A DNA stretch of 63,352 bases, filler included. It is 4 parts of 4 records of this genome, joined end to end, with 100 filler letters (N's around TTAATTAATTAA, not from the genome) between each part and the next. Parts side by side here need not be neighbours in the genome. Positions count along the whole stretch, not along the records: positions 34,313 to 51,380 come from SRR20825006_336; 3 more parts are not named here. One strand, 5' to 3'. Positions 1-63,352 of the stretch are shown here, in pieces. The number at the start of each line of letters is the position of its first letter. The stretch's first letter is position 1. The notes below the pieces were generated by a model. It was not told the origin of the DNA, made no database searches, and saw nothing but the letters and a program-made list of their open reading frames with translations. Both the position numbers and the translations under genes were made by a program.

Positions 1-55
1 AATAAATGAACGCCCCGCGGCAGCGTCCCAACTTTAATTCAAAAACCAGTTCCGA

Positions 56-88
56 GAGATTGCCACGGCCCATGGGCCTCGCAATGAC
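56..88. repeat. REP/RPE-like palindromic element fragment
   Basis: GAGATTGCCAC-GGCCCATGGGCC-TCGCAATGAC contains a perfect 12-bp palindrome at 67-78. The CTCGCAATGAC end resembles GTCATTGCGAG-type palindromic elements. Only one copy is present in the window. Confidence 0.4.
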
Positions 89-129
89 GGCTTCAGGTTA
101 AAGGGAAGCCCTGAGCAGAGAAAAGAACC

Positions 130-2973
130 CTAACCGGTATTCCGCATCCCCGCCGAAATCGCACTTATCGTCCGTAGTAAAGGATCCAACCAGCGCTGGC
201 GTTCATGTTCTGACTCGGACGTATCCCGGTACCGCTGCAACAACAGAATCTGAATGTAATTAATCGGATCCAGGTAAGGTTCACGCCTACGCAGAGAACT
301 TTTCAGCGAGGGAAGTTCAGCCAGCAGATGATCCGCTTCAACCACCAGCAGGACCTGTTTGACGGTCTTGTGATATTCAGCCGCAATCAGTTCAAACACC
401 TGCTGTCCCTGAAAAGCATCCTCGCACAGGGCCGCGTAGCGGCGGGCGATATTCATATCGGCTTTCGCCAACGACATCTGGGTGTTACTGAGCAAGGCGC
501 GGAAAAATGGCCACTGCTTAACCATCTGGCGCAGAATCGCGATCTTATCCTCGTCACCCTGATGCCAGGCTTCCAGGGCGCTACCGATGCCGTACCAGGC
601 CGGCAGGGTATGTCGTGATTGTGCCCAGGAGAAAACCCAGCCAATAGCACGGACTGAAGACTTGGATCGGTCACCGGGTTTACGATGCGAGGGGCGCGAG
701 CCAATATTCATCATGCCGATTTCGGTGACCGGACAGACCTCATAGAAATAATCGAGGAAACCGGCGGTATCTTCGGTCAGTTTGCGATAGCTGCTTTCAC
801 CGGTTCTGGTGAGGTTCTGCATGATATCAAGATAGGCCGGTTCGACCTGGCCGATTTCAGTTACCAGACTGCGTGAGGCTTTCATCAGGCCAGATACGCC
901 CATACCTAATTCATAGGCAGCTGTTTCGACATTACCGTATTTGAACGACAAGACTTCACCCTGTTCGGTGAATTTAATCTGTCCGTGTACAGTGCCCATC
1001 GGCTGCGAAAGGATCGCATCATGTGTGGGGCCGCCGCCGCGACCGATTGTCCCGCCACGGCCATGGAACATGCGGCATTCCACTTCATGCTGCTGGGTCA
1101 GTCGGGAGATTTTCTTCTGCGCCTGGAACAGATTCCAGCCGGAAGCGAGAATACCGCCGTCCTTACAGGAATCCGAATAGCCCAGCATCACTTCCTGCAG
1201 ATTACCCGAGTCTGCCAGCAGACGCCGGTAAACCGGGTTTTCCAGCAGAGAAGACATGACCGGTTCGATATGGCCCAAGTCTTCAATGGTTTCAAATAAC
1301 GGCGCAACCCGTACCTGACAGAAACTGTCACCGTTGTCACCGACACCGCAGAGGCCGGCAAATCGCGCCAGCGTCAACACTTCCAGAATATGACTGGCCT
1401 GATGAGTCATCGAAATCACATAGCTGCCAAACGCTTTGCTGCTGACTTCGCTATGCAGTCGGTTCATCAATGTAAAGACATTGAGTACTTCCTGATTATC
1501 TGAATCCAATGTCGGCAGGTCCGGCAGACTGGGTTGAGACAACAAGTCAGTTAATAACTGCTGGCGGCCTGTTTCATCGAGTTGCAGATAATTCTGCTGC
1601 AGGCCGGTAGCTTGCAGTACCTCGGCCAGGGTTTCGCTGTGCCGGGTCGATTCCTGGCGGACATCAAGGTGGTAGAGATAGAAACCGAAGGTTTCGACCA
1701 GGCGAATTAAATCGTTAAGCTCCGCACCGGCCAGTTCCTTATCACCATTCTCGACCAGTGAGTCATAGATAAGTTTGAGATCGTCGAGCAATTCATCCTC
1801 ATTGGCATAGGCCAGTCCCAGCGCAGTAGGCTCCAGATCAGGACGAAAATATTGCTGTAACAGACGCAGGTTATCTTCCAGCCGATGGCGCATCATGTAG
1901 AGCTTGCGACGGTATGGCTCATTGAGAAAGCGATCCGGTTTGGCGCGGAAGGCACCGGCATAGCGTTTCTCCGATTCGGCGATATCCTCTGCCAGTGCAT
2001 CACTGATCCAGCAAAGCGGCTGTGAATGGGTCAGGATGTAGCTCAGCCGGGTCACATCTTCCAGATAACGACGAATCACAGTGCGTTTCTGCAGCTGGAT
2101 CGCCATTTCGGTGGTTTCGGCGGTGACAAAGGGATTCCCGTCGCGGTCACCCCCGATCCAGGAACCGAACTTCACAAACCCGGGGACTTTAAATTCCTGC
2201 CCTGCTTCGATCTCATCCTGATAAACCCGACGAATCGCATTTTCCAGATTGCGATAAGTGCGTGGTACGGCATCGAACAGGCTGACATTGAAGTAATACA
2301 AGCCGTTTTTGATTTCATCGCGGACGGTGGGTTTGACCGCCCGGACTTCATCAGTCGACCACAGCAACTGGATTTGTTTTTTGATTTCCTTGCGGGTGCG
2401 CTCTTCATCAAACGCGGTCAGCGGCTCATTGGTCAGTTGCTCATCCAGCAGGAAGATACGGCGCAGGATTTCCATCACCGTACGGCGCTTGGATTCGGTC
2501 GGATGCGCAGTAAACACCGGCATATACACCAGCGAATCCAGCAATGGCTGCAATTGTGCCAGTGATACCCCCGCCTGCTTGAACTGGCGCAATGTATCGA
2601 GATAGGAACCTTCCCACAGGTCGCCGCCGTTACGCAGTTGCGTCATCCGGTTGTGGTAATTGAAGGCTTCTTCAGCCGTGTTGACCAGACTGAAATACAT
2701 ACTGAAAGCACGAATGACTTCACGCAGCGTGGTCTCGTCAAGCGTATTCAGAAAGCTCAGCAGTTCGGTTCGCAGGCCTGCGTTGTCGTCCTTGCGTAGG
2801 TTAATAAAGCCTTTACGCAGTCGTTCGACGGTTTCGTATACTTCCCGCCCGGCGCGTTCATCCAGTACCTCGCCCAGAATATGGCCGAGAAAACGGACAT
2901 GCTGGCGCAGCTCTTTATCGCTGAGCAAAGACAAATTGTCGACTGTACTGAGTACAGGCTGATAGTCAGTCAT
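130..2973 (-). CDS. ppc: phosphoenolpyruvate carboxylase
   Basis: 947 aa with VFTAHPTE, WIGGDRDGNP, VMLGYSDSCKDGG, FHGRGGTIGRGGGP and C-terminal MRNTG. Confidence 0.97.
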   Translation of the reverse strand: MTDYQPVLSTVDNLSLLSDKELRQHVRFLGHILGEVLDERAGREVYETVERLRKGFINLRKDDNAGLRTELLSFLNTLDETTLREVIRAFSMYFSLVNTAEEAFNYHNRMTQLRNGGDLWEGSYLDTLRQFKQAGVSLAQLQPLLDSLVYMPVFTAHPTESKRRTVMEILRRIFLLDEQLTNEPLTAFDEERTRKEIKKQIQLLWSTDEVRAVKPTVRDEIKNGLYYFNVSLFDAVPRTYRNLENAIRRVYQDEIEAGQEFKVPGFVKFGSWIGGDRDGNPFVTAETTEMAIQLQKRTVIRRYLEDVTRLSYILTHSQPLCWISDALAEDIAESEKRYAGAFRAKPDRFLNEPYRRKLYMMRHRLEDNLRLLQQYFRPDLEPTALGLAYANEDELLDDLKLIYDSLVENGDKELAGAELNDLIRLVETFGFYLYHLDVRQESTRHSETLAEVLQATGLQQNYLQLDETGRQQLLTDLLSQPSLPDLPTLDSDNQEVLNVFTLMNRLHSEVSSKAFGSYVISMTHQASHILEVLTLARFAGLCGVGDNGDSFCQVRVAPLFETIEDLGHIEPVMSSLLENPVYRRLLADSGNLQEVMLGYSDSCKDGGILASGWNLFQAQKKISRLTQQHEVECRMFHGRGGTIGRGGGPTHDAILSQPMGTVHGQIKFTEQGEVLSFKYGNVETAAYELGMGVSGLMKASRSLVTEIGQVEPAYLDIMQNLTRTGESSYRKLTEDTAGFLDYFYEVCPVTEIGMMNIGSRPSHRKPGDRSKSSVRAIGWVFSWAQSRHTLPAWYGIGSALEAWHQGDEDKIAILRQMVKQWPFFRALLSNTQMSLAKADMNIARRYAALCEDAFQGQQVFELIAAEYHKTVKQVLLVVEADHLLAELPSLKSSLRRREPYLDPINYIQILLLQRYRDTSESEHERQRWLDPLLRTISAISAGMRNTG

Positions 2974-2976
2974 AGA

Positions 2977-4440
2977 TTACCGGTTAACAATATGGTGATA
3001 GAGATTGATATAGGCATTGGCGCTGTTTTCCCAGCTGAAGTCGTGCTGCATTGCAACGAGCATCATGCTGCGCCATATCCGCGGCCTGGCGAACAATGCG
3101 ACAGCTCGCAGCAGGGCTTGTTCCAGCGCCTTGACCGAGGCCTCATCAAAACAGAAGCCATTGGCTATACCAGCTTTGCGGTTTTCTTCGCTGGCGTCAA
3201 CCACGGTATCCGCAAGGCCGCCGGTATTGCGAACTATCGGCAGCGTGCCGTAGCGTAGACTATACATCTGATTGAGCCCGCAGGGTTCAAACCGGGAGGG
3301 CATCATAAACACATCGGCACCGGCCTCAATCTGATGCGACAAGGCCTCGTCATAGCCAATTGTCACCGCTACCCGATCCGGGTACTTCGCCCGCAACACA
3401 CGTAAATCCTGCTCAAACTGGGCTTCACCACTACCCAGACAGACCAGTTGCACATCATGACCGACTTCCAGCACACGCGCCATGGCTTCAATCGCCAGGT
3501 CAATGCCTTTCTGCGACACCAGCCGGCTGATAAGGCCGATGAGCAGGCTGTCTTTGTTGTCGGGCAGGAAACACTGTTTCTGTAACGCGGCCTTGTTGGC
3601 GGCTTTATTACGGATCCGGCTCAGCGAATAGGGCTTGCTGATAAAGGGATCGGTTTCTGGATTCCAGATATGGTAATCAATACCGTTAAGAATCCCGCTC
3701 AATCTCCCCTGCTGCCGCCGGTAAGCCAGCAAGCCTTCAAGCCCGTAACCGAATTCATAAGTGCAGATTTCATCGGCATAGGTCGGGCTGACGGTCGTGA
3801 TCTGATCGGCAAAAATCAGCCCGCCTTTCATAAACGACAACAGGCCGTAAAATTCCAGACCTTCCATTTGCCAGAGCGTGTCGGGTAAATCCAATGCCTG
3901 GAACGCGTCAGCGGGAAACAGCCCCTGATAAGCCAGATTATGGATGGTGAAAACGGTTTCAGGACGGTTTTTTCTAGCCGCTATCAAGGCTGGCGCAAGC
4001 CCGGTCTGCCAGTCGTTGCAGTGCAGGATATCAGGCTGCCAGCCGAGGCCGGCTTCATTCATCGCAATCGCAGCAGCGGCTCGTGACAACAGCGCAAAAC
4101 GCGCCGCATTGTCATGCCAGTCGCTGCCGTCGGGATGACTGTAGGGGCCGCCATCGCGATCAAAGTGATACGGCGAGTGCAACAACCATAAGAGCACATC
4201 GCTGTCCGGCAGCGTGGTCTGCAGAATATCGACAGGCAGATGATAGCCGTCGAGCTTGATTGAAGCGACCTTTTCCATTTGCTCCAGTTGCTTTAAACAC
4301 TGACGGTAGGCCGGCATGATAATGCGCACATCCTGACCGTGTTCACGCAGTGCAATCGGCAGACTGGCAGACACATCAGCCAGGCCTCCCGTCTTCATCA
4401 GCGGGTGCACTTCACTGCTGGCAAATAGAATTTTTCGCAC
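2977..4440 (-). CDS. glgA: glycogen synthase (GT5)
   Basis: [26 protein letters not shown] and [11 protein letters not shown] motifs. Start moved from the ORF-track 4464 to the GTG at 4440, which has GGAG 6 nt upstream. Confidence 0.96.
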
Positions 4441-4519
4441 GCAAATCTCCCAAAAATTGTACAATTCTGCAAATTATATACGGTCAAAGGCTGAGTTATA
4501 GCCTGCAACGGGAGAAATC

Positions 4520-5986
4520 ATGCAATCTTGTACAATTGTTATTTTTGGCGCCACCGGCGACTTATCGAAGAAAAAATTGTTACCGGCTCTGTATCACCTC
4601 GATGCAGAAAACAGGCTAACCGATGATACCCGCATTATCTGCATGGGTCGTCGTGAAGCGGCACAGGACGAGTGGAAACAACAAGTTACCGAGTTTGTCT
4701 CTCCCAAAGCACGTGGCGGTGTCGATAACGACCTTCTCAACAAGTTTCTGGATCGCGTTCACTACTTCAAATGCGATATCAATGATGCTTTCAGTTACCA
4801 CGAGCTGAAAAAGCTGATTACCGAAGAAAACGGTTTCCCACAAAACATCGTGTTCTATCTTTCAATCAGCCCGGCGCTGTTCGGTGTGGTGGGTGATCAA
4901 CTGGCCGCCGTCGGCATGAACAAAGAAGACGATGGCTGGCGCCATCTGGTGGTCGAAAAACCCTTCGGTTTCGACCAGAAAAGTGCTGAAGAACTGGAAA
5001 CAGTGCTGCGTAAGAACTTTACCGAAGAACAGACTTACCGCATTGATCACTACCTGGGTAAAGGCACCGTTCAGAATATTTTTGTATTCCGCTTTGCCAA
5101 TCTGCTGCTGGAACCTCTGTGGAACCGCAACTACATCGATCATGTTCAAATCACCCATGCTGAAGAACAGGGCGTAGGCGGTCGTGCCGGTTACTACAAT
5201 GATTCCGGGGCGCTGCGTGACATGATCCAGAGTCACCTGATGCAGGTCATGGCGCTGGTAGCGATGGAACCGCCCGCCGATCTTGATGATGAATCTCTGC
5301 GCGATGAGAAAGTCAAAGTGCTGAAGGCGATTCGTCCGATTACCGAAGATATCGTCGATCAGCATGCTTTCCGTGGTCAGTACGCCGCCGGTGAAGTCAA
5401 CGGCAAACCGGAACCCGGTTACCTGGAAGATGAAGAAGTCCCGAATGACAGTGTCACCGAAACCTATGCAGCGATGAAGGTTTACATCGACAACTGGCGC
5501 TGGCGTGGTGTGCCGTTCTATCTGCGCACAGGTAAATGCATGCCGGAATCAAAAGCGATGATCGCTATTCGCTTTAAAAAGCCGCCGCAGGAACTGTTCA
5601 AAGACACCAAGATTGGTGACAGCCATGCCAACTGGATCGTGATGGGGCTGCAACCGGACAATACCCTGCGTATTGAGCTGCAGGCCAAGCAACCGGGGCT
5701 GGAACTCAAGAGCCATACTGTTGCACTGGAAACGGTTGAATCGGATGAGAATAAGCACCGCCTGGATGCCTATGAAGCACTGATTCTGGATGCGATTCAG
5801 GGTGACCGTTCCCTGTTCCTGCGCTCGGATGAAGTCAATCTGGCCTGGAAAGTGGTTGACCCGGTTCTCAACAAATGGGCTAAGGATAAAGACTTTATCC
5901 ATACTTACCCTGCCGGTACCTGGGGACCGGAAGAAGTCAGCCGTATTCAGGATGACTCCTGTCACCTCTGGCGCAATAACGTCTGA
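4520..5986 (+). CDS. zwf: glucose-6-phosphate 1-dehydrogenase
   Basis: [20 protein letters not shown] and [13 protein letters not shown] motifs; GGAG RBS upstream. Confidence 0.97.
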
Positions 5987-6002
5987 GTTCAGACTCAATA
6001 GT

Positions 6003-6031
6003 AAAAAAGCCGGCTTAATGCCGGCTTTTTT
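6003..6031. terminator. bidirectional intrinsic terminator
   Basis: AAAAAAGCCGGC-TTAAT-GCCGGCTTTTTT lies between the convergent zwf and P-type ATPase genes. Confidence 0.9.
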
Positions 6032-8741
6032 ATGCGCGTTGTTTTCGTCTTATCAGCATTTTTTCCAGCTCCACCAGCCATAAAATCACTGACGCCACCA
6101 GCACGATCTGCAGCCAGCTCTGGGCACCTATCGCCGCGCTGCCGAACAGGAAATGCATCGGCGGCAGATAAGTAAAGCCCAACTGAAAAATCAATAAGAC
6201 TCCCACCGCGAGCAAGGCAATGTGATTGCCAAACAATCCATTTTTGTTCAGTACCGGTGCAGTCAGAAAGCGCGTGTTAAACAGATAGAACACCTCAAAC
6301 ATCACCAATGTATTCACCGCGACCGTCCGCGCCGCTTCCAGGCTGTGACCGGACTCTAAATGCGTCATAAACAGCGCAAAACTGCCCAGCATCATCACCA
6401 CGGAGACAAAGGCAATACGACGAATCAAATCCATCGTCAGCAACGGTGTCTGCCTGGCTCGCGGCCGACGTGCCATCAACCCGGGCTCAGATGGCTCAAA
6501 AGCCAGTGCCAGCCCCAGCGTGACCGCGGTAATCATGTTGACCCAGAGGATCTGCACCGGTGTAATCGGCAACATCACTCCCATCATAATCGCGGCAATA
6601 ATAATCAAGGCTTCGCCGGCACTGGTGGGCAGAATGAACAGAATCGCCTTGGTCAGATTATCGTAAACCGTGCGCCCTTCCTCCACTGCATCGACGATGG
6701 AAGCAAAGTTATCATCGGCCAGCACCATATCTGAGGCATCACGGGCCACTTCGGTCCCGTTCAGGCCCATGGCGGTGCCAATATCAGCCCGCTTCAATGC
6801 CGGCGCGTCATTGACGCCATCGCCGGTCATCGCCACCACCTCCCCATTTTGCTGAAGGGCTTTAACCAGTTTCAGTTTATGTTCGGGGGTAGCCCTGGCA
6901 AACACCGACTTTTCTTTAACAACCCGGCACAAAGCCGACGCGTCCAGTTGTTCAATGTCATTACCACTGATAACCGCCGAGGCCATGCCCATTCTTTCAG
7001 CGATGGCCGCTGCCGTATCACTGTGATCGCCGGTAATCATTTTTATCTCAATGCCAGCATCCTGACATAGTTTTACGGCCTCAATCGCATCTTCCCGCGG
7101 CGGGTCCATCATCGCCACCAGTCCCAGCAACGTCAGTCCCTGCTGCACATCCTCAAAATCGAGCTCATTTTTTTGCCCCTCAAAATCCAGACTTGCCAGA
7201 GCCAGCACGCGCTGCCCTTTGGAAGCCAGCTCCTTGACCTGCTGCTGCCAATAGGCCAAATCCAGTGTCTCTCCATCGGACTGATAGCGGCACATTGCCA
7301 GCACACGTTCGGGAGCGCCCTTGAGATAGCAAAAATGCCGCCCCTGATGGTCGTGATGCAGCGTCGCCATAAACTGATGCACCGACTCGAAAGGAATGAT
7401 ATCCAGTCTGGGCCGGGATTCTTCTTCATAGAGGCTTTCAAACTCGGCTTTGGCGGCGAGACTCAGCAGCGCGCCTTCCGTCGGATCACCTTCGCATTGC
7501 CAGCGATCATCCTTGTGCAACAGACGCGCATCGTTACACAAAAGACCGGCTCTAATGAGCTGCTGCAGCTCAGGACATGATTCGGCATCTACCGTTTTAT
7601 CACCCTGCCTGATATCACCATGCGGATCATAGCCGCTGCCAGTCAGCTGATAACCCTGTCCTTTGCCTGTCAGCATCTCGGTGACGGTCATCTCATTACG
7701 GGTCAGGGTGCCGGTTTTATCGGTGCAGATAACCGTGACTGAGCCCAGCGTTTCCACCGCCGGCAGACTGCGGATAATGGCTTTTCTGGTCGCCATTTTC
7801 TGTACGCCGATAGCGAGTGTGATGGTCATAATCGCCGGCAGCCCTTCCGGAATCGCTGCCACCGCGACACTGACCGCTGCCATAAACATACTGCTAAGGG
7901 AATACTGATGAGCCAGTATGCCGACCACCATGGTCAGCGCGGCAATCAGGACAATCATGAGGCTGAGTTGGCGGCTGAATAAGGCGATTTGTTTTAACAG
8001 CGGCGTGGAGATTTCCTGCACTTCTGACAGCAGGCTACTGATTCTGCCCAATTCGGTATCGGCACCGGTTGCGATCACGACCCCGGTCGCCTGACCGAAA
8101 GTCAGCAGCGTGCCCGAGTAAAGAATGCATTGACGATCAGCGAGCTGAGTGGCTGGGTCGACGGCATCGGCACTTTTATCCACCGGCATCGATTCACCGG
8201 TCAGTACCGCTTCCTGCAGTTGCAGATTTTTTGCCTTTATCAGCCTGCAATCAGCCGGCACCTTATCACCGGCCTGCAAAAACACGATATCACCGGGCAC
8301 CAGATTGTCAGCACTGAGCGTGATTTTGCTGCCATCGCGTTTGACCACGGCACTGGCGGTAAGCATCCGCCCCAGGGCGGCAATGGCATCCTCCGCCTTG
8401 CCCTCCTGCACCACACCGATAAGGGCATTGATAAGAATGACGGCCGTGATAACGCTGCCATCCACCCAGTGTCCCAGCAGGAAGACAATAACGGCGGCAA
8501 CAATCAGGACATAGATTAAAACGTTATTGCATTGCGACAGAAAACGCTGCCAGAGACCGCGCCGGGCTCCTTCCGGAAGCCGGTTAGGACCATACTTTGA
8601 CAGGCGCTCACTGGCCTGTTCACCGGACAGCCCCTGTTCGCTGCTGTCAAGACGCTCAAAAACCTCAGCCACATCCGCTGCATGCCAGGCTATCTGTCTG
8701 GGGGAAGTCGCACCGGAATGGGATGTGTGAGGAGTCGGCAT
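6030..8741 (-). CDS. cation-transporting P-type ATPase (P2A-like)
   Basis: TGES, IPEGLP, phosphorylation motif DKTGTLT, KGAPE, TGDH and [11 protein letters not shown], plus multiple TM segments. Confidence 0.93.
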
Positions 8742-8742
8742 A

Positions 8743-9627
8743 TTAATTCATGGCTTGTCCGAGTTTGATAACATCACCCGCCTGCCAGTCAGGTCGGAAT
8801 GTATTCATACCAGGTGGCAGCAGTAAAATCACCGTTGACCCCATATTGAAACGTCCCATTTCCATCCCTTTGGTCAGACGAACAGCCTGTTCACCAGCAT
8901 AACGCCATTCACGTACAGCGTCACCATAGGCCGGGGTAATCTGACCGGCCCAGACCGTTTCCATGCTGCCGACAAAAATCGCGCCTACCAGCACCTGGAC
9001 CACCGGGCCCAGATCCGTTTCAAATACCGTCACTACACGCTCATTACGGGCAAAAAGGCGCGGGACGGCTCTCGCGGTTCGCGGATTGACCGAGAACAGC
9101 TTACCGGGCACATAGCGCATAAGGGTCAGGTTGCCAGTCAGCGGCATATGAATACGGTGGTAATCCCGGGGCGACAGATAGATAGTCGCAAACTGCCCAT
9201 GATTGAACTGGCTGGCCAGTGCTTTATCGCCACCGACGAGTTCTTCCACTGTATATTCGCGCCCCTTGGCCTGGATTATGCGGCCGTCAGCAATCGGACC
9301 GAGTTGACTGATAGCGCCATCAACCGGTGATACCACCACCTCATCGCCCTCGGCGATGGGGCGAATCCCGGTCCGCAACGGCCGGGTGAAAAAAGCATTA
9401 AAACTGCGATAGTCCTGCAGGTGAGGCGATGCCGCTTCATCAAGATCGACTTTGAACCACCAGCAAATAAACCGGATAAATGCGTTTTTGAACCAGCCTA
9501 CCTGACTCTGGGTCAGACGATGCATCATCACTGACAGCGTATGCTGCGGCAATAAATACTGAGGGACAGTGAGCACACGATCCAGCCAATTGCAGCCCCG
9601 TTGAATTTTGTTCGGTCTGTCAGCCAC
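8743..9627 (-). CDS. psd: phosphatidylserine decarboxylase proenzyme
   Basis: SFNAFFTR, SPVDG, YLSPRDYHRIH, ARNER and the self-cleavage motif GRFNMGSTV. Confidence 0.95.
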   Translation of the reverse strand: MADRPNKIQRGCNWLDRVLTVPQYLLPQHTLSVMMHRLTQSQVGWFKNAFIRFICWWFKVDLDEAASPHLQDYRSFNAFFTRPLRTGIRPIAEGDEVVVSPVDGAISQLGPIADGRIIQAKGREYTVEELVGGDKALASQFNHGQFATIYLSPRDYHRIHMPLTGNLTLMRYVPGKLFSVNPRTARAVPRLFARNERVVTVFETDLGPVVQVLVGAIFVGSMETVWAGQITPAYGDAVREWRYAGEQAVRLTKGMEMGRFNMGSTVILLLPPGMNTFRPDWQAGDVIKLGQAMN

Positions 9628-9714
9628 GCGCTGTCCCCTTTAACCTGTCGTGCAAGCTTGTCATAATCAACAACATTATTTTCATCAATTCCAAAAGCGG
9701 GAGTATAGCAAGCA

Positions 9715-10125
9715 ATGATTCAGCCCCTCATCTCAATCTGCCTCGCCCTGTGTCTGATGCTGTCATTGCCGCTGCAGGCAGCCGAATCTGCCGACGCTGC
9801 CGCTTCACCCTATTTCGCGATTGAGGATCCATTCACCATCAACTTCCTCAAACAAAGTGAAGAAAAGATGCGTTATCTGCAAATCAAGGTGGCTTTGAAA
9901 TCAGATGACCCCGAAATTATTCAGAGTGCGCAAACCCATCTGCCGATGATTCAGGATTCCCTGCGCCTGCTGTTTACCGATCAGAGTTACGCCACCATCA
10001 CTTCTGTTGCCGGTAGAGAGCTGTTACAACAACAGGCACTGGAACGGATTCGCGGCCTGTTGGCTGAGGAAACCGGTAATGATGGCCTGGAGCAGGTTTT
10101 CTTTACCCGCTTCATCCTGCAATAA
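9715..10125 (+). CDS. fliL: FliL-family protein (short paralogue with a signal-peptide-like N-terminus)
   Basis: PFTINF...RYLQIKVAL...HLPMIQD...VFFTRFILQ aligns by eye with the adjacent FliL. The N-terminus is hydrophobic and ends LQA-AE. Confidence 0.8.
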   Translation: MIQPLISICLALCLMLSLPLQAAESADAAASPYFAIEDPFTINFLKQSEEKMRYLQIKVALKSDDPEIIQSAQTHLPMIQDSLRLLFTDQSYATITSVAGRELLQQQALERIRGLLAEETGNDGLEQVFFTRFILQ

Positions 10126-10141
10126 CGGCACACTCTTTGCT
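10126..10141 (+). promoter_or_regulatory. sigma54 (-24/-12) promoter of the fliLMNOPQR-flhB operon
   Basis: CGGCAC-ACTCT-TTGCT has exact GG-N10-GC spacing and sits 34 nt upstream of the fliL ATG. Confidence 0.8.
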
Positions 10142-10175
10142 AATTTAAAACAAACCTTAATAACGGAAGGCGTTC

Positions 10176-10676
10176 ATGGCTGAAAAACAAGACGATATCG
10201 ACGTCGCTGAAGAAAAAAACAGTAAAACCACCAAAATTCTGGTGATTGTGATTGCAGTTCTGTTGCTGGCGGTTATTGGTTTTGGCGTATTTATGCTGAC
10301 AGGCAATGGTGAAAACGATCCTGCTGATCTGACTGAGCCGGTGAAACAGGCACCTGTTTACTACACGATCGAAGAGCCGTTTATTGTTAATTTTTCAGAA
10401 CAAAGCGGCGGCCAGGTACGATATATGCAGGTCAAAATGAAAGTGATGGCGCGAAGCCAGGCGGTCATTGATGCGGTTAAGACCCACCTGCCTGCTATCC
10501 AGCACGAATTGCTGATGCTGCTCTACAGTCAAAATTATGACGGTTTGCTGACCAGCGAGGGTACCCAAGCATTGCAACAGGCCTGCCTGGAAACAATTAA
10601 CCGGATTCTGAAATCCGAAACATCTCTGGAGAATGAGTTGGAAGCAGTGTATTTCACCAGCTTCCTCATGCAATAA
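10176..10676 (+). CDS. fliL: flagellar basal body-associated protein FliL
   Basis: Short charged N-terminus, single TM, PFIVNF, RYMQV and C-terminal VYFTSFLMQ; directly upstream of fliM. Confidence 0.92.
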   Translation: MAEKQDDIDVAEEKNSKTTKILVIVIAVLLLAVIGFGVFMLTGNGENDPADLTEPVKQAPVYYTIEEPFIVNFSEQSGGQVRYMQVKMKVMARSQAVIDAVKTHLPAIQHELLMLLYSQNYDGLLTSEGTQALQQACLETINRILKSETSLENELEAVYFTSFLMQ

Positions 10677-10678
10677 CC

Positions 10679-11701
10679 ATGGCTGTCCACGACATACTCT
10701 CACAAGATGAAGTCGATGCTCTGCTGAACGGCATGGGCGACGGCGAACTCGAAACCGGATCGAATATCGATCCGGATACCGGCATGCCGCGTCCCTACGA
10801 TTTCGGTAACGAAGAAAGAATCATTCGTGGCCGGATGCCGACGCTGGAAATGATAAACGAACGTTTCGGCCGGTATCTGCGGATTAGCCTGTTTAACATG
10901 CTGCGACGCTCGGCGGAAATCTCGGTGGGCGGCGTTCAGGTGATGAAATTTTCTGAATACGTTCATACGCTGTTTGTGCCGACCAGTCTCAACCTGATCC
11001 ACCTGCACCCGCTGCGCGGCACCGGCCTGATTGTGCTGGAACCCAAGCTGGTGTTCACCATTCTCGACAATTATTTTGGTGGTGAAGGCCGTTTCCAGGC
11101 ACGTATCGAGGGACGTGAATTCACAGCGACCGAACTGCGCGTCATTAACATGGTGCTGAACTTGTGCTTCCGTGATTTAACCGAAGCCTGGTCACCGGTG
11201 ATGGAGGTCGACTTCGAATTTGTCAGCCATGAAGTGAATCCGCAATTTGCGAATATTGTCAGCCCCAGTGAGGTCGTCGTAATTTCGACTTTCCACGTCG
11301 AACTGGATGGCGGCGGCGGTGATGTCCACGTGACCTTCCCCTATTCGATGCTGGAACCGATTCGCGAACTGCTGGATACCGGTCTGCAGAGTGACCGCTC
11401 AATGGACGACGGCCGCTGGGCCAAAGCAATGCGTGAAGAAATCAAGATTGCCGAGGTGGAGCTCTGGGCCAACCTCGCACAGAGTACGCTGAGCCTGGAA
11501 CAAATCATCAAGCTCAAGGCCGGCGATATCATACCGATTGATATGCCAAAACATGTTGTCACCATGGTGGAGGATGTGCCGATGTTCCGTGCCAGCTATG
11601 GTGAACACGAGGACAAAGCGGCTCTGAAAATTCAGGAAATTATCGAACACCCGAAAGATCAGACACCGAGCTACCAGCTGAACAAAGGTAAGAAAAAATG
11701 A
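10679..11701 (+). CDS. fliM: flagellar motor switch protein FliM
   Basis: CheY-binding ILSQDEVDALL, RGRMPTLEMINERF and EVNPQFANIVSP. Confidence 0.96.
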   Translation: MAVHDILSQDEVDALLNGMGDGELETGSNIDPDTGMPRPYDFGNEERIIRGRMPTLEMINERFGRYLRISLFNMLRRSAEISVGGVQVMKFSEYVHTLFVPTSLNLIHLHPLRGTGLIVLEPKLVFTILDNYFGGEGRFQARIEGREFTATELRVINMVLNLCFRDLTEAWSPVMEVDFEFVSHEVNPQFANIVSPSEVVVISTFHVELDGGGGDVHVTFPYSMLEPIRELLDTGLQSDRSMDDGRWAKAMREEIKIAEVELWANLAQSTLSLEQIIKLKAGDIIPIDMPKHVVTMVEDVPMFRASYGEHEDKAALKIQEIIEHPKDQTPSYQLNKGKKK

Positions 11702-12165
11702 GTGAAGATACTAAACAAGATGATCAGGCTCTGGCCGACGAATGGGCCGCAGCGCTGGAAGAACAGAGCGACGAAGCCGGCGGCGGTGACGATAATGATC
11801 CCTGGGCAGAGGCACTGCAGGAACAGGCCGATAGCGAAGCCCAGCAGCAACAGGCCAACCCGGCCCCGGTCGCTCAGCTGGATGACGAGGCCAAGCCACG
11901 AAAAGATGTCGATCTCGACATGGTCATGGACATTCCCGTCACCATCTCAATGGAAATCGGCCGCACCCGCATCAGTATTCGTAATCTGCTGCAACTGAGT
12001 CAGGGTTCGGTGGTGGAATTGGATCGTCTGGCCGGTGAACCGATGGATGTATTAGTGAATGACACCCTGATCGCGCACGGCGAGGTCGTGGTGGTTAATG
12101 ACAAATTCGGTATTCGCCTGACTGATGTGATCAGTGCGGCGGAACGCATTAAAAAGCTACGCTGA
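11698..12165 (+). CDS. fliN: flagellar motor switch protein FliN
   Basis: DIPVTISMEIG...GSVVELDRLAGEP...GEVVVVNDKFGIR; ATGA overlap with fliM. Confidence 0.96.
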   Translation: MSEDTKQDDQALADEWAAALEEQSDEAGGGDDNDPWAEALQEQADSEAQQQQANPAPVAQLDDEAKPRKDVDLDMVMDIPVTISMEIGRTRISIRNLLQLSQGSVVELDRLAGEPMDVLVNDTLIAHGEVVVVNDKFGIRLTDVISAAERIKKLR

Positions 12166-12167
12166 TA

Positions 12168-12593
12168 ATGAAAAAATGTCTGCTCAGCAGCAGTGTCTGG
12201 CTGCTCTCATTCCCGCTCTATGCCGCCGAAAAGCAGGAAGGCGCAAGGACTTTAAGCGAATCACCGTTATCAGCGATGAGCCTGTTGCAGACGGTGATGG
12301 GCCTGGTGCTGGTGCTGGGCTGTATCGTACTCGTTGCCTGGCTGCTTAAACGCACGACCAGTTTTCATACTGCCGCCAACGGTAAAATGAGAGTCATCGC
12401 CGGGCTGCCGCTGGGTACCCGCGAACGGGCGGTGCTGGTTCAAATCGGTGACGAACAGCTGCTACTCGGCGTAACCCCGCAACAGGTCAACCTGCTGCAT
12501 AAACTGGAAAAACCCTTAGCTGCTGACAGCAGAGAGCGTCCGGATTTTGCCGGTAAATTACGTCAGATCATGCAACAGCGGGGAGAACGCTGA
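12168..12593 (+). CDS. fliO: flagellar biosynthesis protein FliO
   Basis: TM segment followed by [24 protein letters not shown]; lies between fliN and fliP. Confidence 0.9.
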
Positions 12594-13327
12594 TGCGTCT
12601 GCTGGTCTTACTGACACTGCTTTTGTCTCCTATGTTGGCGCTGGGTGCCGAACAGGGCATACCGGCTTTAACCGTGACCGATACAGAAGGTGGCGAGAGC
12701 TACAGTCTGACCCTGCAAATCCTGGCACTGATGACGGTGCTGACCTTACTGCCGGCAGGGTTAATGATGATGACCTCATTCACCCGCATCATCATCGTGC
12801 TGGCCATTCTGCGCCAGGCAATGGGGGTACAGTCGACCCCCTCGAATCAGATTTTGATTGGTCTCGCCTTATTCCTGACCATTTTTATCATGCATCCGAT
12901 TTTCGGCCAGGCTTATGACGAAGCCGTGATCCCATACATGGACGGTGAAATTGAGTTCAGTACTGCTTTTGAACGTGGCGGTGCCCCATTCAAGGAATTC
13001 ATGCTGGCCCAGACCCGTGAAACGGATATTGAACTGTTTGCGTCTATCGGCGGCTATGAAGAAATGCAGACACCGGAGGATATTCCTTATAGCCTGCTGC
13101 TGCCCTCCTTCGTCACCAGTGAGCTGAAAACTGCATTTCAGATCGGCTTTCTGATCTTTATTCCTTTTCTCATCATTGACCTGGTGGTTGCCAGTGTATT
13201 GATGGCAATGGGTATGATGATGTTGTCACCAATGCTGATCTCGCTGCCGTTCAAACTGATGCTGTTTGTGTTAATAGACGGCTGGGCGCTGCTGATGGGC
13301 ACCCTGGCGTCAAGTTTCTATATTTAA
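12593..13327 (+). CDS. fliP: flagellar export protein FliP
   Basis: [33 protein letters not shown] and [14 protein letters not shown]. Confidence 0.97.
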
Positions 13328-13332
13328 ATGCT

Positions 13333-13602
13333 ATGACTCCGGAAACTGTACTCACCGTCATGCAACAAACTCTGCAGCTAATCAGTGTGCTGATTGCATC
13401 GATTTTGCTGCCCGCCCTGTTCGTCGGCCTGCTGGTGAGTATGTTCCAGGCTGCGACATCAATTAACGAACAGACGCTGACCTTCATTCCCAAGCTTTTT
13501 ATCACTTTGCTGGTATTGATGACAGCAGGTCCCTGGATGCTGAGCATGCTGATAAGCTTTACAAAGCGACTGTTTGAAGATATTCCGTTTCTGATCGGCT
13601 AG
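13333..13602 (+). CDS. fliQ: flagellar export protein FliQ
   Basis: GLLVSMFQAATSINEQTLTFIPK; 89 aa. Confidence 0.96.
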   Translation: MTPETVLTVMQQTLQLISVLIASILLPALFVGLLVSMFQAATSINEQTLTFIPKLFITLLVLMTAGPWMLSMLISFTKRLFEDIPFLIG

Positions 13603-13612
13603 GCAGACGCAG

Positions 13613-14395
13613 ATGGAATTCAGCATTGCTGAAATCACTGGCGCACTGGGCAGTTACCTGTGGCCTTTTTTTCGTATCACCGCCATGGTGATGGTGGCAC
13701 CGATTTTCAGCAGTAATTTTGTTAGTGCCCGTGCCCGCCTACTGTTAGCTCTGGCGGTAAGCATGGTCATTATTCCTGGGATTTCCACCGAAATGCCTCA
13801 GGTTGATCCCCTGAGTGCCACTGGCCTGTTGATCATCGCTCAGCAAATTCTGATTGGTGCCTGTATGGGCTTTATTCTTCAGCTGCTGTTCAATGCTTTC
13901 ATTGTGGCCGGTCAGATCATTGCGATGCAGATGGGGCTGGGTTTTGCCTTGATGGTTGATCCCCAGAATGGCGTCATGGTGCCGGTTATCAGTCAGCTCT
14001 ACCTGATTCTTATCACACTCTTATTCATTACGATTGATGGCCACCTGGTACTGATACAGGTGATGAACGAGAGTTTCAGCACCATGCCTGTGGGTGCCGA
14101 GGGGCTAACTGCGACAGATTTCCGAGATGTCGCCGGTCAGGCCAGCTGGATGTATGCCGCTGGTGTCATTATTGCATTACCGGCGATAGGTTCACTGATG
14201 ATGGTCAACCTGACTTTCGGGATCCTGTCACGGGCTGCCCCGCAAATCAGCCCTTTCTCCATCGGTTTTCCGATGACGATCATTCTGGGTTTTGTGATCA
14301 TCATGGTGACCTTACCGCTCGTCGGTGAACATTTAGTAGATATGAGTGACACCATGCTGCAAACAGCACGTTTGCTGGTAGAACAAGATGGCTGA
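13613..14395 (+). CDS. fliR: flagellar export protein FliR
   Basis: Polytopic membrane protein with AGQIIAMQMGLGFA and SRAAPQISPFSIGFP. Confidence 0.95.
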   Translation: MEFSIAEITGALGSYLWPFFRITAMVMVAPIFSSNFVSARARLLLALAVSMVIIPGISTEMPQVDPLSATGLLIIAQQILIGACMGFILQLLFNAFIVAGQIIAMQMGLGFALMVDPQNGVMVPVISQLYLILITLLFITIDGHLVLIQVMNESFSTMPVGAEGLTATDFRDVAGQASWMYAAGVIIALPAIGSLMMVNLTFGILSRAAPQISPFSIGFPMTIILGFVIIMVTLPLVGEHLVDMSDTMLQTARLLVEQDG

Positions 14396-15524
14396 AGAAA
14401 CAGGACAAGATAAAACAGAAGAGCCCACGGCGAGGCGCCTTGAACAGGCGCGTGAAAAAGGCCAGGTTCCACGTTCCACTGAACTGACAACGGTACTGGT
14501 GCTCATCCTCAGTGCCGTGACCCTGTTTTTTGTCGGTGAGAATATCGTCGCCGATCTGGGTGAGGTGATGGCGCTGTCTTTCAGTCTGACCCGCAAGCAA
14601 CTATTCGATACCGATGCCATGCTCAACACCTTTATTCAGTGCATCGAAATTATGGCTTTTGATGTCGGTATTTTTCTGGCGGTCACGCTGATTGCCGCTC
14701 TCTCTGCGCCAGCACTGATTGGCGGCTGGAACTTCTCTGGCCAGGCCATGGTGCCCAAGGGCGAACGCATGAGTCCACTGAAAGGGGTGAAACGGATTTT
14801 CGGTCCACAGGGACTGGTGGAGCTCGCCAAAGCTTTGGGTAAATTTATCCTGATTGGTGCCATTTCTACGGCGATTTTGTGGAGTATTCGTGACCAATTA
14901 TTGACACTGGGGCGACAGGAAGCCGAAGTCGCCATGGCCGATCTCGGATACCTGACGCTCACCGTGTTCCTGGCGATTACCTCCAGCCTGATTCTGATTG
15001 CATTGATTGATGTACCGTTTCAGCTGTGGAATCACAGCCGTCAGCTAAGGATGACCAAACAGGAAGTCAAAGACGAAATGAAAGACTCCGAGGGTAATCC
15101 AGAGGTTAAGGGTCGTATCCGCCGGCTACAGGTACAAATGTCACAACAGAGAATGATGCAGGATATCCCGTCTGCAGATGTTGTTATCACCAACCCCACC
15201 CATTATGCCGTCGCCCTCAAATATGATCAGACTAAAACCGGTGCGCCGCTCGTCGTCGCCAAGGGGGCCGACCTGATTTCCCAGCAAATCCGAATGGTTG
15301 CTGAACATAACGAAGTGCCGATTCTGTCTGCGCCACCACTGACCCGGGCGGTCTATTACTCAACCGAAATCGGCGATGAAATTCCATCTGGTCTGTATAT
15401 TGCAGTAGCCCAGGTATTGGCGTTTGTCTTCCAGTTGCGTCGCTACCGGAAACAAGGTGGCAACAAACCGCATCTGAATACAGAAGACCTGCCGATACCT
15501 GATGATTTAAGACGTGATGCCTGA
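14388..15524 (+). CDS. flhB: flagellar export protein FlhB
   Basis: KTEEPT...AREKGQVPRS, EGNPEVK and the autocleavage motif TNPTH. Confidence 0.97.
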   Translation: MAEETGQDKTEEPTARRLEQAREKGQVPRSTELTTVLVLILSAVTLFFVGENIVADLGEVMALSFSLTRKQLFDTDAMLNTFIQCIEIMAFDVGIFLAVTLIAALSAPALIGGWNFSGQAMVPKGERMSPLKGVKRIFGPQGLVELAKALGKFILIGAISTAILWSIRDQLLTLGRQEAEVAMADLGYLTLTVFLAITSSLILIALIDVPFQLWNHSRQLRMTKQEVKDEMKDSEGNPEVKGRIRRLQVQMSQQRMMQDIPSADVVITNPTHYAVALKYDQTKTGAPLVVAKGADLISQQIRMVAEHNEVPILSAPPLTRAVYYSTEIGDEIPSGLYIAVAQVLAFVFQLRRYRKQGGNKPHLNTEDLPIPDDLRRDA

Positions 15525-15588
15525 CTAAAATGACGCCGGTCACCGCCGGCGCCAGCGCATCCCGACACACTGCACTAAAGGAAATTGG

Positions 15589-16182
15589 ATGGAAAACAAC
15601 GTACTGGCTGCCCGTTTTCGCTCTGTAGTAAACGGACATTTAGCTACGCCGATGCTTCTGGTGGCTCTCCTGGCCATGGTAATCCTGCCGCTGCCGGCTT
15701 TCATGCTGGATATGCTGTTTACCTTCAATATCGCCCTGTCGCTGGTGATTGTGCTGGCCAGTATTTACATGCTCAAGCCGCTGCACTTCGCAGCCTTCCC
15801 CAGTATTCTGCTGATTGCGACCCTGCTCAGGCTGGCCCTGAACGTCGCTTCAACACGCATCATCCTGCTTGAGGGGCATACCGGCACTGCGGCCGCCGGT
15901 AATGTGATTGAGGCCTTCGGCGAGTTTGTTATCGGTGGTAATTATGCCGTCGGCTTCGTCGTGTTCGCCATCCTTGTGATCATCAACTTTGTGGTGGTTA
16001 CCAAAGGTGCCACCCGTATCGCCGAAGTCAGTGCCCGCTTCACCCTGGACTCCATGCCCGGTAAACAGATGGCGATTGATGCCGATTTGAATGCGGGTTT
16101 GATTGATCAGGATGAAGCCCGCCGCCGGCGTGAGGAAATCATGCAGGAGTCGGACTTCTACGGCTCCATGGACGGTGCCAGT
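15589..16182 (+). CDS. flhA: flagellar export protein FlhA, 3'-truncated at the contig end
   Basis: [36 protein letters not shown] and [10 protein letters not shown]; runs into the N spacer. Confidence 0.95.
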
Positions 16183-16282
16183 NNNNNNNNNNNNNNNNNN
16201 NNNNNNNNNNNNNNNNNNNNNNNNNNTTAATTAATTAANNNNNNNNNNNNNNNNNNNNNNNNNNNNNNNNNNNNNNNNNNNN
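16183..16282. other. artificial contig spacer
   Basis: N44-TTAATTAATTAA-N44, with stop codons in all six frames. Confidence 0.98.
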
Positions 16283-18357
<2,075 letters not shown>

Positions 18358-18680
18358 CCGAAATCCCGAACTCAAAACGCATACCTAAGCCACACTTTCT
18401 TGCGAAAGCGAACAAAGGCACAACATCTTGGTTTCAAGCTTCAGTGCTATCTAGTTAACGATATCACACAGTGGCTCAGAGCTTCTCACCGAGAAACAAC
18501 TGAACCGCTCAAGAATCCAATCAGAATCAAATCACCGCAATCAGTTTCTTTCGAAACCCTCTTGCAGCGACGCTTCCGAAGAACTTATTACCCTACTGAC
18601 AAATGCTCCTGAACCCCGGAAAAAGGCTCACTCACATCCGTCGCATGGTGCTCTTTTCAGATGCCAACTACCAAACAACC

Positions 18681-18697
18681 AAATTTTCAAAAATCAA
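18681..18697 (-). promoter_or_regulatory. boxA-like rRNA antitermination element
   Basis: The minus strand reads TTGATTTTTGAAAATTT, between the putative promoters and the 23S 5' end. Confidence 0.45.
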
Positions 18698-18806
18698 GTT
18701 CCCGGATGCTCGCTAGACGAGGACCCGAGAGACGCTGCCAAAAACAGCCGATCAATCTCTTGCGTTCAGAGCTAGAGATCAGTCGGTCGCTTTTGAGCGA
18801 GCGAGG

Positions 18807-18835
18807 AAGTTAGCGATGAGCCAACTTCGAGTCAA
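18807..18835 (-). promoter_or_regulatory. sigma70-type promoter for 23S (P2-like)
   Basis: Minus strand TTGACT-17 nt-TAACTT. Confidence 0.6.
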
Positions 18836-18959
18836 GTGGAAGAAGCGGTGAAATTTGAAATAAGTTTCAGAGCTGACTTCGACTTGTTTGCCGCGTTGCA
18901 GAACGCTGCTCGGCTCTTTTGAAGAGCCTCGCAGAGCCTTGCTCAGCGGCGGGACAGGA

Positions 18960-18987
18960 AAGATAGCGAGCCGGCGATTCTGGTCAA
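18960..18987 (-). promoter_or_regulatory. sigma70-type promoter for 23S (P1-like)
   Basis: Minus strand TTGACC-16 nt-TATCTT; 16-nt spacers are typical of rrn promoters. Confidence 0.6.
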
Positions 18988-19174
18988 CCTCAATCAGTCG
19001 CAATTCTGAAGAAAGTTTTGATTCTTCGTGAAGTGTTTCTGAGTGAAGTGTTTCAGAAGCAAACCGGGACTTCTCATCCCTGCTTGTTTCCAGTCACCCG
19101 CAGTGAAGCGGGTGTCCTTCAACTTTCGGTTCTCAGCACGTCCTGACTTGAGCCAGATTGTGAATTGAACCAAG

Positions 19175-19247
<73 letters not shown>

Positions 19248-19324
19248 GTGATTTTGAGTTTCGAGGAGGAAGGGTGACGTTCCGTTGAAAACGGGAACAT
19301 TGCCCTACCACCTCGGCACTCGAG

Positions 19325-19398
19325 TGGGCGTGCCAGAACTCGAATCTGGGACCTCGTCGTTATCAGCGACGCGCTCTAACCAACTGAGCTACACGCCC
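19325..19398 (-). tRNA. tRNA-Ile(GAT)
   Basis: GGGCGTGTAGCTCAGTTGGTTAGAGCGCGTCGCTGATAACGACGAGGTCCCAGATTCGAGTTCTGGCACGCCCA forms a cloverleaf. Confidence 0.96.
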
Positions 19399-19452
19399 GT
19401 CAGGACCACAGGACCTGATGGTTTCTGCCTCGCTTTCGTGAGGCGGGTCGGA

Positions 19453-19480
19453 AGTTTAGGAAGTTTTGGTTTGTTGTCAA
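19453..19480 (-). promoter_or_regulatory. sigma70 promoter for the tRNA-Ile/tRNA-Ala unit
   Basis: Minus strand TTGACA-16 nt-TAAACT, about 55 nt upstream of tRNA-Ile. Confidence 0.75.
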
Positions 19481-19676
19481 ACGCACTTTGGCGATGTTTT
19501 TGACCAATTCCTCTGATTCCGTGAGCGTTTTTTTCGTCTTCATGGCCGGGAAGTCTTGAATCAACGTTCCCTCGAACCCCTGAATTCCGGCAAAATGTCG
19601 CTCCGACGTCCGCCTTGTTCGGATCGTTCGTTCCATTTCGATGTGTAAGTCAATCAGAAGGATTTGTTTAGCTGCC

Positions 19677-21617
19677 ATGAGTAAACACAACCGTTTTCCC
19701 GCGTCCTGGTCGGTCCGAGGCTTTGTCCTCGGGGGCGGTTCGCTCGTTCTTTCCACCATGTTGGCGACAACTTCGTCCGCAGCTCCCCCATCGGCCGCCG
19801 CCGCATTGGGGCTGAAACCGGTGCAAGATGGCGTGGAATATGAACAAGTCGAACCGGGCGACGTCGAAAAATGCGAAGTTCGCGATATCGAACGCGATGA
19901 TTGGTCGGGCTGGGAAGTTTCCGGTGCCGATGGGACTTTGCTTCGCCGATTCGCCGACACCAACGGCGATAAAAAGGTCGACCTATGGTGCTATTTCCAA
20001 TACGGCGTCGAGGTCTATCGCGATGTGGACGCGAATTTCAACGGAAAAGCAGACCAGTACCGATGGATGGGAACCGGTGGGACACGCTGGGGCATCGATG
20101 AAAACGAAGATGGACAAATTGATAGCTGGAAGATGATTTCAGCCGAAGAAACCACTCGCGAATTGGTCCAGTCGCTGGCAAATGCTGACGGAAATCGTTT
20201 TGTCACACTGCTGGCATCTCCCAAAGAACTCCAGTCCGCTGGATTGACCGGCGATCGTCTCGAGAGCCTGATTAAGAAGGCTTCCCGAGCGGCATCGAAC
20301 TTCAAAAAGTTCGCTGCAACCCAAAAAGCAATCGGTCCGAAATCGCAATGGATCCAGTTCGCCGCCGCGACTCCCGGAATCGTTCCGGCAGATGACATCG
20401 GCGTTAAAAAAGACGTGATGGCTTACGAGAATGCCGTCGCAATGTACGAAACCAGCGGACAATCAGGACAAATGTTGGTCGGAACCGTGATCCGAATCAA
20501 CGATGCGTGGAAACTGGTCGACCTGCCCGTGCTGGCTGAAACCGGCGAGCCAATCGCTCAGTCCAACGGCAATTTCTTCACTCCGGGAGGCTCCTTCACC
20601 GCCGGTGCGGGTGTCTCATCCGCCGGAAATTCGAAGACACAAGAACTGGTCGGTGCTCTCGAAGCAGTCGACTCGCAAATGGTCGGCGAAGGAGATCCAA
20701 AAGCACTCGCAAAACTCAATGAACGCCGCGCCGATATCGTCGAAAAGCTGATCGCCGCCGCGGAAACTCACGCCGAACGCGATACCTGGACCCGACAATT
20801 GGTCGACACCGTCAGCGTTGCGACCCAGAGCGGAACCTATCCGGGAGGCCTGAAACGACTGAAGGATTTGGCCGCGTCGATGCAAAGCTCAAAGGGCGGT
20901 GCGTCGGAAGCCATGCGTGCTTACACCGAATATCAGTTGATCGGGACCGAGTACATCGCTCGCCAAACCGAAGACGCTGACTTCGCCGAAAACCAAGTTT
21001 GGTGGCTGGAACAACTCACCGAATTCGCTGATCGCTACCCACAAGCCCCGGAAACCGCCGCCGCCAAATTGCAGCTGGCACTCAGCAAGGAATTCGAGGA
21101 CAAGGAAACCGAAGCACTTCGATTCTACAAAGAGGTTGCCAAAGACTTCCGAGGCACCGAAGCGGCCGAACGTGCCGCGGGCGCCGTCCGCCGACTGGAA
21201 TCCGAGGGCAAAGAAGTCGATCTCGAAGGCCGGACTGTCCAAGGAAAAGCGTTCCGTTTGAGCGCACTTCGCGGTCGTCCGGTTGTCCTTCACTACTGGG
21301 CGACTTGGTGCGAACCCTGCAAGAACGACATGAAATTGCTGCGTGGCCTGCAAGCCCGCTACCAACGTGCCGGCCTGCAAATCGTCGGCGTCAACATCGA
21401 CAACCAACTCGAACAAGCGTCTGAATTCCTGAAGACGAACGCTCTCCCTTGGGTGCACTTGCACGAGGACGGTGGGCTGGAAGGCAGCCCATTGGCCAAA
21501 CAATTTGGCGTTCAAACGCTGCCAACCACGATGCTGATCGACTCCAAAGGACGTGTGGTCGACCACAACATCGGTGCTGCCGAACTGGACGACGCGATTG
21601 AGAAATTGCTGAAGTAG
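19677..21617 (+). CDS. exported protein with Dx[DN]xDG-like repeats, a helical region and a C-terminal TlpA/redoxin domain (start uncertain: 19641, 19677 or 19758)
   Basis: HYWATWCEPC and GVQTLPT thioredoxin-fold motifs; DTNGDKKVD, DANFNGKAD and DENEDGQID; signal-like N-terminus. Confidence 0.8.
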   Translation: MSKHNRFPASWSVRGFVLGGGSLVLSTMLATTSSAAPPSAAAALGLKPVQDGVEYEQVEPGDVEKCEVRDIERDDWSGWEVSGADGTLLRRFADTNGDKKVDLWCYFQYGVEVYRDVDANFNGKADQYRWMGTGGTRWGIDENEDGQIDSWKMISAEETTRELVQSLANADGNRFVTLLASPKELQSAGLTGDRLESLIKKASRAASNFKKFAATQKAIGPKSQWIQFAAATPGIVPADDIGVKKDVMAYENAVAMYETSGQSGQMLVGTVIRINDAWKLVDLPVLAETGEPIAQSNGNFFTPGGSFTAGAGVSSAGNSKTQELVGALEAVDSQMVGEGDPKALAKLNERRADIVEKLIAAAETHAERDTWTRQLVDTVSVATQSGTYPGGLKRLKDLAASMQSSKGGASEAMRAYTEYQLIGTEYIARQTEDADFAENQVWWLEQLTEFADRYPQAPETAAAKLQLALSKEFEDKETEALRFYKEVAKDFRGTEAAERAAGAVRRLESEGKEVDLEGRTVQGKAFRLSALRGRPVVLHYWATWCEPCKNDMKLLRGLQARYQRAGLQIVGVNIDNQLEQASEFLKTNALPWVHLHEDGGLEGSPLAKQFGVQTLPTTMLIDSKGRVVDHNIGAAELDDAIEKLLK

Positions 21618-21644
21618 ACATCAACCGACGCAGTCGAATTCAAT

Positions 21645-21675
21645 CGGTGAGCAACCTGGGTTGCTCACCGTTTTT
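21645..21675 (+). terminator. intrinsic terminator
   Basis: CGGTGAGCAACC-TG-GGTTGCTCACCG followed by TTTTT. Confidence 0.85.
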
Positions 21676-21714
21676 ATTGCGCACTGACTCTCTAAACTTA
21701 ACCGTTTCCACCAC

Positions 21715-22602
21715 TCAAACGTCATCGCCAACGATCAAACCGTCCTCTGAAATGCGATACGGCACGATCGATTCCTCACAGTAACTGCCCCGATGTTTCG
21801 CGACGCAAAGAGCGCGTCCCATCTTGTTCCCGTCGCGTGTTTTCCCCATCAAAATGATGGTGTTGGCATTGGACAACACGTCGCCACTTTGAATCGGCCG
21901 GGCGATCAAATCGTCCAACATCACCTCGTGCGAGGTCGCCAGCAACAAACCGCCGAGCTGTTGATGGTCGTAGGCATGAGCCTCGATGCGCTCCACGTTT
22001 TCGCGGAAATGCACACGAAACAGGTCACGTGCCAGCCAATCGTGCTCCTTGCGAAGGATCTGATTCTGGATGTATTCGATCAGTTCGAACTGAATCGACT
22101 CGGCCGCCCGATCGACCGGTTCCACCCCATCGATCACAACCCGCCGGACACCGTGAGCAAAATTGCCGTAGAAAAACGCGATCGCGCGGTCCAGTTTTTT
22201 AGCTCGCTCGGACGACCAACGACGCCAATCATCCGCGTCCATGTCCGAGGACGTCACCCGCCGACCCGAATCCTGAAACAAATGCATGCTGTCGCGACGA
22301 GTCTTTTCGCGATCCCAAACCTCATTCAGCGTGACCGGTTGATCCGCGGCAGCCTCCGACAACTGCCATTCACCCAAACGTTTGGCGTACTCCGAATGGT
22401 TCTGTGAATCACCACGAGAGGTCAAATCAAACACGACGCCGCGTTCGCCTTCCTGAGTTTGCCCGTGTTTGGCGAATTGAATTCCGAGCTGTGTCTTGCC
22501 GATTCCCGTCGCTCCCAGAACGACGGTCATTGTCCCGGGCAGCAACCCTCCGCCCAGCATCTCGTCCAACGTTGTGATTCCAGTTTGCAATCTCTGACTC
22601 AT
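21715..22602 (-). CDS. single-domain KaiC/RAD55-like RecA-superfamily ATPase
   Basis: [14 protein letters not shown], Walker A GATGIGKT, Walker B VVIDG and C-terminal VAKHRGS. Start moved to the ATG at 22602 (MSQRL). Confidence 0.85.
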
Positions 22603-22625
22603 GGTGCGTCCATTCTCGCGGGGTT

Positions 22626-24059
22626 TCACTGATTCAAAAGCAGATGCTCGGCAGCGATTCGTCCGCTGTCCATAGCCCCCTGGATGCTGGGCGTTTGGCA
22701 GTGGTCGCCCGCGATCCACACCCCTGCCCTGCTCTGCCCTGCCCCGCGGTCGTCTGCGGAAGGAGCTTCACCCGATGACGTTTCGGGTAGAGACACATTG
22801 CCGTCTTCCAAGTTCGCCCGCCGCCAATCCTCCCACGCAGGCGACTTCACCACGGTGTTCAGCGACATCTTTGGCAGTGAATAAGGAACTCGAAAAACCC
22901 GCAGCAACCGCCAACGCATCGCCTCATCGCCGAACCAATCCTTCAACTGCGATCGCACTCGACAATCAAGCGCTTCGTCGTCCAAACCATCCGGCGGCTC
23001 CTGATCACCAGCGACACTGACCGACACCAACGCCTTGCCGGGCGGCGCGTACGACGGCGCGACATCGCTCATCACCACCGCACTTTGAATCGGCCCCGAC
23101 TCATCGCCCCGCAACATCAACAATCGATTCGAATCCGGCGATTGTTCCGCCGCATAATACAAATTGGTCGTTCCAAACCACGGCGTCGCCATCGATTCCA
23201 TCCCCAACAACCTGGCCGCCGCCCCCGCGGGAGTCGCGATCACCAGGTGCCGGCACATCACCGCCGTTCCATCGGACAACACCACGCGGTGTCTGACGTG
23301 ACCTGACGGCTCATCACCAAATGCGGACCGCTCCGATTCGGAAAGCGGTTCGACCGACTGCACCGTGGTTTGATACTGAATCGACCCTCGCGGCAATCGC
23401 TCCGCCAGTTGTCTCGGAATCGCCCCCATGCCATCGGCGGGAATCGCAATGTCGCCACCGGCAAACATTCGAAAGACAAATTCCAACATCCGGCTGGACA
23501 CCGAAAGCGATTCGTCCAGGAAGACTCCACCAAGGAACGGTCGAAAAAATTGGTCGATGATTCTTTCGCTGAAGCCATCTGCACGCAAACGTTCGAGCGT
23601 CGGCGATGCTGATCGCTCATACAAATCTTGCAGGGAACCGCGGTTGCTGGCCCGACGCAGATTCGCGATTCGCAACTTGTCGACCAACGAACCAACGGGG
23701 TTCATCGCCGAAGCAATCGCCGCCGTCGGCCGTCGCCAAGGATCTCCCAGCAGCCGGAACTGACCGTTTTGCCTGACCAAAGCCCCGGGTTCAAACCGGC
23801 ACAGCCGCAACGCGTCGTAATCCAAAAACTGCTTGCACGCCGGGTACGCCGTCAACAGAACTTGAAAACCGTGGTCCAGCGTGAAGCCATCGACCACGTC
23901 ACTGCGAACGCGTCCGCCCACGCGATCGGTTGCTTCTAAAATCCGAAACTCGCGACCGGCGTCCGCCAAGACGCGGCCGCATGTCAGCCCCGCCAATCCG
24001 CCACCGATGATCAATGTTTCCGTGAATGGTTGCTCGACGGATGATTCCGAACCACTCAT
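22626..24059 (-). CDS. FAD-dependent oxidoreductase (flavin amine oxidase/protoporphyrinogen oxidase-like)
   Basis: [27 protein letters not shown] and [17 protein letters not shown]. Confidence 0.88.
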
Positions 24060-25399
24060 ATCAGGTGGTAACCTTTTTCTGTCAGTTTTTGAGTCAATGC
24101 CCGTTTGGCGGCGTAGTCGCCATGCACCAAACGAATCTCCTTCGGTGCATCGGTCATTCCCTCCACCAACGCGATTAAATCTTCCTGATCACCGTGAGCC
24201 GAGTACCCGGTCAGTTGATGAGTCTTGGCACGAACATCGTATCGCCGGCCGTCCAATCGCACCCAATCGCTCCCCCGCGAAATGTAGTTTCCCGGCGTGC
24301 CTCCCGCTTGATAGCCAGCAAACACGATGTCGGTTTCCTCCTGCCCGATGAACGCCTTGAGGTAATTGACCACCCGACCTCCCGTGCACATGCCGCTTCC
24401 GGCAATCACCACCGCGGGCAAATTGTGTTTGGCCAAGTACCGAACAGTTTCCTTGTGCTCCGAATGGCTGCCCACCGTGGTCAAATTTTCAAACACCAGC
24501 GGTTGATCATCGGTTTCCAACGTCACCTGAGCCTCCTCGCCCCAGTGTGATTTCATTTCCTTGTAAAGAGCGGTGAAGCGAGTGGCCAGCGGCGAGTCGA
24601 CGATGACATCGACCCGCTTCATCAGCGTTCGATGCTCGGTTTCTTGAATGCGTTCGAAGATGGCGTTGAGCTCATACAACAACGCCTGGGTACGTCCGAG
24701 TGAAAACGCGGGCACAATTGTCACGCCCGAATCATCCAGCGTTCGCCGAATGACCGCCTCCAATTCCGCTTGCCGATCAGCCTTCGGGGGATGCAACCTA
24801 TCACCGTAAGTGCTCTCCAGCACCAACAAGTCCGCCCGCTCGGGACTGACCGGTGGATTCAAAAGAGGATTGGTTCCCGCTCCCACATCGCCACTGAAAA
24901 CCGCTCGCCGCCCGTCTTTCAATTCGATCTCGAACATCGTCGAGCCCAACACGTGACCGGCCGGCAACAAGCGGACCTTCACCCCGCCGGGGCAGTCATG
25001 CCATTGATGGTACGGAAGCGGCACCAACAACTTCCGAATCTGACCGAGAAACTTCTTGATCAACCGTTTGGAACGCGTGAATCCAATCTTCAACGCGTCT
25101 TCCATGACCAGCGGCAACAACTTCGCCGTGGGTGCACTGCACAGAATCGGATGATCAAAACCAGCCGCCAACAAATACGGAATCCGACCCGCGTGATCGA
25201 TGTGCACGTGGGTCAGCAACAACGCCTGAATCCCTCTTAGCGAAAACTCAATCTCGGGGTTGGGCTTCTTCCGAGCGTCTTCGCCTTGGAACGTGCCACA
25301 GTCAACCAACAAGCTCTGGGAATCGTCGATCCAAAGTTGATGACAAGAACCAGTGACACCTTCGTGCGCACCGTGGTGAACCAATTTCATAAGCGACAT
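24056..25399 (-). CDS. metallo-beta-lactamase-fold beta-CASP hydrolase (RNase-like)
   Basis: VTGSC, THVHIDHAG, AGHVLGS, FSGD, ESTYG, AGSGMCTGGR, YSAHGD and LVHG. Start at 25399 or 25390 rather than 25522. Confidence 0.9.
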   Translation of the reverse strand: MSLMKLVHHGAHEGVTGSCHQLWIDDSQSLLVDCGTFQGEDARKKPNPEIEFSLRGIQALLLTHVHIDHAGRIPYLLAAGFDHPILCSAPTAKLLPLVMEDALKIGFTRSKRLIKKFLGQIRKLLVPLPYHQWHDCPGGVKVRLLPAGHVLGSTMFEIELKDGRRAVFSGDVGAGTNPLLNPPVSPERADLLVLESTYGDRLHPPKADRQAELEAVIRRTLDDSGVTIVPAFSLGRTQALLYELNAIFERIQETEHRTLMKRVDVIVDSPLATRFTALYKEMKSHWGEEAQVTLETDDQPLVFENLTTVGSHSEHKETVRYLAKHNLPAVVIAGSGMCTGGRVVNYLKAFIGQEETDIVFAGYQAGGTPGNYISRGSDWVRLDGRRYDVRAKTHQLTGYSAHGDQEDLIALVEGMTDAPKEIRLVHGDYAAKRALTQKLTEKGYHLI

Positions 25400-25456
25400 C
25401 AGAAGCAAGACAAGGAGAAACAACGCGAGCGGTCCGTCACGCCACCGCAGCACTTT

Positions 25457-25516
25457 ACCACGCGGGGAACGCGTCGAGGGTCCGCAACCACGCGGCGAAC
25501 GCGTCGAGGGCCCGCA
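25457..25516. repeat. 30-bp tandem duplication with an internal hairpin
   Basis: ACCACGCGGGGAACGCGTCGAGGGTCCGCA and ACCACGCGGCGAACGCGTCGAGGGCCCGCA are 28/30 identical; each has an ACGCG-N5-CGCGT stem. Confidence 0.85.
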
Positions 25517-25630
25517 GTGCAACCAATCCAGCCAGGGCGTCCGCCTCGATGACCAAACGTGTCACGCACCCGTCCGATGTCATGGGTGTCGCCGCTTCTC
25601 TCCCCCTCTCAACCACCGAGGACACCTCTC

Positions 25631-26008
25631 ATGGCCAAGTTTTACGTGCAATCAGGTACTTTCCGCAGTGTTGTCGCCGCCGATTCGGCTCGCAAAGCCG
25701 CTCTGTGGGCAGTCCACCAAGTCATGCAGCAAGTCCTGCCGACCGATGAAGACGACGATTCGCTGTCCGCATCGGCAACCAACGAGGATCCGTCCAACAC
25801 CACCAACAACCGCCCTCCGTCTGGCGACGCATCCGGCCAGCGTCCCGGATCCACGCCGGTCGCGGTCTTGGACGGCCGAGTCCGTATCAGTGAACGCGGG
25901 TACGATCGCAACGACTGTGCGGAGATGCCAACCATGGAAGTCGTCGCGGAGTGGAACCAGATGGTGCTCACCCTCGATCGCCTGCAACAAATGATGCGGC
26001 ATGGGTGA
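25631..26008 (+). CDS. hypothetical protein
   Basis: GAGGA RBS then MAKFYVQSGTFRSVV...; ordered termini flank a low-complexity linker; fills the gap before DUF1611. Confidence 0.65.
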   Translation: MAKFYVQSGTFRSVVAADSARKAALWAVHQVMQQVLPTDEDDDSLSASATNEDPSNTTNNRPPSGDASGQRPGSTPVAVLDGRVRISERGYDRNDCAEMPTMEVVAEWNQMVLTLDRLQQMMRHG

Positions 26009-26161
26009 TCCCCCTCCGGGCCGGGCCTGCGCGTTTTCGCAACAGATTTACGCACCTGCGCAAGACTTCAAATCAGTCTGTCGCTAGCCTATTGGAACCC
26101 TCGCTGGCACCAGCGAGCCACTTCCATTTGAGTTCTGCCCTCCCCTTCTGACAGTCGATCG

Positions 26162-27241
26162 ATGAACAACCAACTGCTGACCCAGCATCGACGCATCGCT
26201 CTCCTCACCGACGGCGCCTCCACCCCGTTTTTGGCAAAGACAGCCATCAGCTTGCTGCGGTATCGAACCGCGGATATCGCCGCAGTGATCGATCGCGAAC
26301 ATGCGGGCAAAACATCAGCCGAGCTTTTTAGCGCGGGCGACGCGCCGGTGGTCGCACAGTGGTCTCCCCAACTGAACTGCGACGCGATCTACATCGGCAT
26401 CGCACCTCCCGGTGGCAAGCTTCCCGAGGCTTGGCGTCCGCAATTGGAAGCGGCCATTCGCGCCGGTGTCGACGTTGTTTCTGGACTGCATGATTTTCTG
26501 TCCGACGACAACGAGTGGCGTGAACTCGCCCAGCAGTCGGGTTCGCAAATCGTTGACGTACGAAAGAACCACTGGAAAGAAACCGCCACCGGCAAACCCT
26601 TTCGAGAAGACTGCATTCGCATCCATGCGGTCGGGCATGATTGCAGCATCGGCAAAATGGTCACAACGGTCGAAATCGACCGTGGTCTTCAAGCCGCTGG
26701 CAAATCGTCTCGCTTCCTCGCGACAGGCCAAACCGGAATCATGATCTCCGGTCGCGGCGTTCCAGCGGACTGCGTCGTTTCTGACTTCGTCAACGGAGCC
26801 GTCGAATACTTGGTTCGAGACAACGAAGACGCTGATTTCTTGCTCGTCGAAGGGCAAGGCAGCATTTCTCATCCGGCTTACTCCGCGGTCACGCTCGGCC
26901 TGCTTCATGGATGTGCCCCGCAAGGTCTGGTGTTCTGCTACGAAGCCGGTCGCACCGAGGTCAAAGGGTTCGATGGTTGCGCCATCCCACCGCTTGAAAA
27001 ACAAATGCAGGCCATCGAACAACTCGCGAATTTGCGGGGGCCGTGCAAGTTCATCGGTGTTTCCGTCAACACTCGAAAGCTGTCACCCGGCGAAGCCAAA
27101 CTCGAAGTCGAACGAGCCGAACATCGATTTGGCCTGCCAGCCTGCGACGTCTACCGCGACGGTGCAGACAAACTGGTTCGAGCCTCCTTGGAACTGCGGG
27201 CCGCGTGTGCTCCCAGCGTCTTGCAGGAGACCGGAGCGTGA
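26162..27241 (+). CDS. DUF1611-family P-loop protein (DgcN/D-glutamate N-acetyltransferase-like)
   Basis: IGIAPPGGKLP, VSGLH, GHDCSIGKM, FLATGQTGI, VEGQGSISHPAYS and GLLHG. Confidence 0.85.
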   Translation: MNNQLLTQHRRIALLTDGASTPFLAKTAISLLRYRTADIAAVIDREHAGKTSAELFSAGDAPVVAQWSPQLNCDAIYIGIAPPGGKLPEAWRPQLEAAIRAGVDVVSGLHDFLSDDNEWRELAQQSGSQIVDVRKNHWKETATGKPFREDCIRIHAVGHDCSIGKMVTTVEIDRGLQAAGKSSRFLATGQTGIMISGRGVPADCVVSDFVNGAVEYLVRDNEDADFLLVEGQGSISHPAYSAVTLGLLHGCAPQGLVFCYEAGRTEVKGFDGCAIPPLEKQMQAIEQLANLRGPCKFIGVSVNTRKLSPGEAKLEVERAEHRFGLPACDVYRDGADKLVRASLELRAACAPSVLQETGA

Positions 27242-28287
27242 AGCTGAATCTCTACGCCGTTCGTTTGCCGCTGCGTGATCCCTTCACCATTTCACGAGGA
27301 ACCATCACTCACCAAGACAGCCTGATCGTTGCGTTGGAACACGATGGAATCACGGGCTACGGCGAAGTCACCGCGAACGACTACTACGGGCACACCATTT
27401 CCGCGATGAGCGATGCTCTCAACGGCCTGTGTGTAGACGATCTCGCGATGTGCTTTGAGGACACGCCCGAGAACAATTGGCATCGCCTCTCAGAACGACT
27501 CGGCGGTGACATGTTCTCGCTGTCGGCGTTGGACATGGCCAGCCATGATTGGCACGCGAGAAATTCGGGAGCGACGCTTTGGCATCACTGGGGGCTGACC
27601 TGGAACCCCGATTTGCAATCCAGCTTCACGATCGGAATCGATACCGTTCAAGAGATGCGACGAAAGCTGGATGCCGACTCCGGTTGGGACCTCTACAAAA
27701 TCAAACTGGGCACCGATCACGATCTGGAAATCATCCGCCAGCTTCGTCAGTGCACCGAAGCCACCTTCCGGGTCGATGCAAACTGTGCTTGGTCGGCTCA
27801 ACAGACAATCGACTATTCCAAAGAACTCCGGCACTTGGGTGTTCAATTCATCGAACAACCCCTGCCCCGTTCCGCCGATCCCGCTGACAAACAACGCGTG
27901 TTCGAAGAATCTTCGCTTCCGATCATCGCCGACGAGGACTGCCAAACCGAAGCCGATCTGGAAACATGCTTCCAATTCTTCCACGGCATCAACGTCAAAC
28001 TTTGCAAGAGCGGCGGGCTGACCCCAGCTCGCAAGATGCTGACCGAAGCCAAACGCCGCGAAAAACTGACCATGGTCGGCTGCATGGTGGAATCCGCCGT
28101 TGGCATCAGTGGAGCAGCACAGCTCACACCGTTGCTCGATTTCGCTGACTTGGACGGGGCGAACCTGATCTCGGACAGCCCTGCCCGCGGCGTCGAAGTC
28201 ACCCGCGGGCATCTCAACATGCCTGCGGAACTGGGAACCGGTGCGGAACTGGTCTCCACCGCCCTGCCCCACTTCCTGATCCAGTGA
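27238..28287 (+). CDS. enolase-superfamily dipeptide epimerase (L-Ala-D/L-Glu epimerase/DgcA-like)
   Basis: PFTISRG, KIKLG, RVDAN, IEQP, IADE, NVKLCKSGG, MVGCMVES and DLDG. The GTG start at 27238 overlaps the upstream stop (GTGA). Confidence 0.9.
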   Translation: MKLNLYAVRLPLRDPFTISRGTITHQDSLIVALEHDGITGYGEVTANDYYGHTISAMSDALNGLCVDDLAMCFEDTPENNWHRLSERLGGDMFSLSALDMASHDWHARNSGATLWHHWGLTWNPDLQSSFTIGIDTVQEMRRKLDADSGWDLYKIKLGTDHDLEIIRQLRQCTEATFRVDANCAWSAQQTIDYSKELRHLGVQFIEQPLPRSADPADKQRVFEESSLPIIADEDCQTEADLETCFQFFHGINVKLCKSGGLTPARKMLTEAKRREKLTMVGCMVESAVGISGAAQLTPLLDFADLDGANLISDSPARGVEVTRGHLNMPAELGTGAELVSTALPHFLIQ

Positions 28288-28345
28288 ACCACTCAGCAAT
28301 CCTCTGCTTCCTGAGCGTCGTTTCATCAAGCCCCACCACACGATC

Positions 28346-30754
28346 ATGAACCACAACCCGCTCTCCCGTCACTTCGCTCCCAGACGATCCCCCGCTTTCC
28401 AGAACTGGTTCGCAGGAATCGCATTGGCACTCATGGCTTCGACATCTCTGCATGCCGCCCCGCCCGCCGCATCAAAAACGGACGACCATGACTATCGCCA
28501 ACTGATCGAGCAACTATCACAAACGATTCGTTCCGAGATGGAACAGAAGCAAATCCCCAGCTTCTCAATCGCGTTAGTGGCAGATGGAAAGGTTGTCTCG
28601 TCCGCAGGGTTCGGATTTCAAGATGCCAACAAGACCATTCCTGCTTCCGGCAAAACGGTCTACCGAGTCGGTTCGATTTCTAAGTTGCTGACCGACGTCG
28701 CCTTGATGCAATTGGTCGAACAAGGCGAACTGGATTTGGATCACCCTGTTCAAAAGGTGCTACCCGAATTCAAGATCGCCGATGTTGAGCACAGCGCTCA
28801 AATCACGCTACGGCAACTGACTCAACACCGCGCCGGCATCGTTCGCGAATCGCCGGTGGGCAACTACTTCGATCCCACCGAACCAACTCTGAAAGCAACC
28901 GTCGCCAGCCTCGCGGACACTCCGCCTGTTTACGCCCCAGGCTCTCGCACCAAATACTCCAACGCGGGCGTGTCGGTCATCGGATTGGCGGTTGAAGAGG
29001 CCGCTGGAATGTCGCATCCGGAATACGTCCAACAACACGTGCTCGAACCACTGGGGATGACTCACACCAGCTTCGAGAAGAACGAAGCCTTGTTGGAACA
29101 CACCGCCGATGGCTGGATGTGGGGCTATGACCGTCCCGCGTTTGCCGCTCCCGAGTTCCTGCTCGGCACCGGTCCGGCCGGGAACCTGTATTCCAGCGTC
29201 GAAGACCTGGCCCAGTTCAGCTTGTTTGTGATGGGGCAACATCCCGAAAAAATTCTGGAGGACGCTTCTCTCAATGAGATGCTCCAACCCGGCGAGACCT
29301 CCGACGGAAAACCACTGCCCTACGGAATCGGTTTCCGCGTCAGCGACTTCCAAGGACATCGCCGAGTCGGTCATGGGGGAGCCGTGTATGGCTTCTCAAC
29401 CCAGCTCGAGATTTTGCCAGACGAGAACATCGCCGTCATCGCTGCCAGTTCGCTGGACGGAACGAACAACTGGATCACACGAATCTGTGACCAGGCACTG
29501 GAAGGCATGCTTGCTGTTCGAAACGATCAACAACTGACGCCGCCCGTTTCAACCGAACCGGTGCCCCGCTCGCGAGCCCGCAGTTTGGCTGGGGTCTACT
29601 CCTCCATGCCCGGCGACGCTTCTCGAACGGTGACCGTGGACTGGATCGGCGATCGACTGCTGCTGTGGAAAGGAACATTCCAACGAGAAATCCGCAGCCG
29701 ATCGGACACTGGCGAATTGGTCCTGGACGATCGCTTCGGGTTTGGCACGAAGATCCGACAAGACAATTCATTCTTAGTGATCGACGACAAAACTTACACT
29801 CGCCTCTCCGATGCACCTCCACCGGAAATCCAAGACGAGTGGCGTGATCTCATCGGTGAATACGGCTGGGATCACAACACGCTTTATATTCTCGAACGCC
29901 ATGGGCAACTGCACGCATTGATCGAGTGGTTCTATTACTACCCGCTCACTCCAGTTGGCCAGGATCGTTTCGCGTTCCCCAATCATGGGCTGTATCACGG
30001 AGAAGAACTGATCTTCAACCGCGATGATTCAGGCGAAATCACAGAAGTCATCGCCGCTCAGGTCGCCTTTCAAAAACGCGAGGTGGGAAGCAAAGCCGGC
30101 GAGACGTTCAAAATCAAGCGGGAACTTCCAGTCGACAAACTGCGAGAGCTCGCCGATGCCGCGAAACCTCCTCATGAAGAAGGCAACTTCCGCCCGTCGG
30201 ATCTAACCGAACTGACTTCGCTTGACCCCAGCATCGAACTGGACATTCGGTACGCGACGACCAACAACTTCATGGACACGGTTTTCTACCAGCAACCGCG
30301 TGCGTTCGCTCAACGTCCCGCCGCCGAAGCCGCCGTGAAAGTGCACCAGGAACTCGCAAAGCAAAACTTGGGTCTGCTCATTCACGATGCCTACCGACCG
30401 TGGCGAGTCACCAAGATGTTCTGGGACGCAACTCCTAGCGAAATGAAGAACTTTGTCGCCAACCCGGCGCAGGGTTCACGGCACAATCGCGGTTGCGCCT
30501 TGGACCTGACGCTCTTCGACCGCACGACCCAAGAAGTCATTCCGATGGTGTCGGGTTACGACGAGTTCAGCGCACGATCGTTTCCCTTGTATCCAGGCGG
30601 CACCCAAAGAGAGCGTTACTACCGAGGCTTGCTGCGACGAGCGATGGAGACCGCAGGCTTTCAAGTTTACGAATTCGAATGGTGGCACTTCGATTTTGAT
30701 GGCTGGCAACAATACCGAATTGGCAATCTCCCCTTCGAAGCGATTTCCAACTGA
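28346..30754 (+). CDS. exported serine beta-lactamase/PBP-like hydrolase fused to a C-terminal M15D (VanX-like) D-Ala-D-Ala dipeptidase
   Basis: Signal peptide ending LHA-A; GSISK (SxxK), YSN and GHGG; then DIRYATTNNF, DAYRP, SRHNRGCALD and EWWHF. Confidence 0.9.
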   Translation: MNHNPLSRHFAPRRSPAFQNWFAGIALALMASTSLHAAPPAASKTDDHDYRQLIEQLSQTIRSEMEQKQIPSFSIALVADGKVVSSAGFGFQDANKTIPASGKTVYRVGSISKLLTDVALMQLVEQGELDLDHPVQKVLPEFKIADVEHSAQITLRQLTQHRAGIVRESPVGNYFDPTEPTLKATVASLADTPPVYAPGSRTKYSNAGVSVIGLAVEEAAGMSHPEYVQQHVLEPLGMTHTSFEKNEALLEHTADGWMWGYDRPAFAAPEFLLGTGPAGNLYSSVEDLAQFSLFVMGQHPEKILEDASLNEMLQPGETSDGKPLPYGIGFRVSDFQGHRRVGHGGAVYGFSTQLEILPDENIAVIAASSLDGTNNWITRICDQALEGMLAVRNDQQLTPPVSTEPVPRSRARSLAGVYSSMPGDASRTVTVDWIGDRLLLWKGTFQREIRSRSDTGELVLDDRFGFGTKIRQDNSFLVIDDKTYTRLSDAPPPEIQDEWRDLIGEYGWDHNTLYILERHGQLHALIEWFYYYPLTPVGQDRFAFPNHGLYHGEELIFNRDDSGEITEVIAAQVAFQKREVGSKAGETFKIKRELPVDKLRELADAAKPPHEEGNFRPSDLTELTSLDPSIELDIRYATTNNFMDTVFYQQPRAFAQRPAAEAAVKVHQELAKQNLGLLIHDAYRPWRVTKMFWDATPSEMKNFVANPAQGSRHNRGCALDLTLFDRTTQEVIPMVSGYDEFSARSFPLYPGGTQRERYYRGLLRRAMETAGFQVYEFEWWHFDFDGWQQYRIGNLPFEAISN

Positions 30755-30798
30755 AGATCGTCCCTACCGAAACCCAACCGGCTCCTGCCGACCACAAC

Positions 30799-32643
30799 TC
30801 ACCGGTGAAGGTCACGCCCGACGGCCCATGGCAGAATCAATACTCTCGCCAGCGGTATCACCAAAGCGATCACCATCGCGACCGGCAAGAACATCGGTGT
30901 CCAATTATTCCAGGGTTCTCCCAAATTGATTCGCTCGGGCAACACCATCATCAAAACAGCGGAAAGCAAAACCACGGTGATGCACCACGCCGCCACTGAT
31001 TTTGCAACCCAAGCTTTCGGCCTCCCCGGTTGCCGGATGGCCTGCACAAATGCCATCACAACCGTGGCGAGCTTCGCCCACAGCAACCAAGTGACCCAGG
31101 TTGGAATCTGCAAAACGCCAAGTCGAAACTCTTGCAGCATGACCTCCCACTCACTTTGACTGGCAAACCACGATCCCAAGCGAAACGATCCCCAAATCAA
31201 CAGCCCACTGGCCAAGAAAGTGACCGCGGCGGTGACTCGGCGATCGGCCATCAACGCCAACCACAACATGGCCACACCGCGTCCAACCAAAACCATGGTT
31301 GAGAACAGAGCAATCGCCAGTGACACTCGAATTCCCATCGCAAAAGAACTCACTCCGGTCCCTGACGCCATCGACTCGGACCATTGATTCCACACCGGCT
31401 GGTTGGCCGGGATGGCAAAGGCACCCAGCACGCCAAACGTGACCAACGATGCCAGCAACACCAATCGGATCGTTCGCCACACTTTGATCGCGGCCAGAAC
31501 TTCTCGCGAAACCGGACTGACCGCCAACAACAACGGCATCGCCCTGCCCTGCGACCCTCGTCGCATGCCGCTGACTTCTCCCCAACCGCCCGCTGTCGAC
31601 AACGCGGTGTACGTCAACACGATCAAACCAGCGACCACCACGGAAGCAAAATTGAGCGGCAAACAAGCCAGCAACACCAGCATCGGCAAGCCAATCCACG
31701 CGATCATCGACCACCGCATTGCCCGTGACTGACGACCGTCAAACCACGCCAGCGCCGACGTTTGCCCACCTCTCCGAACCGACGCCCCCACACCGAGAAT
31801 CCGTTCGCCGATTGATGATGCGAACTCACGAATCCTCGCCGTGATCGAACCGGCATCATCCAAGCCATACGAGTTGGCACGGGCAAGCTCCAATGATCGA
31901 TACGTGATCCAAAGAGTTCCTCCCCAAAGCGAGAGCAACAGCCATGGAAAATACACGAGCAGCAACCATTTCGGATGCCCCGGATCCAGTGCGACCAATG
32001 GCCAACACATCACCATGTAACCGGCCGGGATCAGCACCAGCAAAGTGAGGACTCGATACCCGTTCCACGAGAAAGGCCGCCAACAGAACGCTAGCACTGC
32101 CATGGATCCGGTGCCGAGCGAGATCCACAAAGCCGGATAGATCCAACGCTCATGTTCACTGCGGTCCACCATCGACAACTCAATCGCAATTGCAATCATC
32201 AACAACGAGACCGCAATCGCCGCATGTCGAGCCACAGCAGCGACGAACAACAAGCGGCTCGATGGGATTGGACTGCGCAGCAGAAACGCATCGAACCCCG
32301 AGGCTTTCCGCTCGACGTCTGGACCCGACCAATCAATCGCGAAAATCGACCACAACAGCAACGGGGCTTGCGTCACCGCCATGACTCCCGCGATGGCGCT
32401 CGACGCCAACAAAACATCCGTTCCAAACAATCGGTGTATCCACGCGGCCAAAGCGACACCAATCAGTGACAACAACCAAAGCTTTCTCCACACTCCGCCC
32501 CAGCGGGCCCAAAGCAATCTCGCGGCAGCAAGACAGTCCTTTTGCCAATTGTTGCGACGGTCGGTGACGCCCCTGTCATTCGCGGATGAACCAGTCGCCA
32601 CCGATTGTTGAATGGTCGATTGCTGAATGGGTGATGCGTTCAT
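30799..32643 (-). CDS. polytopic membrane protein, probable ABC-2-type permease
   Basis: About 12 hydrophobic segments; ATGA-coupled to the ABC ATPase. Confidence 0.7.
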   Translation of the reverse strand: MNASPIQQSTIQQSVATGSSANDRGVTDRRNNWQKDCLAAARLLWARWGGVWRKLWLLSLIGVALAAWIHRLFGTDVLLASSAIAGVMAVTQAPLLLWSIFAIDWSGPDVERKASGFDAFLLRSPIPSSRLLFVAAVARHAAIAVSLLMIAIAIELSMVDRSEHERWIYPALWISLGTGSMAVLAFCWRPFSWNGYRVLTLLVLIPAGYMVMCWPLVALDPGHPKWLLLVYFPWLLLSLWGGTLWITYRSLELARANSYGLDDAGSITARIREFASSIGERILGVGASVRRGGQTSALAWFDGRQSRAMRWSMIAWIGLPMLVLLACLPLNFASVVVAGLIVLTYTALSTAGGWGEVSGMRRGSQGRAMPLLLAVSPVSREVLAAIKVWRTIRLVLLASLVTFGVLGAFAIPANQPVWNQWSESMASGTGVSSFAMGIRVSLAIALFSTMVLVGRGVAMLWLALMADRRVTAAVTFLASGLLIWGSFRLGSWFASQSEWEVMLQEFRLGVLQIPTWVTWLLWAKLATVVMAFVQAIRQPGRPKAWVAKSVAAWCITVVLLSAVLMMVLPERINLGEPWNNWTPMFLPVAMVIALVIPLARVLILPWAVGRDLHR

Positions 32644-33635
32644 GACAACGACTCCAACGTGGCAGCCTCGCGACCTGGCGTTTGGCGTGAATGATCCCCA
32701 GCCATCGCTGACTGCCGCGGGGCTCGCACGTGAGCTTCGAACAATCGCTTCAGCGTCACATGACGGCTCTCAATCCATTGCCAATCCGGCGGCAACGCGG
32801 CCGGCGACAAATCCGATTGCCGAGGCACCAACAGCGACCATTCACCGTCTTCCTGATGCCAGCCCAAACCTGCTTCCACCGGACAATCTCTCCGAGCGTG
32901 TTGCGTCGTGATCGTCTCGTCACGCGATCGCAAGATCCATTCTTCGTAGCGTTCGTCGACCGCCATCATCGGCATGGATTCAATCAGTTTGCCCTGATGC
33001 ATGATCGCGACCTGGTCACACACCCGGCTAACCTCGTCGAGCAGGTGGCTGCTGAAGATCACGGTCCGGCCTTCCAAGCTGACCGTTCGAATGATCGCTT
33101 GCAAAATGTCATCGCGAGCGATCGGGTCCAGCCCGCTGCCGGGTTCATCCAAAACCAACAAGTCCGGCTTGTGAGCGATTGCGGCAATCAAGCCCGCCCG
33201 TGCACGACCGCCCTTAGAGAGCGAACGAAGCTTGGCATCGGGCGACAACTCAAACCAATCGCAGAGTTCCTTGGCGTAGGACTGATCCCACCTCGGATAG
33301 ATCGCTTCGCAAAACTGGGTCAGATCACGAACTCGCATCCAAGTCGGCAGGCTGTCTTCCTCGGACAAATACCCAATTCGCCGCATCACTTTTTCGCGAT
33401 CGGTGATTGGGTTGCATCCCAGCACGCGGACCCTGCCGACTCGCGGTTGATGCAAACCCAACAAGTGACGCAGCAAAGTGGTCTTGCCGGCGCCATTGAG
33501 CCCCAACAACCCAAACACGGTTCCCTGCGGGATCTTCAGCGAAACATCGCTCAGTGCTTCCGTCCGGCCAAATCGTTGACTCAGGTTCTCGACCACCACG
33601 GCATCTTGCACCGACGACTCTTGAACATCGTTCAT
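32640..33635 (-). CDS. ABC transporter ATP-binding protein (YtrB-like)
   Basis: GLNGAGKT, LSKGG signature variant, LVLDEPGSGLD and SSH. Confidence 0.93.
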   Translation of the reverse strand: MNDVQESSVQDAVVVENLSQRFGRTEALSDVSLKIPQGTVFGLLGLNGAGKTTLLRHLLGLHQPRVGRVRVLGCNPITDREKVMRRIGYLSEEDSLPTWMRVRDLTQFCEAIYPRWDQSYAKELCDWFELSPDAKLRSLSKGGRARAGLIAAIAHKPDLLVLDEPGSGLDPIARDDILQAIIRTVSLEGRTVIFSSHLLDEVSRVCDQVAIMHQGKLIESMPMMAVDERYEEWILRSRDETITTQHARRDCPVEAGLGWHQEDGEWSLLVPRQSDLSPAALPPDWQWIESRHVTLKRLFEAHVRAPRQSAMAGDHSRQTPGREAATLESLS

Positions 33636-34027
33636 GACGTTTCTCCCCGTTTGCGTTGCAATTCTTCATCGCGACGGAGAATCCATTGCGACAATTCTTT
33701 GGCATCCACGCCCAGCCCTTGCGAGAGCACGAGCAATTGATCGATCGCGGGCTCGATCGCCTCCCGCTTTCCTTTCGCGGACATCGACGTTGGCGATGAC
33801 GAGACAAACGTGCCTCGGGTGCGACGTTTCTCGACCAAGCCCGCTTGTTCGAGTTCGCGATAAGCCCGTGCGATGGTGTTCGGATTGACGCGCAATCGCT
33901 CCGCCAACGTTCGGATGGCGGGCATCTCGTCTCCACCAGAAAGCTGCCCCGACAGAATTCGATGTCGAATCTGCTGGACCACTTGCTGATAAAGCGGCAC
34001 GCCGTCGTCGGATAAATGAATCTTCAC
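33632..34027 (-). CDS. GntR-family regulator, YtrA subfamily
   Basis: PLYQQV...GDEMPAIRTLAERLRVNPNTIARAYRELE...GTFV with a very short C-terminal domain, upstream of ABC genes. Confidence 0.9.
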   Translation of the reverse strand: MKIHLSDDGVPLYQQVVQQIRHRILSGQLSGGDEMPAIRTLAERLRVNPNTIARAYRELEQAGLVEKRRTRGTFVSSSPTSMSAKGKREAIEPAIDQLLVLSQGLGVDAKELSQWILRRDEELQRKRGETS

Positions 34028-34037
34028 AACTGACCCC

Positions 34038-34079
34038 TTGTGTTAACTCATTGATACAACTGCCGCAACGGCGAGTCAA
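34038..34079 (-). promoter_or_regulatory. promoter with an overlapping YtrA-type operator
   Basis: Minus strand TTGACT-17-TATCAA. The imperfect inverted repeat TTGTATCAA-TGAG-TTAACACAA (34038-34059) covers the -10 box. Confidence 0.6.
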
Positions 34080-34101
34080 CTGTTTTTCTCGAAATTCAAC
34101 T

Positions 34102-34212
34102 CGTGCTCAGGTCGAAGACCGGTGCTCGCAACCAATCCCGTGCTCAGGTCGAAGACCGGTGCTCGTGCTCGTAATCGAAACCTCGAGCAATCGAGCAATC
34201 GAGCAATCGAGC
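34102..34212. repeat. repeat cluster at the contig end
   Basis: 27-bp direct repeat CGTGCTCAGGTCGAAGACCGGTGCTCG at 34102 and 34139, then GTGCTCGTGCTCGTAATCGA, then (TCGAGCAA) x3.75 up to the break. Confidence 0.85.
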
Positions 34213-34312
34213 NNNNNNNNNNNNNNNNNNNNNNNNNNNNNNNNNNNNNNNNNNNNTTAATTAATTAANNNNNNNNNNNNNNNNNNNNNNNNNNNNNNNN
34301 NNNNNNNNNNNN
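34213..34312. other. artificial contig spacer
   Basis: N44-TTAATTAATTAA-N44. Confidence 0.98.
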
Positions 34313-34339
34313 ACCGGGGCTAACGCCCATCGGCTAATT
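34313..34339. repeat. truncated REP-like element at the contig start
   Basis: ACCGGGGCTAACGCCCATCGGCTAATT contains a GGGC-TAAC-GCCC hairpin. Confidence 0.5.
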
Positions 34340-34374
34340 GTTTTCACTCGCTATACGACTAAATCGACAGGCTG

Positions 34375-35319
34375 CTAGACCGAGCGGACTTCGCCGATTT
34401 GTAGTCGGTGGCGATAGTCGGCGACGGTTTGTGTGAGACCATCGTCCAGACGGATGGTCGGCTGCCAACCGGTGGACCGGATTCGGCTGATGTCGGTGCA
34501 TTTGACGGGAGTCCCGTCGGGTTTGCTGGCGTCCTGAACGATTTGCCCTTCAAAACCAGTTGCGTCGGCAATCTTTCGTGCGAGGTCGGCGATTGTCAGG
34601 TCGACCCCCGTTCCAACATTGACCCAGTCGGGAGGGTTTTCGAGCTGGAGCAGGTGTTCGGCTGCCGCAGCCAAGTCATCGACGTGCAGGAATTCACGTC
34701 TTGGTTTTCCGCTGCCCCAAACGGTGACCGAATCGGCGTTCTTTTTCGCAGCGTCGTCGAAGCGTCGAATCAAGCCTGGAATCACGTGTGAATTGTCCGG
34801 GTGATAGTTGTCGCCCGGGCCGTACAGATTGGTTGGCATCGCACTATGAAACAGTGCGCCGTGCTGTTGTCGGTAGTACTGGCAGAGTTTCAGCCCCATG
34901 ATTTTGGCCAGGGCGTATCCCTCGTTGGTTTCTTCGAGAGGGCTGGTCAGCAGAGCGTCTTCTTGGATCGGCTGAGGAGCCATCCGCGGGTAGATGCAGG
35001 TGCTACCTAAGAACAAGAACCGTGAGACACCCGTTTGAAAAGCCGCGTGGATGGCGTTGGCCGCCATCATGGTGTTGTCGTAGGCAAAATCGGCTGGGTA
35101 GGTCGCGTTGGCGTGAATGCCACCGACCTTGGCCGCCGCGAAAATGACTGTGTTGGGGCGTTCCGATTCGAAGAACTCGTTGACAGCGGCTTGGTTGCAA
35201 AGATCCAGTTCGGTCCGTGTGCGGGTGACGATTTGCAGATCATCGCGGTCGGCAAATCGACGAAGGATGGCCGATCCGACCATGCCTCGGTGTCCGGCAA
35301 CGAAGATCTTTTGGGGCAT
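34375..35319 (-). CDS. fcl: GDP-L-fucose synthase
   Basis: [50 protein letters not shown] and [15 protein letters not shown]. Confidence 0.96.
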
Positions 35320-36091
35320 TGTTGGGAAGTGGGAAAGGGCCGCAGGGGCTCAGGGCCACCGGCGGATGCATTGGGGGACGGCTCGCTTCCTGGCGGAAGC
35401 ATCGGTTGGGGTGCCAGGTGAGACCTGGCCTACGTTGGCTAGGCGTCGCGGAGAAAGTCGTGCGGGCGGATGTTGAGTCCGAATTCTTGGCGAATTCGGC
35501 TACGGAGCGTACGGTCGGCCTTGCTCACGCGGCGGGTTGTGACTGGTGCCGGTCGTTTCGGCCAGAAAATTGCTTGGTCAGCGCGGACTTCGTCCACTTG
35601 GGTGACACTTGTTTCATTGTCACCGCCGGCGGGCCGGAAAGTTCAGCCAAAGTGAATTCGTCGCCTAATCGGACTTTCCACATCTGGATGATTGTTAAGT
35701 GCTCAAAGTCGCGGCATCGGGTGCGACCTGGTGGGGCTGCACGCATTGCACGACTTCAAGGTATCTGGTTCAGGTTCATTTTAGCTTCCTGAACCAAATT
35801 CGCTTCCCCCTCCGCAACTTTTGATCGCCCCCGTTGGGGCACCCGAGTCGCGGCGTGAAAAGCTACTCAATCCATAGCACGCTGAGCGGGCGGAGGAGCA
35901 ACTTCCCGGGAATGCTGAGAAGATTAGTTGGTGTCATGGATTGTGAATCGGCGAACTCGCCAGTGCTGGCGTAATCGGATTCATTTTCTGTTAAGCTCTC
36001 GCTACAACCCACACCTCGCTCGTTTTCGGCCGTCACAATGTGCACCGCCGTCTGATATTTTCGTCCCGATTCGACCGGTTCGCCGCCCCCC

Positions 36092-36937
36092 ATGCCGATT
36101 CAAGTCACTTGTCCAAATTGTCTGAAACGGTTCCAAGTCAGCGACAAGTTTGCTGGGAAGCAGGGGCCATGTCCGGCATGTAAAAAGACGATTCGGGTCC
36201 CCGACGCTTCCGAAGCCGTCACGATCCACGCCCCCGAAGACGATGGGCCGAAGGATTCGAAGGGGCAGAGTGTTCTCAAGCCGATCACTCGGAAAGACCG
36301 AGATTTCACGCGGCGGCACCTCTACATCGCTGCAGGCGTTGTACTTGGGATGCTCTTTCTAGCTCTCGGGTTCCGTTTTGCGATGGGTGGGGCTCCGCTT
36401 TGGGCTCAGGTTATCGGCATTTTGCTGCTTGCACCGCCCGTGGTTCGAACGGGCTACAGTTTCGTCCACGACGCAGAATTGGAACCCTATGCAGGAGTCG
36501 AACTACGCAACCGAGTCCTGATCTGCTCGGCAGTTTACGCTGCGATTTGGTTGGTTTACGCATTTGTTCCCGCGTATGTGTTGGAGTTGGATCATGCCAA
36601 CGAAATGTCATGGACGACGGCCGGGATCGTTTTTTCTGTCATGATCCTGATCGGAGCGGCGGTTTCGGTTGGGGCTTTTGAGTTGGAATTCGTCAGCGGC
36701 TTGGCACAGTCAGGTTTGTACTTCGTCACCGTAATTTTGCTGGCCCTGATTGCGGGCGTTTCGCTCGCGGGGCAACCCGGGGCTCGCCGAGAACTCGATC
36801 CAGATTGGGAGGACGAGGAGTTCGTTGACGATCTCGTGCAACTGCCTTCCCCGGTGGAGATGACCGGGGTGGCTGAACTAGCATCCATCGATCGAATCGG
36901 ACAACTGACTGGCACGGTTCAGGGCTCGTCCGTTTGA
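36092..36937 (+). CDS. zinc-ribbon membrane protein of unknown function
   Basis: N-terminal CPNC...GKQGPCPAC followed by about 5 TM segments. Confidence 0.8.
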   Translation: MPIQVTCPNCLKRFQVSDKFAGKQGPCPACKKTIRVPDASEAVTIHAPEDDGPKDSKGQSVLKPITRKDRDFTRRHLYIAAGVVLGMLFLALGFRFAMGGAPLWAQVIGILLLAPPVVRTGYSFVHDAELEPYAGVELRNRVLICSAVYAAIWLVYAFVPAYVLELDHANEMSWTTAGIVFSVMILIGAAVSVGAFELEFVSGLAQSGLYFVTVILLALIAGVSLAGQPGARRELDPDWEDEEFVDDLVQLPSPVEMTGVAELASIDRIGQLTGTVQGSSV

Positions 36938-38349
36938 GTGACTGCAATTCCGTGTCTGTTCCTGAAGTGCATTTGATGGATCGCGGGCCATCGCGGTTGC
37001 GGATTCCGCCCGCGATGGATGTACCAGTAACCGCTCGCGTCCAACGGTTGATCGACACCGCCCCGATGAGAAGACTGGCGTCGATCAGCCAGCTCGGGTT
37101 GGTTTCGATGGTTTATCCGGGAGCGATGCACAGCCGGTTGGAACATTCGCTCGGCGTCTACACCTGGGCGCTACGAGTCCTGAATCAAGTTGGCCAGCAG
37201 AGCCCAGTGGAACAAGGCTCAGCGAACCAAAACGCCGAGAACACTCGTGCGTCCGAGGCGTTCATCGTTGCGTCTCTGGTGCATGACGCTGGTCACTGGC
37301 CGTTTTGCCATCCCATCGAAGACATGGGCCAGTCCGGTATGCCGCGGCACGAGGAACGTGTCGAAGCGATGTTGCGTTCCGGGCCTCTCGCCGATGCACT
37401 GGCAGCGGACTGGTCGTGCACCGCCGATGACGTTATGGCGATCCTGTGTCCGAAAAAGATCGATCAGTATCCAGCGGCAACTTCATCGGAGCACATCGCG
37501 TTTTATGCGAGTTGCTTAAGTGGGCCGATCGATGTCGACAAATTGGATTACCTGCAACGCGACAGTCTGCATGCGGGAGTTCCGTATGGCCGAAACTTTG
37601 ATCCGATGCGAATTATCGCTTCTTTGGTTCGGCATCCGGATCGGCCGAAGCTGGCCATTCACGAAAAAGGACGCACGGCGGCGGAGATGATGGTCTTCGG
37701 TCGTTATGTGATGTTCAGCGAAGTCTATTGGCATCATACAGTTCGTGCAGCCACCGCGATGTTGCAGCGAGCTGTTCACGAATTGCAGCAATCTGCCGGT
37801 GGCGAAAAAGCCGACATCACCAAGTGGATGGACCTGAGTGAGTCAGCTTGGGTGAGGCAGTTTGTCGACTCCGCGGATCGTCGTGGTGGGCCAGTGAAGA
37901 GTTTGGCGGATGGATTGTTCGGGCCGACACGGAAGTTGCTCAAGCGAGCGGCGGAGTTCAACGTCGAGTCCGGCGAAGACATGCACCAGATGCTGGCGAG
38001 GCGTCCGTATTGGTGGCTCGCGTCTTGTTCGCAACCGTTGGCCGCGTCCATTGGCGATGCGATTGGGAAATCCTTCGAGCCGGAATTGGTTCTGATCGAT
38101 GCGCCGCCGGTCAAACTGGAGGTCGACATCAACATCGACATCGTGCTTCGGTCGGGCGAGGTCGCGACGCTGGGTGATGTTTCGCCCGTTGCGTCGGTGT
38201 TAGCCAATCGCCAATTCGACAATCATGTCAAACGTGTGAGAGTGTTTGTGCCCGAGTGGGTTCGTGATTGCTTGGCTGACTTGCCCGGCGATTCGATGCG
38301 AAGATGGCTGACCGACGCGGTCGCTGAAACTGAAAAACAGTGGGCGTGA
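36934..38349 (+). CDS. HD-domain phosphohydrolase (SAMHD1/YwfO-like)
   Basis: RRLASISQLG, YPGAMHSRLEHSLG, HDAGHWPFCH, DVDKLDYLQRD and VYWHHTVR. Start uncertain (TTG 36934 or ATG 36976). Confidence 0.88.
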   Translation: MSDCNSVSVPEVHLMDRGPSRLRIPPAMDVPVTARVQRLIDTAPMRRLASISQLGLVSMVYPGAMHSRLEHSLGVYTWALRVLNQVGQQSPVEQGSANQNAENTRASEAFIVASLVHDAGHWPFCHPIEDMGQSGMPRHEERVEAMLRSGPLADALAADWSCTADDVMAILCPKKIDQYPAATSSEHIAFYASCLSGPIDVDKLDYLQRDSLHAGVPYGRNFDPMRIIASLVRHPDRPKLAIHEKGRTAAEMMVFGRYVMFSEVYWHHTVRAATAMLQRAVHELQQSAGGEKADITKWMDLSESAWVRQFVDSADRRGGPVKSLADGLFGPTRKLLKRAAEFNVESGEDMHQMLARRPYWWLASCSQPLAASIGDAIGKSFEPELVLIDAPPVKLEVDINIDIVLRSGEVATLGDVSPVASVLANRQFDNHVKRVRVFVPEWVRDCLADLPGDSMRRWLTDAVAETEKQWA

Positions 38350-38386
38350 CTCAGCATTCCTTTTTGAATGGGTGGGCGGAATCAAC

Positions 38387-39127
38387 GTGATTGAGATAGA
38401 GATTGTTCCCGACCACGAATCGGCGTCAGCGCGAGTGGCAGGGTTTATCGTCGAACAAATTCGCCGCAAGCCAGCAAGCGTTCTTGGTCTGGCCACTGGT
38501 GGCACTCCCGAACGAACGTACGAACTTCTGGTCGAAAAGGTGAACGCAGGTCATCTTTCGTTTTCGCAAGCGACCACATTTAACTTGGATGAGTACGTTG
38601 GGTCGCGGCCCGATCATTCGCAAAGCTATCACGCGTACATGCGATCTCGGTTGTTCGGCAAAACGGATTTTGATGCGGAGCGAACGCATTTGCCCGATGG
38701 CACAGCGGATGATTTGTCGGACGCGGGCAGGCAATACGAGGCAATGATCGCCGAGGCCGGCGGCATCGATTTGCAGTTGTTGGGCCTGGGAGCGAACGGG
38801 CACATCGGATTCAACGAGCCTGGTGCGACGGAGGACAGTCGCACGCGGGTGGTGGATTTGACCGAGGAAACCATCGCCGCGAATTCGCGGTTCTTTGAAT
38901 CACCCGAGGACGTTCCGCGGCGGGCGCTCACGATGGGAATCGCGACCATTTTGGAAGCTCGTGAGATTGTTTTGATTGCGACGGGCGAGTCGAAAGCGGA
39001 GGCGGTCGAGCGAGCTGTTCGCGGGCCGGTCACATCGCGAATGCCGGCGTCGTTTCTTCAGCAGCATCCAAATGTCACGTTTGTGTTGGACGAAGCCGCG
39101 GCAAGCTTGTTGGGTTCGCGGGCATGA
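38387..39127 (+). CDS. nagB: glucosamine-6-phosphate deaminase
   Basis: LGLATGGTP, FNLDEYVG, GGIDLQLLGLGANGHIGFNEPG, ALTMGI and PASFLQQH. Start at GTG 38387 or 38372. Confidence 0.95.
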   Translation: MIEIEIVPDHESASARVAGFIVEQIRRKPASVLGLATGGTPERTYELLVEKVNAGHLSFSQATTFNLDEYVGSRPDHSQSYHAYMRSRLFGKTDFDAERTHLPDGTADDLSDAGRQYEAMIAEAGGIDLQLLGLGANGHIGFNEPGATEDSRTRVVDLTEETIAANSRFFESPEDVPRRALTMGIATILEAREIVLIATGESKAEAVERAVRGPVTSRMPASFLQQHPNVTFVLDEAAASLLGSRA

Positions 39128-40632
39128 GCGTCACGTTGCTGGTCGGTTCGCAAAAGCAGTTGGCCGATGGGCTGCCCTGGCTCCGTCAATTCGCAGAATC
39201 GATGAAGTTGCGAGCGGACATTTTGGTGCTGGGGTTGGATCACCGAACGCTGGAGCTTCGCAGCCAAAAGGAGCTGGAGAGCATAGGGGCTGGGGCGGCG
39301 AAGCAAGCAACCACGAAGTCACCCAATCGCGTTGAGCGAGTGGAGGCCGATGTCGAAGCGATTTCGCTGCAGCTGGCCAAGTGGGATTCGCGTTTGCTGT
39401 TGATGGTCGACGATGTGGATGACGACCGGTTCCAAGCGACCTTGTTCGATCGATGTGCGATCAAATCAGTTTGGCTGAGTTCGAAGGGAACGCCGCCGGA
39501 GTCGTCTCATCATGTTTTCTCGATCGACGATTCGTCTGACAAAGTAACGCGGTGGATCTCGCGGCGTTTGTTGGGGATGGATCCCGGATTGCATTTAGAT
39601 CACGAATGGTTGACCGAGCTAGCCAAGCAAAGTGAGTCGCCGTCTGATTCCGAGTCAGAGCATCCAGACCCAATTGATGCGGCGATCGAGAAAGCACTGA
39701 GTTTGGAGCGGCAACGCTGTGACCCTGGCGATTTGGTTTGGGTGCCGTTTGGATCGAAGCCTTCGTCTGAGCCGCACTACAAAGTTGCTCGAGCGTTGCT
39801 TGGTCAATCGACGCAGGCCTCGGTGGCGTTGGTCAGTCAGAAAGAGAGTTGGAACCAATCGTTGTCGGCGAGCGTTCGGTATTGGGCCAGTCATGTGGCC
39901 GAGCCGATGGATCGCGACGCTCGGTTGGAGTTGGCTCGTTCTCTCGAGGAAGGGTCCGAGCCCAGTTTGGAGTTCCTCGGTTTGATTTCGGCCGCGGCGA
40001 TGTTGGCCGCGTTTGGTTTGCTGCAGAATTCGGCGGCGGTGATCATTGGTGCGATGTTGATTGCTCCTTTGATGACGCCGATCATGGGTGCCGGGTTATC
40101 GCTCGCTCATGGCAACCGCCCGTTGTTTCGCCGGTCGCTGCTGTCGATTGGAATTGGTTTCGCGGGTGCGTTCGGATCAAGTTTCCTGTTCGGATTGCTG
40201 GTTCGGTTGGTGCATCATCCGGTCGTGACGGATGAGATGTGGGGCCGTTGCAATCCGTCGCCGTTGGATTTTTGTGTCGGTTTGGTTGGTGGCATGGCCG
40301 CTTCTTACGCTCGCACGCGAAGCCATTTGTCGTCGGCTTTGGCGGGGGCGGCGATCGCGGCGGCGTTGGTGCCGCCCATTTCGACCGCGGGTTTGCAAGC
40401 ATCGTTCAATGTCTGGGAATCGACCGAGCGTGGCTGGCCGGTCTTTGGGCCGCTGATCTTGGTCTGCGTCAACGTGCTGACGATCATGATTGGGACATCG
40501 TTTGTGCTCTACGCTCGCGGTTTGCGAGTCGAATCGGGGCACAAGTGGGCGACGCGAATGACGGTTTCGTTGGTCACGCTATTGATGTTGGTGCTGGTTT
40601 GGATGATGCACCTGGAAACGTGGTTGTTTTGA
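39124..40632 (+). CDS. DUF389-domain membrane protein with an extra N-terminal soluble domain
   Basis: GLLQNSAAVIIGAMLIAPLMTPI and LAGAAIAAALVPP motifs; ATGA overlap with nagB. Confidence 0.85.
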   Translation: MSVTLLVGSQKQLADGLPWLRQFAESMKLRADILVLGLDHRTLELRSQKELESIGAGAAKQATTKSPNRVERVEADVEAISLQLAKWDSRLLLMVDDVDDDRFQATLFDRCAIKSVWLSSKGTPPESSHHVFSIDDSSDKVTRWISRRLLGMDPGLHLDHEWLTELAKQSESPSDSESEHPDPIDAAIEKALSLERQRCDPGDLVWVPFGSKPSSEPHYKVARALLGQSTQASVALVSQKESWNQSLSASVRYWASHVAEPMDRDARLELARSLEEGSEPSLEFLGLISAAAMLAAFGLLQNSAAVIIGAMLIAPLMTPIMGAGLSLAHGNRPLFRRSLLSIGIGFAGAFGSSFLFGLLVRLVHHPVVTDEMWGRCNPSPLDFCVGLVGGMAASYARTRSHLSSALAGAAIAAALVPPISTAGLQASFNVWESTERGWPVFGPLILVCVNVLTIMIGTSFVLYARGLRVESGHKWATRMTVSLVTLLMLVLVWMMHLETWLF

Positions 40633-40647
40633 GGGAGAACGCCAGTT

Positions 40648-40921
40648 TGTTGCTCGGTGGTGCTTCGCCGAGATTGGCGTTTGAGTTCGCTGTTGGGCCG
40701 GGGGATGTGGGTTGGTTGTGGCTGGGGATTGCCGTAACTCCGCTATCGCTTCGGTACGTCCTACGATGTTGCTCGGTGGTGCTTCACCGAGATTGGGTTT
40801 GGGTGCATTGTTGGGCCGGGGGCTACGGTTTGGGTGCGGCTGGTGGTTGCCGTAACTCCGCTATCGCTTCGGTACGGCCTACATTGTTGCTCGGTGGTCC
40901 TCCACCGAGATTGGGTTTGAG
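40648..40921. repeat. BIME-like tandem array of two REP types (about 118-119 bp period, 2.3 units)
   Basis: Units start at 40648, 40767 and 40885. Each has a CTCGGTG(G)...(C)CACCGAG-type hairpin. The minus-strand REP GTAGG(C/A)CGTACCGAAGCGATAGCGGAGTTACGGCA occurs at 40730-40764 and 40848-40882. Confidence 0.85.
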
Positions 40922-40943
40922 GTCATGGCGTCACGGTTCGTGG

Positions 40944-41951
40944 TCAGCTGGGGTGCTGGCGAACTGACTCGCGTAGCACGACGTCGCCGCCCAGTTTGGG
41001 AAGGTCTGGTTCGCTGCCGTTGATCATCGCGATGATCGCGGTCGCTGCGGCCTGGCCCATCTCTTTGCCGGGCTGGCGGATGGTGGTCAGTGGTGGCACC
41101 ATCCACTTCGATTCGGGTTGATCATCCACGCCAATCAACGAGACCTGATCGGGAACGGAAACCTGCCGGCGATGAAGAGCCAGTCGTGCACCGAATGCCA
41201 TCAGATCATTCGCGGCAAAGATCGCGGTGTAAGGCACGCCCCGTTGAGCCAAGGTCTCGATCGCTTCCGCGGCCGATTCCGCGTGGAAGTCACCGTTGAT
41301 GATGTGGTCGTCAGTCACCTCGATACCAGCCTGCTGCATCGCGTGCCGGAACCCGGCAAGCCTGCCGATCGCATCAATGTGATTCGCTGGGCCAGCGATG
41401 TGGACGATTTCTCGATGACCGTGGTCGAGCAATGCCTGGGTCGCGTTGGCGCCGATTTGGAAGTTGTTCGTTGCGATGTTCGCGCCATCCCAATCCGGCA
41501 TCTCTCGCGCGACGACCAAAGTTGGTTTTTCTTCGCCGAGCTCTTCGATCTTTTCAGAGGGTGTGTCGCCCGCGATCAAAATCAATCCGTCGACATTTCG
41601 TCCCATCAGAGTTCGGGCGGCGTCGAGAAACAAATTCTGATTCAGCATCGCGTCGCCGACGATGGGTGAGAATCCGGTCCCGTTGAGCCCTTGCATCACG
41701 CCTTGCACGACCGAGTCATAAAACGGCGTGCCGATGTTTTGTGTCACGATCCCGATTGTCATTGATCGGCCGCCCGCCAAAGAGCGAGCGACTTGGTTGG
41801 GTTCGTAGCCCAATTCTGCCATGGTCGCCATCACGCGTTCGCGTTTGTCGGCTTGGACAATCAGCGGGCTGTTGAGGACTCGCGAAACCGTGCTTTTGGA
41901 GACTTCTGCTCGATTGGCAATGTCCTGGATCGTGATCCGGCCTTTTGACAT
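40944..41951 (-). CDS. LacI-family transcriptional regulator
   Basis: ITIQDIANRAEVSKSTVSRVLN HTH, YEPNQVARSL hinge, AANDLMAFG and PPLTTIRQP. Start moved to ATG 41951 (41966 possible). Confidence 0.95.
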   Translation of the reverse strand: MSKGRITIQDIANRAEVSKSTVSRVLNSPLIVQADKRERVMATMAELGYEPNQVARSLAGGRSMTIGIVTQNIGTPFYDSVVQGVMQGLNGTGFSPIVGDAMLNQNLFLDAARTLMGRNVDGLILIAGDTPSEKIEELGEEKPTLVVAREMPDWDGANIATNNFQIGANATQALLDHGHREIVHIAGPANHIDAIGRLAGFRHAMQQAGIEVTDDHIINGDFHAESAAEAIETLAQRGVPYTAIFAANDLMAFGARLALHRRQVSVPDQVSLIGVDDQPESKWMVPPLTTIRQPGKEMGQAAATAIIAMINGSEPDLPKLGGDVVLRESVRQHPS

Positions 41952-42190
41952 CGGGCGTGGTCTCATTGGGGAACGGGCGGAAAGGATCGTTCTGAATGGA
42001 AGCGAACGCTCGATTCTGATTCTAACCCGATTTGGCCAAAAAATCGCCACCACGCGAGCCCACGTGGGGCGTTTACTTGGTGCCTCGGTCGAGCGTGCCG
42101 GTCAGGCTTCTTGCACGACGATTTGGCTTCGCCGGCCGTGGAAGGCCAGCGTGGGTTTGTTCGCCGGAAGTGGCTGTCTCGCGGGCGAGA

Positions 42191-42451
42191 TCATTTCGCC
42201 GGCGGATTCAATTCCTGCAGCGACTTGCCCAGCCGTTTTCGCGGGGCGGCTTTTCGGCCGGTCGAGCGAGTGCCCTTCTTTGCCGGCAGGGCTTGTTTGC
42301 CTGCGGTGGGTTCCTGCAACAACGCCGCGACTTGCGGGTTGATTTCGGACGACTCGTCAGGAGTGCCGATTTGCTCGACCGCGTCGCTCACGCCCAGGAT
42401 GACGGATTGGCGAACGCCGTCTCGTAGCCAGTCGAAAAAATTCAGGTTCAT
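42191..42451 (-). CDS. small hypothetical protein
   Basis: MNLNFFDWLRDGVRQSVILGVSDAVEQIG (amphipathic) with a basic tail, RKRLGKSL; divergent from rpsA. Confidence 0.6.
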   Translation of the reverse strand: MNLNFFDWLRDGVRQSVILGVSDAVEQIGTPDESSEINPQVAALLQEPTAGKQALPAKKGTRSTGRKAAPRKRLGKSLQELNPPAK

Positions 42452-42616
42452 ATCTCAATTGGGTGGTTGGTGTCGGTGAAGGATCGCCGCCGATGGTCCG
42501 AGGATTTCGGTGGTTGGGCGGCTGCGATCCGTTCACGGGTCTCAGATCACGTGTCATGCCTCACGTTCGTCGCCTGTAAAACAATCGTCGGCGGGGTGTC
42601 CAGACCAACAAACGCA

Positions 42617-42645
42617 TTGTGACGAATTTCCGACTTTGGTAGGCT
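42617..42645 (+). promoter_or_regulatory. putative sigma70 promoter of rpsA
   Basis: TTGTGA-17-TAGGCT with a TG extended -10. Confidence 0.5.
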
Positions 42646-42788
42646 TCTCGGCTAGGCGCCGCGGCGAGTCCGCGGGGACGCCCCCCTCCGGCTGTAGTTT
42701 TACAATCCACACCACCAACCCAGGTGACGGATCGACGGGTCATTTGCCGGAGCCCGATCGATACGATTTCACCATCGGTAACGTTTTT

Positions 42789-44585
<1,797 letters not shown>

Positions 44586-44604
44586 TCCAATAAAATTTCA
44601 ACGA

Positions 44605-44755
44605 GGGCAAATCGGGTGCTTCGGGATCCGGTTGCCCGGTTGGAATCGATTGTCTTCGTTGTGAACGCCTGTCGCCCCTTCACGGGCTCGACGGGGGTTC
44701 CAAGACGCAGGCATGAGCTGCTCATATCGAGCGGCATTCGCATTGAACATTGACA
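44605..44755 (+). ncRNA. candidate structured RNA (cUUCGg hairpin plus three-way junction); unassigned
   Basis: Hairpin at 44605-44637; nested pairings TGTGAA/TTCGCA, GCCTG/CAGGC, CCCC/GGGG and GCTGCTC/GAGCGGC, folded by eye. Confidence 0.4.
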
Positions 44756-44760
44756 TGTAT

Positions 44761-44799
44761 GACGGGCGTTTGATCTGCTTCAGACGCCCGTCTTTTTTT
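44761..44799 (+). terminator. intrinsic terminator
   Basis: GACGGGCGTTTGA-TCTGCT-TCAGACGCCCGTC followed by T7. Confidence 0.9.
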
Positions 44800-44888
44800 G
44801 CGCCGTATATTTGATTTCTGTCTACACGGCCAAGCGGAGAGCGGAGATTTGTCCTCGTTCAATGCAACCACTTTCATCAATGTTCGCT

Positions 44889-46157
44889 ATGAGAATCAAT
44901 CGCCGCGAAATGATTGGCGCAAGCCTGGCTTCCGCAGCCGCAGTTGCCAGTTCAGACGTCTTTGCGGCGCCGGCCATTCACAACGGGGAAAAACCGGTTG
45001 TGCGTGTTCTCGGAACACACGTGACCCTGCAGGAAGACCTGCGGGTTCGCGCGGAGGCTGATCTGGGGATCAGGCTGGAATTCTCGCCAGGTGGCAGTGC
45101 GGAGGTTCTGCACCGCGCGTCGACGCGTCCCGAGACGTTTGATTTGTATGAGCAGTGGTCCAACAGTATCCGCGTGCTCTGGCAGGCAAACGCGATTCAG
45201 CCGATCGATCGAAAAAGGATTCGGTACTGGGATGAAATCAACCCGCTGACCCGCGAAGGACGTTTGACTCCCAAAGCGAAGCGCGGTGCGGGCGATGCAC
45301 CGAATAAGTTGCTGTTCATCCAGCCCGATGGAACGTTGGGCGGCCAACCAACGGACAACGTGACGTTCCTACCATACGTGCACAACGTTGACTCGTTTGG
45401 TTACGACGCGTCGATCGTTCCACGTGGTGTTCCGTTCGAGACTGAATCGTGGGCTTGGTTGCTCGATGAGCGTTGGGCCGGTCGAGTCGCAATTGTCAAC
45501 GAACCCACCATTGGTCTGTTCGATTTGGCTTTGGCCGTTCAAGCCAAGGGTTTGGCCGAGTTTGAAGACATTGGCAATCTCAGCGAAGCCGACTTGGAGA
45601 CGCTGTTTAAGATTTTGGAACGCTATCGACAGGAAGGTCATTTTCGCGGTGTCTGGAGCAGTGTTCCGGCATCCGTTGATTTGATGAGCCGCGGTGAGGC
45701 GGTCATCGAGAGCATGTTTTCACCAGCCGTGTTCGATTTAAAAGGCCGCGGGATTGATTGCGTCTACGCCTCACCCAAGGAAGGCTATCGAGCTTGGCAC
45801 GGTGTGATGTGCTTGTCGTCCAAGACAACCGGTCCGGTCAAGGATGCGGCGTATGAATACATGAATTGGTGGTTATCGGGATGGCCGGGAGCATTCATTG
45901 CTCGCCAAGGCTATTACATCTCCAACCCGCAACGTTCGCGTGAAGAGCTTAGCGAAGCGGAGTGGGATTACTGGTATCAAGGCAAACCTGCCGCGACAGA
46001 TTTGCTTGGCACAACTGGGCAGGTTGTTGTTAACCAAGGGCAACGTCGTGACGGCGGTTCTTATGTCAAGCGATTCAGCAACGTTGCGGTTTGGAACACA
46101 GTGATGAAATCTTACGAAGCCAGCCTTCGACACTGGAATGAGTTCCTGGCAGGATGA
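44889..46157 (+). CDS. Tat-exported solute-binding protein (PotD/PotF-like)
   Basis: Twin-arginine signal NRREMIG...VFA-A; ESWAWLLD, SPKEGYRAW and AYEYMNWWL. Start moved to ATG 44889. Confidence 0.8.
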   Translation: MRINRREMIGASLASAAAVASSDVFAAPAIHNGEKPVVRVLGTHVTLQEDLRVRAEADLGIRLEFSPGGSAEVLHRASTRPETFDLYEQWSNSIRVLWQANAIQPIDRKRIRYWDEINPLTREGRLTPKAKRGAGDAPNKLLFIQPDGTLGGQPTDNVTFLPYVHNVDSFGYDASIVPRGVPFETESWAWLLDERWAGRVAIVNEPTIGLFDLALAVQAKGLAEFEDIGNLSEADLETLFKILERYRQEGHFRGVWSSVPASVDLMSRGEAVIESMFSPAVFDLKGRGIDCVYASPKEGYRAWHGVMCLSSKTTGPVKDAAYEYMNWWLSGWPGAFIARQGYYISNPQRSREELSEAEWDYWYQGKPAATDLLGTTGQVVVNQGQRRDGGSYVKRFSNVAVWNTVMKSYEASLRHWNEFLAG

Positions 46158-48085
46158 GCACCATGATCTCTCAATTGATTGGGCGAACGCTTCGGCAGCG
46201 CATTTACCTCGCCAGTGCCTGTTTTGTGCTGCTGTGCGTTTTGGTTGCTTGGTTTGGTATCACCGGACAGTCGGCTTTGTTGGAAAGCTTTGCCGAGTAC
46301 CAACGAGCTGAGAACACGTCGGTCGCGATTGAATCGATTGAGAGAAAGGTTCAGGAACTCAAGTCTCGCAGCGAGCGATATCTTTTGACCGGAGCATCGG
46401 CTCAGTACCGAGCCGCACTCAGTTTGCAGGATCAGTTGGCCGACGAGATCGAGCGAGCGAAGGGAGAAACGCCGGCGATCCAGGACACGTTGGGCCAGAT
46501 GGAAGGCCACTTGAACGTGCTGAGCGATCAGCTGAAATTGGCTGCCGAGGAAAGAGATCTGCGATCGCAGTTGGTGCAAATCGAATTGCCTGCGAAGGCG
46601 GAACGTGTTCGCGAAGCATTCAACGCATTGCGAGCGGAATGGATGAAGTCTCCTGTCGAAAAGGAGCCGCAAATCCGCCAACACGGTAGTGCTCGCGGTG
46701 CATACGTTTCGGCTCATCGGTCGTTGCTCGAATACTTCAATCATCCTAAGTCGGAGAGTTTCGATCTCGCTAGTCAGCACTTGGAAAAATCACGCTCTGT
46801 TTGCGTGGAGCTGAAAGAGGATCCTGCAAATCAGCAAGCTGACATTCAGCTGCTCATGGAAGAGTTGCTCGCCAGTTTGAGCGAGTTTCAAAGAGTCGGC
46901 ACGCGAGCCTTTCAGGCAACCCGCGGCTACATGGTTTATTCGAATGTCGTGATGGCCGGCGAGATATCGGAGTTCAGCTATCAATCGTCTCGGCTGAAGT
47001 CGTACGTCCAAGAGCAAAAGGCGTTGAACCAGCGAAACCGCGAAGCGTCGTTCCGACGGTCGCAGTATTTGGCGGTGGGAGCGGCGATGGGGGCTGTGTT
47101 GTTGGCGATTTTGCTGGCGACCAGTCTTTCGATGGCGGTCGTGGGGCCGATCGGACGTCTGACCGAGATGTTCCGGCGTTTGGCTGCTGGTGAAACGATG
47201 GCGATCAGCGATGAGATCGGCCGCACGGAAGAAATCGCACAGATGGTCAACGCGGCGCGAGTCTTCAGCGACAAGAACCAAGAAACGACTCAGTTGTTGA
47301 TTCGTTCAGAAACGCTGAGCGAAGAGCTGGCAAAGAAGGCCGACGCGCTGGTGGAATCGAACAAAGAGCTTGATAATTTTGCCTACATCGCCTCTCACGA
47401 TTTGAAATCTCCGCTGCGAGGGATCCAGCATTTGGCGAGCTGGGTTCAAGAGGATTGCGAAGACATCTTGCCGGAAACGTCGCAAACGCATTTGGCTCAC
47501 ATGCAATCCCGCGTCCGCAACATGGAATGCCTGCTCGATGACCTGCTCAATTATTCGAGAGTCGGCCGCGTCGATGCACGCCCCGAAGTAGTGGACTGCA
47601 GTGAAGTGGTTTCAGGAATCGTCGAAATGGCGGATAATTCGGAGGACTGCCAAATTTCGTGGGAATCGCTGCCAACGTGTTCCACGGTTCGGACGCCTCT
47701 GAAGCAGGTCTTGCTGAATCTGATCACCAACGCAATCAAGTACAATGACAAGGGTGCTGAAGGCCGCGTTAGAGTGAAATGCGTCCAGGATGCGAACTGG
47801 TACAGATGGGAAGTCAGCGATAACGGCATCGGGATCGAGCCTCGGTTTCACGAAAAAGTGTTCCAAATGTATCAGCGAGTCGCTCCAGAAGTTTCCGAAG
47901 GAAGCGGCATGGGACTTGCGATCGCTAAGAAACATGTGGAACATTACGGCGGAGAAATAGGAATCCAATCGTCACCGGGAGAGGGCACCACGTTTTGGTT
48001 CACTTGGCCGGTACAGATCGAAACGGTGAAAACGTCATCCAACGGCGAGCTCGCTGAAGACCCCATTGCAAACGTGCCCACATGA
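46154..48085 (+). CDS. membrane sensor histidine kinase (TM-periplasmic helical domain-TM-HAMP-HisKA-HATPase)
   Basis: H-box FAYIASHDLKSPL, NLITNAIKY, DNGIGI, GSGMGLAI and GTTFWF. Confidence 0.93.
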   Translation: MSTMISQLIGRTLRQRIYLASACFVLLCVLVAWFGITGQSALLESFAEYQRAENTSVAIESIERKVQELKSRSERYLLTGASAQYRAALSLQDQLADEIERAKGETPAIQDTLGQMEGHLNVLSDQLKLAAEERDLRSQLVQIELPAKAERVREAFNALRAEWMKSPVEKEPQIRQHGSARGAYVSAHRSLLEYFNHPKSESFDLASQHLEKSRSVCVELKEDPANQQADIQLLMEELLASLSEFQRVGTRAFQATRGYMVYSNVVMAGEISEFSYQSSRLKSYVQEQKALNQRNREASFRRSQYLAVGAAMGAVLLAILLATSLSMAVVGPIGRLTEMFRRLAAGETMAISDEIGRTEEIAQMVNAARVFSDKNQETTQLLIRSETLSEELAKKADALVESNKELDNFAYIASHDLKSPLRGIQHLASWVQEDCEDILPETSQTHLAHMQSRVRNMECLLDDLLNYSRVGRVDARPEVVDCSEVVSGIVEMADNSEDCQISWESLPTCSTVRTPLKQVLLNLITNAIKYNDKGAEGRVRVKCVQDANWYRWEVSDNGIGIEPRFHEKVFQMYQRVAPEVSEGSGMGLAIAKKHVEHYGGEIGIQSSPGEGTTFWFTWPVQIETVKTSSNGELAEDPIANVPT

Positions 48086-48546
48086 AACCGTCTCCTGTCG
48101 ACAGTTCGAACCAAGACGACGTGAAGCGTCCGACGTTCCTTTTGATCGAGGACGATGCGGTCGACGCTGAGGCGTTTCGCCGCGCGGTGAAACGCAACCA
48201 AGTCGATTGCGAATTGGTGCACGCCAGCGACGGTGGCGAAGCATTGGAAAAGCTGCGTAGTATGGTCAACGAAAACGACGACATCGGCGTTTTGGCGTTT
48301 CTCGATTTGAACATGCCTGGACTCAACGGCCACGAATTCTTGGCGGAAGTCCGCCGGGACGAATCGTTGAAACGGCTGGCTGTCTTCGTCGTGACGACTT
48401 CTCGTCACAAACGTGACATTGCATTGGCCTACGACAAAAACGTTGCTGGCTATTTCGAGAAAGACGATTTGGCATCGGTGCTCGAAATTGCACGCCAATT
48501 CGCGGGGCGTTTGGTCTTCCCGACACTGGGCGGCAAAAGCGACTGA
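48082..48546 (+). CDS. single-domain response regulator (Rcp1-like)
   Basis: LLIEDD, FLDLNMPGLNG, VVTTS and GYFEK; no output domain; ATGA overlap with the kinase. Confidence 0.92.
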   Translation: MKPSPVDSSNQDDVKRPTFLLIEDDAVDAEAFRRAVKRNQVDCELVHASDGGEALEKLRSMVNENDDIGVLAFLDLNMPGLNGHEFLAEVRRDESLKRLAVFVVTTSRHKRDIALAYDKNVAGYFEKDDLASVLEIARQFAGRLVFPTLGGKSD

Positions 48547-48747
48547 GCAAAGGTTGGGATGAGTTCATTCCCGCTGATTGCTAAGAGGTGTCGGGTTTTT
48601 GACACCGGTTCTATTGTCGCTCGACCGACCGACTTTTCGATTTTGGCGCATGGTTGTCGATCGCGGCGGAAAAAGCGACAACATTGGTGCGAGATTGTTC
48701 ACCGCCTGAGTGAACCCGTTCCGAGTTGAAGTCTTCTTAGTTGCATC

Positions 48748-49788
48748 ATGTCATCATCCAATCTTCGCGTCGCTCTCGTTGGATCGACCGGTTACACCGC
48801 ACTCGAAGTCGCCCGTTTGCTGCTCACCCATCCCGGTGCCGATCTGGTGGTTGCGACCAGTCGCCAAGACGAGGGCAAACCACTGTCGGAAATTCATCCG
48901 ATGCTGGCCGGACGCTGTGACGTGACACTGCAACCACTCGATGCAGACGTGATCGCAAAATCGGCTGACGTGGCGATGTGCTGCTTGCCTCACGGCGCAT
49001 CCGCAGAAAGCGTCAAGCAATTGGCCGACGCTGGCATGCGAGTGATCGACTTCAGCGCTGACTTTCGGCTCTCGAGTCTCGAAACGTACGAACATTGGTA
49101 CGGCGTCAAACACCCATGGCCTGAGCGGATCGGTAACGTCGTCTACGGCATGCCCGAATTCTTCGCGGACGAGATTCGTAGTGCCGACATCGTGGCCAAT
49201 CCAGGGTGCTATCCCACATCCGCGATCATGCCGCTGGCTCCGCTGGTGAAGGCGGGATTGATCGAAACCGACGACATCATCGTCGACAGTAAATCGGGAG
49301 TCTCGGGCGCCGGTCGTTCACCCAAATTGGGAACGCTCTATTGTGAGACAAACGAATCGATCTCAGCGTACGCGGTAGGCACCCACCGCCACGCACCTGA
49401 GATCGCGGACCTCGTCGAACGAATCGCAGGTGCTCCGATCGAAGTGATGTTCACGCCTCACTTAACGCCGATGGATCGCGGCATCCTGTCGACCATTTAT
49501 GTGAAGCCAGCTGGCAAGGCGGGTTCGGTCGAAGATGCCGTTCGTGCAATGATGAGTCTGTTGCGAGACACTTACTCCGACCAACCTTGCGTTCACGTGG
49601 TCGATCACTTGCCCGCGACGAAGTACGTCGCAGGAACCAACCACGTTCAGATCTCGGTGCGTCCATCGGGCAAACGAGCAGTCATCGTTTGTGCCATCGA
49701 CAATCTCACCAAGGGTGCCAGTGGTGCTGCGGTGCAAAACATGAACGTGATGTTTGGTTTGCCAGAAACGGCTGGGCTGTTGATGTGA
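48748..49788 (+). CDS. argC: N-acetyl-gamma-glutamyl-phosphate reductase
   Basis: VGSTGYT, LPHG, DFSADFRL, ANPGCYPT, SGVSGAGR and IDNLTKGASGAAVQNMN. Confidence 0.97.
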   Translation: MSSSNLRVALVGSTGYTALEVARLLLTHPGADLVVATSRQDEGKPLSEIHPMLAGRCDVTLQPLDADVIAKSADVAMCCLPHGASAESVKQLADAGMRVIDFSADFRLSSLETYEHWYGVKHPWPERIGNVVYGMPEFFADEIRSADIVANPGCYPTSAIMPLAPLVKAGLIETDDIIVDSKSGVSGAGRSPKLGTLYCETNESISAYAVGTHRHAPEIADLVERIAGAPIEVMFTPHLTPMDRGILSTIYVKPAGKAGSVEDAVRAMMSLLRDTYSDQPCVHVVDHLPATKYVAGTNHVQISVRPSGKRAVIVCAIDNLTKGASGAAVQNMNVMFGLPETAGLLM

Positions 49789-49874
49789 TTTCAAACACGT
49801 TGGCGTGATGTTCATGTCGCGGATGTTTGCAAATCGACTTGGACTTGGAACGTTGTTCTGCATCGGAGCTTGTT

Positions 49875-51224
49875 ATGCCTGAAGTCACACCGTTTGCCGC
49901 CTTGCGCTACAACCTGGATCACATTCGGTCGCTTTCCGAAGTGGTTGCACCGCCCTATGACGTCATCGATGCCGATTACCAAGACGTTCTCTACAAACGT
50001 CATCCATCCAACGTGATTCGCGTGATCTTGAATCGCGAGGAACCTGGCGATGAGGTTGGCGAGACGTACTCGCGAGCAGCCGGTTTCGTCAAACAATGGA
50101 TTCGCGAGGGTGTGCTGAAACAGGACGACGAACCGGGGTTCTATCTCTATCACCAAAGATTTGAGACCGACGGCACGGATGGTGAGGTCGAAACCGTGAC
50201 CCGGCGCGGGTTCATGGGACGAGTTCGATTGGAGCCCTTTGGGAAAGGCAACATTCACCCGCACGAAGAAACCCACCCGAAGGCGAAAGTGGATCGTCTG
50301 AAGTTGTTGAAGGCAACACAGCAAAACAACAGCCCGATCTTTGGTTTGTATCCCGACGATGACAACGCCGTCATTGAATGCTTGGAAGCTGCCAAGGACG
50401 ATGTCACGCCGATCGAAGCCACTGACGACGTGGGTGTGGTCCACACCGTTTGGCCCATCACCGATTCGAGTGCGATCACGACGGCCAGTCAATTGTTGGC
50501 GGACAAACCGATGTTCGTCGCGGACGGACATCATCGATACGAAACCGCGTGTGACTACCGAGACTTCGTCGCTGAGCAGGCCGGTGGGATCGCTCCGGAT
50601 CATCCGGTGAACTTCGTGATGACCATGTTGGTTGGCATGAATGATCCGGGGCTGGTTGTGCTGCCGACGCACCGACTGATTCGCGGCACTCGTCCTCTGC
50701 GATCCGAGGAATTGATCGAACGACTTGGCGACCAATTTGATTGTGAAACGCTGAGCGGTGGCATGTCCGCGGCACCCGACGCTTGGACACGAATCCAATT
50801 GGCGAATCGTCAAGGTTTGATGGCATTTTATGCCGCGGAAGACGAGACATGGGTCATGGCCAACGCGAACGAGAAAGCGATGGCCCGCATGTCCGAGCTT
50901 GCCGGCGACCAAAGTGAGACATGGCGATCGCTCGGAGTCAGCTTGCTGCACAAGTTGGTGCTGGAGGATTCCTTGGGAGAAACCAATCATCCCAAGCCAA
51001 CTTATGTCCACGAGGTCAGGGATGTGCTCGCGGGATTGAAAGGCGAGTCGCAAGCCGCGGAATCAGAAGGCGACGGCCAGTACACCTTCGCGGCGCTCGT
51101 GATGCCAGCGTCGGTAGCGGACGTCGAGAAGATCAGCCTGAATCACGAACGCATGCCAGCCAAGAGCACCTACTTCTATCCCAAATTGCTGAGCGGTTTG
51201 GCGTTCCACCGGTTGATGCCGTGA
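49875..51224 (+). CDS. DUF1015-family protein
   Basis: APPYDVI, IHPHEET, NSPIFGLY, VADGHHRYETA and MPAKSTYFYPK. Start moved to ATG 49875 after GGAG. Confidence 0.88.
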   Translation: MPEVTPFAALRYNLDHIRSLSEVVAPPYDVIDADYQDVLYKRHPSNVIRVILNREEPGDEVGETYSRAAGFVKQWIREGVLKQDDEPGFYLYHQRFETDGTDGEVETVTRRGFMGRVRLEPFGKGNIHPHEETHPKAKVDRLKLLKATQQNNSPIFGLYPDDDNAVIECLEAAKDDVTPIEATDDVGVVHTVWPITDSSAITTASQLLADKPMFVADGHHRYETACDYRDFVAEQAGGIAPDHPVNFVMTMLVGMNDPGLVVLPTHRLIRGTRPLRSEELIERLGDQFDCETLSGGMSAAPDAWTRIQLANRQGLMAFYAAEDETWVMANANEKAMARMSELAGDQSETWRSLGVSLLHKLVLEDSLGETNHPKPTYVHEVRDVLAGLKGESQAAESEGDGQYTFAALVMPASVADVEKISLNHERMPAKSTYFYPKLLSGLAFHRLMP

Positions 51225-51298
51225 GTCCTGAGCGGTGCATGGAGGCGATCAACGAATTTTGGTGAATGATACGATTGGTAGCGATGAGGGCGGATGAA

Positions 51299-51380
51299 TT
51301 TGGCCGTTGGCCAAAGCTTCTGGGTGGTGCGTTGCAATACCAGGGGCGTTGCCCGCTGGCTATGTTGAGTTTGGCCTTTG
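51299..51380. repeat. REP/MITE-like palindromic element at the contig end
   Basis: TTTGGCC-GTT-GGCCAAA, CCAGGGGC-GTT-GCCCGCTGG, and a second TTTGGCC cut by the break. Confidence 0.6.
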
Positions 51381-51480
51381 NNNNNNNNNNNNNNNNNNNN
51401 NNNNNNNNNNNNNNNNNNNNNNNNTTAATTAATTAANNNNNNNNNNNNNNNNNNNNNNNNNNNNNNNNNNNNNNNNNNNN
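51381..51480. other. artificial contig spacer
   Basis: N44-TTAATTAATTAA-N44. Confidence 0.98.
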
Positions 51481-51481
51481 C

Positions 51482-52063
51482 CCGGATGTCTACAACATCC
51501 TGTTGCAGGTCATGGACCATGGCCGCCTGACCGACCACAACGGTCGCACGGTGGACTTCCGCAACGTGGTGCTGATCATGACCTCGAACGCCGGTGCGGC
51601 GGAACAGGCCAAGGAAGCGATCGGCTTTGGCCGTGACCGCCGCGAGGGCGAGGACACAGCCGCCATCGAGCGGACTTTTACGCCGGAATTCCGCAACCGT
51701 CTGGACGCGGTGATCAGCTTTGCGCCGCTGCCCAAGGCGGTGATCCTGCAAGTGGTCGAAAAGTTCGTGCTGCAACTCGAAGCACAACTGATGGACCGTG
51801 GTGTGACCATCGAACTGACACGTCCCGCCGCCGAATGGCTGGCCGACAAGGGCTATGACAGCAAGATGGGCGCGCGTCCGTTGGGCCGCGTGATCCAGGA
51901 ATACATCAAAAAGCCGCTTGCCGAAGAATTGCTCTTTGGCAAGCTGGCCAAAGGTGGCGTTGTCAAGGTCGGCATGAAAAACGGCGTGCTGGACCTCAAG
52001 GTCGAAGGGCCGGAAAACCGGCGCATCTCGGGCAACAAGCCGCCCCTGCTGACGGCTGAATGA
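51482..52063 (+). CDS. clpA: Clp protease ATP-binding subunit ClpA, C-terminal fragment (5'-truncated)
   Basis: PDVYNILLQVMDHGRLTD, IMTSNAG, FTPEFRNRLD and MGARPL. Confidence 0.93.
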   Translation, partial: PDVYNILLQVMDHGRLTDHNGRTVDFRNVVLIMTSNAGAAEQAKEAIGFGRDRREGEDTAAIERTFTPEFRNRLDAVISFAPLPKAVILQVVEKFVLQLEAQLMDRGVTIELTRPAAEWLADKGYDSKMGARPLGRVIQEYIKKPLAEELLFGKLAKGGVVKVGMKNGVLDLKVEGPENRRISGNKPPLLTAE

Positions 52064-53031
52064 TCCGCGCGGTTTACACCGCCTTCACACTCACGCTCGC
52101 CGCAGGGATGCCTGCGGCGGGCGATCCTGTTTTGACCTCCCCGATTGACTGTGATCTAGGACGTGACTGCTTTATCCAGCAATATGTCGATCACGACCCC
52201 GGACCGGGCGCATCGGATTACCTGTGTGCCCCGCTCAGCTATGACGAACATACGGGCACCGATTTTGGCCTGCCCACCCTGCGACAGATGCAGGCGGGCG
52301 TGAACGTGCTGGCCAGTGCCCCAGGTACGGTCAAAGGCGTGCGTGACGGCATGGTCGACCGGGCCTATTCCGCTGCCAATGCCGAACAGGTCACGGGCCG
52401 CGAATGCGGCAACGGCGTGGTGATCGACCATGGTGAGGGTTGGGAAACCCAATATTGCCACATGAAACGGGGCAGCATCACGGTCCGCTCCGGCGACACG
52501 GTTCAGCGCGGCGCCGTGCTGGGTCAGGTCGGCATCAGTGGGCGCGCGCAGTTTCCCCACGTCCACCTGAGCGTGCGGCACAACGGCGAAACGATCGACC
52601 CCTTTGATCCCGACGGCGATATCACTTGTGACGTGCCCGACAGCAACACCCTGTGGCGCTCCCCGCCCGCCTACCGGGCTGGTGGCATCCTTGACGTGGG
52701 CTTTTCCGACAGTATTCCGACCTATGACGATGTGAAATCAGGCCGCGCCGCCAAAGCGGCTTTGCCCACGGACGCACCTGCGCTGGTGGTGTACGGATAT
52801 GCCTTTGGCGGCCAGTTGGGCGACAAGATACGCGTTGTCCTGACCGGTCCGAAAGGCGATGTTCTGGACCAAACCGAAACACTGGGAAAAGGTCAGGCGC
52901 AGTTCTTCCGCGCGGTTGGCAAGCGCCTGAAAGGCGCTGCATGGCCTGCGGGCTCCTACGCGGGGACAGTCACACTGATCCGTGACGGCCGCCAGATCGA
53001 CACCCGCCGCGCAGAGATCACGCTGCGCTGA
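52060..53031 (+). CDS. M23-family metallopeptidase
   Basis: Signal peptide; HTGTD (HxxxD), CGNGVVIDH, YCHM and PHVH (HxH). Confidence 0.9.
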   Translation: MIRAVYTAFTLTLAAGMPAAGDPVLTSPIDCDLGRDCFIQQYVDHDPGPGASDYLCAPLSYDEHTGTDFGLPTLRQMQAGVNVLASAPGTVKGVRDGMVDRAYSAANAEQVTGRECGNGVVIDHGEGWETQYCHMKRGSITVRSGDTVQRGAVLGQVGISGRAQFPHVHLSVRHNGETIDPFDPDGDITCDVPDSNTLWRSPPAYRAGGILDVGFSDSIPTYDDVKSGRAAKAALPTDAPALVVYGYAFGGQLGDKIRVVLTGPKGDVLDQTETLGKGQAQFFRAVGKRLKGAAWPAGSYAGTVTLIRDGRQIDTRRAEITLR

Positions 53032-53036
53032 CGCGT

Positions 53037-53094
53037 CCTTCATCTTGCCAGAAAAACTCCGGGGAAGGCGCGAAAGCGACTGGGGCAGAGCCCC
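53037..53094 (+). repeat. intergenic repeat, copy 1 (Rhodobacteraceae-style)
   Basis: CCTTCATCTTGCCAGAAAAACTCCGGGG...GGGGCAGAGCCCC is similar to 57055-57113. Confidence 0.7.
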
Positions 53095-55157
53095 TATTTT
53101 TCGGTGAATTTCAACTCGATCCGCCGGTTTTGCGCCCGCGCCTCGTCGGTGTCGGCGGTGTTCACCGGTTGATACTGCCCGAAGCCGTTGGCCGACAGCC
53201 GGTCCGGGGGGATACCCAGGAAATTCACCATGTATTTCACCACTGACAGCGCCCGTGCCTGGCTGAGCTCCCAGTTGTCGGCAAATGCGCCCTGACCGGA
53301 CAGCGGTGTGTTGTCCGTATGCCCGTCCACGCGAATGACCCAATTGATCTCGGGGGGAATGTCGCTCACCACGCTGCGCAGAATCGCCGCGATCTTGGAA
53401 AGCTCTCGCTGCCCGTCCGCGGACAGGTTCGCAGCACCGGGCGGGAACAGCACCTCGGAGGAGAATACGAACCGGTCGCCTTCGATCCGCACGCCTTCCT
53501 GATTGCCCAGAACATCCCGCAACCGGCCAAAGAACTCCGAGCGGTATTTCTCCAGATCCTGCGCCGCTGCTTCCAACCGCTTGCGCTCTTGTTCTTCCAG
53601 CACGCGGCGGCGGCGTTCTTCGGCGGCAACCCGTGCCAGTGCGGTGTTCAGATCCTGACCCAGCGACAACAATTCGACCTGTGCCGCCTCGTCCCGAGTC
53701 TTGGCGTCGTCCAGCAAGGCCTGCAATTGCCCCAACTGCGACCGGAGCGCCGCAACCTGCTGGTTCAGCACCTCGGTCTGCCGCTGGGCCGCTGCGGATT
53801 TTTCCTGTTCCTCCGCCAGCTTGTCCCGCGCTGTCTGCAACAGGGCTGCGCGACGTTCGGCGTCGGTCATTGTCTCGTCGATGGCATTTTCGGCAGCCAG
53901 CTTTGCTGCCAGTGCCGCCGCCAATTGCGCCCGCACCTCGGCCGCGTCGGCGTTCAGCGTCTGCGCGTCGGCCTCGGCTGCCAGCTTTGCGGCCAAGTCC
54001 GCCTCAAGCTGGGTGCGCAAATCGGCGCTGGTCGCCTGGGCATCCTCCGCGCGGGCTGTCTGTGTGGTCACATCCGCCAGCGCCGCCGCAAGCCGCGCGC
54101 GCAGGTCCTGAGTTTCGGCGCTGCCCGCTTCGATGGTGGCCTGCGCCACGTCCAATTGACCCTGAAGCGCCGAAATCTGCCCTTCCAACGCATCCTTTTG
54201 TGCGGTCAGCGCCTGCTGCTGGGTCGCCAGTTCCTGCACGGTGCTGTCGGTGCCCTCGGCCTGCCCTTTCAAGGTTTCCACCTGCAACAGCGCCGCCACC
54301 AGTTGTGTGTCCAGATCCGCCTCGGCGGCACGGGCTGCGGCCAGCATGGTCAGCGTTTCCTCGGCTTTCTTGCGCTGCGCCTCCAGTGCCAGCGTCATCG
54401 AGGTCAGCTCGGCATCCGCCTCTTTCAGGCGTTCGCGCAGCAATCGGGCGGCTTCGGCCTCGGCCAGCTTCGCCGCCTCTTCCTCGCTCAGCGCTGCCTG
54501 CGCCTGATCCAGTTGCGTGTTCAGGCCTGCCAGTTGCTCATTGGCTTCGGCATTCCGGGCGCGCAGATCCGCAACCAGCGCATCCAGTGCCTCGCGCCGC
54601 GATGCGGCCAGCCGCGCCTCCTCGGCACCGGCGTCGATCTCGTCGCGCGCCTGCGCCAGCGCCAGGTTCAACGCCTCTTGTTCGGACAACAATCGGGTCT
54701 GTTCGGCTTGCAAATCGGCCACCGCCGCCTGCGCCTGATCCCGGTCCGCCAGCAGGGCTGCGACCTGGGCTTCAAAACTTGTGATCCGTGTCTGCGCCGC
54801 CGCCAGTTCGCTGGCCTGCGCATCGCGTTCCTGCGTCAGTGACGCGATCAGCGCCGCCTGATCCGACACCTCTTGCTGCGCATCGCTCAGGGTTGCAGAC
54901 AGCGCCGAGAGCCGCGCATCCAGCCGGTCGCCCCGCTGTTCCTCCAGCCCGAGCGCCTGCGCCAGGGCCGCAACTTCACCGGCCAGCGCGTCCAGTTCGC
55001 TTTCCTGCCCCGAAATGGTTTCGCGCAGCACGTATTGCACCACCATGAAAATGGTCAGCACAAACATCAGCACCAGCAACAGGCCGGTCATTGCATCGAC
55101 GAAACCGGGCCAGATCGACGCCTGAAACCGTGATCCCGTGCGCCGCGACAGGGCCAT
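53094..55157 (-). CDS. MotB/OmpA-like peptidoglycan-binding protein with a very long coiled coil
   Basis: TM WPGFVDAMTGLLL with the conserved Asp; about 490 aa of Ala/Glu/Gln heptads; OmpA-like VDGHTD, NWELSQARA and NRRIE. Confidence 0.88.
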   Translation of the reverse strand: MALSRRTGSRFQASIWPGFVDAMTGLLLVLMFVLTIFMVVQYVLRETISGQESELDALAGEVAALAQALGLEEQRGDRLDARLSALSATLSDAQQEVSDQAALIASLTQERDAQASELAAAQTRITSFEAQVAALLADRDQAQAAVADLQAEQTRLLSEQEALNLALAQARDEIDAGAEEARLAASRREALDALVADLRARNAEANEQLAGLNTQLDQAQAALSEEEAAKLAEAEAARLLRERLKEADAELTSMTLALEAQRKKAEETLTMLAAARAAEADLDTQLVAALLQVETLKGQAEGTDSTVQELATQQQALTAQKDALEGQISALQGQLDVAQATIEAGSAETQDLRARLAAALADVTTQTARAEDAQATSADLRTQLEADLAAKLAAEADAQTLNADAAEVRAQLAAALAAKLAAENAIDETMTDAERRAALLQTARDKLAEEQEKSAAAQRQTEVLNQQVAALRSQLGQLQALLDDAKTRDEAAQVELLSLGQDLNTALARVAAEERRRRVLEEQERKRLEAAAQDLEKYRSEFFGRLRDVLGNQEGVRIEGDRFVFSSEVLFPPGAANLSADGQRELSKIAAILRSVVSDIPPEINWVIRVDGHTDNTPLSGQGAFADNWELSQARALSVVKYMVNFLGIPPDRLSANGFGQYQPVNTADTDEARAQNRRIELKFTEK

Positions 55158-56371
55158 CAGCCGTCACCCTTGATGTTTCCCGCCCCGCCCTGGGACCCGC
55201 GCCCACGATTGCCACGATTGCCACCGCGCGACTGCGCCAGTGCCTGTGTGAGCCCGGCAAGGTCGCTGCGCAATTCGGCCATGCTTTCCTGACGGCCTGC
55301 GGAAATCTCTTCGAGAATACGCAGCATCTGCACGTCGATCGACCGCAGACGCATCCGGCTTTCGGCATCAATCCCGTCGCCGCCGCCTTGGGCTTCGAAA
55401 TGCGCAATCAGCCGTTCCTGCCCCGCAGCCACCCGCTCCAGCGCCGAATTTTCGGGGTCGCCGTGCTGCATCTGCCGGGTCATGCCGTGAATGGCCTCCA
55501 CCAGCATCCCCAGCTTTTCGTCCACCACGGTCCGCGAAATGTCAGACTGGGTGAACATCTGTTGCAGGGTTTCCATCTGCTCGGCAAGATGGTCGATCAC
55601 GCCCGCCATCACGGGCGCATCGCCCCCGGCCTCTTCGCCCGAGGCAAAGCTGACCCGCGTGATCGAACTCAGCCATTCTTCCAGTTCGCGGTAAAACCGG
55701 TTCTGTCCGTGCCCCGCGAACAGCTCGAGCAATCCGACAATCAACGATCCCGCCAGCCCCAGAAGGGACGAACCAAAGGCCACTCCCATACCGCTCAGCT
55801 GGGAATCCAGCCCGTCCATAAGGCGACCAAACACGTCCACACCCGCGTCGCCCTCTTGCGGGGCAAGGCTGCGAATGGTGTCGACCAGCGCGGGAACGGT
55901 GGTTGCCAAGCCGTAGAACGTTCCCAAAAGGCCAAGGAAAATCAGAAGGTTGACGATATATCGCGTGATCTCTCGCGCCTCGTCGACGCGCGTGGCGACC
56001 GAATCCAGAATAGACCGCGTGGACGAGGACGACACCTGCATCCGTGCGCCGCGCGTGCGCAACAGGGACGCCAGTGGCGCCAGCAATTGCGGCGGCTTGT
56101 CGTCACCGTCCTGCGTATCGCCGACAAAGCCTTCGATCCAGCGCACCGACCCGATCAGCTGGAACACCTGCCAAAAGCAGGCGACGACACCGATCAGAAA
56201 GACAAAAAAGATGAACCCGTTCAGATAGGGGTTGGCCTCGAACACAGGCAATACGCTGGGCGCCGCGACGAACACCATCGCCGCGCTCAGGGCGATTACC
56301 ATCAGCATCAGTGCGATCTGCCGCACCGGCTGGGAAAATTGCGGCCGCGCTTCGCGGTCCATCTGCGACAT
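55157..56371 (-). CDS. MotA/TolQ/ExbB-like proton-channel protein with a C-terminal helical tail
   Basis: Four TM segments, LGLLGTFYGL and GMGVAFGSSLLGL; TGATG overlap with the MotB-like gene. Start at ATG 56371 or 56362. Confidence 0.85.
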   Translation of the reverse strand: MSQMDREARPQFSQPVRQIALMLMVIALSAAMVFVAAPSVLPVFEANPYLNGFIFFVFLIGVVACFWQVFQLIGSVRWIEGFVGDTQDGDDKPPQLLAPLASLLRTRGARMQVSSSSTRSILDSVATRVDEAREITRYIVNLLIFLGLLGTFYGLATTVPALVDTIRSLAPQEGDAGVDVFGRLMDGLDSQLSGMGVAFGSSLLGLAGSLIVGLLELFAGHGQNRFYRELEEWLSSITRVSFASGEEAGGDAPVMAGVIDHLAEQMETLQQMFTQSDISRTVVDEKLGMLVEAIHGMTRQMQHGDPENSALERVAAGQERLIAHFEAQGGGDGIDAESRMRLRSIDVQMLRILEEISAGRQESMAELRSDLAGLTQALAQSRGGNRGNRGRGSQGGAGNIKGDG

Positions 56372-56443
56372 GCGCCCGGGTCCTTGCCCTAGTTTACTGC
56401 TCTGCAGCAACGATAACGAAGAATGCCCGACAAGGCCAAGGGA

Positions 56444-56974
56444 TTATGCACAGATTGCCCGCACACGCGCCGCCAACCAGTCCAGATCGGCATCTTGCAG
56501 CCCGATCTGGTTCAAATGATCGGCAGTGTTGAAAAGATATTCTGTGTTGGGGCCACGCCCGCCCACTGCCTTGGCGATGATCTGCGCCTGTTCTTCCAGC
56601 GGCAGGCCGCCACAATACTGGTCGTGTTCGGCGTCGATGATATAGGCGACGGCATCGACCACGCGCCCGTCCACCAATTGCAAGGACACGGTTGCCTCAT
56701 AATAGGCCGACGAAATCAGCTCGCGGGCGCGCAGATACTCCAGCGTCGCCTCTTCTGCGCCCGCCTCGACCTCCATTGCGATGCCTTCGCAAGAGGCCGG
56801 CGGCACCGCGTCCAGCGCCAGCACCAGCCCCGGTTCCGCTTCCGTGCCTCGGTGATGGATCGAGCGCATACAAAACGACCGCTGATAGCCTTTCAGCCGT
56901 GCGACAACCCGATCAGCCACCGGAAAACCGGGGTTCCAAAGCAAGCTGCCATAGCCAAAAACCCACATCGTCAT
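56444..56974 (-). CDS. chaC: ChaC-family gamma-glutamylcyclotransferase
   Basis: WVFGYGSLLWNP, HRGT..EPGLVL, YLRARE and GPNTEYL. Start moved to ATG 56974. Confidence 0.9.
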   Translation of the reverse strand: MTMWVFGYGSLLWNPGFPVADRVVARLKGYQRSFCMRSIHHRGTEAEPGLVLALDAVPPASCEGIAMEVEAGAEEATLEYLRARELISSAYYEATVSLQLVDGRVVDAVAYIIDAEHDQYCGGLPLEEQAQIIAKAVGGRGPNTEYLFNTADHLNQIGLQDADLDWLAARVRAICA

Positions 56975-57054
56975 CGACACTGTCCCCTTTGTCTTTGTCG
57001 CAGGCCGGTAAACCCGATTCGCCCATCCAATGAAAGCCGCGCCCCGGACCGCCC

Positions 57055-57113
57055 CCTTCTTTTGGCCAAAAATATCCTGGGGGAGCCGCATCCGCGGCGG
57101 GGGCAAAGCCCCC
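57055..57113 (+). repeat. intergenic repeat, copy 2
   Basis: CCTTCTTTTGGCCAAAAATATCCTGGGGG-AGCCGCATCCGCGGC-GGGGGCAAAGCCCCC. Confidence 0.7.
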
Positions 57114-57120
57114 GAACACC

Positions 57121-57930
57121 CTAGCGGCAATAAGATCCGCTGCGATAGCGCGCCGTGTCAAAGTGCAGGTGGTCGCGGTGATAGCCGTCCGAACCGGGGC
57201 CCAGAACCGTGCCAAAAGTCCCACAGGCCCCCGCGTGCATCTCGCGCAGCGCCTTGCCGTGGCGGCGGGAGTTCCACCCTTCCAGCACGCTGACAATTTC
57301 GCCGCTCTGCAATTGAAAGCCCGAGATATCGATCGCCCGGCCCTTGCCATGTTCGGACACTTTCGCGCCGGGCTGATTGTTGCGCGTGCGACAGGTGTAA
57401 TGCGCGGCGACGCGGTAACCCGTCAGACCGCCCAGACGCGCCAGCGCCGGTTTCGCGCTGCGCTCGGTCCATGTTTTCAACGCCTTGGCCGTTGCGCAAT
57501 CCATCACCGCCTCCTGGCTCAGCGCGATGCCGGAGACCGATCTCAGTTTGATGGCCTCGCCGATGCCACAGGCCGCTATCGGGCCCGGCACGGGGCCGAG
57601 ATAGGTGCCTTGCAAGTCGACATCACCACAGACCGCCCCTTTGGCGCGTTGGCGTTTCTTTGCCATGGCCTTTTGCTCAAGCGATCTGGGCCGCACGGAA
57701 GGGCGTAATGCCGACAGAGGACCAGCGAATGACGCAGCCGACGCCAGATGCACCGCGCTTTGGTCCGGCTGTAGCAGGATCACCCCGGAACGGGCCACCA
57801 CGGGCTGTGCGGTTGCCGCAGGCAGCGAAACGGCCGCGCGGGGCATTGGGCGAAGCGATTTTTTGGGCGCTTGCGCTGCCGCAGCCGTGGCCAGACACAG
57901 GGCCAACACGACTGTCAGCCCCGCCTTCAT
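57121..57930 (-). CDS. extensin-like C-terminal domain protein (exported; M15-like metal ligands)
   Basis: Signal peptide MKAGLTVV...AAA-Q; YTCR, SEHGKGRAID and FGTVLGPGSDGYHRDHLHFD. Start moved to ATG 57930. Confidence 0.85.
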   Translation of the reverse strand: MKAGLTVVLALCLATAAAAQAPKKSLRPMPRAAVSLPAATAQPVVARSGVILLQPDQSAVHLASAASFAGPLSALRPSVRPRSLEQKAMAKKRQRAKGAVCGDVDLQGTYLGPVPGPIAACGIGEAIKLRSVSGIALSQEAVMDCATAKALKTWTERSAKPALARLGGLTGYRVAAHYTCRTRNNQPGAKVSEHGKGRAIDISGFQLQSGEIVSVLEGWNSRRHGKALREMHAGACGTFGTVLGPGSDGYHRDHLHFDTARYRSGSYCR

Positions 57931-58868
57931 GATTTGCCGACCTGCGGCGTGCGGCCAAAGTCCGGCGCATCGGTGTCCTGTCCCGCTTCGATGATACCGC
58001 GCCGGATCGCGCGGGTGCGGGTGAAATAGTCGAACAAATGGTCGCCGTCGCCGGTGCGGATGGCGCGTTGCAGCGCGAACAGCTCTTCGGTGAAGCGCCC
58101 CAGAATCTCCAGCGTCGCGTCCTTGTTGGTCAGGAACACATCCCGCCACATGGTCGGGTCGGATGCAGCAATGCGGGTAAAGTCCCGAAAGCCGGCGGCA
58201 GAGTACTTGATGACTTCACCATCGGTCACGCGGCCCAGATCATCGGCCACGCCCACCATCGTGTAGGCGATCAGGTGCGGTGTATGCGATGTGACAGCCA
58301 GCACCAGATCGTGGTGGTCGGCGTCCATTTCCTCGACATTCGAACCGATACCCTCCCACAGTGTGCGCAGGCGCGCGGTGGCTTTCGGGTCAGTCCCCTC
58401 GACCGGGACCAGCAGGCACCAACGGTTGTCGAACAAGGTTGCAAAGCCCGATTCCGGTCCTGAATGTTCGGTCCCAGCCAGCGGGTGACCGGGAATAAAG
58501 TGTACGCCTTCGGGTAAATGCGGGCCGACGCTTTCAATCACGCTGCGCTTGACCGAACCTACGTCGGTTACGGTTGCACCCTTGGCCAGATGCGGCGCAA
58601 TCTCGGCGGCAACGGCGGCCATCGCCCCCACGGGTACGGCCAGCACCACCAGATCGGCACCCTCGACCGCTTCGGCGGCGGTGTCGCACACACGATCCGT
58701 CAGCCCGATACGGCGCGCGGTGTCGCGGGTGGCCTGGCTGCGGGCATAGCCCGTTACCTCGGCCGCCAACCCGCCGCGCCGGATCGCCCAGAACATCGAC
58801 GAGGCGATCAGCCCGAGACCGATCAGCGCAATGCGGTTGTAGACAGGGGCCTGTGCAACACCGGTCAT
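57927..58868 (-). CDS. tyrC: cyclohexadienyl/prephenate dehydrogenase
   Basis: [38 protein letters not shown] and [18 protein letters not shown]; follows hisC. Confidence 0.93.
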
Positions 58869-59956
58869 GCGCTTTTGCTTTCTTTGAACTGACGCACTGC
58901 GTGCACGACGCGGCGGCAGGCGCTTTCATCGCCGACAGTGATGCGCAGCGCGGCCGGCAGTTTATAGCCCGCCACACGGCGCACGATCAGCCCTTGGGTC
59001 TGCAGCCACGCATCGCAGGCGTTGGCCTCGTCGGCGCTGCCGAAACGGGCCAGCACAAAATTGGCGTGGCTCACGTCCGAGGGCACACCCAAGGCTGCCA
59101 GCCCTTCGGCCAGAATGGTGCGGCAACGGGCGTTTTCACTGCGGCAGTGGTCGGCATAGGCCACGTCGCGCACCGCCGCCTCGGCGGTGTCCAGCGCCGC
59201 CTGGCTGACGTTGAACGGACCGCGCACACGGTTCAGCACGTCGATCACATGGGCCGGACCATAGCCCCAACCAATGCGCAACCCGCCCAGTCCGTACAGT
59301 TTCGAGAACGTGCGGGTCATCACGACGTTCTGGCGGCTGTCCACCAGCGACGCCCCGCCATCATAGCCTTCGACGTAATCGGCATAGGCCCCGTCCAGCA
59401 CCAGCAGCGCCTGTTTCGGCAGGCCGTCCGCCAGACGCGCGATTTCCGTGTCCGCGATCATGGTGCCGGTGGGGTTGTTGGGGTTGGCGATGAACACCAG
59501 CCGCGTCTTTTTGGTGCAGGCCGCCAACAGAGCATCGACATCGGTGACGCGGTCGGCTTCCAGCACTTCGACCGGTGTCGCCCCTGCTGCCTTTGCGCTG
59601 ATGGAATACATGCCAAAGCCGTGGACGGTGTGCACGACCTCGGTGCCCGGCCCGGCATAGGCGTTGCACAGAAACGCAATGATTTCGTCCGATCCTGCAC
59701 CGCAAATGATCCGCTCGGCGTCGACACCGTGGACCTGCGCAAGGGCGGCGCGCAGAGACGCGTGGTCGGTCGACGGGTAGCGGTGCAACTGGTGGGATGC
59801 CCGGCGAAACGCCTCCATTGCCTTGTCGGACGGCCCCAGCGGGTTCTCGTTCGACGACAGCTTTACCGCGTTTTCCACGCCCGCCACATGGCTGGTGCCC
59901 CCCACGTATGGGTCGATGGACATGATGCCGGGTTGTGGCGCAATCGCTTGGGTCAT
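58865..59956 (-). CDS. hisC: histidinol-phosphate aminotransferase
   Basis: [28 protein letters not shown] and the PLP lysine motif [15 protein letters not shown]. Confidence 0.95.
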
Positions 59957-60081
59957 GGGTTGGCTCCTTCGGAGGTTGTTTTAGCGAGGCAAACGCGCCT
60001 GCGCCATGCTCTTTTGCGGCTGCGGAAGTTTGCCAACGCCAGTGTGTCCTAACGTCCTTTGTGTTGCGCCGCCAGCGCGCA

Positions 60082-60096
60082 GAACATAAAGTGAAC
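60082..60096 (+). promoter_or_regulatory. alphaproteobacterial LexA (SOS) box
   Basis: GAAC-ATAAAGT-GAAC matches GAAC-N7-GAAC exactly and ends 2 nt before the ATG at 60099. Confidence 0.85.
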
Positions 60097-60098
60097 AA

Positions 60099-61331
60099 AT
60101 GGTTAAATCACTGTCAGAAAAACTCGCGATTCTCTCCGATGCGGCGCGCTATGACGCCTCCTGCGCCTCGTCGGGGGGCACCAAACGCAACAGCCGCGAC
60201 GGCACGGGGCTTGGCTCGAACGAAGGATCGGGAATTTGCCATGCCTATACGCCCGACGGGCGGTGCATCAGCCTGCTCAAGATCCTGATGACCAACTTTT
60301 GCATTTACGACTGTGCCTATTGCGTCAACCGCGTGTCCTCGAACACGCCCCGCGCCCGGTTTACCCCAGAAGAGGTCGTGTCGCTGACCATCGAATTCTA
60401 TCGCCGCAACTATATCGAAGGGCTATTCTTGTCCTCGGGCATCATCCAGTCGCCGGACAAGACGATGGAGGACATGGTCCAGATCGCCCGCCTGCTGCGC
60501 ACGCGCGAGAATTTTCGCGGCTATATCCACCTGAAAACCATTCCCGACGCGGCGCCCGAACTGATCGCGGCTGCAGGCCTCTACGCTGACCGGCTGTCGA
60601 TCAACGTCGAGCTTCCGACCGAGGCTGCGGTGGCCGCCTATGCGCCCGAAAAGAACCCCGCGACCATCCGTGCCGCGATGCAGGATGTCAAAGCCGGGCG
60701 CGCCGCGTCAAAGGATCGTTCGCACAGCGGGAAACGCCCGCCAAAATTTGCCCCCGCCGGTCAATCAACGCAGATGATTGTCGGTGCGGACGGATCGAAC
60801 GATGCCACCATTCTGGGCCAGGCCAACAGCCTGTACGGCAATTACGGGCTGAAGCGCGTGTATTATTCCGCCTTTTCCCCCATCCCCGACAGCAGTGCAA
60901 AGCTGCCGCTGGTGCAGCCGCCCCTGGTGCGTGAACACCGGTTGTATCAGGCCGACTGGCTGCTGCGCTTCTACGGCTTTTCGGTAGATGAAATCACCGG
61001 GGTGACGCAGGCGGGCAATCTGGATCTGGACATGGACCCCAAGCTGGCCTGGGCCATTGCACACCGCGGGCTGTTTCCGCTGGATGTGCAGCGGGCCTCG
61101 CGTGATTTGCTGCTGCGGGTGCCGGGGTTTGGTGTTCGTACGGTGAACCGTATCCTCAGCACGCGCAGACACCGTGATCTGCGCTATGCCGATCTGCAAC
61201 GCATGGGCGCGCTGCTGAAAAAGGCGCGGCCTTTCATCACCCTGCGCGACTGGTCGCCGGGGCGGCTGACCGACAGCGCCGACCTGCGCGCGCGCTTTGC
61301 CCCGCCCCCCGAACAGCTTAGCCTGTTCTGA
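60099..61331 (+). CDS. putative DNA modification/repair radical SAM protein with a C-terminal HhH
   Basis: CIYDCAYC (CxxxCxxC), YDASCASSG, GICHAYTPDGRC, AGQSTQMIVG, REHRLYQADWL, HhH LLRVPGFG and terminal QLSLF. Confidence 0.92.
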   Translation: MVKSLSEKLAILSDAARYDASCASSGGTKRNSRDGTGLGSNEGSGICHAYTPDGRCISLLKILMTNFCIYDCAYCVNRVSSNTPRARFTPEEVVSLTIEFYRRNYIEGLFLSSGIIQSPDKTMEDMVQIARLLRTRENFRGYIHLKTIPDAAPELIAAAGLYADRLSINVELPTEAAVAAYAPEKNPATIRAAMQDVKAGRAASKDRSHSGKRPPKFAPAGQSTQMIVGADGSNDATILGQANSLYGNYGLKRVYYSAFSPIPDSSAKLPLVQPPLVREHRLYQADWLLRFYGFSVDEITGVTQAGNLDLDMDPKLAWAIAHRGLFPLDVQRASRDLLLRVPGFGVRTVNRILSTRRHRDLRYADLQRMGALLKKARPFITLRDWSPGRLTDSADLRARFAPPPEQLSLF

Positions 61332-62764
61332 TGCGCACCATCGCCCTGCCCCGCATCGGCACGGCCCAGGCCTGGCGCGACGCGGCGCGCGGGTTACTGG
61401 CAGAAGATGTGCGTCCCGAGGATGTGTTGTGGTCCTTTGACGATCCCGCACAGGTGGACCTGTTCGCCGCCCAGCCGCGTCGCAAAACCACGCCCGCGCA
61501 GGTGACCGTGCCGAAATCCTTCGTCGACATGGCCAACCGCGTGGTCTGGCACAGCGATGACGACCGCTTTGCCCGGCTTTTTGCGTTCCTGTGGCGGTTG
61601 CGGGATACGCCCGCCCTGATGCAGGATCGGGGCGACGCGCAACTGGCCCATCTGCGCAGGCTGGAAAAGAACGTGAACCGCTGTGCGCACAAGATGAAGG
61701 CCTTTGTCCGCTTTCGCGATCTGAACGCCACAGGCCCCCGCCGCCGCTTTGCTGCCTGGTTCGAGCCGACGCATCACACGGTTGAGCCGACTGCCCCGTT
61801 TTTCGCAAAGCGGTTCGGCGACATGGACTGGATGATCGTCACGCCCGATGTCACCGCACGATTCGAGGATGGCCGCCTGAGCTTTGCGCCCGGTCAGGCG
61901 CGGCCCGATCTGCCCGAGGACGCGACCGAAGAGTTATGGGGCACCTATTTCTGCAATATCTTCAACCCCGCACGGGTCAAGGTGCAGGCGATGACCTCGG
62001 AGATGCCGCGCAAATACTGGAAGAACATGCCAGAAACCCGGCATATCCCGCAGCTGTTGGCCAACGCCGAGGCGCGCGCCCGTCAGATGCAAGAGGCCAT
62101 GCCGACCCTGCCGCCGCTGCGGGCCGAACGGATCACCGCCAGCTTGGCCGATCTGCGCGCCACCGCGACCCGCGACAGTCTGGAAACGGTGAACGCGCAA
62201 ATCCGCGCCTGCACCCGATGCGCCCTGTGTCGCCCTGCCACACAGGCGGTGACCGGCGAAGGGCCACGTGATGCTGCGCTGATGGTGGTGGGCGAACAGC
62301 CCGGCGATGTCGAGGATCGGACAGGGCGTCCCTTTGTCGGACCTGCGGGTCAGCTTTTTGACGAGATTGCAGCACAAGCAGGACTGGACCGGCAGGCAAC
62401 CTATGTCACGAACGCTGTAAAACATTTCAAATTCCAGCAACGTGGCAAACGCCGGATGCACCAGTCGCCCAATCAGGGCGAGGTGCAGCATTGCAAATGG
62501 TGGCTCGAGGCCGAGGTGGCCTTGGTCAAGCCCAAGCTGATCCTGGCGATGGGAGGAACGGCACTGCTGGCACTGACCGGGACCAAGGATGGCATCCTGA
62601 AACGACGCGGGCAGATTGAGGATACGGCTTATGGGCCGGTTCTGGTGACGCTGCACCCGTCCTATCTGTTGCGTCTGCCGGACGCATCGCTGCGCGCGGC
62701 ACAGACCGACCTGTTCCGCGCCGATCTGGTGCAGGCCGCGCAGAAGGCCCAACTGGTTGCGTAA
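61331..62764 (+). CDS. udgX: DUF4130 domain fused to a UdgX-type family-4 uracil-DNA glycosylase
   Basis: N-terminal HKMKAFVRF, IFNPARVK and EMPRKYWKNMPE; C-terminal CTRCALC, GEQPG, TNAVKHFKF, GKRRMH and HPSYLLR. Confidence 0.88.
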   Translation: MRTIALPRIGTAQAWRDAARGLLAEDVRPEDVLWSFDDPAQVDLFAAQPRRKTTPAQVTVPKSFVDMANRVVWHSDDDRFARLFAFLWRLRDTPALMQDRGDAQLAHLRRLEKNVNRCAHKMKAFVRFRDLNATGPRRRFAAWFEPTHHTVEPTAPFFAKRFGDMDWMIVTPDVTARFEDGRLSFAPGQARPDLPEDATEELWGTYFCNIFNPARVKVQAMTSEMPRKYWKNMPETRHIPQLLANAEARARQMQEAMPTLPPLRAERITASLADLRATATRDSLETVNAQIRACTRCALCRPATQAVTGEGPRDAALMVVGEQPGDVEDRTGRPFVGPAGQLFDEIAAQAGLDRQATYVTNAVKHFKFQQRGKRRMHQSPNQGEVQHCKWWLEAEVALVKPKLILAMGGTALLALTGTKDGILKRRGQIEDTAYGPVLVTLHPSYLLRLPDASLRAAQTDLFRADLVQAAQKAQLVA

Positions 62765-62775
62765 AGGCTTGAATG

Positions 62776-62807
62776 CAAAAAGGCCGCGCTCGGGGCGCGG
62801 CCTTTTG
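62776..62807. terminator. bidirectional intrinsic terminator
   Basis: CAAAAAGGCCGCGC-TCGGG-GCGCGGCCTTTTG lies between convergent genes. Confidence 0.88.
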
Positions 62808-62832
62808 TAAATCGTAGAACAGATCGAAGCGA

Positions 62833-63352
62833 TCAGTTCTTGGCGTAGAATTCGACCACGAGGTTCGGTTCCATCACCACCGGATACGGCACATCGCCGA
62901 ACGCGGGTGTGCGCACGAATGTGGCGGTCAGCTTCGAGTGGTCGACGTCCATGTAGTCGGGCACGTCACGCTCGGGCAGCTGTGTAGCTTCGAGGATGGC
63001 GGCCATCTGCTTGGAACGGTCACGCACTTCGATCACGTCGCCTTCTTTGACGCGGTAGGACGGAATGTTCACTTTCTTGCCGTTCACACGGACGTGGCCG
63101 TGGTTCACGAACTGACGGGCCGCGAACACGGTCGCCACGAATTTCGCGCGGTAGACAACGGCGTCCAGGCGACGCTCGAGCAGGCCGATCAGGTTTTCAC
63201 CGGTGTCGCCTTTGACACGCTCGGCTTCGGCATAGATGCGGCGGAATTGTTTTTCGGTCAGGTCGCCGTAGTAGCCTTTCAGCTTCTGCTTGGCGCGCAG
63301 CTGCAGACCGAAGTCCGACAGTTTGCCCTTGCGGCGCTGGCCGTGCTGGCCG
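62833..63352 (-). CDS. rpsD: 30S ribosomal protein S4, 5'-truncated by the window edge
   Basis: The frame is open to the window end: [25 protein letters not shown]...[12 protein letters not shown]...[10 protein letters not shown]...[10 protein letters not shown]. Confidence 0.97.

Follow-up and report, generated by a model that had tools for sequence, protein, structure and literature searches.

The known systems that most resemble the element described here are intrinsic terminators with structured 3′ UTRs, 3′-UTR-derived small RNAs (sRNAs), and terminating riboswitches or attenuators. A plain terminator does not require an invariant loop or invariant flanking sequence. In enterobacteria, 3′-UTR-derived sRNAs such as CpxQ, SroC and DapZ carry the terminator of their parent gene, preceded immediately by conserved sequence that stays unpaired, and Hfq and ProQ are the usual chaperones of such RNAs. 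sRNAs located between the dual terminators of the E. coli rrn operons are described in another report (PMC8144298). From Planctomycetes, the Rhodopirellula-1 motif has been presented as a candidate cis-regulatory RNA, without an Rfam accession in the table of that paper (Weinberg et al. 2010, PMC2864571). Read by eye, alignment rows of this motif give the consensus AACAA..GAU GAAC..stem..UUAUCC..UGACGUU, in which a hairpin separates the GAAC box from the UGAC box; in the element studied here GAAC and UUGAC follow one another directly, without pairing. On this comparison by eye, the motif has a different consensus and looks unrelated, and it was set aside as an identity for the element.

The element lies within a window of 63,352 nucleotides, which is the whole stretch of DNA analysed. 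It lies in the 303-nt spacer between the stop codon of rpsA (TAG, 44583-44585) and the ATG of a downstream three-gene operon, and rpsA and the three operon genes are all on the + strand. The operon ATG at 44889 aligns with ATGAATCTCAATCG of the orthologues, while the true start of rpsA may lie downstream of the longest-ORF start given here. The features of the locus are as follows.

42510..44585, + strand, rpsA (ribosomal protein S1), longest ORF, with six S1 domains (PF00575, E 6.2e-99)
44595..44646, + strand, P1, a long imperfect hairpin of ~19-21 bp, from MFE and consensus pairs; it encloses a hairpin at 44605-44637 marked earlier
44651..44713, + strand, P2, a variable structured domain, in the window a long imperfect hairpin, from the MFE fold
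44717..44735, + strand, P3, a short hairpin GCUGCUC-AUAUC-GAGCGGC, with 92.5% of alignment cells paired
44736..44760, + strand, a conserved, mostly unpaired linker, from invariant columns; it reads ATTCGCATTGAACATTGACATGTAT in the window
44761..44799, + strand, an intrinsic terminator with a 13-bp stem, a 6-nt loop and T7, from a terminator scan
44800..44830, + strand, conserved GCGCCGTATRTTTGA right after the T-run, with a weak 5-bp helix GCCGU/ACGGY, from invariant columns
44889..48546, + strand, the downstream binding-protein/kinase/receiver operon
44889-46157, + strand, solute-binding protein gene (Pfam SBP_bac_8)
46154-48085, + strand, histidine kinase gene (Pfam HisKA with HATPase_c)
48082-48546, + strand, receiver-only response regulator gene (Pfam Response_reg)

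The runs of N at 16183-16282, 34213-34312 and 51381-51480 flank TTAATTAATTAA, a six-frame stop linker, so that the window consists of joined draft contigs and gene neighbourhoods across these linkers are not real. The rpsA-operon spacer is well inside the piece 34313-51380, away from the N-linkers. Elsewhere in the window, a 23S rRNA gene at 16283-18356 (- strand), with two tRNA genes upstream of it (19175-19398), matches only positions 15-2044 of the 2925 model positions; it is cut by the contig linker at 16282, beyond which the sequence looks protein-coding by eye, and its incompleteness stems from the assembly and does not reflect a fragmented rRNA. On the other side of rpsA, a LacI-family regulator gene (40944-42053, - strand) is divergent from it, and the spacer of ~450 nt between this gene and the annotated GTG start of rpsA (42054-42509) gave no sigma-70-like match.

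The 215 nt from the rpsA stop (44585) to the T-run (44799) are structured well beyond chance, with an MFE of -98.2 kcal/mol compared with -69.4 ± 4.8 kcal/mol for shuffled sequences (z -5.98), and none of 200 dinucleotide shuffles folded as well. The predicted architecture is a row of hairpins, P1, P2 and P3, followed by the unpaired linker and the terminator, and no three-way junction appears in it. A consensus fold was obtained from an alignment of eight sequences, namely the window, the genomes G012, G010, G007, G020, G018 and G022, and the marine contig L039 (TARA), all of which come from one tight subclade, the window, G012 and TARA being ~90% identical or more; it retains P1, P3 and the terminator. 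Searches of Rfam 15 at the gathering score returned nothing in the window except rRNA and tRNA. Under a relaxed threshold (E <= 10) the best match was tpke11, which reached 19.3 bits (gathering score 43) and lies over the terminator in antisense orientation, and the weak matches to tpke11 and STnc290 both fall far under their gathering scores and cover the terminator only. The first-pass annotation, made by eye from the letters, had not recognised the fold as a known riboswitch class, and the Rfam comparison gave no family. A small ORF from ATG 44755 (19 codons in the window) was also considered and rejected, since relatives use another frame and 1-nt indels occur in the T-run (reading by eye).

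P1, which begins 10 nt 3′ of the rpsA stop, is a conserved helix. Its 19 consensus pairs are formed in 97.4% of the 152 cells of the eight sequences, and 14 of the 19 vary yet stay paired, 10 through G-U wobble and four by changes on both sides. This level of pairing was reached by 0 of 500 shuffles, and slid controls gave 20-51%. The wobble pattern indicates a helix in RNA of the + strand, because each G-U pair would turn into an A-C mismatch in RNA of the opposite strand. The shorter cUUCGg hairpin that had been proposed at 44605-44637 has a folding energy of -18.4 kcal/mol, and its UUCG loop is not conserved beyond the closest relatives. P3, the second arm of the Y-shaped fold proposed earlier, has two pairs that changed on both sides, and it is extended by GCGAA/UUCGC in G012 and TARA. 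Beyond the window's own group, UGAGC is present twice after GCUCA in the homologues of 44717-44742, and either copy can form P3. In G022, GCUC and the second GAGC both read GAUC, so that pairing is kept with the second copy and not with the first, and the equivalent UUCGC of G012 and TARA finds its partner in GCGAA/GCGAG immediately upstream of P3 (both partly by eye).

Downstream of rpsA and on its strand, the terminator combines a GC-rich stem-loop with a U-tract, as expected of an intrinsic terminator; the stem has 13 pairs in the window (8 G-C) and 15 bp in relatives, and the T tract varies from T7 to T9. The terminator scan recovered the 13-bp terminator with T7 that had been noted by eye, and the eight homologues all preserve it: the 15 consensus pairs are kept in 8/8 sequences, the loop is invariant too, and pairwise identity is 0.9-1.0. 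In the seven genomes that bear the element, this conserved terminator is the sole hairpin with a T-run seen 3′ of rpsA. Since no other such structure was seen between rpsA and the terminator, rpsA transcripts must cross the element unless Rho intervenes.

The distribution of the element was examined by DNA search with the 215-nt query in 61 related genomes. Matches were found in eight, seven of them directly after rpsA; the eighth, in G019, covers part of P1 and was dismissed as chance, since a long ORF of the opposite strand encloses it. The 3′ end of rpsA was located in 40 of 41 genomes, and the downstream sequence was read at 30 loci. The element is present in 7 of the 23 genomes of the genus (G001, G012, G010, G007, G020, G018 and G022), always between rpsA and the binding-protein operon, G001 being identical to the window over the 215 nt. 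It is absent from 14 other genomes of the genus, two more (G005 and G009) having no usable rpsA locus, and from nine genomes of other genera in the order. The C-terminus of S1 is 98-100% identical inside the subclade and 93% or less outside it. The 215-nt query found one locus per genome, and the P1 covariance model gave exactly one match in each of the seven element-bearing genomes and none at E <= 0.1 in 16 other genomes of the genus, 150 first-look candidates per genome having been scored. Repeated extragenic palindromes or dispersed hairpin repeats were rejected on this single-copy status, as seen with both the P1 model and the DNA query. A metagenome scan with the 21-nt terminator motif added one true homologue, the marine contig L039, which is close to G012; a further match, L040, is a chance occurrence within an aldehyde-dehydrogenase-like coding region. 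A scan of genome contigs returned two records which, from their contig numbers and coordinates, seem to be G018 and G012 again, and they were left out of the comparison. The element is thus single-copy and restricted to one tight Rhodopirellula subclade.

In 10 of the 14 genus genomes that lack the element, a T-run of at least 5 is located 53-82 nt past the rpsA stop and is preceded by a GC-rich inverted repeat (by eye), which is an ordinary terminator. Sister species thus have an ordinary rpsA terminator at the same place, so that the conserved terminator replaces it here. Together with the position of the element, these data lead us to favour, with moderate confidence, a clade-specific structured 3′ UTR of rpsA (S1) with a constitutive terminator, found in one Rhodopirellula subclade. 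The first-pass annotation had offered a structured rpsA 3′ UTR as a fallback, and it is this suggestion that the position, the conserved terminator and a structure without a conserved pocket now bring forward. The likeness to intrinsic terminators with structured 3′ UTRs is close: a GC-rich stem of 13-15 bp, a 6-nt loop and T7-T9 lie on the coding strand past the stop codon, and the upstream hairpins could block 3′ exonucleases, as in the structured 3′ UTRs of highly expressed bacterial mRNAs. Compared with plain terminators, however, the element, which stands in place of the simple terminator of sister species, is unusually long (215 nt, three hairpin domains), and the loop and flanks of its terminator are nearly invariant.

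With a structured 3′ UTR, transcription of rpsA would continue through the conserved P1, the variable P2 and the small P3, and would halt at the strong, sequence-invariant intrinsic terminator at 44761-44799. The hairpins would most likely hold up 3′ exonucleases or direct processing, and so set the stability of a highly expressed mRNA. We infer that termination is constitutive and that the terminator would insulate the binding-protein/kinase/receiver operon, which would then need its own promoter at or beyond the terminator.

A different role had been proposed earlier, in which a Y-shaped three-way junction and an alternative pairing form a transcriptional OFF switch or new riboswitch. All five listed pairings (TGTGAA/TTCGCA, GCCTG/CAGGC, GCTGCTC/GAGCGGC, the terminator and the 11-bp alternative) are found base for base where they were placed. 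As a cis attenuator or riboswitch, the element would be transcribed from near 44597, and a ligand-binding junction together with the segment 44663-44673 would gate read-through into the operon. The likeness to terminating riboswitches and attenuators is that a structured RNA and a terminator precede an operon, with the terminator between the two, and that the window has a pairing that overlaps the 5′ arm of the terminator; in the seven genomes carrying the element, it always precedes the binding-protein operon. The 11-bp alternative pairing (2 G-U) does exist in the window, where the duplex of 44663-44673 with the terminator 5′ arm has -18.9 kcal/mol and is matched by 2 of 200 mononucleotide shuffles, so that it beats the other 198. 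The complement is also present in G012 and TARA, where the pairing is kept through a C-to-U change (-16 to -19 kcal/mol across the three, with 2-7 of 200 shuffles as good). In the remaining five of the eight sequences, however, the pairing is absent: the strongest duplex that the terminator arm can form was matched or beaten by 180 of 200 shuffles in G010, 70 in G007, 41 in G020, 75 in G018 and 92 in G022. The column test gave 75.9% paired for the antiterminator compared with 75.4% in shuffles, and no conserved competitor for the terminator 5′ arm was found in the eight sequences.

The energetics of the two states are also unfavourable to a switch. When the antiterminator is forced, the fold reaches -74.6 kcal/mol, which is 23.6 kcal/mol above the MFE state with the terminator, so that the two near-isoenergetic states expected of the switch are not seen. 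In addition, the 5′ strand of the antiterminator (44663-44673) belongs to the 5′ strand of P2 and is already paired there, with GACGGGGGUUC (44690-44700), well before the terminator is transcribed. The complementarity in the window arises because GACGGGGGUUC resembles the terminator arm GACGGGCGUUU (reading by eye).

The putative aptamer, moreover, is the least conserved part of the element, P2 and the Y region having a pairwise identity of 0.37-0.53 and almost no invariant columns. Of the proposed junction, the pairs exist in the window and the P3 arm is well conserved (92.5%), but in the eight-sequence alignment pairing drops to 56.3% of cells for the closing helix and 56.4% for the GCCTG/CAGGC arm, and the forced Y fold costs 6.6 kcal/mol (-91.6 compared with -98.2 kcal/mol). 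Neither the covarying helices nor the invariant junction nucleotides of a riboswitch aptamer were found in this alignment. The homologous P2 segments (69-70 nt) of the seven sequences folded are all more stable than their shuffles, with z-scores of -3.33, -3.60, -2.43, -2.55, -3.00, -1.76 and -1.28, and the shape depends on the species: one hairpin, which may be forked, or a pair of hairpins. P2 is structured while its sequence and shape drift, as would be expected of a general structural function but not of a pocket for a ligand.

As for the 5′ leader that an attenuator would require, the element lies 10 nt past the rpsA stop, has no promoter-like match (weak scan) and does not track a gene family. 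The TAAAAT proposed as a -10-like hexamer is present at 44591-44596 but is not conserved beyond the closest relatives. The sigma-70 scan returned no site in 42000-46500 and did not flag the rpsA promoter either, so that its silence means little. The receiver protein, too, has no ANTAR or other RNA-binding domain in Pfam.

The element does not follow the operon in other species. Orthologues of the binding protein were found in 14 of the 23 genus genomes, seven of them at other loci with 70-79% identity and different upstream genes. In these seven genomes the 215-nt query found no copy at E <= 0.01, except for the short G019 match, and blastn-short among 5 x 5 upstream regions (L043, L044, L056 and the truncated L054 left out) gave best matches of 10-14 nt with E 0.13-0.51. 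In the genomes compared, element and downstream operon are thus not linked. The orthologues in L050-L056 are at different loci in a second species group, and L050-L053 have their own conserved upstream block, GATGCTCAGWTTTCCAAT-like and ~110-150 nt ahead of the ATG, which has no relation to the block of the rpsA spacer. Lacking a conserved antiterminator, junction core, promoter evidence, family match and gene-family linkage, the element differs from known riboswitches and attenuators, and regulation of this kind is considered highly improbable. The antiterminator pairing is not conserved, which the first-pass annotation had itself named among the grounds for dropping its switch, and that proposal is not supported, a structured 3′ UTR being favoured.

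A plain 3′ UTR nevertheless leaves one part of the locus unexplained. The linker motif CATTGAACA(G)TTGACA occurs in 8/8 sequences, and pairwise identity in the linker is 0.76-0.82 compared with 0.36-0.6 in the rest of the spacer. The block 44736-44814 (~80 nt), which comprises the linker, the terminator and 15 nt past the T-run, is nearly invariant, with a pairwise identity of about 0.8-1.0; the value for the third codon positions of rpsA is 0.88. Near-invariance of an unpaired linker, of a terminator loop and of 15 nt that follow the T-run is not accounted for by a plain 3′ UTR, and this conservation points to an extra sequence-specific role of the block, such as the binding of a protein or RNA partner, or a DNA promoter or operator. 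The helix GCCGU/ACGGY, which pairs 44802-44806 with 44826-44830 and encloses an AU-rich loop, is kept in 7/8 sequences, with one C-C mismatch in G022, and may be part of the promoter region or the 5′ end of the downstream operon. That the linker might pair around the start of the binding-protein gene was considered and rejected, as only 5 nt match (by eye).

One possible role is that of an RNA. The element, or its 3′ part with P3, the linker and the terminator (~85-200 nt), could be a discrete sRNA acting in trans, either cut from the rpsA 3′ UTR, for example at the P1 duplex, or transcribed from an internal promoter, and its acting part would be the invariant single-stranded CAUUGAACA(G)UUGACA beside the terminator hairpin. 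As in the 3′-UTR-derived sRNAs and the rrn sRNAs, the element shares the terminator of an upstream housekeeping gene, and conserved unpaired sequence adjoins the terminator hairpin on its 5′ side; the invariance of the terminator loop and linker exceeds what termination needs. The linker motif is found at one locus, that of rpsA, in each of the five genomes searched (G020 has one extra copy), as would be expected of a specific seed. No sequence relationship to those sRNAs exists, however. Hfq (PF17209) and ProQ (PF04352) were not found in any of three genomes, which are 99% complete, although an sRNA may also act independently of a chaperone. The conserved 15 nt past the T-run would fall outside the terminated RNA of this candidate sRNA.

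The RNA evidence consists of assembled Logan contigs (X1-X4) placed on 42300-46400, in which transcript ends, strand and read-through are not visible. Contigs from RNA libraries cover rpsA, and parts of the binding-protein gene are represented at low depth. X4 (1965 nt), which belongs to a close relative (~97% identical) and derives from marine RNA selected for poly(A), extends from 42716 to 44653 at a depth of 46, and the contigs downstream of it have a depth of ~8 or less; X3 covers 44469-44755 and continues into unlike sequence. The end of X4 at 44653, a few nt past P1, hints at most very weakly at processing or a 3′ end in this place, such as an sRNA cut there would leave, since it comes from contigs of a single study. 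Searches of the literature on Rhodopirellula small RNAs and terminators and on the mapping of transcription start sites and promoters in Planctomycetes found nothing specific, and no transcript-end, promoter or sRNA mapping was found there for the phylum. Taken together, an sRNA acting in trans appears unlikely. The narrower proposal that the linker and terminator hairpin (44736-44799) are the active part of a 3′-UTR-derived regulatory RNA, cleaved from the S1 mRNA in or after P1, is a speculative one and appears somewhat less probable still.

Alternatively, the block 44736-44814 could be conserved mainly as DNA, being a promoter and/or operator of the operon that overlaps the rpsA terminator, and this would be compatible with a 3′ UTR made of P1-P3. 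It is the sole strongly conserved non-coding sequence in the ~300 nt before the operon ATG, and its conservation runs past the T-run, where the terminated RNA has ended. Several TTGA-type hexamers occur in the block, and TAYRTT at 44806-44811 keeps TAnnnT in 8/8 sequences (by eye). A sigma-70-like hexamer pair with proper spacing was not found, however, either by the scan or by eye, and sigma-70, ECF-type and sigma-54 promoter patterns sought by eye in 44740-44830 were likewise discarded for want of proper spacing. The -35 position that would go with TAYRTT falls in the terminator stem and is a poor match, while a 1-nt indel between TTGAACA and TTGACA and the 1-nt indels of the T-run alter the spacings. 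The block is also absent upstream of the orthologous operons in other species. A primarily DNA-level function is therefore regarded as doubtful, and a structured 3′ UTR ending in a constitutive terminator is retained as the preferred explanation.

The locus accordingly loses its riboswitch candidate: the apparent switch is one strand of a variable hairpin that resembles the partner of the terminator, a resemblance lost in relatives. What remains is a modest but real feature, a clade-specific, single-copy 3′ UTR with conserved structure, carried by the S1 mRNA of Rhodopirellula. If its linker and terminator hairpin were indeed the active part of a regulatory RNA cleaved from this transcript, the output of the most abundant ribosomal-protein mRNA would be coupled to a target by a chaperone-independent route. 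Moreover, if the invariant block were an sRNA or a protein-binding site, it would offer an entry point into post-transcriptional regulation in Planctomycetes.
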